From IMG/VR virus record IMGVR_UViG_3300044987_001206, positions 1-36,455 of that record: a stretch of DNA of 36,455 nt; one strand, 5' to 3'. Position numbers and translations under genes: made by a program. This DNA is from a virus (Duplodnaviria > Caudoviricetes). The notes below the pieces were generated by a model that did not search any database, had not been told where the DNA came from, and was given only the letters and a program-made list of their open reading frames with translations. This document shows, one piece after another, positions 1 through 36,455 of the stretch. The stretch's first letter is position 1, and each line of letters opens with the position of its first letter.

Positions 1-176
1 CAGCCTTGCAACACCAAGTTGTTCTTTAGCTAAAGGATCTGCGAGCTTGGATAAAGCAAGAGCTGTTTGCTTGGTGATATCAACATCACCAATGCCTGTA
101 AAATCGTATGTTCTTTTGGCACCTTCTGGACCGTATTTAATTTCAGTGCCAGATCTAGCGGCTTGTTCTAATGCAC
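1..176. repeat. Terminal direct repeat (assembly overlap) with 36280-36455
   Basis: 1-176 aligns to 36280-36455 with 4 mismatches (positions 14, 43, 46, 49); 50-176 (127 bp) is identical. Confidence 0.97.
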
Positions 177-372
177 GAATGAAAGGATATTGCTCGGCCT
201 GAGCTTTTATCGCTTCGGCAGTAGAGGCAGCAAGGTCCGGCGGTTTGTAACTTGGGCCGCACATTTGCGGCTGACCCCAAGGAATGCAGGAGTAATCTTT
301 AGCCCAGTCATCTTTGGCAAACAGCATTACGCTGTGAGCTAGAACCCTTGATGTATTAAAATCTATATTCAT
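1..372 (-). CDS. N-terminal part of DNA ejection/pilot protein (continues across the circular junction into 36279-35218)
   Basis: ATG at 372 overlaps the TGA of the upstream gene (ATGA). The frame MNIDFNTSRV...QMCGPSYKPPDLAAS... is open to position 1 and in frame with ORF 35218..36126. Confidence 0.85.
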   Translation of the reverse strand, partial: MNIDFNTSRVLAHSVMLFAKDDWAKDYSCIPWGQPQMCGPSYKPPDLAASTAEAIKAQAEQYPFIRALEQAARSGTEIKYGPEGAKRTYDFTGIGDVDITKQTALALSKLADPLAKEQLGVARL

Positions 373-731
373 ACTCCTCCTTCAAAAATCTCGGTTTTCC
401 AAATGGGATTATATCCAAACTTCTTCATATATGAGTTGTATGGACTATTCTCATTGCAAGCTATGAAATACTTAGGAAAACCTTTTGTCTCCATAATAGA
501 GTCATATACACGTTTAAGGTGCATACTGTCTCTGGCAGACACTTTTTCGGTGTGATTCCAAAGAAGCAGGACAGGCACCCTTCCAAAAGATGACGCACCA
601 ATGATCTCGCCATCTCTTTCAACCACATGGGTTGGGTGAATGATCGAGTCGTTGTTTGCCCGCGCAGCTTGAAGAGCTTGAGACTCTTGCTCAAGCGTTT
701 GTATCATTCGTACTCTCGGGAAGGCGTTCAT
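369..731 (-). CDS. Small virion assembly protein, GNAT-fold-like (position of P22 gp14 / T7 gp13)
   Basis: 120 aa between nozzle and ejection genes; 'VVERDGEIIGA' and 'N..S...MKKFGY' are GNAT-like features. Confidence 0.55.
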   Translation of the reverse strand: MNAFPRVRMIQTLEQESQALQAARANNDSIIHPTHVVERDGEIIGASSFGRVPVLLLWNHTEKVSARDSMHLKRVYDSIMETKGFPKYFIACNENSPYNSYMKKFGYNPIWKTEIFEGGV

Positions 732-2686
732 TGTTGGGGTCTGACCGAATCGACGAATCCGGAGAGAATGGTGGATTGTAGAGACAAGCGACCAGCGTCT
801 GCGGTTACCTTGAATTGCAAAGTATTCCAGCGGCCTTGGCTTATCAGGTTGTAAGCCTTCAGGAACTTCTGGCTTGAGGTGATCGCCAGCGCGGAATCGA
901 GCGTAACGAATGTGTCCGACATATCTTTGGCCAACGACACTGCGGCGGTCGTGGTGGCGGTAGTGTACGGGTTATCGAAGGCGAACTGAACGCTGTACCC
1001 GATCTTGTCGGGAATGGGTTCGTTGAGGTTGTAAGCCTTAGTTATAACCGTGGATTCGTAATTCGCACCGCCATCGGTGTACGCGGAGCTTGAGACCGGC
1101 GACAACCGGCTGTTTGGGAGGTAATCGTTGAATGACCAGACCTGGCCCGCTCCCGCTGATACCGAGACGATATCGCCGGCAAACATGAGGACGGGTCCAA
1201 ATGTTGAGAATGAGGTTGGAATGAAGTCGTTTACGATCCAGTTGTCCCAATAACCAAGCCAAGAGCGGGCCAGTGAGTGGTAGACGATGACCGCGTTGTT
1301 CTCGTTGAGCGCACCTTCGAGGGCGATATTGAGGCTGTTCTCGGTCAGGAGCGCGTACTCGGTTTCGATTCCGAGGATCGCTGGTTCCTCGGCAACGAAC
1401 GGAACAGCCAACAGATAGCGGTTGTTCCAGAATACACCGTCGCAGAGATCGAGCTTGGTCTTGTCGATGCGACTGATGAGGTCGTTGATCGGGCTGGAGA
1501 GCGCGAGACCTACGCTAGTCTGGGTACCGGCTTGGATCTGCTGGAGAGATCGGATGCCGTCGCGGGAGAAGAAGAATACGTCAGGACCAACCGCGGTAAT
1601 GGACCGGTGCGATGAGCAGCCGATATTGCCGCTGATGAGTGATATGGTCCAATCGGCAGCATCCTGCGTAGGATCGGCATTTACGCTCCAAATAGAGCGT
1701 TCCTTGAAGACGATGAGTTGATAACCAAACCAAGAGTAGAGTCCCTTGATGGGATCGCCATCGCCACCGATACGAAGAGACCCGAGAGGATCCCAGGATT
1801 CGCCATCGAGGATATCCGAGAAGTAGAGGGTATCGGGCTGGATGGATGTATCCGCGGAAACTGCGAACAACCGATTGGTATGGGTGGTGAGAAAGATCGG
1901 CTTGGCAGGAGGTGTGAGCGATACAAAAGCTACAGCGTGAGATTGATTTGCTGGCGAAACACTAACGGTTGGAGCGGTGACATAACCGCTGCCGGGATCG
2001 GTGATCGTTATGAATACGAGATTACCATCGTTGGCAACAACAGCGGTTGCCGTAGCCGTGATTCCGCTGGGAGGCGCGGAGATGGTTATTGTGGGGACAG
2101 AGTTATGATTCGATCCCTGCCTGATGATATCGATGCGGCTGATCTTGCCGGCTGTAGTGGAGCTGTTGAGGTTCGCGCTTGAGACGTACTTCAGCGTTCC
2201 TAAACCGTCCGAATAAAACAATTTGTCATTTAATTGCGCAAAATAGACGTAGGAAGCGGCAGCGTTGAGCGTTGATCCCGAAATCAGGTTGTAGGAAACG
2301 CCGGGTGACCCGTAGTAGAGGCTCTTGGTGGAGGTGCTAAGGTCATTAACAGCGATGACGAGGCGTTCGGATGCGGCTGTATCGAAGTAAAAGCCGGACA
2401 ATACCGTCGCGTTGATGGGAAGATTGCTGCCGAAGTTGGAAGTCGTTGACTCCCAGTTGGTGATGATGTCTTCCCAGTTGGCGGTGATGCTGTTGCCTGC
2501 CAGTGAAACAGCTCCTAGACGAGTGACGAGATTACCGAAGTCGTCATAATCCATGTTGATGGCCGATTCCATGCTGGTTGCAGGAATGCCATCGGGACGA
2601 GTGGCTGAAATTACGCCGGTCGAAAACCCAGTGCTTCCATCCAGAAGCATCTGGTCATCGAGAGCATCTGAGGATTGGAATGGCAT
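728..2686 (-). CDS. Tail nozzle / stabilization protein (P22 gp10 / tubular protein B-like beta-propeller)
   Basis: 652 aa, beta-rich; LYFSD..D..SW, LIVFKERSIW, IGCSS..SI and VFFFSRDGI motifs; follows the adaptor gene. Confidence 0.8.
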   Translation of the reverse strand: MPFQSSDALDDQMLLDGSTGFSTGVISATRPDGIPATSMESAINMDYDDFGNLVTRLGAVSLAGNSITANWEDIITNWESTTSNFGSNLPINATVLSGFYFDTAASERLVIAVNDLSTSTKSLYYGSPGVSYNLISGSTLNAAASYVYFAQLNDKLFYSDGLGTLKYVSSANLNSSTTAGKISRIDIIRQGSNHNSVPTITISAPPSGITATATAVVANDGNLVFITITDPGSGYVTAPTVSVSPANQSHAVAFVSLTPPAKPIFLTTHTNRLFAVSADTSIQPDTLYFSDILDGESWDPLGSLRIGGDGDPIKGLYSWFGYQLIVFKERSIWSVNADPTQDAADWTISLISGNIGCSSHRSITAVGPDVFFFSRDGIRSLQQIQAGTQTSVGLALSSPINDLISRIDKTKLDLCDGVFWNNRYLLAVPFVAEEPAILGIETEYALLTENSLNIALEGALNENNAVIVYHSLARSWLGYWDNWIVNDFIPTSFSTFGPVLMFAGDIVSVSAGAGQVWSFNDYLPNSRLSPVSSSAYTDGGANYESTVITKAYNLNEPIPDKIGYSVQFAFDNPYTTATTTAAVSLAKDMSDTFVTLDSALAITSSQKFLKAYNLISQGRWNTLQFKVTADAGRLSLQSTILSGFVDSVRPQQ

Positions 2687-2692
2687 GGCGGA

Positions 2693-3454
2693 TTACAGGA
2701 TGTCTTGGAACGTGTAATCGTACAAGCTATCTGGGATGATGCGGCTGATTTGCTGTTGTTGGCCGCGTTCCATGTCTTTCATGATGGAGACCTGAGCGGC
2801 TCCTTCTTGGAACTTGGCTTGGGCTTTACCGTACTGCCGGGAGTATTCGAGGAGATCGCCTTCAGTGTAGGCCATTAGAGCGTTCTCTACGCCTCGCAGC
2901 TCGAAGTTGGTATCGTTGGAGATGGTGACCGCCTCACCGAACTGCCGCATCTGCGACTGTTTCTTGGCGAGGATGAACAGGGTGCCATCGGCATTGGGCG
3001 TGGGAACGAGCTTGATGCGGGGAACGCCGGCCTCGCCATAAGCTCCACCGATCAATCGAGTCCAGTTAACGAAGTTGCCGGGGGTGGATTTACGGCTATC
3101 GACGTTGTTCCAGGTGTTGGGATCGAGCTGGAAGAACGAGACCCATTCCGCGGCGGGAACCTCGATGCCATCGGTATCTCCGGTGACCGTGAAGCGGATG
3201 GCTACGGGGAAATCGATGAAGGTGTTGTAACCGGTACCTGAAGCGTAAGCGGATGCGACGTAATCCGAGAGAGTGATCATCTCATCGCCGGCGGTGACCG
3301 GATGAGAGATAATGCCGAGGGTATCGTTCCACAGGCAGGAATCCCAGATCATCGAGTAGCGGCGGATACAGAACTTCTTGGCCAACGCGATGGTGGCCGA
3401 GTCTGTGAACGACAGCTTGTCGCAAGCCGCCTGAGCCGCTTCGGAGGGTTTCAT
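2693..3454 (-). CDS. Head-tail adaptor (tubular protein A-like)
   Basis: 253 aa; helical N- and C-termini, 'IKLVPTPNADGTL' motif; directly upstream of the nozzle. Confidence 0.7.
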   Translation of the reverse strand: MKPSEAAQAACDKLSFTDSATIALAKKFCIRRYSMIWDSCLWNDTLGIISHPVTAGDEMITLSDYVASAYASGTGYNTFIDFPVAIRFTVTGDTDGIEVPAAEWVSFFQLDPNTWNNVDSRKSTPGNFVNWTRLIGGAYGEAGVPRIKLVPTPNADGTLFILAKKQSQMRQFGEAVTISNDTNFELRGVENALMAYTEGDLLEYSRQYGKAQAKFQEGAAQVSIMKDMERGQQQQISRIIPDSLYDYTFQDIL

Positions 3455-4713
3455 GCGAAGTATTCTTGCAAGGTCATTGAGGAACTGACTCGGGCAGCGG
3501 AAGATGAGTTTACCCCTGCAACCACATCTGCATAGGTCTTGTTAACCCACATTGACGGGAACGTAGCACCAGTTGCATACAAATGGATCCTGTAAGTAAC
3601 AGCAGATGCAGATGCTGGTGAATCAAGAATCTGGATAAACTGATTACTAAAGAATTCAGAGCTATAAGAAGCACCAAGTCCAGTGAACGGAGCAATACCG
3701 TACAAGCTGGAACCAACATTGTTAGACCCAATCTCTACGTTGTTACGAGTAACTCTGAATGCTGCAAACTGAGGATTGTTTATGGTAGTATAGTTTATAG
3801 CTATAGAAACCAACACCGTTGAAGCTATAGACCTAGGAGTAATCGATGTGGTAAGCACTGTTACTTCAGTGCCAGATCCAGTACTTGTAGCAACGAACGG
3901 ACTTGCACCAGCGGTGGAGTCTTGATATAGAGTCTGTTTTACTTGAGGGGCAAAATATGTTCCGGCAACCACCTTAACCTTGCTGGAATCGCTTGCGTCA
4001 GTGATCAGCACCTTGTCGGTGGTAAAATCAACGACAACAGGGGTTAGGTTAGGAACCGTGATGTTGTCCGAGTTGAGGATCAACGTGTCGGTGCCGGCAT
4101 TGCCCAACGTGGTGTTTCCGTTGGCTGCAAGATCACCGGCTAGCGTGGTCGCACCGGTCACCCCGAGGGTCGTTCCTACAGTAGCCGCTCCCGTAACAAC
4201 AGCACTGGCCAACGTAGAGACTCCCGTGACTCCGAGGGTTGTCCCAACGGTAGCGGCTCCGGTCACGCCAACGCTTGCTAGTGTGCTTGCTCCGGTTACC
4301 CCGAGGGTGCCTGTAACAGCGGTGGCACCGGTCAGTGTGGAAGTTCCAGTGACCGCAAGGTTTCCTGGTACCGTGAGATTGCCGGTGAGCGTGGTTGCTC
4401 CGGTAACATTGAGCGCACCGCCTATGGTCGCTGCACCGCTCGTAGCGAGGCTTGAAAGGTTGGTAGCCCCGGTGACGGCCAAAGTACCCGCAATGGCCGT
4501 GTTGCCGCTTGCAGAGGCCACTGTGAGCTTGTTAGTGGCTACACTGAAGTCTCCGGTGGTATTGACTGCGGCGTTGGAGACTTGGAGTGCGGAGTCATTG
4601 CCACTGCCGTCGCTGATGGCTTTGAGCGATGCGCCTACGGTGGAGTTGTCGGAGTTCTTGAGTAGGCCAGTGTAGGTTGATGCAACGCTACTGCCTGTGA
4701 GTGGTGTTCCCAT
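3451..4713 (-). CDS. Tail fibre protein
   Basis: 420 aa; repeats of (V/L)TGA(A/S)T(V/L)G.TLGVTG typical of a trimeric beta fibre; distinct C-terminal beta domain. Confidence 0.75.
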   Translation of the reverse strand: MGTPLTGSSVASTYTGLLKNSDNSTVGASLKAISDGSGNDSALQVSNAAVNTTGDFSVATNKLTVASASGNTAIAGTLAVTGATNLSSLATSGAATIGGALNVTGATTLTGNLTVPGNLAVTGTSTLTGATAVTGTLGVTGASTLASVGVTGAATVGTTLGVTGVSTLASAVVTGAATVGTTLGVTGATTLAGDLAANGNTTLGNAGTDTLILNSDNITVPNLTPVVVDFTTDKVLITDASDSSKVKVVAGTYFAPQVKQTLYQDSTAGASPFVATSTGSGTEVTVLTTSITPRSIASTVLVSIAINYTTINNPQFAAFRVTRNNVEIGSNNVGSSLYGIAPFTGLGASYSSEFFSNQFIQILDSPASASAVTYRIHLYATGATFPSMWVNKTYADVVAGVNSSSAARVSSSMTLQEYFA

Positions 4714-4714
4714 A

Positions 4715-4921
4715 TCAGTTCTTCGGTAAAACGTACCAACCTGCCGGCAATACCACCTTAGATGGCCCCACCAGCTTCTTATCTTTGTCGAATCCGTAGA
4801 CGCTGGCCGTTGTAGGCTTGGCCAGCATCACCGGATCACCGCTTGGCACCAGGACTACCCTGGTCATCTGGCAACCCAGGCAGGTCAGCAATGCGGTCAG
4901 CCAGATCGTTCTTGAGATCAT
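4715..4921 (-). CDS. Lipoprotein, o-spanin (Rz1)-like
   Basis: MISRTIWLTALLTCLG-C lipobox-like signal, Pro-rich mature part, overlaps the upstream ORF in another frame. Confidence 0.6.
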   Translation of the reverse strand: MISRTIWLTALLTCLGCQMTRVVLVPSGDPVMLAKPTTASVYGFDKDKKLVGPSKVVLPAGWYVLPKN

Positions 4922-5009
4922 CGGGAGCTTTGCCGTGTTGAACATCGGTGGGTGGTGTTTCGCGGAGCCAGTCGAGCAGGGCCTTGAGGATCTGGTAGAT
5001 CCAGTTCAC
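4836..5009 (-). CDS. Small protein, i-spanin (Rz)-like position (absent from ORF track)
   Basis: GTG start overlapping upstream TGA (GTGA); MNWIYQILKALLDWLRETPP...GAKR, 57 aa; its 3' half overlaps the lipoprotein gene. Confidence 0.5.
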   Translation of the reverse strand: MNWIYQILKALLDWLRETPPTDVQHGKAPDDLKNDLADRIADLPGLPDDQGSPGAKR

Positions 5010-5197
5010 GGCTTAGGGGCTTCGGCTTCCTTGGCATCCTTGGCCCAGATCAAGCCAATGCCAGCGGTGACCGCGGCGATAGTGGTAGTCAGGTCGAGGT
5101 TGGTTGTCGGGTCACCGTCGAACAGGGCCTTGAGAGCCCCACCAACAGCAACGAGAATGGCACCGACACCGGCAAGAGTTGTTTTCGTGTTTTTCAT
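5006..5197 (-). CDS. Holin-like membrane protein (2 hydrophobic segments)
   Basis: MKNTKTTLAGVGAILVAVGG...AGIGLIWAKD; ATGA overlap at start; 63 aa. Confidence 0.65.
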   Translation of the reverse strand: MKNTKTTLAGVGAILVAVGGALKALFDGDPTTNLDLTTTIAAVTAGIGLIWAKDAKEAEAPKP

Positions 5198-5364
5198 TTG
5201 GATTTGAACAGCCTGTAGGCTCCGTAGATGGCGCAGGCTAAGCCAATGAGCGCGGTGATAAGCTGAACCCAGTCGGTAAGCCACGGAATAAACGAAACAG
5301 CGGTGGCACCTGCCGCTGCTGCTAGGCTGAGTCCAGGGCTGGTGCTGCTGTTCGTTGGTTCCAT
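5194..5364 (-). CDS. Holin/antiholin-like membrane protein (absent from ORF track)
   Basis: TAATG-coupled start; MEPTNSSTSPGLSLAAAAGATAVSFIPWLTDWVQLITALIGLACAIYGAYRLFKSK, 56 aa, basic C-terminus. Confidence 0.6.
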   Translation of the reverse strand: MEPTNSSTSPGLSLAAAAGATAVSFIPWLTDWVQLITALIGLACAIYGAYRLFKSK

Positions 5365-5624
5365 TACTCAGTAGGCTGGACGGCTTCAACCACCGGATTA
5401 GCCGCTTTGTAAGCCTCCACAACCGCCGGAGTCCACAGCGCATTGGCGATATTCACAACCTCGGTCGGCTGTCCTTCCAGCGAATCACCGGGATTCAGCG
5501 TATACTGCGAGGTAATCTCACTGCCAACAACCGCGCCATCGCTGTCGTAATCAATTCCAGTCGTGACGAACAGCGAGTTGTTCTGGTTTACCTGCACTGC
5601 GACAATATCAACTGGTACGATCAT
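5364..5624 (-). CDS. Fibre-associated small protein/chaperone (paralog 2)
   Basis: L.PGD.L.GQP..VV.IANA.WTPA motif shared with 5621-5872. Confidence 0.6.
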   Translation of the reverse strand: MIVPVDIVAVQVNQNNSLFVTTGIDYDSDGAVVGSEITSQYTLNPGDSLEGQPTEVVNIANALWTPAVVEAYKAANPVVEAVQPTE

Positions 5625-5872
5625 TGGATGGTGGGGCTAGGGGTTTGAGCGGCGGCGTAGGCTGCGACAGCGGCAGGAGTCCAGACAGCGTTGGCAATCG
5701 CGACAACCTGCTCGGGCTGACCAGCGAGGTCATCACCGGGATGCAAGCAGTAGCGGCGGAAGGTGGAGGCTTTGACAACCTCGCCATCGACGATCTGATC
5801 CGACAGGCGAACCTGAAGCGTTGTGTTGGGAAGAACCTCGCAAAGCGAGAAAATGGTGCGTTCTGTTAGCAT
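5621..5872 (-). CDS. Fibre-associated small protein/chaperone (paralog 1)
   Basis: Directly follows the fibre gene; motif shared with 5364-5624. Confidence 0.6.
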   Translation of the reverse strand: MLTERTIFSLCEVLPNTTLQVRLSDQIVDGEVVKASTFRRYCLHPGDDLAGQPEQVVAIANAVWTPAAVAAYAAAQTPSPTIQ

Positions 5873-5876
5873 AGGA

Positions 5877-6836
5877 TTAGGCGACTTGGTAGGTGGCTGT
5901 AGTTCTTAAAAACCTAGTTGTTCCAGCGTTATGTGTTACATCTCCAAAAATCGCATTTGAAATGCTGGAAGCGAAAGCTATAGACGAAGAACTTAATGAA
6001 ATCTCTCCAAATGGACTTCCTGTAAATGTTGCAATCGAATAAAAAGCAACAGGACAAGTTGCTAACAAATTTGAATTATTTGCAAATGGTAAACCAGCGA
6101 TTCCAATAGTACCGGAAGCTCCAGTTGTAATTACATTTTCAAACCCAATCACAACAGTTACAATGCGGCCAACCTTAGTGTAACGTCCGGTCGAAGTGAC
6201 AGCAATGGTTGGATTGGTAGTGGCACCAGTCAACGTAGCGGTAAACGTCCCCTCCTCGTAATCGTTCAGTAGCTCGGAGGTCATCGTTCCGCTGCCTTCG
6301 GTAGTCGCGGAGAAGTCGATGCCTTTGCCGGAAGTGCCAATAATCAGGTTGCCGTCTACGAGTTTGGTATGGAATCCAGATCGAGGAGTAATGTCGAGGT
6401 TGCCGCTTCCGTTGTATAGCAATGTTGCGCCTCCTGCTTGAGTGCTACCGAGCCTTAACGCAAAGTTGTCTGTGACACTAATCTCTCCGTTGACTGTCAG
6501 AACCGCAGTCGGACTGGCTGTGCCAATACCCACCCGATTATTCGTCGTGTCCACCTTCAACACGTCTGTATCCACCGTCAGGTTACCAGTCACTCCCAGC
6601 GTCGTCCCCACCGTAGCCGCGCCAGTGATGGTGGCGGAGCCAGCGGTGACGAGTCCGGCAACGGTCAATGCTCCACTCGCAGTTGGTGAAGACGAGAGGA
6701 TGTTGTTGATGCTGATCTTCTTCGTGGTGCCACTTGCCGCCATCGTGGTATCGCTGACATCAACGATAGGGATAACGTCATTAGCCGGATCAGCGGCGGT
6801 CAACGCCGTCAGTGCTGTGATCTTTGTGTCTGCCAT
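5877..6836 (-). CDS. Fibre protein (head or tail fibre)
   Basis: MADTKITALT N-terminus, NNRVGIGTASP repeat, DYEEGTFT and GRYTKVGRIV...GLPF C-terminal tip motifs. Confidence 0.8.
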   Translation of the reverse strand: MADTKITALTALTAADPANDVIPIVDVSDTTMAASGTTKKISINNILSSSPTASGALTVAGLVTAGSATITGAATVGTTLGVTGNLTVDTDVLKVDTTNNRVGIGTASPTAVLTVNGEISVTDNFALRLGSTQAGGATLLYNGSGNLDITPRSGFHTKLVDGNLIIGTSGKGIDFSATTEGSGTMTSELLNDYEEGTFTATLTGATTNPTIAVTSTGRYTKVGRIVTVVIGFENVITTGASGTIGIAGLPFANNSNLLATCPVAFYSIATFTGSPFGEISLSSSSIAFASSISNAIFGDVTHNAGTTRFLRTTATYQVA

Positions 6837-6837
6837 A

Positions 6838-7077
6838 TTATTCTACGGTTAAAATGAATTTGTCGGATGCTTCGGTTAAAATGAGATCGGTGCCCTGCTC
6901 AGTTGCCATTCGATCGTAGGTGCCAAAAGACAACACGATCTTCCCAGTTCCATCCTCTTGCAGTACGAAGAACTCGTCTTCCTGCAATAGATCCCGGCGC
7001 ACGATCGGCAGATCGGCGGGCGTGACGTTTCCGCCAGACCCACTTGAAGCCAATCGTGTTCCAAGAGCGAGTGTCAC
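6838..7077 (-). CDS. Acidic virion protein with LLQED/LILTE repeats (putative fibre anchor)
   Basis: GTG start at 7077; DLLQEDEFFVLQEDG...MATEQGTDLILTEASDKFIL. Confidence 0.55.
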   Translation of the reverse strand: MTLALGTRLASSGSGGNVTPADLPIVRRDLLQEDEFFVLQEDGTGKIVLSFGTYDRMATEQGTDLILTEASDKFILTVE

Positions 7078-7079
7078 GG

Positions 7080-7346
7080 TTAGGAGCTGATGATTCCGTT
7101 GAACGCGACCACCTGACCACTGGAAATCTGGAAGCTCGTGATCGGCCCAGGAAGCGTAATGCCAGCGGGGATAGCCACTGTGGACCAAGAGCCGCTGATT
7201 CCATTACCGGTGATCGAAGTGAAAGTGGTGACGGCAATCGTGGTGATCGCAACGAATGGGCCAGTGGTCAACGCGGTAGAGGTCACGAGCTGGAAGCCCG
7301 CATTGCCCATCGAATACTCGGTTGCCAGATTAGATTCTATGCTCAT
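7080..7346 (-). CDS. Small beta-rich virion protein (head decoration/spike base-like)
   Basis: ATGA-coupled start; 88 aa, T/S/G-rich; downstream of the capsid gene. Confidence 0.5.
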   Translation of the reverse strand: MSIESNLATEYSMGNAGFQLVTSTALTTGPFVAITTIAVTTFTSITGNGISGSWSTVAIPAGITLPGPITSFQISSGQVVAFNGIISS

Positions 7347-7597
7347 ATGTCCCAAATTTTACGGATCTGATTCTTGCTGAAAGTGCTTTCAAAGCGGGTA
7401 CCCTGCCGGTCTTCCATCCGGCTAAAGCCCTGCTTTACCTTGTCCTTGAGTTCGGCTTCGCGGGCAAAACCGGTAACCCCGAAGCGGGCTACCGGCTGCC
7501 TCGTCCAGCGTTCACCCTTGATAACAAGAGAATCGGTTCCCATTGGAGCGATTTGCTCCAAGGACTTGCCTTTGTTCTCGAAGGTGTAGATCGGCAT
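7343..7597 (-). CDS. FmdB-like small protein lacking Zn-binding cysteines
   Basis: MPIYTFE N-terminus resembles the MPxYxY start of FmdB-type phage proteins. Confidence 0.4.
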   Translation of the reverse strand: MPIYTFENKGKSLEQIAPMGTDSLVIKGERWTRQPVARFGVTGFAREAELKDKVKQGFSRMEDRQGTRFESTFSKNQIRKIWDI

Positions 7598-7598
7598 G

Positions 7599-7985
7599 TT
7601 AAGACTCCATCTCGCTGTCGTACTCGGAAACCATGTTTCGCATACCTTCTTCGTCCATTGGTTCCATTGATTCCTTGCCGGCCTTCTCGTATTCGGCGGG
7701 CATACCGTTCACGCTCTGGATCTCAACGTAAGCCTCACCATTTTCAAGCTTCTTGAGAATACCTCGAACTTCCTGTAGGACAACTTCATCACCAACCTCG
7801 GGGGAAGCCTGTTGGCCATCTTCCGTGTCAGTGGAAAGAGCCTCGACTGGAATCGCAATCATTGGCGCATTGTTGTCAGCCTCATCACATCCGCAAGCGG
7901 AATGAGAAGGGGCACCACCGATTTCTCGACGATGCCCCTTTGGGCCGACGGCAATCACCATGATGGTGGCCGTCTTGGGTCGCAT
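7599..7985 (-). CDS. Acidic hypothetical head-region protein
   Basis: 128 aa ORF starting 1 nt after the capsid stop. Confidence 0.6.
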   Translation of the reverse strand: MRPKTATIMVIAVGPKGHRREIGGAPSHSACGCDEADNNAPMIAIPVEALSTDTEDGQQASPEVGDEVVLQEVRGILKKLENGEAYVEIQSVNGMPAEYEKAGKESMEPMDEEGMRNMVSEYDSEMES

Positions 7986-7986
7986 A

Positions 7987-9141
7987 TTACAGCGTGGTAG
8001 AGGTCTTCGTACGATGCACCAAGTACCAGACTGGGTTAGCAGTGGAGCCAGTGTTACCAGCGGCCAAACGCAGAGTAGCGAAGTACAACTTCACACCAAC
8101 GGTGACGAGCTGGTTCAACGGATCGCTCTTATCGGGGGTATCGGTGATCACAACCTTCGGGGACAACGGATCATCACCGGTCAAGGCAGGGATACCGAAC
8201 GACTCGTTACCGAAGAAGAACGAGGCGATGATGTCCTTGCTAACCGCCAGACCGCCACCCGCGGCGGTAGCCTGATAGATGAACTCATCAGCCGCAGTAC
8301 CGGAGCCGGTGCTGACAAACGAGTTGGTCTGAGTGACAACGCGGCAACCGTAGATGGAACCCACCTCGCCCTTGTAGAACGGGGTACCCTTGTTGCCGTA
8401 GTTGGAAGCGTTCAACCAATCGGTATCGCGCATCAAATCACGGGTAACACGAGGATCGGTCGCCAAAACGTAGCCACCGTTGATCATCGGAGCGCGGTTA
8501 CGCTTCAGGCGGGTCATTGAATCGAGGACAGCAGAAGCGGTCATCGTGGTGTTGGCGGCGGTCGTATCGCTGTTCAACGCGGAGAAGGTCTGAGTGGTCA
8601 GCGTAGCGGGGTTGCCGTACACCTTGATACCACCGGAACTTGCAACAGTGTTACAAGCATCTGAGTTATCGAACGTACCACCACCCTCGGCGGCGGAACC
8701 GATAGAAGAACCGCTCGCAGTGAGGTTAGATCCGATCAGGGTGTTACGAATGACCGAGTCAACCCAGAGGGCCATGTCCAGACCGGAGGTCTTGGTGGCC
8801 TGCTGGAGGGAGTTGAACAGGTCCGTAGCGCGGAGGATGTCGGTCAATCCGATCACCTGACCGTACTGAGCGAGGCTCTTGCTGAGGCTGTTGAGAACAA
8901 GGGAACGATAGTTTCCAGAGCTGATAGGAGTACCTTCAGAACTGATGGTCTGGACACCAGCAACGCTCGGCGCACCAAAGCGGAACATCGTGATGGCCTT
9001 GTTACCATTGTTCTTGGGGATCGGAGCCTTCATGGAGAACTGATCAAGAATCGTCTCCTGTTGGACGATCGAGAGAAGCTCCTTGCTGAAGAAGTTCTGG
9101 AACTGACTGGTTAGCGTGGTTGAAGTAGTAATGCCTGCCAT
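7987..9141 (-). CDS. Major capsid protein, N4-gp56-like family (HK97 fold)
   Basis: 384 aa; IPKNNG...FR, QYG....TD, GEVGSIYGCRVV, DKSDPLNQ..TVGVK motifs; follows the scaffold gene. Confidence 0.9.
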   Translation of the reverse strand: MAGITTSTTLTSQFQNFFSKELLSIVQQETILDQFSMKAPIPKNNGNKAITMFRFGAPSVAGVQTISSEGTPISSGNYRSLVLNSLSKSLAQYGQVIGLTDILRATDLFNSLQQATKTSGLDMALWVDSVIRNTLIGSNLTASGSSIGSAAEGGGTFDNSDACNTVASSGGIKVYGNPATLTTQTFSALNSDTTAANTTMTASAVLDSMTRLKRNRAPMINGGYVLATDPRVTRDLMRDTDWLNASNYGNKGTPFYKGEVGSIYGCRVVTQTNSFVSTGSGTAADEFIYQATAAGGGLAVSKDIIASFFFGNESFGIPALTGDDPLSPKVVITDTPDKSDPLNQLVTVGVKLYFATLRLAAGNTGSTANPVWYLVHRTKTSTTL

Positions 9142-9159
9142 ATTTTAGTTGTGGTTGTG

Positions 9160-10116
9160 CTATTGGTTGCTTTCCCGGTCGAACTCTCGTGTCGCTCGAA
9201 TGAGCGCATCCCGTTGCTCCTTCATGGATAACCGCGAGAAATCTTTCTCCTCGGTCTTAAGTTGTCCTGCCGGAACGCTTTTACCAATGGCGGTCTTCTG
9301 CTGGAGCTTGTTGAGCTGTTCTTTCAGAGACTTATTCTCGGCTTCTACAGACTGATATCGACCCGCAGTATCTTGGAGCTTCATCAATTCTACCGCATGG
9401 GCTAACCCATTGGGCAGCGTTGTTAAGATCGGAATGCGCTGCAACAACTCAACCGTTCGCTTGTACTCGTTACTAGACTGATCCTTCAACCAAGTCTCTT
9501 TCTCGGACAACTTGTTGAAATTATCTGCCCATGTCCTCGTAAAGCGTTCCTGTTGAACTTGCTGCTGCTTAACACTCACGGTCTTACGGACGCCATCAGC
9601 CTTGGCTCGCGCTGCCTTGGCCAACTGAGAGTCACCATCCGCATCGAATTCCTTGGCCGCAGCCTCGTAATCCTCAGCAGTGTAACCCTTCTCGTCCCGA
9701 AAAGAATTGGTATCAGCAACCGTGGATTGCTCCCGTTGCTTGATCCACTCTTCCCGTTCACGCTTCACCGCCTCGCGCTCGGCCCTGATAGCCTCCTTCT
9801 CAGCGTTGATTTGTTCCCAGGTCTTGGTCTTTCGATTCTGATCCTGGGCGAATTTGCTCTTCTGATCCTTCGGCTTCTCCTCCTTCTGCTTGGCCTTGGA
9901 ATCGGTCTCTGACTTACTGCTCGTGCCTACATCATCTTGCTCGCGGTTATTAACCTCTTTACTGGCACTCCCCTCATTGGAGGAATCTTGCTCAACCGAA
10001 GCTGACTCGTTTTTATTTTGAGTCTGCTCCCGTGGTTGGCTGTCGATATCGACACCAGCATCGTGATCATTGGCCAAAGCGAGCATCGCATCGGCACTCA
10101 TTGTTTCATCTGACAT
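9160..10116 (-). CDS. Capsid scaffolding protein
   Basis: Acidic, coiled-coil-rich 318 aa directly upstream of the capsid gene; likely start MSDETMS at 10116. Confidence 0.8.
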   Translation of the reverse strand: MSDETMSADAMLALANDHDAGVDIDSQPREQTQNKNESASVEQDSSNEGSASKEVNNREQDDVGTSSKSETDSKAKQKEEKPKDQKSKFAQDQNRKTKTWEQINAEKEAIRAEREAVKREREEWIKQREQSTVADTNSFRDEKGYTAEDYEAAAKEFDADGDSQLAKAARAKADGVRKTVSVKQQQVQQERFTRTWADNFNKLSEKETWLKDQSSNEYKRTVELLQRIPILTTLPNGLAHAVELMKLQDTAGRYQSVEAENKSLKEQLNKLQQKTAIGKSVPAGQLKTEEKDFSRLSMKEQRDALIRATREFDRESNQ

Positions 10117-10172
10117 ATTGTGCTTGTATTCGTTTGCTGGTCCGCACAGACGCAGCAACCGCAACTTTGATC

Positions 10173-10499
10173 CTATGTATTCGTGACAGAATCCGGATCA
10201 TCTTCCTGTCCCGTAATTGATTCTCGGTCGGCCATCATCTCGATGACCTTCACAAGACTGGCCTGACCCATTGCAAATCCAGAGGAGTATTGCAAATGGT
10301 TTCTGTCCGTAATTGCAGAAGCGTTCTGCATAAGAACAGTGTTCAGGAGAGCGTCCTTGAACTTTTTTCCGGTCTCGCTCTTGAAAAAGTTATTGAGGGT
10401 GGTCGCGTCATCCCTGTTCCAAGGAAGCGCATCGACCCAGCATTGATGCCGGCCAAAAGTCCATGCGGCGCGGACTCGTGAAATGAGTGAAATCATCAC
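10173..10499 (-). CDS. Hypothetical protein between portal and scaffold
   Basis: 108 aa, coupled start; FFKSETGKKFKDAL...GFAMGQ resembles the small head-assembly proteins found at this position. Confidence 0.6.
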   Translation of the reverse strand: MMISLISRVRAAWTFGRHQCWVDALPWNRDDATTLNNFFKSETGKKFKDALLNTVLMQNASAITDRNHLQYSSGFAMGQASLVKVIEMMADRESITGQEDDPDSVTNT

Positions 10500-10651
10500 T
10501 TAGCCTTCTTGCGACCGGCTGCGGCGCGGCGCATGAACTCTGCGGCCCCAAGATTCTTGCGACCAATGTATGCCGCGAGAGCTTTGGGATCATCCGCGCC
10601 CTCCTTCTTGAGTTGCGTTGCCAGTTTGCTGAACTTCGATTTCTTTTTCAT
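10496..10651 (-). CDS. Small basic protein
   Basis: MKKKSKFSKLATQLKKEGADDPKALAAYIGRK..., 51 aa, K/R-rich. Confidence 0.6.
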   Translation of the reverse strand: MKKKSKFSKLATQLKKEGADDPKALAAYIGRKNLGAAEFMRRAAAGRKKAK

Positions 10652-10655
10652 AAAT

Positions 10656-10901
10656 CTACCATGCCCGACATGACCAAGTTCTAGGTTTCGTAGGATCTTT
10701 CGCCGTATCGCAGTTGTGCCTCGCTCGGAAGCTCTTGCGCCGCTCCGGATCGTCCTTCTTAACCTCCATATTGGGATCACCAAAACGAACCTTGATCACC
10801 GTGCCCTTCGGATTGCGGACGTACACCGCTTTCTTCTTGGACTCGCCCGGTGTGTAGAAAGGTTTGCCTAACGATACTTTCTTTCCTTGGTACTCGGCCA
10901 T
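10656..10901 (-). CDS. Conserved basic phage protein (DUF6321-like)
   Basis: VRFGDPNM..K...PERRKSFRARHNC......WSCRAW motif. Confidence 0.65.
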   Translation of the reverse strand: MAEYQGKKVSLGKPFYTPGESKKKAVYVRNPKGTVIKVRFGDPNMEVKKDDPERRKSFRARHNCDTAKDPTKPRTWSCRAW

Positions 10902-10902
10902 A

Positions 10903-11205
10903 TCAAGATTGGAATAGCGGTGAATCCTGCAACTCCTTGATGTTCTCCTGCCTCTTAGCCTTCTGGAACCTGATCTTCGGTGCTACACCCTCCTCAAGCT
11001 GCTCCATTAACGGAGCTTGGGGCTGGGATTGCACCGGAATCGAGGTCAAAACGGGCTGAGGCTCCACAATAATAGCGGTCATAGCGTAAAATTCTCCGCA
11101 CCAATCGAAATCCAGTACAGTGGGCCAGCAAGTTGGCCTACTGGTGGGCGGAAACCGCCGGCAGGTCTTGTCGGAGGCTCGATATCGGCAATCTTTGCAG
11201 GTCAT
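10903..11205 (-). CDS. Cys-rich small protein (CxxC...C...WCGEF)
   Basis: MTCKDCRY...CRRFPP...WPTV...DWCGEF. Confidence 0.6.
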   Translation of the reverse strand: MTCKDCRYRASDKTCRRFPPTSRPTCWPTVLDFDWCGEFYAMTAIIVEPQPVLTSIPVQSQPQAPLMEQLEEGVAPKIRFQKAKRQENIKELQDSPLFQS

Positions 11206-11208
11206 AGC

Positions 11209-13101
11209 TTATTGAACCATCTGCGGCTCTGGTACGGCGGGCGGCATCGGCATTTGGGGCTGCTGCTGCTGCAACAAACCGCTGCTGGTCAGGAACTTCT
11301 GGATCTCAGCCCGCAATTTCCGCGCTTCATTGGTAGCCACCTGCTCGTACCCCTGCAACAGGCTGTCAATACGCACCATGAACGCATTCTTAGAAGCCGG
11401 ACTGAACTGCTGACCCTGTTGAATGGCGCCATTCAGGTACTGCATCAGCACACCTATACGGCCCGCGAAGTTCTGACCCGGTTTAGCCGGCACCGGGATG
11501 CCGATTAGCAGTGTCGGGATCGTCTTGGTCTCGTCCTCCAGCTCATCCTGCTGCTTCTGACCTGGATCCCGTATCAGTTTTTTGATCAGGCTCGGGTCAT
11601 CCAGCTCCATAATGCTCTTATCCAGCTCCACCTGATCCACCCAGGGGCTGTTCTGGAAGAGTTGCTTACGGTTAATGGCCTGCTGAACCATCATCTGCCG
11701 GCTGACCATGTCCATACCGCCCTTCGGTTCCAGCTCATATTGATCGTGCAATGCCACCGGATCCGCATCCAGCGAGTCCTCCGCGAAGCGGTATCGTAAA
11801 CTCTTGGAATCATACTGAACATAAAGTCCCCAAGCTTGCCGGTACATCTTGCCCAGTGCCATACGGAATAGTCGCGCCCGCAGATCCCCACTCTGCATGG
11901 CCTGAGCATTGATACTCTGGATCTCGGTCGCCGTCCGCCGGTCACTACCCCCGCCCATCGCACTACCCATCGCGTAATCCGGACTACCGATCCGGTTCTC
12001 CGCCACCGCCCGAGTCTGGTTCAGCTCCTGATCGAAGCTCACCGGGGGCTGCGGCATCTGGACCGGGGCCACGCCATACGGCAAGATTTGCCCGGGTGAG
12101 AACCGCAAGTTGATACTGTTCGGCAGCTCCCGTTCCGCTCGGAATAGCGGGCGATTATAGAGCGTCATCGCATCGTGTTTGTGGTTCCACATCGAGGTCA
12201 TCGACAACTCGAACGGAGCCAGGATCTCGCACACGCCCCGCGGGCTGAACCATCCCTTGTCCTTGATCTCATACGGGAAGTCCACGAAGGGACATTGGCC
12301 ATGATCATATGGCAACTCCATCGGATCCCGCAGATCCATGTCCACTGCCGCGGGGCTATACAGGTAAACCTCCCACACCCCGTCATCCCGCTTCTTGTAC
12401 ACCTCCCACACAATCACCCCATCGGTATTGCTCGTGTAAGTGATACCCTCACGAAGTTGCTTTGCGTCTTCCTCGGTCGCTGCCCCTGGCACGTTATCGT
12501 CCTGCTGCGGATTACCCCGAATCTTCTCGATCGTCTTGGAATCGCTCTTCCACCCGAACTGCCCAGCCATCCGCTTGTACGCCCCCACACTCATCGGCAT
12601 CACATGCACCGCCCAATCTGCATCCTGCAAATCCACGGTGTATGCCGGCACAATAAAATACATCGGGTCAATCGCCTCAAACCCCACTCGCTTATCACCG
12701 GGATTCCAGAAGCACTTGATCACCCCGCGCCCGCTCATCAGCGTGTAATCCACCCAGCTCAGGACTTCGTCCGTAAAGTTCGTCTTGTCCCGAATCTTAT
12801 AATTGAACCAGTCCTCCGCCACCTTCGTATACGCATTCAACTGCTGGCGCATCGGAACAAAGCTGGCCACAACATCCATGCCCAACGCCTGCTGGAGGAA
12901 CAGCGGCTTGAGCTTCTCGATCGCCGTATCAATGAGCGGCCAATGCAGATCCGCGGCCTTGGGCCAGGGCTTATTGGTACGTCGCAATCCGTGATGGCGT
13001 AACTCATACCACCGCGTCTGCCTTATCTCCCACGGGCTTCGCTGGGCAACAGCCTCAACAATCTGGCCCTGCAACGAATTCCGCTGTTTGTCGCTCATCA
13101 T
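11209..13101 (-). CDS. Portal protein (P22-like)
   Basis: 630 aa after terL; 'RRTATEI' motif, Q/P-rich C-terminal tail. Confidence 0.88.
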   Translation of the reverse strand: MMSDKQRNSLQGQIVEAVAQRSPWEIRQTRWYELRHHGLRRTNKPWPKAADLHWPLIDTAIEKLKPLFLQQALGMDVVASFVPMRQQLNAYTKVAEDWFNYKIRDKTNFTDEVLSWVDYTLMSGRGVIKCFWNPGDKRVGFEAIDPMYFIVPAYTVDLQDADWAVHVMPMSVGAYKRMAGQFGWKSDSKTIEKIRGNPQQDDNVPGAATEEDAKQLREGITYTSNTDGVIVWEVYKKRDDGVWEVYLYSPAAVDMDLRDPMELPYDHGQCPFVDFPYEIKDKGWFSPRGVCEILAPFELSMTSMWNHKHDAMTLYNRPLFRAERELPNSINLRFSPGQILPYGVAPVQMPQPPVSFDQELNQTRAVAENRIGSPDYAMGSAMGGGSDRRTATEIQSINAQAMQSGDLRARLFRMALGKMYRQAWGLYVQYDSKSLRYRFAEDSLDADPVALHDQYELEPKGGMDMVSRQMMVQQAINRKQLFQNSPWVDQVELDKSIMELDDPSLIKKLIRDPGQKQQDELEDETKTIPTLLIGIPVPAKPGQNFAGRIGVLMQYLNGAIQQGQQFSPASKNAFMVRIDSLLQGYEQVATNEARKLRAEIQKFLTSSGLLQQQQPQMPMPPAVPEPQMVQ

Positions 13102-13119
13102 AAATGTATACCCCTCTTC

Positions 13120-14655
13120 CTACCCGCCAACCTCGCATCCAGCAAGCGAAGACCCAGTTTCCTCCACCGGACCTATCTCATCCTCCATCCTTTCAAGCAA
13201 GCTCCTTCCATCCTCACCCAACGCTTTCAGGTACTCATCCATCCGCTTCCCGCCACCACCGCAAAACGCCAGCACCATAGCATCCGCCCGATCCGGACTA
13301 TTCACCCCGCGGGATCGTAACTCGTCCTTACCCTCCAGCGTCAGCTTCCCCTTACCATTAGTCCGTACCTTCCTACTCACGAACTGCTGCAATAGAATCT
13401 CGTCCGTTCCCACAGGCCCCAGATTCACCTTCGCTTCCTCCACCATCCGCCCAAACTCGATCCACATCTCCGCCGCCCTATTCACGAACTGATCATCCCG
13501 AATGGCCCGCTCACCAAAGTTAACCCGCCGCACATCCCAACCCTCGGAGCGGAGGGCATCACACATCACAACCCCCATACCGCCCACATCCGCATAGATA
13601 TCCGCCGCCTTCAGATTCCACTTCCTGAACTCCGCTATGAACCTACCCACACTGGCCATCGTGTCCTTATCCCGCCACCGGACCAGCCCCTTAACCGTAT
13701 TACCTTGGCGTATGACGAGGACACTCTCATCACCACCAGCCGAGAAGTCACAACCCGCGGTCAATGGCTGACCCTCCGTATCCTCCTTAGGTGGGCCACT
13801 AACCACCCTCTGCCAATCGATCGTCTTTACCGCCGTCAAACTCCCATCGTCCTCCATGAACTCCGCGTAGATCATCGATCTCACAAGCGGATGACCCTCG
13901 CCCCATCTGGCGAACTGATCATCAATCCACTCCTTCCGGATATGCGGACAATCGAAAGCCGTCACCGTAAAGGTATTCCACTTCCCATCGTTCCGCCGGA
14001 ACACATCGTAGAAATAGCCGGAGGAGCCCCCGGGGCTACTCATCAACAGAGTCCGCGTTGGCTGGCACCGTTCCATCGACTGGAATATACCGTCCGGTAC
14101 CGCCTTCGCCTCATCCACAATATACAGCAAATCATTGCTCGGACCCTGCACATGCCAGCCCTCCGCCTTCTCAGGATTGCTCGCGCTGAACCCTATGCAT
14201 CTACTCACCAGCTCCTGACCATCCACCTTCTTCGGGTACACATACCGGATCTCTCCATCCTTGATCGAGAATCCATTCTCCTCGCCACCCAATCCATTGA
14301 TCATCTTCCGAAGATGCGGCCACAGAGCATCGGCCACCTGTCGGTACACACCAGCCGTACATACCACCAAGCTCCCAGGCCAGCGGAGCATGTGCCAGAC
14401 AACCGCGCTCGCGGCTACCATGCTTGTCTTGCCAGAACCATTCGCGGCCTTGAGTGCTACCTTGGAATGCTTCTCGTTCAACGCTCCCAGCACCTTCTCC
14501 TGCCAAGGATAGGTGTCGCGAAGCCCCAACATCATCTTAGGGAAGTTGGCCAAATGTTGTGCCTCCTCCAGGAGCTTACGCTGCTTCCATGCAGGGATAT
14601 GCGAACCCATTCCTAGTGAAGGGGATTTCTTCCGTTTAATTTGCTTGACACTCAT
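13120..14655 (-). CDS. terL: Terminase large subunit
   Basis: Walker A ANGSGKT, Walker B YIVDEA, nuclease motifs GCDFS..GDES, DVGGMG, SPDRADA. Confidence 0.95.
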   Translation of the reverse strand: MSVKQIKRKKSPSLGMGSHIPAWKQRKLLEEAQHLANFPKMMLGLRDTYPWQEKVLGALNEKHSKVALKAANGSGKTSMVAASAVVWHMLRWPGSLVVCTAGVYRQVADALWPHLRKMINGLGGEENGFSIKDGEIRYVYPKKVDGQELVSRCIGFSASNPEKAEGWHVQGPSNDLLYIVDEAKAVPDGIFQSMERCQPTRTLLMSSPGGSSGYFYDVFRRNDGKWNTFTVTAFDCPHIRKEWIDDQFARWGEGHPLVRSMIYAEFMEDDGSLTAVKTIDWQRVVSGPPKEDTEGQPLTAGCDFSAGGDESVLVIRQGNTVKGLVRWRDKDTMASVGRFIAEFRKWNLKAADIYADVGGMGVVMCDALRSEGWDVRRVNFGERAIRDDQFVNRAAEMWIEFGRMVEEAKVNLGPVGTDEILLQQFVSRKVRTNGKGKLTLEGKDELRSRGVNSPDRADAMVLAFCGGGGKRMDEYLKALGEDGRSLLERMEDEIGPVEETGSSLAGCEVGG

Positions 14656-14661
14656 AAAATT

Positions 14662-14726
14662 GGGTTGGGTGGGGATGGGGGGTATAAGGTATCACCCACC
14701 CCCCTCCTGGGTGGTCCCCCGCCCCC
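14662..14726. other. Opposed G-tract / C-tract element between terS and terL
   Basis: GGGTTGGGTGGGGATGGGGGG (14662-14682) followed by CCCACCCCCC...CCCCCGCCCCC. Confidence 0.7.
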
Positions 14727-14779
14727 GTTGTCCTATTACCATATCCGCCATCCGTATACCGCTATTGCTATTGCTTATC

Positions 14780-15226
14780 CTATTTAGATTGCCCGCCAAA
14801 AGCTCCTAGTAAATTGCCGCTAACTGATAGTTCCTTACCACCTTTACCAGTATGCTCTAACGAGGCGCGGGCTACGTAACCGCGAGTACGCTCGAGCAAC
14901 CATGCGGATCCTTGCCAGCCATTACCGCATGATCGAACGACTGAGGTAAGGTCATATTCACCACGAGTCCTGGCCGCTTCGATGGCTTCCTTCCTTTCCG
15001 GATATCTCAGCAAGTATCGGTTGAAAGTCTTGTCACTCATTCCGGAAAGGGCCCAAAGCCTTTCCATCGGGAGTCCGAGCGATGCGGCATCTAGGACACG
15101 TGACCAGTCGGCATCTGCGATAGTCTTGGGATCAGGCCCGTTTTTTTTAGGTGCATCGGAAGGACGTTTTATGGGCACTTTCCCCTTTCCCCCTTTGACC
15201 AGGACATCACCCCCCTTTGCTTTCAT
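14780..15226 (-). CDS. terS: Terminase small subunit
   Basis: Upstream of terL; HTH-like segment, 'WQGSAWLLERTRGY' and 'EHTGKGGKEL' C-terminal motifs typical of terS. Confidence 0.8.
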   Translation of the reverse strand: MKAKGGDVLVKGGKGKVPIKRPSDAPKKNGPDPKTIADADWSRVLDAASLGLPMERLWALSGMSDKTFNRYLLRYPERKEAIEAARTRGEYDLTSVVRSCGNGWQGSAWLLERTRGYVARASLEHTGKGGKELSVSGNLLGAFGGQSK

Positions 15227-15268
15227 CCCTTCCCCGATAAACTTTCTTTCCCTTTCTGTATTCTGTCG

Positions 15269-15297
15269 TTGACTCCCGTCGCATCTCGTTGCATTCT
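15269..15297 (+). promoter_or_regulatory. Putative sigma70-type promoter of the plus-strand operon
   Basis: TTGACT-17 nt-CATTCT upstream of ATG at 15334. Confidence 0.55.
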
Positions 15298-15333
15298 CCC
15301 CCCGTGAACCGATCATTGGTTCCCTCTCAAATC

Positions 15334-15444
15334 ATGAAACTTAAACCCTTCCTAACCGCCCTCGCGATCCTCATCGGAGCGTTCCTCGTAATCTCAGCCC
15401 TCGCGCTCTGCGTTGCAGAGTTCCTAGTCGGAGGTGTCCTTTGA
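15334..15444 (+). CDS. 36-aa membrane peptide (absent from ORF track)
   Basis: MKLKPFLTALAILIGAFLVISALALCVAEFLVGGVL; its stop overlaps the next TTG start. Confidence 0.6.
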   Translation: MKLKPFLTALAILIGAFLVISALALCVAEFLVGGVL

Positions 15445-15719
15445 ACCTAATCCCACAAACGGTTACCGCCCGAATCTTCGAAGATGTCGGTGGATACTAT
15501 TTTTGCTCTTCGGCTTCCGCTTGTTTGGACGCCCGCGGTCGCTTTTTCCGCTCTCGGGCGGAAGCTCTTCGGGAAGCTTACCGTTCAGGATTTACCCATG
15601 CTATCGGTGGGTATCGGCGCAAGGGTGGAAAAATCGCTTCTCAAGTCTCCCTTGAATCATGGGATCATCTAGATCACACCCGCGCTCTTTCCGTTCGGAT
15701 TGAAGGAGGGGCCCTTTGA
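15441..15719 (+). CDS. Hypothetical early protein
   Basis: GGAGG plus TTG start in a TTGA overlap; 92 aa. Confidence 0.65.
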   Translation: MNLIPQTVTARIFEDVGGYYFCSSASACLDARGRFFRSRAEALREAYRSGFTHAIGGYRRKGGKIASQVSLESWDHLDHTRALSVRIEGGAL

Positions 15720-16405
15720 ACGGATTCATTCTCCACGAGGATCACGACCGCGTGATCATCGCCACCGGCTTCAATCACCCCTCCGACAACCGGAAAACCG
15801 GCGACATGATCCAAATTTGGATCCTAGTCCGTTCTGTGAGTCCCACGGAAGCGATCCGGACGGGACTTGACCGGCTTATCTGTGGATCTTGTGTCCATCG
15901 CGGACACGAGGTTGACGGTCGCTTCGGTGTGGAAAGGACATGCTACGTAAATCCCGGGCAGGCTCCGCAAGGTATCTGGCGCGCTTGGCGTGCGGGCAAT
16001 TATCCTCCCTTGCGCTCCCTTGAAGCTTTCGTGGGCCGCAAAGTTCGCTTTGGAGCCTACGGCGATCCGACATGGATCCCCTTATCCCTTGCGCTTGCAA
16101 TTGCGGGTGTGGCTTCGGGGTGGACAGGCTACACACACCAATGGCGCAAGCCATCGCTCCAAGGATGGAAAACCCTTTTGATGGCCTCCGTTGACTCGGT
16201 CGCGCAACTCGTGATCGCTCGGTCACTCGGGTGGTCTACTTTTCGCGTGGGCTCCGAAGCTAGTGTGGGTGAAAACCTTTGCGCTTCCGATCGCGACGGT
16301 ACGCCATGCGCCGTCTGTCTTCTCTGTGCGGGTGCTCGCGGCGGTCTCGAGTCTGTCCACATTCCACCCCATGGAAAGGGTGCAACGCATTTTCTCGAAG
16401 CCTGA
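15716..16405 (+). CDS. Cys-rich putative Fe-S protein (DUF7227/GP88-like, radical-SAM-like fold suspected)
   Basis: NRKTG, CGSC...CY, RFGAYGDP, GYTH, ASVDS, C-x7-CxxCxLC and HG motifs. Confidence 0.6.
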   Translation: MNGFILHEDHDRVIIATGFNHPSDNRKTGDMIQIWILVRSVSPTEAIRTGLDRLICGSCVHRGHEVDGRFGVERTCYVNPGQAPQGIWRAWRAGNYPPLRSLEAFVGRKVRFGAYGDPTWIPLSLALAIAGVASGWTGYTHQWRKPSLQGWKTLLMASVDSVAQLVIARSLGWSTFRVGSEASVGENLCASDRDGTPCAVCLLCAGARGGLESVHIPPHGKGATHFLEA

Positions 16406-16473
16406 ATTTTCCGGAGGATCCATGGGGGAAACTCCGTGGGTTCTGCGGGCAATTTATGCCTAAGCAAAACCAT

Positions 16474-16740
16474 ATGAAAGACATCCTTGAAACGTTCAAA
16501 CGCAATGCCGACCGAGAAAGCCTGAAATCCTCCGTGGGCCGGGCGATTTTTTGCCCACGCTGTGAAAACCTGATGGACTATCGTCGCGCCGTTGAATTTT
16601 CCGTCTGGGAAAACGAGACTGGCAAATGCGCCACCGTGCGTGCGATGTGCGCGCCATGCTGGGATGGCGTGCGTGAACTGGTCACGAAGCCCGGTGTGAA
16701 GTATCGGGTGGATGTGATCGACGGAAGGAAGCTTAAGTGA
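16474..16740 (+). CDS. Zinc-finger protein
   Basis: CPRC...CAPC, 88 aa; ATG after an A-rich leader. Confidence 0.6.
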   Translation: MKDILETFKRNADRESLKSSVGRAIFCPRCENLMDYRRAVEFSVWENETGKCATVRAMCAPCWDGVRELVTKPGVKYRVDVIDGRKLK

Positions 16741-16832
16741 AGCCCTTACTTCGTGTCCTAGGGTATCTTGCCCTTTGCCTGCTATTCACCCTCCTGCTGG
16801 TCATTAGTGCCCTTGCCGGGAACGGTAAGTAA
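16737..16832 (+). CDS. 31-aa membrane peptide (absent from ORF track)
   Basis: GTGA overlap; MKPLLRVLGYLALCLLFTLLLVISALAGNGK. Confidence 0.55.
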   Translation: MKPLLRVLGYLALCLLFTLLLVISALAGNGK

Positions 16833-16850
16833 ACCCAAGCCATTCACCAC

Positions 16851-16884
16851 ACCCCGTAGGTTCAACCCTGCGGGGTTTTTCTTT
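16851..16884 (+). terminator. Rho-independent terminator
   Basis: ACCCCGTAGG-TTCAAC-CCTGCGGGGT followed by TTTTCTTT. Confidence 0.85.
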
Positions 16885-16898
16885 GCCTCGAGGGTGTG

Positions 16899-17285
16899 GA
16901 CACCCGACACCCGCCTTCCTTCCTTCCTAGGCCGCTTGCCGCTTGCCGCTTGTCTAACAGTAGGCCATCGGTTTTTCCTTCCTTCCTTTGCCCATAGTCT
17001 CGGTTCCTGATTTAACACTAGGCGACCAGGATACCCCCCTAGGACATCCAATGTCCGACCCCGCTATTGGCCTTGGACATCCCGTGTCCGACCCCGTTAC
17101 ACCCGTCCAGGATCCCGCCCATGTGCGCCCCCCCCAGGCATCGAACCTCATGGTGCGGTATTCGGGATTCTCCATACGCCATACGGAATTCGGAATTCGG
17201 AATTCCAGAATCGGGAATCGGGAAATCCGGAATCATGGTGCGGTCGAGTAGGCCAATCCAAGCGGTCCTGTTCTAAGCGGTCCAA
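16899..17285. repeat. Non-coding region of short tandem and dispersed repeats
   Basis: GACACCC x2, GCCGCTT x3, CCTTCCTTCC x2, GGACATCCNNTGTCCGACCCCG x2, TCATGGTGCGGT x2, CCATACG x2, GGAATTC x3 plus GAATC variants, AAGCGGTCC x2. Confidence 0.85.
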
Positions 17286-17422
17286 CCCCCGTTCCGCTCC
17301 CTACACTCCATCCAGCCATCAAACCCTCTCCTAGACCCCTCCAAGCTCCAGCAATCGACATCCATATCCATCCATCACAACCGCCTTATACCCGATACTT
17401 CGTAATCAGTAGAGGGTCATTC

Positions 17423-17528
17423 AAAAACTGCAGCCGCAGCGTGGGGGCCTTCAAAGCCCCCGAAAAGCTTGCGGCGTAAGCAGTTTTTAACTCCCTAGTA
17501 GAGGGAGTGTGAATCTCCCTCTAGGGAG
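17423..17528. other. Palindrome cluster, candidate replication origin
   Basis: Nested inverted repeats AAAAACTGC/GCAGTTTTT, GCCGCA/TGCGGC, GGGGGC/GCCCCC, then CTCCCT/AGGGAG pairs; at the GC-skew switch. Confidence 0.5.
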
Positions 17529-17586
17529 AGTAGTAGTGGCTATGGTAACTCTTTGGGGTGCACTGCAAAATCAACATTCCTTTATC

Positions 17587-17615
17587 TTGACGCTGGATCG
17601 TCCATGACGCAATTT
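17587..17615 (+). promoter_or_regulatory. Putative promoter for 17625-18254
   Basis: TTGACG-17 nt-CAATTT, with ATG 9 nt downstream. Confidence 0.4.
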
Positions 17616-17624
17616 GCTCTTGCT

Positions 17625-18254
17625 ATGAGTTATCTGGACAATGGTTCCACGCTTCGGTCGATGTTCCGACTGACGCCCCCGCAACGCCATGACATCGACC
17701 CGGCTAAGTCCGAGGTTCTGGCCTACATAATGTCGAATCTCGCCTGTGAGCTTGGTCGAGCGATCCGTGCCTTCAATTCCATGAGGAACAAGAAGTCTCA
17801 AGTCCTTGTTTATGACATGGTTCATCGGCAGTGGCGTGGGTGTGACTGGGTTCCTCCGCAGGATGAGGACAAGGTTTCGTTGCTCTTGAGAACCATCAAT
17901 GACCTCAAGCGTGATGTTGCGTATCTGAAGACCGCGGTGAAGAAGCATGAACGATCGATTGGCCAACTCGAAAGGAAGCGTTCGGGTAAGCGTAAGGAGG
18001 AGGATGAATCGAAGAAGGAGGAGGAGGCTCCTAGCTACGAACCCGTCGTCGATGAAACATTGATGGAAGCAGCGAAAAAAGCCTCTGCCGAGGAGGAAGA
18101 GGCTGGTGGAGAAGACTGGTGGAAAGCTATGCGCGCCGCCTTGGCCGATGTGGAGGTGGTTGCGGCTCCTTCAGTTGCGCCCCGGTCATTAGCATCGGGT
18201 TCCACTGCTCCCACAGAATACCCTTGGGAGAATGCTGAAGATGAAGTGAGCTAG
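17625..18254 (+). CDS. Hypothetical protein: globular N-domain, coiled coil, acidic tail
   Basis: 209 aa from ATG 17625; 3' end overlaps the primase-helicase gene antisense by 128 bp. Confidence 0.6.
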   Translation: MSYLDNGSTLRSMFRLTPPQRHDIDPAKSEVLAYIMSNLACELGRAIRAFNSMRNKKSQVLVYDMVHRQWRGCDWVPPQDEDKVSLLLRTINDLKRDVAYLKTAVKKHERSIGQLERKRSGKRKEEDESKKEEEAPSYEPVVDETLMEAAKKASAEEEEAGGEDWWKAMRAALADVEVVAAPSVAPRSLASGSTAPTEYPWENAEDEVS

Positions 18255-19911
18255 ACTGGAGCCGCGATCCGCGCTTGCAGAAGGCCAACTGGAACCTTCT
18301 AGGTTTGTTTTGGCCTACCTCATGCAGAACCGCTATCTCACGCGCCCAGTTGGCGAGTTCGGAGGAGCCGAAGCCTGAGTGGGCCAGTTCCATTGTGGTG
18401 AGTGGTTCATTGCTTTCCTTACGCTGAGGTTTGGCAACGTGATGCATCCAGATCCAAGCGACCTTGGTCTCGTGTAGGATGGGCTGGAGTTTGTTGCGAA
18501 GGAACACGCTGACCTCGCCCTGGTCCGAAAGGTCACCGCCGAAGTAGCTGAATAGTGGATCGGCCACGATGACATCGAGCTTGGATTTGTGGATGAACCG
18601 GCGGGCGTAGGCGAGGAACTGGTCACCGGTACGGACGGCTTCGGTGCGGAAGTGGAGGTTTTCTTGGAGGATAGCGATCTCGCTGACGCTCATGTTGAGT
18701 CCTTTGATGACCCCGCGGAAGGCTTCGGCGAGGTCACCCTTGTCGTTCTCGGCCTGGATGACTCCGATCTTCAATCGCTTCACCGGCTTGATCCCGAAGA
18801 ATTCGAGGCCGAGGCACCAGCGGATGACGATCTGCATCATGAGGCTGGACTTCCCGATCCCGGTACCACCGCTGATGATCATGGAGGAGCCGCGGGTGAG
18901 CCAGCGTTTGCCGATCAGGTTGTCGGGATCGTTGTCTGGATCGAAGTTGATGAGGTCTTTGATCGAGACCACCGTGGACTTGTCGTCATCGGTCTCCCGG
19001 GAGGTGAGGTAGTCTTCCCATGAAGCGGAGCCGAGGTTAGTGGCCAGCAGCTTTTGCTGGGATACAGGACTACGCCATGCGCCCGGGAGCCGGGAGTAGC
19101 GCGAGGGGTTCTTGTTCTTGGCATCGATGCCCGGGATCGACGAGTAGATGATATCCCGGCGGATGTCCCACTCCTTGCGGTTGGGCGCATCTACGCGGAC
19201 CCAGGCATGGATACTCTTACCACCGCTATCGATGAGTACGGTGATCGGGAGGCCAGAATCGCGGAAGAGCTTCTCCTGTTCAGCCTTGGGCTTGTCATCG
19301 AACTCCACCAGGACATGGCGGTACGCGCTGACATCGTTGTCGCTGCCGCTGTAGAGGTTGGGTTTGAAGGGATTGATGCGAACAAAGATCCCCTCGCGTT
19401 CCGGTGATAGGATGCGGGATGCCGGATCATCGAAGCGAGCGATCCATTCCTCGATGGGGATGAATGATCCAGCGGTGACTGGCCTACCCTCCTCGACGGC
19501 ATCACAGATACAGACCACCTCGGTGGGAGCGAAGGCGGCTTGAAGGAACCGCTTGAACTCGCTGGCTTGAGGATCGGGCGCAACCGCTGGTGACGGTCGC
19601 TTGAAGGATACCTTGGTGATATCGAATGGAGCGGTTGAGGGGGATACCCCTGATTGAAGGAGATGGCCGGCTGGTTTGGAGTGAGACTTGGAAGCGGCCT
19701 CGCGGAGCTTGTGGATGAGTTCGCGATCGGACCAAGGTGGTTGGCAGGATTGATTCCAGCTTGAGAGCAGGGCTAGAGAGTCCGCCTCGGATAGCTGGAA
19801 GCCGTGTACGAGACCGACGGCAGCGGTGTAGGTAGTTGAGTGTCCGGACTGACCGGAGACGGCTGGCGGCACCTTGGAAAGCCAAAGGGCCGCACGTTGG
19901 TGCGGTGTCAT
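18127..19911 (-). CDS. Primase-helicase (PriCT-like + AEP/RepB'-type primase + RepA/AAA_25 SF4 helicase)
   Basis: WNQSCQPPWSDREL; LVEFDD, SGGKSIHAW, SRLPG; Walker A GGTGIGKS, Walker B IVADP, HH..K, GSS. Confidence 0.88.
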   Translation of the reverse strand: MTPHQRAALWLSKVPPAVSGQSGHSTTYTAAVGLVHGFQLSEADSLALLSSWNQSCQPPWSDRELIHKLREAASKSHSKPAGHLLQSGVSPSTAPFDITKVSFKRPSPAVAPDPQASEFKRFLQAAFAPTEVVCICDAVEEGRPVTAGSFIPIEEWIARFDDPASRILSPEREGIFVRINPFKPNLYSGSDNDVSAYRHVLVEFDDKPKAEQEKLFRDSGLPITVLIDSGGKSIHAWVRVDAPNRKEWDIRRDIIYSSIPGIDAKNKNPSRYSRLPGAWRSPVSQQKLLATNLGSASWEDYLTSRETDDDKSTVVSIKDLINFDPDNDPDNLIGKRWLTRGSSMIISGGTGIGKSSLMMQIVIRWCLGLEFFGIKPVKRLKIGVIQAENDKGDLAEAFRGVIKGLNMSVSEIAILQENLHFRTEAVRTGDQFLAYARRFIHKSKLDVIVADPLFSYFGGDLSDQGEVSVFLRNKLQPILHETKVAWIWMHHVAKPQRKESNEPLTTMELAHSGFGSSELANWAREIAVLHEVGQNKPRRFQLAFCKRGSRLQSSSLHLQHSPKGILWEQWNPMLMTGAQLKEPQPPPHRPRRRA

Positions 19912-19943
19912 ATCGTTGTTTGTTTGGGACCGATCGTTGGGGG

Positions 19944-20069
19944 CTACTTCATCTTGTCTATCTTCATCAGCCGTTTGATGGCTTGAGTTTTGGGGGAATA
20001 GGTTCCGGTCTTCTTGGTGCTGGTCTTGGCGGTCTTCTTGGCGGCGGGCTTGGCTTTAGCTTTCTTCAT
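19944..20069 (-). CDS. Lys/Ala-rich basic mini-protein
   Basis: MKKAKAKPAAKKTAKTSTKK..., 41 aa. Confidence 0.5.
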   Translation of the reverse strand: MKKAKAKPAAKKTAKTSTKKTGTYSPKTQAIKRLMKIDKMK

Positions 20070-20256
20070 AGGGTTTGAATTTGGTGTGGAATTCCGAGGT
20101 GAGGCGAACGTAGATGTTGCTGCCTCTTTGGTAGATGATGACGGGAGCTTTGAGTTCTGCGAGCCGATACTGGCCAACATGAAGGACTGTGACTACGACT
20201 CCAGAGTTGGATCGATTGACGAACCGGGAGGGTGGGAGAGCTGAGGGATTTTCCAT
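20056..20256 (-). CDS. Small beta protein (DUF1653-like)
   Basis: VIIYQ....YVR...EF..KF motif. Confidence 0.45.
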   Translation of the reverse strand: MENPSALPPSRFVNRSNSGVVVTVLHVGQYRLAELKAPVIIYQRGSNIYVRLTSEFHTKFKPYEES

Positions 20257-20453
20257 ATGCGACGTTCTATTGGTTCGGGGTAAGCGATCCAGCCTTTAGC
20301 GATGCCCCAAGCAATTATCTGAGCGGACTGCTCGATGAGCCGGCGGTTCTCATCGGTGATGATGGTTCGTTCTTCTTCGGTTATGGGACCAGGTTTCTTG
20401 TTATTTGAGAGGCGGGATTCGTACCAGGGTTGCTCTTGCCTTGGGGTCTTCAT
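20193..20453 (-). CDS. Hypothetical protein
   Basis: ATGA-coupled start MKTPRQEQPWY. Confidence 0.5.
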   Translation of the reverse strand: MKTPRQEQPWYESRLSNNKKPGPITEEERTIITDENRRLIEQSAQIIAWGIAKGWIAYPEPIERRIWKIPQLSHPPGSSIDPTLES

Positions 20454-20695
20454 GCGGTGATGAGGCGTGCAAGGATACAGTTGCAGTAGGAACCCTTGGT
20501 CTTGGCGTTGCATCGACCATGATGCACAGGGTTGGAGATGATGTGTGCTGTAAGGTCGCTCGTGAGCTGGACCAGCTCAAGGAGACGAGTGGATGCTTCT
20601 GCACAGAGCGCATTGGGGATTCCATCTTGGGTATCTAGTTCGGCTGATAGGATATTGAGCGCGTTGACGAGGTCGTGTGTTGAGGACTGTTTCAT
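20450..20695 (-). CDS. Hypothetical protein with C-terminal H/C metal motif
   Basis: ATGA-coupled start; H..RC......CNC. Confidence 0.55.
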   Translation of the reverse strand: MKQSSTHDLVNALNILSAELDTQDGIPNALCAEASTRLLELVQLTSDLTAHIISNPVHHGRCNAKTKGSYCNCILARLITA

Positions 20696-20952
20696 TTTTG
20701 TTTGTGGACTACGAGTCCGTTGCCTTTGGAATCAACCAGTTCTACGGATCGAACGCTCTCCATGCGGGCCAAGGTCTTGATCATCTCGATGGGATCATGG
20801 GCTTGGGACACGCAAGTGAGGTGGATATCACCATCTCCGTAGTTGGTCTTTAGATTCTCTTCGGTTCGATCACGCCGCACTCGGATGGTTCGTCCATCTG
20901 AGAGATGGACCACCTTGATGGATTCGACGAGTAAGAATGCGTGACGGCTCAT
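20692..20952 (-). CDS. Hypothetical protein
   Basis: 86 aa, ATGA overlaps at both ends. Confidence 0.55.
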   Translation of the reverse strand: MSRHAFLLVESIKVVHLSDGRTIRVRRDRTEENLKTNYGDGDIHLTCVSQAHDPIEMIKTLARMESVRSVELVDSKGNGLVVHKQK

Positions 20953-21326
20953 TGCTTGGAGGTTTTACCGCAATGGGGGCAGTGCCGGCCTAGACCGGGA
21001 TCGGCGGGTAGAGTACCAAGCCACGAGCACAGATCGTGGTAGGATCGAACACCGAAGTTCGGCCACTTGAACGGTACGATGTCACGGGTATGGATTGCAT
21101 GGATGGCGGTCTCCTTGTCTTTGATCCCAAGCTTCTCCATCAAGTTCGCGTTGCGAGAACTGAGACCGGCGGTCCATTTGTTATTCGAGGCATCCCGCTT
21201 CTTGCCGGCGGCGATGATCTGGAACACCCGTTGCTTTGAGATGTTTAACTCTGCACCGATAGCTTTGTAGGTAAGTCCCTTAACCCTGAATTCTCTTACC
21301 TTATCGATTGAATCGTTGGTTTTCAT
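20949..21326 (-). CDS. Sigma70 region-4-like HTH fused to RNAP alpha-CTD-like domain and CPHCG knuckle
   Basis: GLTYKAIGAELNISKQRVFQI; GLSSRNANLMEKLGI...PNFGVRSYHDL; start could alternatively be at 21500. Confidence 0.7.
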   Translation of the reverse strand: MKTNDSIDKVREFRVKGLTYKAIGAELNISKQRVFQIIAAGKKRDASNNKWTAGLSSRNANLMEKLGIKDKETAIHAIHTRDIVPFKWPNFGVRSYHDLCSWLGTLPADPGLGRHCPHCGKTSKQ

Positions 21327-21373
21327 GTATGTATGTTTGAGATACTTTCTTTTTTTCTTCTTTGGTTCTTTAT

Positions 21374-21550
21374 CTATTGCAACGGTATCTGGACCGCTCG
21401 ATACCGTTTCTGTGCTTTGTGGCACTGGACGCACAGGCCGGTTTGAGTTGTGCATCCGCATCCCAAGCATGCGGCCAATTCGTGACATAACAGTTTCCAT
21501 CGTTGTAGTTCCTCTATTGTTTGTTTGGTTGTTTGTTCTTGATGTTCCAT
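21374..21550 (-). CDS. Small Cys-rich protein
   Basis: MEHQEQ...CHELAACLGCGC...CVQC; overlaps the alternative N-extension of the downstream gene. Confidence 0.4.
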   Translation of the reverse strand: MEHQEQTTKQTIEELQRWKLLCHELAACLGCGCTTQTGLCVQCHKAQKRYRAVQIPLQ

Positions 21551-21756
21551 ACGCATGAATGCGAGATACCGTATTTCTTGGCCAACTCTCTGTAGGTGAA
21601 TGTTGAGTTATCCTTTAGAATGGATTCCCGAATCTTTGCTGGAACAGCTTCCCACCGCCGGCAGATCAATGGATCAGGGGCTTTGAAGGCGGGAACTGGT
21701 CCCAACATCTTCGCCATTGACTCCTTCGTCAACCCTAATTCTTGAAGTAGACTCAT
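21514..21756 (-). CDS. HTH DNA-binding protein
   Basis: TYRELAKKYGISHSCVWNIKN. Confidence 0.7.
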   Translation of the reverse strand: MSLLQELGLTKESMAKMLGPVPAFKAPDPLICRRWEAVPAKIRESILKDNSTFTYRELAKKYGISHSCVWNIKNKQPNKQ

Positions 21757-21763
21757 TTTTAAT

Positions 21764-22276
21764 CTACTCGCTCTTCATGGGGGTGGACTGAACGCCATTA
21801 TAGGCCACTGTCTTCGGCCTATAGATGCCCACTTGTTCCGTTTCCTCGACCCAGGAAGGACCGCCGCGGACATGGAATATGCAGGAAGACATTCCGTTCC
21901 ATGATTTTGTAGATGACTTGGCCGAGGTGTAGGCCGATCCGAACGTAGCGTTCAGATCGTCACTGCTCATAGCCTTAACATTGGCCCAGTCGATGTCGCC
22001 CTCGTGCCACAACTTGAATCCTAGTTCCAAAGGCGCGACTACCTCTGCGATGCCGGGGAAATGCCACGCCCACTCGTCGTGCGATGATGCATCGCCGCTC
22101 ATCACGGCGTAGCACTGGTAGTTGCCCAGCGGTACGGAGCCGCTGCCCCAGTCGCAGCTCTCGCCCGGTTTGAGGACCGCGCTCCTAGTAGGATGATCGT
22201 TGCATTTGGGCTGCTCAAAAAGAGCAACAAGGACAGGGACTTCGGTCTGATTTTCGATCTTGATGTGTGTGCTCAT
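21764..22276 (-). CDS. Hypothetical beta-rich protein
   Basis: Start MSTHIKIENQT after a CAA-rich leader; 170 aa. Confidence 0.6.
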   Translation of the reverse strand: MSTHIKIENQTEVPVLVALFEQPKCNDHPTRSAVLKPGESCDWGSGSVPLGNYQCYAVMSGDASSHDEWAWHFPGIAEVVAPLELGFKLWHEGDIDWANVKAMSSDDLNATFGSAYTSAKSSTKSWNGMSSCIFHVRGGPSWVEETEQVGIYRPKTVAYNGVQSTPMKSE

Positions 22277-22295
22277 GTTAGTAGGTGTTTGATTG

Positions 22296-22844
22296 TTATT
22301 CGCAGGAGAAGATGGTGTCTGACCGGACAATCCCGGCAGGCCAAGTTGGCGGTGTGGTGCAGAATGATTTGTCGATGACCAGCACCTTGTCGGTGGGCTG
22401 GATCGTGAGGTTGTCGCAGTAGGTGCGGATGAAGGTAAACTCCTTAGCTTGCGACGGGTTATCGCTGAAGCCGTCGTCCACTGGCGCGGCGGTGAAAAGG
22501 TAAGATCCGTTGACTTCTCCTCCGCAAACCTTAGCAGCGAGGTCCATGCCTCGCAGGAATGTGTATTCGATTGTGGCGAACTTCCATCCATAACAATCCC
22601 ACCGCTGGGCCTGTTCGATGGCCCACTCACCTGGGTCAGTGCTGAAGGCGATGGCGTGAGGTGGTAAGCCTCGATATATGGCACCGGACTCCAGCATCAC
22701 GGTGCAGCCCCAAGCGCGGCCTGGTGTTGATGATAACGAGAACCAGATAGCAGGAATCATTGCCCCGGTAGGTTCTTTCAATACGAACTTGTCTCGTACC
22801 CAGACGTACTGATGCTTAGGTAGTTCTCCAATGTGGCTAAACAT
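22296..22844 (-). CDS. Conserved aquatic-phage hypothetical protein
   Basis: PGRA...MLESGAIYRGLP, WDC, YLFT, QP motifs; 182 aa. Confidence 0.65.
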   Translation of the reverse strand: MFSHIGELPKHQYVWVRDKFVLKEPTGAMIPAIWFSLSSTPGRAWGCTVMLESGAIYRGLPPHAIAFSTDPGEWAIEQAQRWDCYGWKFATIEYTFLRGMDLAAKVCGGEVNGSYLFTAAPVDDGFSDNPSQAKEFTFIRTYCDNLTIQPTDKVLVIDKSFCTTPPTWPAGIVRSDTIFSCE

Positions 22845-22845
22845 A

Positions 22846-23040
22846 TTAGCTCAGTAGGTGTTTGATGATCTGATTCCGATCTTTGATCGTCGCTCTCAAG
22901 ATGCTCTCCAGAACAACGTGAGGGTTGATTGTCGCAACGTGTTTCCATTCTGGATTTCCATCGATGTGCTTGGCTGTATCCAGACTTTCTACGCGAACGA
23001 TGCCGTTAAATGCGTGGACGTAGATGAATGCGGGGTTCAT
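22846..23040 (-). CDS. Hypothetical protein
   Basis: ATGA-coupled start MNPAFIY. Confidence 0.5.
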   Translation of the reverse strand: MNPAFIYVHAFNGIVRVESLDTAKHIDGNPEWKHVATINPHVVLESILRATIKDRNQIIKHLLS

Positions 23041-23150
23041 GCCTTCCTTACCTTCTCCCGATGTCCGCAGATCGTGCAAACGTAGGTTTTTCCGCTCTTG
23101 GAGATGACAGCCACTCGGAAGCATCGCTCGCATTGGATGGTGTTGCTCAT
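23037..23150 (-). CDS. 37-aa zinc-ribbon protein
   Basis: CERC...CTICG; ATGA overlaps. Confidence 0.5.
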   Translation of the reverse strand: MSNTIQCERCFRVAVISKSGKTYVCTICGHREKVRKA

Positions 23151-23374
23151 GGCAACGGTCCTCCATTCTCCCACAGCAGCAGATCGGCGCGGAGAGCGTC
23201 GTTCTCCTGCTCTAGCTTGGTTATGATATCGCACAATCCAATAATCATTACCATGTTGGCCTCCGGTTTCTCAATCTGGTTGCGCTTGCAGATTTCAAGC
23301 CCTCGTTTCTCCGCATCCAACCCAACGTCCCGCCACGGTTCTTTGATAAAGGCGGCTATCTTAATAGTACTCAC
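23147..23374 (-). CDS. Hypothetical protein
   Basis: GTGA-coupled start with GGAGG upstream. Confidence 0.5.
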   Translation of the reverse strand: MSTIKIAAFIKEPWRDVGLDAEKRGLEICKRNQIEKPEANMVMIIGLCDIITKLEQENDALRADLLLWENGGPLP

Positions 23375-23619
23375 GGCTTGGCCTCCTTGGCTTTGTTCCA
23401 TCTGTTGCTGGAGTAATAATCACTGCAATATTTTTCCATCTCATCCCCAGCCTCCTCCAGCCGCTTGATGCGCTCATTGGCCGCGTTAAGTCCGCGTTCG
23501 ATGTCACAACCCACCTGCCAGATTTTGGCAAAGCCAGCATCAGGATGGTCTAAGAGTGCAGATTGCATTCTCGGCGTGTCGTGGATCATTTTCGTGGCGT
23601 CAGGAATATGATCGCTCAT
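23371..23619 (-). CDS. Hypothetical coiled-coil protein
   Basis: ATGA-coupled; DTPR...ERGLNAANERIKRLEEAGD. Confidence 0.55.
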   Translation of the reverse strand: MSDHIPDATKMIHDTPRMQSALLDHPDAGFAKIWQVGCDIERGLNAANERIKRLEEAGDEMEKYCSDYYSSNRWNKAKEAKP

Positions 23620-23804
23620 TTCGATTCCTTCCATTTAAACTGAGGTTTACCGCTTGTGTCGGCCACCCATTCGGCATGGCCTTTGATGACGGCTTCTTGT
23701 TGTACTTTATCAATTCCTCCAACAACTCCAATTCGGTTTGAAGCAAAAACAGAGATTATAACCGAAACAGCTATTGATATAATAAGAGGAGGGTTGTCTT
23801 TCAT
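23616..23804 (-). CDS. Small membrane-anchored protein
   Basis: Hydrophobic N-terminus; EAV..GHAEW......FKW. Confidence 0.55.
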   Translation of the reverse strand: MKDNPPLIISIAVSVIISVFASNRIGVVGGIDKVQQEAVIKGHAEWVADTSGKPQFKWKESK

Positions 23805-24079
23805 TTCGCCTTCTCCCTCGCTTTGAGCATTGCGTCGGCCAGTTGATAGGCACATTTGGAAATAGTATTAACATCAAAAGACTCGTATGCTTTCCACGCT
23901 ACTGGCAACGCACCCAATGCGAATAGGTCGCGCATGGTTGGGCCATCGTTGTGTTGTATTCCCGGTGGTGTCGGAAACGCTGGTCCGCCGTCGTTGATTG
24001 TTCCTCCTTTTATTGGAAAGTTTCCGATTCCCATGTCCTCACCTCGGAAAAATACGTTGGGGTTTGGTTGGTTGCTCAT
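23801..24079 (-). CDS. Widespread phage hypothetical (GGPAFP...RD.FA...AY..ADAML)
   Basis: Characteristic motif set; ATGA-coupled. Confidence 0.7.
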   Translation of the reverse strand: MSNQPNPNVFFRGEDMGIGNFPIKGGTINDGGPAFPTPPGIQHNDGPTMRDLFALGALPVAWKAYESFDVNTISKCAYQLADAMLKAREKAK

Positions 24080-24423
24080 TTCGATTCCTCCATCACTCCG
24101 CACGGGAGCCATGTTTTACCACCGTCGATGGAGTGTTCGTATTTTTCACACCAATCCTTTCTGTTCTCTTCGCCAGATGTGCGGTCGATCAACCAACGTG
24201 TTTTGGGGTATTCACGATTCCTCGCCTGCATTCCTAGCGGCACCTCATCCGCAGTCCACGGGCGGAGTTTAGCGGTGGGTTTGATGCGGTACTTTGTGTC
24301 GTCCCAGCCCCACCGAGGTACATAGAGCTTTACCCATATTCCGTTATACCGATGTTCCACTTCCTTCCCATCTACGAACGCCTGCATTACGCGGATGGCT
24401 TCTTTGGTTTCTTCGATGTTCAT
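24076..24423 (-). CDS. Widespread phage hypothetical protein
   Basis: MQAFVDGKEVE...P.W.W...YRIKP. Confidence 0.65.
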   Translation of the reverse strand: MNIEETKEAIRVMQAFVDGKEVEHRYNGIWVKLYVPRWGWDDTKYRIKPTAKLRPWTADEVPLGMQARNREYPKTRWLIDRTSGEENRKDWCEKYEHSIDGGKTWLPCGVMEESK

Positions 24424-24575
24424 TTCGCATCCTTGTTCTTGCGATTCCTTGTCCAGTAACTGAACGCATAGTTCTTCACCTTCTTAGCCGCTTTGTGAAT
24501 TTCTCCAGCCTCTTTCTTGCTGATGCTGTACACGCCGGTGCCGCTATCGATGAAGCTCTTGATTTTGTCGCTCAT
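24420..24575 (-). CDS. 51-aa basic protein (absent from ORF track)
   Basis: MSDKIKSFIDSGTGVYSISKKEAGEIHKAAKK...KDAK; ATGA overlaps at both ends. Confidence 0.55.
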   Translation of the reverse strand: MSDKIKSFIDSGTGVYSISKKEAGEIHKAAKKVKNYAFSYWTRNRKNKDAK

Positions 24576-25027
24576 CGGCCACCTCCGAGTGCGTAGTGCA
24601 GCACCAGCAGGGCGTCACAGTTCTTGAGCGTGACGTCTAATTGCGGATACAACTCCTGGGCCTTGCTCTTGAGCTTGCGCTTCCATTCCGCGGAATTGGC
24701 GCATGACCGCTTTCCACCGAGTCCAAGAGGATCCTGCCAGATCTTAGGCTCCACTCGATGAAGCGCGTAACCTTGAGAGTAGGCCAGTCCTTGGACTATG
24801 CCGTAGTTCTCGTGCAGGGTTGCCACGCTTGCTGAGGGTGTGAGCTTGGACACGAACTTGGGTACCTTCTCGATCCATAGGTGACTGTCCGCCACCTTGA
24901 ATCCGCTGAGGAGTTGCGCCATATCGGGCAACGACTCGGGCATTGCGAAGAGAAGGATGCCGTCCTTGGTGTGGATAGCGAACCCCCCGTTTACGCCTGG
25001 GTCACAGGCTACGATTGTTTTGTTCAT
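24572..25027 (-). CDS. RuvC-like Holliday junction resolvase
   Basis: IVACDPGVNGG, WIEKV, V.P..WQ, DALL. Confidence 0.8.
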   Translation of the reverse strand: MNKTIVACDPGVNGGFAIHTKDGILLFAMPESLPDMAQLLSGFKVADSHLWIEKVPKFVSKLTPSASVATLHENYGIVQGLAYSQGYALHRVEPKIWQDPLGLGGKRSCANSAEWKRKLKSKAQELYPQLDVTLKNCDALLVLHYALGGGR

Positions 25028-25139
25028 TGGTTTTTGTTTGTTGAGACTTGATGGTGATTGAGTGGCCGACATAGATACCAGCGATCACGCACAGTGGCAG
25101 AAGGACTGCCATGCCCATGATAGTCAGTGCGGTGTTCAT
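25002..25139 (-). CDS. 45-aa single-TM protein (absent from ORF track)
   Basis: ATGA-coupled to the helicase stop; MNTALTIMGMAVLLPLCVIAGIYVG... Confidence 0.45.
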   Translation of the reverse strand: MNTALTIMGMAVLLPLCVIAGIYVGHSITIKSQQTKTNEQNNRSL

Positions 25140-26257
25140 AGGATCGTGCATCCAAGTTCCTTGTAGCACCTGACCCGTTTCTTGGAGTGAGCCTGAGCCA
25201 GAGGATGGAAGGTATCCTTGAAGTCATGGATGAAGGCAGTGTCCTTTCCTGGTGCCCGCCGCAGCGCACGGCTGGCCCGCTGGATGGTTTTCTGTGCGCT
25301 TCGCCCTCCAGATACCATAATCAATGTCTCGACGTTAGGAAGGTCAAGACCCTCATCGGCCAGCGAGGTGGCGATCATGGTTCGTACGTTCCCTGCCTTG
25401 AACTCTTCCATCGCTTCGCGGCGAGCTTTCTTGGGCATCTTGGAATACACCAGTATCGATCCTTCGATCTTGCTGGCGTACATCTCGCCGAGTGTTACCC
25501 GCGGTACAAGCACCAGGGTAGGTCCAGTTGCAGATGAGGCATTGGCCAACATAATGGCGACCCCGTTCCGGAGCTTGTTGCCACAGATACCGATCTCAGT
25601 GAGTGCTTCCCAAGCGCACATGGCCCGAAGGATGGGCTGACTCACTTGCATGTACCTCTTGCGATCGGTGAACAGCCTCTCGATTTGATCATCGATCTTC
25701 TGCTGGAGATGGAGGTCAGTGGCGTCATTCATGAACACGGTGGCATGAGCGAGTACACCGGCCAGTTCATCACGGCGGATCTCGAACTGGGTATCGCGGA
25801 ACATCTTACGAAGGATCTCATTGCGCTCGGGATCATCGGACCAAGGAGTCGCGTCAAAGCCGAAGCGAAGTCCTTTGCAGGACTCGATGATCTTACGCCA
25901 GGTGGTCGCCGGCGCATGCTTGGCCTCATCGACGATGATCAGGTTTTTACGGGAGAAATCTACGGAGTCATGGGGGCAACGAACCTCGACCCGTGAAGTA
26001 TCGACTCCTACTGCTATGAGCGAATCGATTGCCTGCTGACAGGTCTCACGGGTAGGAGCAAGCCATCCGAAGGTCCACTCGGGCCATCGAGCAAAGTGCT
26101 TGATAATGGAGGAGGCGATGACGGTCTTGCCGCATCCAGCAGGAGCAATGATGAGTCCATCGGCTCCAGACTTAGCCCACTCGACGGCTCGTTGCTGGTA
26201 GGGACGAAGCAGAAATGCTTGCGTCGAATTGGTTTCGGGATGATCTTTGGTCTGCAT
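25136..26257 (-). CDS. SF2 DNA helicase
   Basis: LRPYQ, APAGCGKT, IVDEAKH, DATP, EGLDLP, QRASRALR. Confidence 0.9.
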   Translation of the reverse strand: MQTKDHPETNSTQAFLLRPYQQRAVEWAKSGADGLIIAPAGCGKTVIASSIIKHFARWPEWTFGWLAPTRETCQQAIDSLIAVGVDTSRVEVRCPHDSVDFSRKNLIIVDEAKHAPATTWRKIIESCKGLRFGFDATPWSDDPERNEILRKMFRDTQFEIRRDELAGVLAHATVFMNDATDLHLQQKIDDQIERLFTDRKRYMQVSQPILRAMCAWEALTEIGICGNKLRNGVAIMLANASSATGPTLVLVPRVTLGEMYASKIEGSILVYSKMPKKARREAMEEFKAGNVRTMIATSLADEGLDLPNVETLIMVSGGRSAQKTIQRASRALRRAPGKDTAFIHDFKDTFHPLAQAHSKKRVRCYKELGCTIL

Positions 26258-26295
26258 AGCGTTCGTTGCGACTATGTTTGTTTGGGACTCGATCA

Positions 26296-26321
26296 CCCCC
26301 GGGAGCTGCACCTCCCGGGGG
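26296..26321. promoter_or_regulatory. Perfect 10-bp GC hairpin between SSB-like and helicase genes
   Basis: CCCCCGGGAG-CTGCAC-CTCCCGGGGG; no U-tract on the coding (minus) strand. Confidence 0.6.
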
Positions 26322-26335
26322 CTTTCGTTTAGATA

Positions 26336-26755
26336 TTAGATGGCGTCGAGATCAGCGGGCACCTTCTTCATGCGGCGCACTCGGAAGGTCGTTTGTTCGG
26401 CCCCGTGCTTGTCGGTGTACTTCTCCTCCTCGATTACGATCACGAGGGACAGACCAACGAATCCCTGAAGGAATCGGAGGAAAGCCCCTCCAATGCTAAA
26501 ATCGAACTCATCTCCATCAGCGATGTTAGCTTCGGTGGCACTGATGAGGGCTTGGAGCCGCCACATCATGGTGTCCTTGAGAACGAAGCGGTCGCTGATG
26601 ACTTCGCCCGCTGGCCCCTTGTAACGGAGGGTTGCGACGGCGTTGCCAGACTTGTCGAGTCCATCGTCCTTGCAGGAGTTGACGGTGACGGTGTATTCGC
26701 CGGGAGCGGCGAACGGCTTAACTTCTGCGGATGCTCTATCTACTTTGAATGTCAT
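26336..26755 (-). CDS. ssDNA-binding protein-like (DUF669-type)
   Basis: PGEYTVTV...SGN...D.F....WRL; follows the recombination genes. Confidence 0.65.
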   Translation of the reverse strand: MTFKVDRASAEVKPFAAPGEYTVTVNSCKDDGLDKSGNAVATLRYKGPAGEVISDRFVLKDTMMWRLQALISATEANIADGDEFDFSIGGAFLRFLQGFVGLSLVIVIEEEKYTDKHGAEQTTFRVRRMKKVPADLDAI

Positions 26756-26780
26756 ATTATTGTGCGTTGGTTGATGTTTG

Positions 26781-27557
26781 TTATTCGGACTGACGAGCCG
26801 CCCACGCGGGCAGCGAGAGTGTTTGGGTGGTGGAAGGGTAACAAGGCCAAGAGTTGAGTTCCTGGCATTCGATAAACGTGCGGAGCTGCTCGTCGATAAT
26901 GGAGTTACCAAGATCGATGGCCTGCTGGTCGAGTTCGTAGCAGCAGACTCCGTAGGGTGCTTCCTTCTCGACTGCGATGAAGATGAACCGGTTGATGCCG
27001 GTGATGCGCTGATACCAAGCGGCTTGAACATGGTAGCGGAACTGAGCGCAAGACTTGGCAAAGGCCGCGGGTGAGGCGTCCTGGGTGGTCTTGAGGTCGA
27101 TGATGTAATCCTTGCCGATCCCATCGATACGGGCTTTGACCTCGATGCCGGACCACTCGGCGAAGTAGGAGACCTCGGTCTTGATTCCATCCAGTAGGCC
27201 AGCGGCAGCAGGATGAGCGTGAACCGCATCGGCTGCTCCGGTGAGGTTGTTCCACTGATCTTGAGGCAGCGGGATCTGTCCGTTGTCGATGATCAGTTGG
27301 TAGTCTTCCTTGCCCTGCTTGGTGCGACGATCACCAGTGAACATCCTGTAGGTCAGAATAAAGCGTTCCGGCTCTAGGACGGCGCAATGGGCAGCGGTAC
27401 CGAACTCCAGCGCGGGACTGGATTCGTTGCGGGTCTTTCCATCCTGCCAAGAGCGGAAGTGCGCGGGGGACTTACGGAACTGATCGAGACCAGACTTCGA
27501 GAGTGCCTTCGCCTCGTGGTAATCCGCGGCGGGCATGTCGTACATGATATCAACCAT
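26781..27557 (-). CDS. RecE/exonuclease VIII-like PD-(D/E)xK nuclease
   Basis: YH...LSKSGL...SPAH, FGTAAH..VLEP, KARID, IDLKTT, YHVQAAWY, FIAVEK. Confidence 0.88.
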   Translation of the reverse strand: MVDIMYDMPAADYHEAKALSKSGLDQFRKSPAHFRSWQDGKTRNESSPALEFGTAAHCAVLEPERFILTYRMFTGDRRTKQGKEDYQLIIDNGQIPLPQDQWNNLTGAADAVHAHPAAAGLLDGIKTEVSYFAEWSGIEVKARIDGIGKDYIIDLKTTQDASPAAFAKSCAQFRYHVQAAWYQRITGINRFIFIAVEKEAPYGVCCYELDQQAIDLGNSIIDEQLRTFIECQELNSWPCYPSTTQTLSLPAWAARQSE

Positions 27558-28338
27558 TGGAAACCTCCGTGGTGGCGATCTCAGGGGTGACGATGACGGC
27601 GAGCTTGCTGAGGATGAGGTCCGGCTTGGAGATGTACTTGGAAGCGACCGCATCGGGGAGATCGCGGAAGGTCTGACCATCCTGAATGCGACCGGCTTTG
27701 AGAAGCAGAGCGTTAACCTCTTGCTCGCGGTCCTCGAACAGGGCTTCAAGCTTGGCGGTGATGTCGAAGCTCTTGGTGGGAGCTACCGATACCTCGGTGA
27801 GAGCGGGGGTAAACTCCTCGGTCTCCTCCGGTGTGTAGATGCCGGCCACAACCTCTGGGGCGAGCATGCGAACCGCTTTGGATATACAACGAGCGCGGAG
27901 CATTGCGGATGGATCCTTGGCCCATCCAGACCCCGGCTTGGCGGGCAGTAAGCCGGCCATCTTAGCGTCCTCGGTGGTGAAGGAGATCTCGCAAGCATTG
28001 CCGTCGTAGGTCCAGAGGGCGATGGCGGCGCGGGAGTCGAATTGCTTCCAGAGGATCTTACCTCCGCGGGCACGGTACCCGGCAAGCATGGCGTCTGAGC
28101 GCATGCTCAAGGATCCGTTGATGATGTGATACTCACGTTTGAAGTCGAAGGGGGTCTTCTTCTCGGCGGCGCATTGCCACGCGATAAGCTTACCTTGTTC
28201 GACCTTGGTGCAGCCCAGCATTCCGCTGGCTGCGATCCACTCGCCCATCTTTTCGATGGCTGAGATTGGATCCTGTATTTTGCTGTACATCTCGGAGTTA
28301 TCCGAGGGGGACGTTGTCGTTGCGATTGAGTTGTTCAT
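27550..28338 (-). CDS. RecT/Redbeta-like single-strand annealing protein
   Basis: W.KDP.AMLRAR.....R...P....GIYTPEE; adjacent to the exonuclease. Confidence 0.75.
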   Translation of the reverse strand: MNNSIATTTSPSDNSEMYSKIQDPISAIEKMGEWIAASGMLGCTKVEQGKLIAWQCAAEKKTPFDFKREYHIINGSLSMRSDAMLAGYRARGGKILWKQFDSRAAIALWTYDGNACEISFTTEDAKMAGLLPAKPGSGWAKDPSAMLRARCISKAVRMLAPEVVAGIYTPEETEEFTPALTEVSVAPTKSFDITAKLEALFEDREQEVNALLLKAGRIQDGQTFRDLPDAVASKYISKPDLILSKLAVIVTPEIATTEVSNG

Positions 28339-28508
28339 TGTGGGTTTTGTCTGAGGAGTTCCTCGATTACATCGGAGCGGACACGGATGGTTCTCTTCGT
28401 CGCCTTCATGGCTGGAAGCTTTCCTGACCGGATCCACCGACGCACCGTCTCGGGATGAGTCCCGAGAGCCGAAGCAATCTCTTGGACGGTTAGAAGTTTT
28501 ACGCTCAC
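28335..28508 (-). CDS. Xis/MerR-like (HTH_17) DNA-binding protein
   Basis: LLTVQEIASALGTHPETVRRWIRSGKLPA....IRV. Confidence 0.85.
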   Translation of the reverse strand: MSVKLLTVQEIASALGTHPETVRRWIRSGKLPAMKATKRTIRVRSDVIEELLRQNPQ

Positions 28509-28515
28509 GCAAGCC

Positions 28516-28543
28516 AAAGTAGCAGCGTGTTGCAAACTGTCGA
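28516..28543 (-). promoter_or_regulatory. Putative promoter giving a leaderless mRNA for the replication operon
   Basis: TCGACA-16 nt (ending TGC)-TACTTT, 7 nt before GTG at 28508. Confidence 0.5.
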
Positions 28544-28562
28544 GAGTTTTCTTTCGGAAAGT

Positions 28563-31500
28563 TTACTCGGGGGGTTGTTGGAAGCCCCGGCGAGCGGCGA
28601 CTGGCGTGAGGGTTTGGCCGGATTCTCGCAGTTCCTTGAGGAAACGGTACTTGCCGATTTCCCCACCTTTCTCGTAGGCGGATCGCAGCAATTTCAGTTT
28701 GATTTCATCGGTTCCTTGCTGGTACTGGCCGCTAGTAAAGACCCGCTCAGAAAGCCCTCTCCGGTAAAAACCAACGAGTTGAGAATACCGGTCATATTGC
28801 TCCGGATTCATCCGCTCAAAAGTTTTGTTATGAAAAGTCAGCGAAGGGTTTGGAACCGATGGAATCGCGTTGTTGTCCGCCGTCTTGCGCCAGAGGCGGT
28901 AGATCGAGGCGTTGAGAGGATCAGCCTCAATGGACCGACTTTTCCACGCATCGAAGAAATTGTAGGTCCAAGGATTCTCGCCCTTTGGCGTCTGCTCAAC
29001 AGCATCTCCCCACAAATCTCGGCGCACCGGCATGGAGTTTGGATCCTTTACACCAGGGATGGCCAACCCAAGGGCGGCGTACCGCTGGTTTAGCTCGTTA
29101 ATCGAATCCTTTATGAACCCTTCGCCGCCAATTGAAGGCAGGTATTCACGCTCAGCACGGCGAGCTGCACCGAGGATATTGGGAGCAAGAGGTGATGCTG
29201 CGGTAATCGAAAGGTTTTTCACAAATCGATCCAGTGAATTCGATGACTCTTCGGACATCAGCTTGATGAAGTCGCTGGTTCCTTTAAGGAACTGCTGCTC
29301 CATGATGAAGTTGATTCCAGAAAGAGCTGCACCTTTTCCAAGCGATAGAAAATCGGGATCACTCGTCTTGGACCGCTCTTGGATTCGACGGGTTGTTCCC
29401 ACCATTAACCCGATGGCTCCGCTTGTTCCAAGTGCTGACAGATCTTTCACGCTATCACCGGGCCGGAACGATGGGTCTTCTCCTTTAACTAACCGTCGAA
29501 GTGCGCTGGTGTTGATCGTGCCTGGAGGCATCACGCCACCAGCTTTGGCCAACTCGCGAGCCTTGTTGGTCTCCCCTGGAGTATCCAAATTCGGTGTAAT
29601 CACACCCTTGTCGTAAAGGTAATAGTAGGCTCCTGCAACCGTGGTTCCTACGATCAATCGAGCGGTCGCCGTATTGCGCTCTTTGGGAGTCATCTTTGAC
29701 CAATTCCGAAGTACACCAGCAGGGGTGAACTGGAGGATTTCAGCGGCAACATTGATCGGTGTTTTCTGGAACAACGAGATCAACCGATACGGGATATAGA
29801 GAGGGGTTTTTTCTCTTATGAATTGATTGATTCCTGCAACGCCCTGAGTCGCAACATTGTCTTGCTGGAAGATTGAACGGGCGGCTTCGAACTCAATTTG
29901 ACCAAGATCTTCGGCGGTGAATCCACGTTGGCCAGCAGCTTGAGCCTCATCGGAAATGAGCATTAACTTAGGGTTACGAGTAGCCACACGGATTTGCCCT
30001 TCCGATAAACCCCGCTGGCGACCAATCTCTGAAATTACACGGGCGCGTTCAGCCTGACGGAAAGGAACATCGGTCGCTTGAGTCATCCTAAGCATGACGT
30101 CTGGAATGACGCCTACCGTTGCTTCGACTAGGTTGCGAATAACTGGTGTTTCCTTGTACTCGCCAGACATGGCTTCAAACAAGTTTCTCCATGCCCTCTG
30201 AAAATTAAGTGGATTTCCAATGCTTGTTCCAAGCTCATAAGGATTTCCTTCTGAACCCTTAAGCATGATACGCTTTGCTGTTGGAAGCGATTTTCCAAAC
30301 GCCTCGATACGCTTAAGTGTTCGTGATCGGATGTCGTATGAGTTGTTCTTTCCTCCAGACAACGCGGAATCAATTCCCATCGCAGTAAGGTCTGCTAACT
30401 CTCTCAATGGGGCGTTGATAGTGTTTCCAAGCACGTTGCGAATAATGGAGATCGGACCCATCACAGATCCTTGAACCATCGACAAAAACAGGTCTGTTGC
30501 AGTAGATGGGTTTATGCGAGCAATCTGCTCATTTAACACAACATCAGCTTCAGATCGAAGAGCATCGGCCATGTCTGCGAGACCAGACGCAATTCTTTCT
30601 CCACGGACATCTCCTTTGTTAGCTGCATCTGTCATCAGGATCTCAGCGCGTTTAACGGCATCAACAGCACCGCGATACTGATCTATTGAATTCCCCAGTT
30701 TAGTGGCCTGCTCAGGAGTGATCATCCTTCCACGTTCAGCCATCGATTTCGTGACCAACTGAACCACTCCTTCGCGAGATGCTGACTTCAGTAGCTTGAA
30801 TTGGTTGATGAGCTGACCCCAAGTGGTTCCGCTTTCAGCCAAGGTAAGCGATAGATCCGCAGCTTCTTTGGTGCGACCTTCATTGATCAACCGGTTGAAC
30901 AGTTCCATTCCCGAAGCAACGCGGGTATTGGACTTAGCATTTCCAAGATCAGCATTAAGCTGTTCAGGGGTTGCAACCGATACTTGATCGACCACTTGTT
31001 CAACATTCTGCGGAAGATATGAAGCACGGGGCGATTTCGCTACCGATTCACGAATAACCGGAGGAACACTTGGGGAGGCGGCAACGCGCTCAGCAAATGC
31101 GCGAGGTTCCATTTTCGGAGGAGCTTGAATTTGTGATGGTCGTTGGATTGTTCGCGTGAGTTGGTTTGCAAACTCAGCCTCATCAAAATTCTCTTTAAAG
31201 TTCTGTTGAGCGTAACGTAATCCAGCAGCAGCGGCGTCAGCAATAGATCCTCCAGCGCGGATAATTTCTTGAGCTACAGTCAATGCCCCATTCCAAGCTG
31301 AACCCATAAGCTGTGGGAACGGATTCATACCAAGCCCAGGTTCTACATTAGTACGAAGACCTTCGAGTTTTTCTGCAACGCCCTCGGCCTTTTGCCGGAA
31401 CTTACCTTGGGTTTCTTCCAAAGATTTCTGCCAGACTTCGTTAAAAATTGTGCGTTCAGCAACAGGTAATCCAACCTCTTTACGGCCAATACCAATTGCC

Positions 31501-32894
31501 TTCTCAATGCTTTTCTTTGTAACCTTAGCCGGTTCTCCGCGAACAGCACCAGACTCCAAAGCGTCTGCAACAGCTTCAGCGGCAAGTCGTTTATCACGGG
31601 AAGCAAGTGCGCGATTTAGCTTCTCATCAACAGTTTCAAGAGCGGTGGATGTGCGAGAAGCAGTTTCCTGTTCAGCAGCGATTCGCTCGTCGCGCAATCG
31701 GAGTCGTTGAGCGAGGATATCCTCAGTTGACCTAAGCGGAGTCCCCTCTTGAACAGCAGCTTCTACTTCACGCAGGGGAAGCATTCCACCTTCAGCCGCA
31801 GCACGAGTGCCTTCTCCAATCACTTCTGGTTGATAGATGAACGGTTCATCCGGATTCATTCCGGAGATCAACTCGCGGAACTGCGTCTTAAAATCTTGAA
31901 CCGGAACGATTCGATCCATCTGATCGATGAGTCCGCCCACCTGATTGATGGCTTCTCCAACGGTCTGTTTTCGAGAAGCAAGGTTATCAAGCACATCGGC
32001 TTGAGTAACGCCTTTGCTTTTCAGTCCGAAAGACTTTCCAACTTGCGCTCCAAGACCAGCAGCAAACAGTGTTCCGATAGCAGCCTCAAACGAAGCTTTG
32101 AGTTTCTGCTCTGGAGTAGCTTCTGGATCAGCAATGGTCTGCAACGCAACACCAGTTGACTCGGCGGCTCCTCTGGTAACCTCGGGAGCTAAGACAGCAG
32201 GAATGGCTTTTCCAACTTGTTCAGTTGCACGAGCCGCTTCTGACGCACGAGTCAAATCCGCAATCTGTGCGGCGCGAGCGGCGGATGGAGCGGTAGATTC
32301 TGCAAACGCTTCAGTGGCGGCTGCAACCGATCTAGGAATTTGAGTGGCTTCTTTAGCAGCACCCGCAATCCCCATCGTCATCAGATTCATCGGGGAAAGA
32401 AGATCAGCAGCAACTTGGCCTGCTACTTCTCCTGCCGGACGAGTCACTGACTGCGGAATTGATCGAAGACCAGGAGTAACGATTCTCGCAATGTCAGCGG
32501 CTTTTGCACCTAGAGACGCTCCCAGTTCGCGTTTCTCAGGAGAAGCAGACAAGAGGGCCATGATGCCTTCCTTGTCGATACGGGATGCGCCTTCGAGCAT
32601 TCCCTGCTTTGGTTCTCCACCAGTGACTTGCTGGAGAACTCTTCCAGCGGTTGCGACATCTTGGGGGGTTGGACCACCAAACGCCAACGGAGCGACAAGA
32701 CGAGCCAATGAAGGGGCCACAGACTTGGCCTGCTCGTACAAGCTAGGAGGAGCCTGGAGAACTGGTGCATCTGGATATTTCTGTTTGCCAGCAAAAACGA
32801 AGGCCCGCTCGACATCTTCCTTTGTCGGGGGCCTGTCGCCTTCCAGCTCAAGAGTTACTCCAGTGGCATCCTGAGTGACTTCGTAGATAGGCAT
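28563..32894 (-). CDS. Large internal virion / DNA ejection protein
   Basis: 1443 aa, helical, last gene of the late operon; no lysozyme motif seen. Confidence 0.75.
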   Translation of the reverse strand: MPIYEVTQDATGVTLELEGDRPPTKEDVERAFVFAGKQKYPDAPVLQAPPSLYEQAKSVAPSLARLVAPLAFGGPTPQDVATAGRVLQQVTGGEPKQGMLEGASRIDKEGIMALLSASPEKRELGASLGAKAADIARIVTPGLRSIPQSVTRPAGEVAGQVAADLLSPMNLMTMGIAGAAKEATQIPRSVAAATEAFAESTAPSAARAAQIADLTRASEAARATEQVGKAIPAVLAPEVTRGAAESTGVALQTIADPEATPEQKLKASFEAAIGTLFAAGLGAQVGKSFGLKSKGVTQADVLDNLASRKQTVGEAINQVGGLIDQMDRIVPVQDFKTQFRELISGMNPDEPFIYQPEVIGEGTRAAAEGGMLPLREVEAAVQEGTPLRSTEDILAQRLRLRDERIAAEQETASRTSTALETVDEKLNRALASRDKRLAAEAVADALESGAVRGEPAKVTKKSIEKAIGIGRKEVGLPVAERTIFNEVWQKSLEETQGKFRQKAEGVAEKLEGLRTNVEPGLGMNPFPQLMGSAWNGALTVAQEIIRAGGSIADAAAAGLRYAQQNFKENFDEAEFANQLTRTIQRPSQIQAPPKMEPRAFAERVAASPSVPPVIRESVAKSPRASYLPQNVEQVVDQVSVATPEQLNADLGNAKSNTRVASGMELFNRLINEGRTKEAADLSLTLAESGTTWGQLINQFKLLKSASREGVVQLVTKSMAERGRMITPEQATKLGNSIDQYRGAVDAVKRAEILMTDAANKGDVRGERIASGLADMADALRSEADVVLNEQIARINPSTATDLFLSMVQGSVMGPISIIRNVLGNTINAPLRELADLTAMGIDSALSGGKNNSYDIRSRTLKRIEAFGKSLPTAKRIMLKGSEGNPYELGTSIGNPLNFQRAWRNLFEAMSGEYKETPVIRNLVEATVGVIPDVMLRMTQATDVPFRQAERARVISEIGRQRGLSEGQIRVATRNPKLMLISDEAQAAGQRGFTAEDLGQIEFEAARSIFQQDNVATQGVAGINQFIREKTPLYIPYRLISLFQKTPINVAAEILQFTPAGVLRNWSKMTPKERNTATARLIVGTTVAGAYYYLYDKGVITPNLDTPGETNKARELAKAGGVMPPGTINTSALRRLVKGEDPSFRPGDSVKDLSALGTSGAIGLMVGTTRRIQERSKTSDPDFLSLGKGAALSGINFIMEQQFLKGTSDFIKLMSEESSNSLDRFVKNLSITAASPLAPNILGAARRAEREYLPSIGGEGFIKDSINELNQRYAALGLAIPGVKDPNSMPVRRDLWGDAVEQTPKGENPWTYNFFDAWKSRSIEADPLNASIYRLWRKTADNNAIPSVPNPSLTFHNKTFERMNPEQYDRYSQLVGFYRRGLSERVFTSGQYQQGTDEIKLKLLRSAYEKGGEIGKYRFLKELRESGQTLTPVAARRGFQQPPE

Positions 32895-32895
32895 A

Positions 32896-33741
32896 TTATT
32901 TCATTCTGACTTTAAACCCCGGAATGTCAGTCGATTTCTCTTCTTCAGGCTTTTTAGTTGCTCCAGCGGGCGGAGGCGCACCGAATCCTTGTCCTTGATT
33001 TGAAAACAATTGTTGAAGAATCTTTTGTTGTTCAGCAATAGGAACTGGTTTCTTGAAACGAACAGTAGGTTGCATCTGACCAGTCAGAGAATCCGTTGAA
33101 TATGTAACTTCATACGGGGGCTCTTCAGAAGGCTTCTGCTCAAGAAATTGCTTGAGCTGAGGAATCTTATTTGAAAGCTCAGATATCTGATCAGCAGTGC
33201 CTCCAACAGTTCCATATCCTGGAACATTGATTTGAGTGTACCCTGACTTTATTTTCTTGGCCTCATCTTTCTGTTCCTGTATGGCCTTCTCGTAAGCAGC
33301 CTGTTCCTCAAGAGATTCAATCGGCTCCAAGGCCGGTATAGGCATGGCCATTGATCCGCCAAGCTGGTACTCAGGACGAGCCTTAAGTTGGCCAACCAAT
33401 GATGGACGTAGAGTTTCGCGCTTTTCACCGGCTTCTTTTGCCCGAGTTTCTGAAGCAGCTTTATCGCGGGCAGCGATTAATTTAATCTCGTCCTGAAGCC
33501 TCTGCTGCCGTTCAGCTTCCATTCGACTGCCCAACCTTTCTTCATTCAAAGACTTCAAGTTTTCTTCCATCAACGCCCGCTTCGCATAGTTCCGATTGCG
33601 GATATCCTCGTTGGTCCCGGTGAACTCGCCGGCAATACCACCGGTAAGCATGGAGAGCCCCTTCATGAAAGGGTTGATGCGCTGATTGGCCTGCCGCTCA
33701 AGCATAGCCCTGATGTCCTCCGTTTCTTCTCTGGTAGCCAT
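32896..33741 (-). CDS. Internal virion / ejection protein
   Basis: 281 aa coiled-coil with a glycine-rich amphipathic N-terminal segment. Confidence 0.6.
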   Translation of the reverse strand: MATREETEDIRAMLERQANQRINPFMKGLSMLTGGIAGEFTGTNEDIRNRNYAKRALMEENLKSLNEERLGSRMEAERQQRLQDEIKLIAARDKAASETRAKEAGEKRETLRPSLVGQLKARPEYQLGGSMAMPIPALEPIESLEEQAAYEKAIQEQKDEAKKIKSGYTQINVPGYGTVGGTADQISELSNKIPQLKQFLEQKPSEEPPYEVTYSTDSLTGQMQPTVRFKKPVPIAEQQKILQQLFSNQGQGFGAPPPAGATKKPEEEKSTDIPGFKVRMK

Positions 33742-33753
33742 AAGATATAGTTT

Positions 33754-35214
33754 TTAACCCTGCAACGACCGCATCGCACCCCGTCTCCTGAACCCGCTCA
33801 TGGCGGCATTCATGATCTGATCGGGATCGTAGTTGATGTATCGGTACTGGTCCTGTTGTTGTTGGGAGTTGGCCAGCAAGTCAGCGTAGAGCTTGGCGAA
33901 AGGATCGGCCTGACGATCGGGTAGAGGAACCTCCTTGGTGCCCTTGGTGGGGATGACGGTTTCGCGCCTTACGAGAGGAGTGACTGGCTCCCTAGGAGGA
34001 AGGGGGGTTCCAGTGTAGGTACCAGTGCCGGTGCCGGTGCCGGTGCCGGTGCCGGGTCGAACTCCGCCACCGGGAGGAGTTGTGGTCGTGCCACCGCCAG
34101 GAGGAGTGGTTGTGGTTCCACCACCGGGAGGGGTGGTTACAACAGGAGTAGTTACGTTTATTGGAGGGGTTTTTACAAAAGGTATCCACTTACCATTTTC
34201 CCAATCCCAAATATTACCTTCATTATCAGGATAAACATCTCCAACTTTTATTCCACCAGTTCCTGGAATAACAGTTCCTTCGGTTACACCTTCAGGAGTT
34301 ACTATTGGTCTTTTGATATCTGTATTGCCAGTAGCTATTCTCCAAGGTGAATCCTTAAACTCATCACCAGGTTTTGGTTTAACATCTTCTTTCCAGTCAG
34401 GAGTTATGTCTTTAACACCACCAAGACCAGCCGTTACATCTCCACCAGTGTTATCAAACCCACCTACGCTAGTAGTTGTAGGTTCATCCGCTCCAACAGA
34501 TTGATATGATTCAACTGGTGTTGGTGTTACTTGAGAAGTTGAAGGTGCGGTGTTGACTCCAAAATTAAACTTCTGAGGTACAACTCCTTTATCCAAATCT
34601 TCTTGAGATACTGAATACGCACTTGGGCGTATAATTGTATCCCTAATATTGTTTCTGTCAGCATAGAGAACATCTCCATTCTCCATTTGCCCGATAGGTA
34701 TATAATCCGGAATCGTTCTTCCCGGTATTGAAACCGGTTCTCCACGAGTTACAACGCCTTGAGGAACCGAAGGTATTTGGCCTGCAAAGTCAGAGGGGTT
34801 TACGTCAACCACTCCGATTGTGCCACCAAGATCACCGGGTGGAACGAGACCTGTAAAACCATATCTATCCTCAGTCTTCGGATCCAGCGGGGTTCCGATT
34901 CCTGTTCTTATAAGCGCATCCTGCTCATCCGTATTCCCAATGTTGATTCGCTCAGTGGGTTGATCTCGGATGTTGTAATCGATGTTTCCAAAACCTACGT
35001 CTGAAGGAGCAGCCTGAAACTCAAAGCCTCCCGTCCTCCAGTTGTATGGAGCTTCTTGTCCATACGGATCTAAACCGTAAAACAAATCACCAACCCTGAC
35101 TCCTGCCATATTGGGGACTAAATCTCCCATCTTGTATCCGGGATATCCCGGGAACTCATCTACGGCATTGGCCTGATTCAGGTCTTGAGCCAGATTATCG
35201 ATTGCGTCAGCCAT
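33754..35214 (-). CDS. Pro/Thr/Gly-rich virion-locus protein
   Basis: 486 aa; TTPPGGG x3 and (GT)n tract. Confidence 0.6.
   Translation of the reverse strand: MADAIDNLAQDLNQANAVDEFPGYPGYKMGDLVPNMAGVRVGDLFYGLDPYGQEAPYNWRTGGFEFQAAPSDVGFGNIDYNIRDQPTERINIGNTDEQDALIRTGIGTPLDPKTEDRYGFTGLVPPGDLGGTIGVVDVNPSDFAGQIPSVPQGVVTRGEPVSIPGRTIPDYIPIGQMENGDVLYADRNNIRDTIIRPSAYSVSQEDLDKGVVPQKFNFGVNTAPSTSQVTPTPVESYQSVGADEPTTTSVGGFDNTGGDVTAGLGGVKDITPDWKEDVKPKPGDEFKDSPWRIATGNTDIKRPIVTPEGVTEGTVIPGTGGIKVGDVYPDNEGNIWDWENGKWIPFVKTPPINVTTPVVTTPPGGGTTTTPPGGGTTTTPPGGGVRPGTGTGTGTGTGTYTGTPLPPREPVTPLVRRETVIPTKGTKEVPLPDRQADPFAKLYADLLANSQQQQDQYRYINYDPDQIMNAAMSGFRRRGAMRSLQG
34025..34140. repeat. (GTGCCG)5 microsatellite and three degenerate 27-bp repeats, in frame
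   Basis: GTGCCG x5 at 34025-34054; TTTTPPGGG-coding repeats at about 34064-34140. Confidence 0.85.
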
Positions 35215-35217
35215 ATA

Positions 35218-36455
35218 TCAGTTTTTGGGGATTATGCTGTTGATTCGAGCCATCATCCAGTTGGCCACAAGCTTCTTGACCTTAGGCTTGTTCTTGAGCC
35301 ACTTCGCAAACTTCTCGGCGTTGCTGTCGTAGAAGCTCTTGAACCACTTCGGTCCAACGAGTTCCTTCCAGAAGTAGAACGCCTCCCACTGATCGGGGAT
35401 ACACTCACGAGCGACAAAGCATCCGCCAAGCCCGAAGCCCGCGTAGGATGATCCAAGGTTACCAATCGCACCAGCATACCCCTTGAACTGATTCATGAAG
35501 GAGTTCGCTTGATCGGATGTGTATTGGTTCTGAGCGTTTGTGAGCGCAAAGTTACTACCCATCTTCATCAGGTCTCCAGGGCTAGATAGCTGGGCACCCT
35601 GAATTAACTGAGGAGTCATAAACGGAGAGGCACCCTGCTGAAGACCACCTAGTTGGGCGGCTTGGGATGAGACCGGTTGGAGTCCTAGGGCGGACTGGAC
35701 GTTGGCAATGTTCTGCTGGCGACCGGACAGCATCTGCTGCTGCGAAGCCATCTGGCCTGCAAAGCTCTGTTGCGCCGCGGTGTTCCGCTGGCCGGTGGCC
35801 GCGAGGATGTTCTGGAAGGCTTCCTGTGCGTTTCGATTGGCAGTATCGCTCGTGCTTTGACCGCTCTGAAGCAAGCCCATTGCAGCGTTCCAGCGTTGAG
35901 AATTGGCGTTACCAAGAGCATCTTGAATTGCGAGCGACTCACGAAGAGCCGAAGGATTGCCAAGAACATTGCCAATGGAACTACCGCGAGCGCGAGCAGC
36001 CTGTTGGACTCGTCGCTCCATGCTTGGATCCAGAGTACCAACCTGAGAAAGACCCTGTTGGATCTGACGTTCAAGCTCGCTACGGATCAACTGAGAAGCC
36101 CCGGTATCCTGTTGGGCACCGGGCATCCCAACCCTCTCGTAGGTGGGAGAATCTATCCGCGTATCCGGAGCGGCGGCATCACCCTTAACATCGCTGAGGA
36201 ATTGCTCGTAGAGATCGAACTTCCGAGGATCAAGAGCCTCCAGCTCGTTTCGACGTTGTTGGGCAAACTGCGTTCCATACAGCCTTGCAACATCAAGTTG
36301 TTCTTTAGCTAAAGGATCTGCAAGTTTTGATAAAGCAAGAGCTGTTTGCTTGGTGATATCAACATCACCAATGCCTGTAAAATCGTATGTTCTTTTGGCA
36401 CCTTCTGGACCGTATTTAATTTCAGTGCCAGATCTAGCGGCTTGTTCTAATGCAC
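35218..36455 (-). CDS. C-terminal part of DNA ejection/pilot protein (P22 gp7-like), about 477 aa in total, with C-terminal CFI-box-like domain
   Basis: Q/A/G-rich helical body, Gly-rich hydrophobic segment, then GG-CFVARE...; frame is open through to the window end. Confidence 0.75.
   Translation of the reverse strand, partial: ALEQAARSGTEIKYGPEGAKRTYDFTGIGDVDITKQTALALSKLADPLAKEQLDVARLYGTQFAQQRRNELEALDPRKFDLYEQFLSDVKGDAAAPDTRIDSPTYERVGMPGAQQDTGASQLIRSELERQIQQGLSQVGTLDPSMERRVQQAARARGSSIGNVLGNPSALRESLAIQDALGNANSQRWNAAMGLLQSGQSTSDTANRNAQEAFQNILAATGQRNTAAQQSFAGQMASQQQMLSGRQQNIANVQSALGLQPVSSQAAQLGGLQQGASPFMTPQLIQGAQLSSPGDLMKMGSNFALTNAQNQYTSDQANSFMNQFKGYAGAIGNLGSSYAGFGLGGCFVARECIPDQWEAFYFWKELVGPKWFKSFYDSNAEKFAKWLKNKPKVKKLVANWMMARINSIIPKN
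36280..36455. repeat. Second copy of terminal overlap
   Basis: Matches 1-176. Confidence 0.97.

Follow-up and report, generated by a model that had tools for sequence, protein, structure and literature searches.

A 125-aa protein encoded by a phage of the class Caudoviricetes couples a helix-turn-helix (HTH) resembling region 4 of sigma70 to a helix-hairpin-helix (HhH) domain resembling the domain at the C terminus of RNA polymerase's alpha subunit (alpha-CTD), two homologies that become visible through the wider protein family. The joint between them falls, by residue numbering, where the two host modules touch each other at promoters. Very probably the protein binds DNA through both modules; more tentatively, we read it as a polymerase-free clamp on the upstream half of sigma70-type promoters, repressing by occlusion, a reading that is plausible but could well prove wrong. 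The features concerned lie in the window, that is, the whole 36,455-base stretch analyzed here:

20949..21326, minus strand: fusion-protein gene (P0001), 125 aa, sigma4-like/alpha-CTD-like, AlphaFold2 mean pLDDT 83.7
21180..21320, minus strand: sigma-region-4-like three-helix HTH, residues 3-49
21165..21179, minus strand: joint, residues 50-54, with residue 50 at sigma R603 and residues 51-54 at alpha D258-E261
21015..21176, minus strand: alpha-CTD-like HhH domain, residues 51-104
20970..20981, minus strand: single CxxC (C116-P-H-C119), an optional feature of the family, within a tail modeled at low confidence

The open reading frame reported in the initial annotation is present on the minus strand with its 125 codons, and all three motifs quoted there can be read in it. 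The frame stays open upstream to an ATG at 21500, which would give 183 aa, the length at which database copies are mostly called. The 58 codons gained in this way shadow a 60-aa gene that overlaps them (21374-21556). Over 34 codons, compared at 18 loci, the frame of the 60-aa gene keeps 87% protein identity against 65% for the extension; differences by its codon position number 517/472/1473, third positions changing most; and at three loci (L071, L074, L078) its stop codon overlaps the ATG equivalent to 21326. For these reasons 21326 is the better start, as originally assigned, and the 183-aa start was rejected because the extension is conserved less than the overlapping frame. The fusion frame is free of stops in 19 of 19 sequences, and its single-base codon changes are synonymous in 3156 cases and non-synonymous in 2269; it is a real gene under purifying selection. 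Contigs from four RNA libraries cover it, with DNA carry-over possible.

The gene has a fixed place in the replication module, between genes for RecT, exonuclease, SSB, helicase and resolvase on one side and primase on the other. Gene order is constant in the 78 loci found with the fusion gene, wherever the contig reaches the neighbors: an 80-aa HTH gene and the 60-aa gene lie upstream, small genes and primase downstream. Loci were also picked via a neighbor gene (the best 80 of 190, 70 of which had at least 700 bases upstream), and the fusion gene was present in 70 of these 70, which are close relatives and partly the same as the set picked with the fusion gene itself. It diverges faster than its neighbors, standing at about 48-50% where primase stands at about 75%. 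The 60-aa gene (minus strand), always directly upstream, encodes a conserved cysteine-rich motif (CxCxC, CxxC) without a family match, and its product is a possible partner of the fusion protein. The 80-aa protein (21514-21756, minus strand), conserved two genes upstream, has a C-terminal HTH and weakly matches phrog_836, “late transcriptional activator” (E 7e-5).

Domain 1 is modeled with helices at residues 3-15, 20-27 and 31-49. An ungapped alignment pairs residues 18-49 with E. coli sigma70 571-602; R14, R33 and Q36 stand at the positions of R562, R586 and Q589. The query scores under the curated cut-off of Pfam Sigma70_r4 (PF04545; E 2.4e-4, 21.0 bits against 24.1), and 85 of the 106 family members match that model at E<=0.01; the family profile finds primary sigma factors as its best natural PDB matches for this domain (E 2e-7), and the PDB sequence matches listed for it are mostly primary sigma factors. 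The sigma70-region-4-like HTH that had been proposed is thereby upheld at the level of homology. In structure searches the modeled fold is a generic HTH, for which non-sigma regulators outrank sigma factors (8hno at Z 8.8, DesR at 8.4 and LsrR at 8.3, then SigF at 7.8).

What the domain has kept and lost is uneven. Across the 106 members, R562 is kept in 93, T572 in 73, R586 in 94 and Q589 in 72. The -35 base readers of sigma70, R584 and E585 (PMC2613000), are poorly kept (24/106 and 8/106): the query has K31 and Q32 there, and Q occupies the E585 position in the query and in 39/106. The substitution E585Q in sigma70 itself relaxes specificity at -33 (PMC2613000). Since neither base reader is kept, the sequence does not support recognition of TTGACA as such. 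Other sigma positions are also lost (E591 kept in 3/106, R599 in 10/106, R603 in 7/106). The 563-570 loop is shortened in all 106 members, in which R562 and V576 are spaced by 9-10 rather than 14, and an R541 equivalent has no room in the query or in 64/106 members. H5 of sigma spans roughly residues 604-613, and sigma's last helix (after 603) is absent here, domain 2 standing in its place. The parts of sigma that bind the beta-flap lie in or near H1, H2 and H5 (PMC2988021), and R541C/L607P weakens flap binding (bioRxiv 2022.03.25.485794); judged by sequence only, these parts, including R541 and L607, are absent from the phage protein. Region 2, which serves core binding and -10 melting, is absent too, just 13 residues preceding the R562 equivalent. 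With regions 2 and 3 missing, the fusion protein is not a sigma factor.

Domain 2 is recognizable through the family rather than through the single sequence. PF03118 has no match in the query or in any of 19 close relatives, no alpha-CTD match was returned from PDB by phmmer with the query or by the close-relative profile, and the close-relative alignment (A3) reaches an hhalign probability of 2.6% against E. coli RpoA. In the wider family, 32 of 106 members match PF03118 at E<=0.01 (best 2.9e-7), the family profile matches PDB RpoA chains at E 5e-6 to 3e-4, and all PDB sequence matches listed for domain 2 are RpoA chains. The hhalign probability of the alpha-CTD-like domain is 96.8% to family member P0187 and 74% to the E. 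coli CTD, and by way of the family residues 54-100 align to the RpoA alpha-CTD.

Folded alone, domain 2 is modeled at pLDDT 92. The top three of 48,161 chains in a structure search are alpha-CTDs, at low Z-scores of 5.3, 5.3 and 5.2; the superposition on 5vi8 covers 51 residues at rmsd 2.1, and that on 7vpd 55 residues at rmsd 3.0 (Z 5.6). HhH domains of polymerase X (Z 4.9) and RAD51 paralogues (4.8) follow within 1 Z unit. Foldseek with domain 2 found nothing at E<=0.001 in PDB or BFVD; rank 16 in BFVD (E 5.3) goes to a phage protein annotated as “RNA polymerase, alpha subunit, C-terminal”; structure searches with the whole protein were filled by HTH matches. Because the Z-scores are low, the modeled fold by itself would place domain 2 in the HhH superfamily only, while fold and motifs taken together point to an alpha-CTD-like domain. 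Seen through the wider family, the second domain is much as it had been described, and the structural check that had been proposed for it, whether the fold is that of an HhH alpha-CTD, ranks alpha-CTDs first, weakly.

The motifs concern mainly the face that touches DNA. Residues R265 and N294 of alpha are DNA contacts (PMC5511352), and the 265 determinant of alpha-CTD serves DNA binding as the 261 patch serves sigma contact and the 287 patch CRP contact (PMC1874639). In the query, R58, N61, N90, G92, R94 and S95 are equivalent to R265, N268, N294, G296, K298 and S299. Among the 106 members these six positions are kept in 105, 65, 86, 102, 57 and 52 (the last with T in another 36), and among the 85 members below 35% identity to the query in 84, 61, 65, 81 and 48, with S or T at the S299 position in 67. 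The C269 position is L in the query and C in 30/106. The two docking patches are lost: D258, D259 and E261 survive in 3, 11 and 5 of 106 members, W (73) and G (85) appearing instead, and T285, E286, V287 and E288 in 0, 11, 0 and 0, the stretch matching alpha 285-292 being a G-x-L/I-x-P loop. Domain 2 thus retains the DNA face of alpha-CTD and has lost its protein-docking faces. The alpha N-terminal dimerization domain is absent, the N-terminal part of the 125-aa protein being the HTH; the fusion protein is not RpoA. The core carries a net charge of +9 in the query and a median of +8 in the family.

At UP-element promoters sigma R603 contacts alpha D259/E261 (PMC5511352). With residues 18-49 equivalent to sigma 571-602 and residue 54 to alpha 261, the phage protein has residue 50 at R603 and residues 52 and 54 at D259 and E261, so that the equivalents of R603 and D259 lie two residues apart; the joint is positioned by residue numbering, not by superposition on PDB 3N97. 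The family motif there is W-x-x-G. The spacing from R33 to R58 (R586 to R265) is 25 in 65 of the 106 members, the range being 21-56, and 49 of the 85 distant members likewise have 25; the profile search favors the query's spacing. From this we infer that the fusion would freeze the side-by-side arrangement seen in 3N97. The idea of a single-chain mimic of the host's upstream promoter-recognition apparatus can stand on this footing as an account of ancestry and anatomy: both modules trace back to polymerase parts, the DNA face of the alpha-CTD is the conserved one and the joint, by numbering, sits at the contact point.

The C-terminal tail was originally called a Zn knuckle, of which one CxxC remains. 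The tail is modeled at pLDDT about 50; one CxxC occurs in 59 of 106 members, two in none, and 47 have none at all, which does not favor a four-ligand knuckle. None of the 19 close sequences departs from C100, C116, H118 or C119; these sequences were found with search patterns that contained the residues in question. An intramolecular zinc site made of C100 or H96/H97 and the CxxC was considered and rejected for want of family-wide support, CxxC being unassociated with C100 (31/28/28/19) or with H96/H97 (32/27/24/23) across the 106 members. Prediction of a homodimer with zinc scored 0.14 against a mark of 0.42, a value that counts neither for nor against a dimer. The CxxC is an optional two-ligand add-on and a candidate zinc clasp between chains.

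The design is widespread. A profile built from 19 close sequences and searched against 1.84 billion returned 1,279 representatives at E<=0.001, of which 106 reach E<=1e-10. Among the best 150 of the 1,279 matches, 103 have one HTH and one domain 2, seven have an HTH and two copies of domain 2, one each has the orders A-H-A and H-H-A, six have domain 2 only, and the other 32 are HTH-only or HTH repeats; within these 150 the HTH/alpha-CTD design thus has about 110 relatives at 50% identity. The family alignment used throughout (A4, n=106) comprises the query and 105 matches whose best stretch spans both domains. The tandem members (P0055, P0063, P0093, P0119, P0131, P0141 and P0177; L182:3146-3775) resemble the two alpha-CTDs that occupy the proximal and distal subsites of a full UP element. 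With a profile of one subgroup, 5 viral and 17 metagenome loci came up, and the fusion occurs in other phages, including one with a 211-kb record. Ten family loci were annotated: neighbors include Sak4, RusA, MazG, helicase, primase, DnaC, thymidylate synthase and methylases, several loci having few or no annotation matches, and distant members lie mostly among small replication-region genes. No full-length relative was found in cultured/GenBank phages by tblastn with three queries, and three Akkermansia phages with the closest terminases gave no family match; a GTDB scan with the close-relative profile produced an 11-residue chance match only, which was discarded. Among the best 25 families listed there is no dedicated Pfam, PHROG or NCBIfam model for the architecture. 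Searches of the open-access literature yielded no description of a sigma4/alpha-CTD fusion, and PMC7824862 and PMC12839542 contain nothing on the design. We regard the protein as a probable phage DNA-binding regulator of a known sort with an undescribed architecture, which a supplementary table could nevertheless list.

On the clamp reading, the HTH would insert into the major groove as sigma does at -35, and the face equivalent to R265, N294, G296, K298 and S299 would enter the next upstream minor groove, as alpha-CTD does at about -42. The covalent W-x-x-G joint would substitute for the salt bridge between R603 and D259/E261, fixing the geometry without polymerase. Base reading would be relaxed or shifted, given the variable R584/E585 positions and the E585Q equivalent in the query, and backbone contacts and groove shape would dominate. 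As the flap-binding and activator-binding surfaces are absent, the protein would compete with holoenzyme instead of joining it, and host promoters, the phage's own early promoter, or both may be turned down during the replication phase. Repression is preferred over activation by elimination only. A more ambitious extension, which we consider rather unlikely, is that phages across several lineages fused host sigma region 4 and alpha-CTD at their contact point into a shape-reading clamp that shuts off the host by out-competing RNA polymerase. Relaxed -35 reading would then allow the strongest UP-dependent host promoters to be silenced wholesale, and the versions with two alpha-CTDs would copy the full UP element.

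Two candidate DNA targets can be pointed to in the phage itself. A sigma70-like promoter at 15269 (plus strand; TTGACT, 17 bases, CATTCT, T-rich upstream tract) precedes a divergent operon, and six relatives have similar sequences at the homologous position, of which three narrowly miss the threshold. This early-promoter match is modest: sigma70-like sites at any place pass the threshold in 7 of 18 regions, which are homologous to one another, against 20% in shuffles. The operon (15334-16740, plus strand, against the main genome direction) encodes proteins of 36, 92, 229 and 88 aa, the 229-aa one matching phrog_2554; it varies between relatives and has a hairpin terminator at its end (16851-16876). 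The other candidate is the palindrome GGACA-N5-TGTCC at 17042-17056 and 17075-17089, two copies 33 bases apart in non-coding DNA with G-rich flanks. Each of the 18 related regions examined has it in non-coding DNA, and 6 of them have it once more shortly after the 5' end of terS begins; it may be an operator or a packaging signal. Neither the promoter nor the palindrome is tied to the fusion protein.

The initial annotation had offered three roles, as decoy, repressor or transcription-appropriation factor, among which the repressor fits best by elimination. Appropriation through the beta-flap is disfavored: the alpha-CTD-like domain stands where sigma has its C-terminal helix, the 563-570 loop is shortened and R541 has no room. 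An activator or appropriation factor that takes the place of sigma region 4 and alpha-CTD at middle or late promoters and recruits or stabilizes the host polymerase there, something MotA/AsiA or RinA achieve in other ways, is an unlikely reading but has several points in its favor. The phage may need an activator, for which the fusion gene is a candidate, because the DNA upstream of terS showed no clear sigma70 promoter (3 of 18 regions reach at least 8 of 12 matches); none was found upstream of RecT either, and scanning for sigma70 promoters yielded 2 sites where shuffles gave 9.6 on average. A scan of 45 window ORFs turned up neither a polymerase nor a sigma factor, and no integrase, and the fusion gene was retained at every one of the neighbor-picked loci. 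Late activators usually lie between replication genes and terminase, which is where one distant member sits (L087, with terminase and portal beside it). In this phage group, however, about 6 kb separate terS from the gene, which lies midway in the replication module, most distant members are likewise found among replication-region genes, and the missing flap-binding parts and 261/287 patches speak against recruitment. It is less likely still that the protein is an ordinary site-specific regulator whose polymerase-derived modules read a phage operator such as GGACA-N5-TGTCC as a dimer clasped by CxxC and zinc. The ubiquity of the palindrome in the related regions and its copies within terS would suit this, its half-site shares the ending GACA with the -35 hexamer, and S30, Q32, R33 and Q36 of the recognition helix are invariant in the 19 close sequences, whereas the helix of the neighboring 80-aa HTH protein varies among relatives. 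Against it, an exact match to the palindrome is absent from all four distant phage records carrying family members, its G-rich flanks do not suit an alpha-CTD that prefers an A/T-rich groove, and CxxC is missing from nearly half the family. The copies inside terS would suit a packaging signal, and TerS and the 80-aa HTH protein are other candidate binders.

Two further explanations are improbable. The fixed place beside the recombination and replication genes, together with the closeness of polymerase X and RAD51 HhH domains to alpha-CTD in structure searches, could indicate a non-transcriptional DNA binder of that module, an origin or DNA-organizing factor with a generic HhH as domain 2. Yet the PDB sequence matches listed are RpoA for domain 2 and mostly primary sigma factors for domain 1, the joint reproduces a polymerase-specific contact, and small regulators are common in phage replication modules. 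A decoy that titrates host activators, anti-sigma factors, NusA or defense sensors docking on sigma region 4 or alpha-CTD seems the most doubtful of all. Both folds are known docking platforms (PMC1874639; PMC2988021), but it is the docking surfaces that have diverged (the 261 and 287 patches, and E591, R599 and R603 of sigma) while the DNA faces are conserved; as regards activators in particular, the decoy role is disfavored because the 261 and 287 patches are replaced.

In the complex of alpha-CTD and sigma region 4 on UP/-35 DNA (3N97; PMC5511352), the modules and their order along DNA would be as proposed here, the DNA-contact residues are those kept in the family, and the fusion joint falls at the contact point. 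The phage protein differs in being one free 125-aa chain, untethered to core polymerase, in a family with W-x-x-G in place of the acidic 261 patch and with variable R584/E585. With the RpoA C-terminal domain (PF03118; 2max, 5vi8, 1z3e, 7vpd) it shares the HhH fold (Z 5.2-5.6) and the motifs L-S-x-R-x-x-N and N-[FY]-G-x-K-[ST]-x-x-E, whereas the 285-292 helix region has become the G-x-L/I-x-P loop, longer by 1-5 or more residues, the alpha N-terminal domain and the 261/287 patches are missing, and the query misses PF03118. With sigma70 region 4 (PF04545; 1ku3, 1tlh) it shares the ungapped stretch 571-602 and R562, T572, R586 and Q589, but it is without regions 2 or 3, its 563-570 loop is cut and its last helix is replaced.

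Phage T4 likewise controls the -35/UP step of host polymerase, through AsiA, which remodels sigma region 4, MotA, which binds H5 of sigma, and ModA, which ADP-ribosylates R265 (PMC2988021). None of these proteins copies host modules, and no homology to AsiA, MotA or ModA appeared among the matches listed in the family, PHROG and PDB profile searches. RinA late activators (PMC3152322) are also small phage transcription regulators, but no RinA family match is among the best 25 families listed. An alpha-CTD-like domain outside RpoA is shared with PglW of type-2 BREX, a defense kinase of 1400-1600 aa with wHTH modules rather than a sigma4 fusion (PMC12839542). The phage factors known to act at -35/UP change the host's own modules by modification or remodeling, as T4 ModA/Alt do with R265 and AsiA with sigma region 4; a fused copy of both modules would be a different phage strategy. 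Should it bind as predicted, the protein would amount to a natural version of the alpha-CTD/sigma4/DNA complex in a single chain, of use as a small reagent for studying how UP/-35 is recognized and possibly as a scaffold for repressing promoters broadly.

Within a group of lake phages whose probable hosts are Verrucomicrobiota, the fusion gene ranks as a core regulatory gene; transcription control has been little studied in the phages of these bacteria. The 36,455-base virus record is 96% complete, has a 176-base end repeat and encodes terminase, portal, capsid and tail genes in addition to the replication module, with nearly all genes on the minus strand; its 18 best DNA matches are labeled as lake-water metagenomes. 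The depth of DNA contigs gave no hint of a doubled terminal region, although contig depth is no measure of one. The probable host is drawn from two observations: among 258 phage records, Akkermansia phages supply the three best terminase matches (31-36% identity), and Verrucomicrobiota are represented in Atlas look-alike clusters with PF03118 (score 0.86), which is no more than a lead. The TerS gene (14780-15226, minus strand) shows 40-83% identity among relatives whose TerL is 90-100% identical, a contrast that suggests module exchange. A block of small genes at 22950-24420 is hypervariable, many contigs swapping or skipping parts near 23370-23450. A 216-aa gene on the plus strand (17604-18254), without a PHROG match, converges on and overlaps the end of the primase gene and has a distant match on the opposite strand in three other genomes (G014, G023, G011). 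The non-coding stretch at 17100-17250, conserved among relatives, carries short repeats of the GAATTC/GATTCC type and a conserved 15-base word twice, and is a possible origin.
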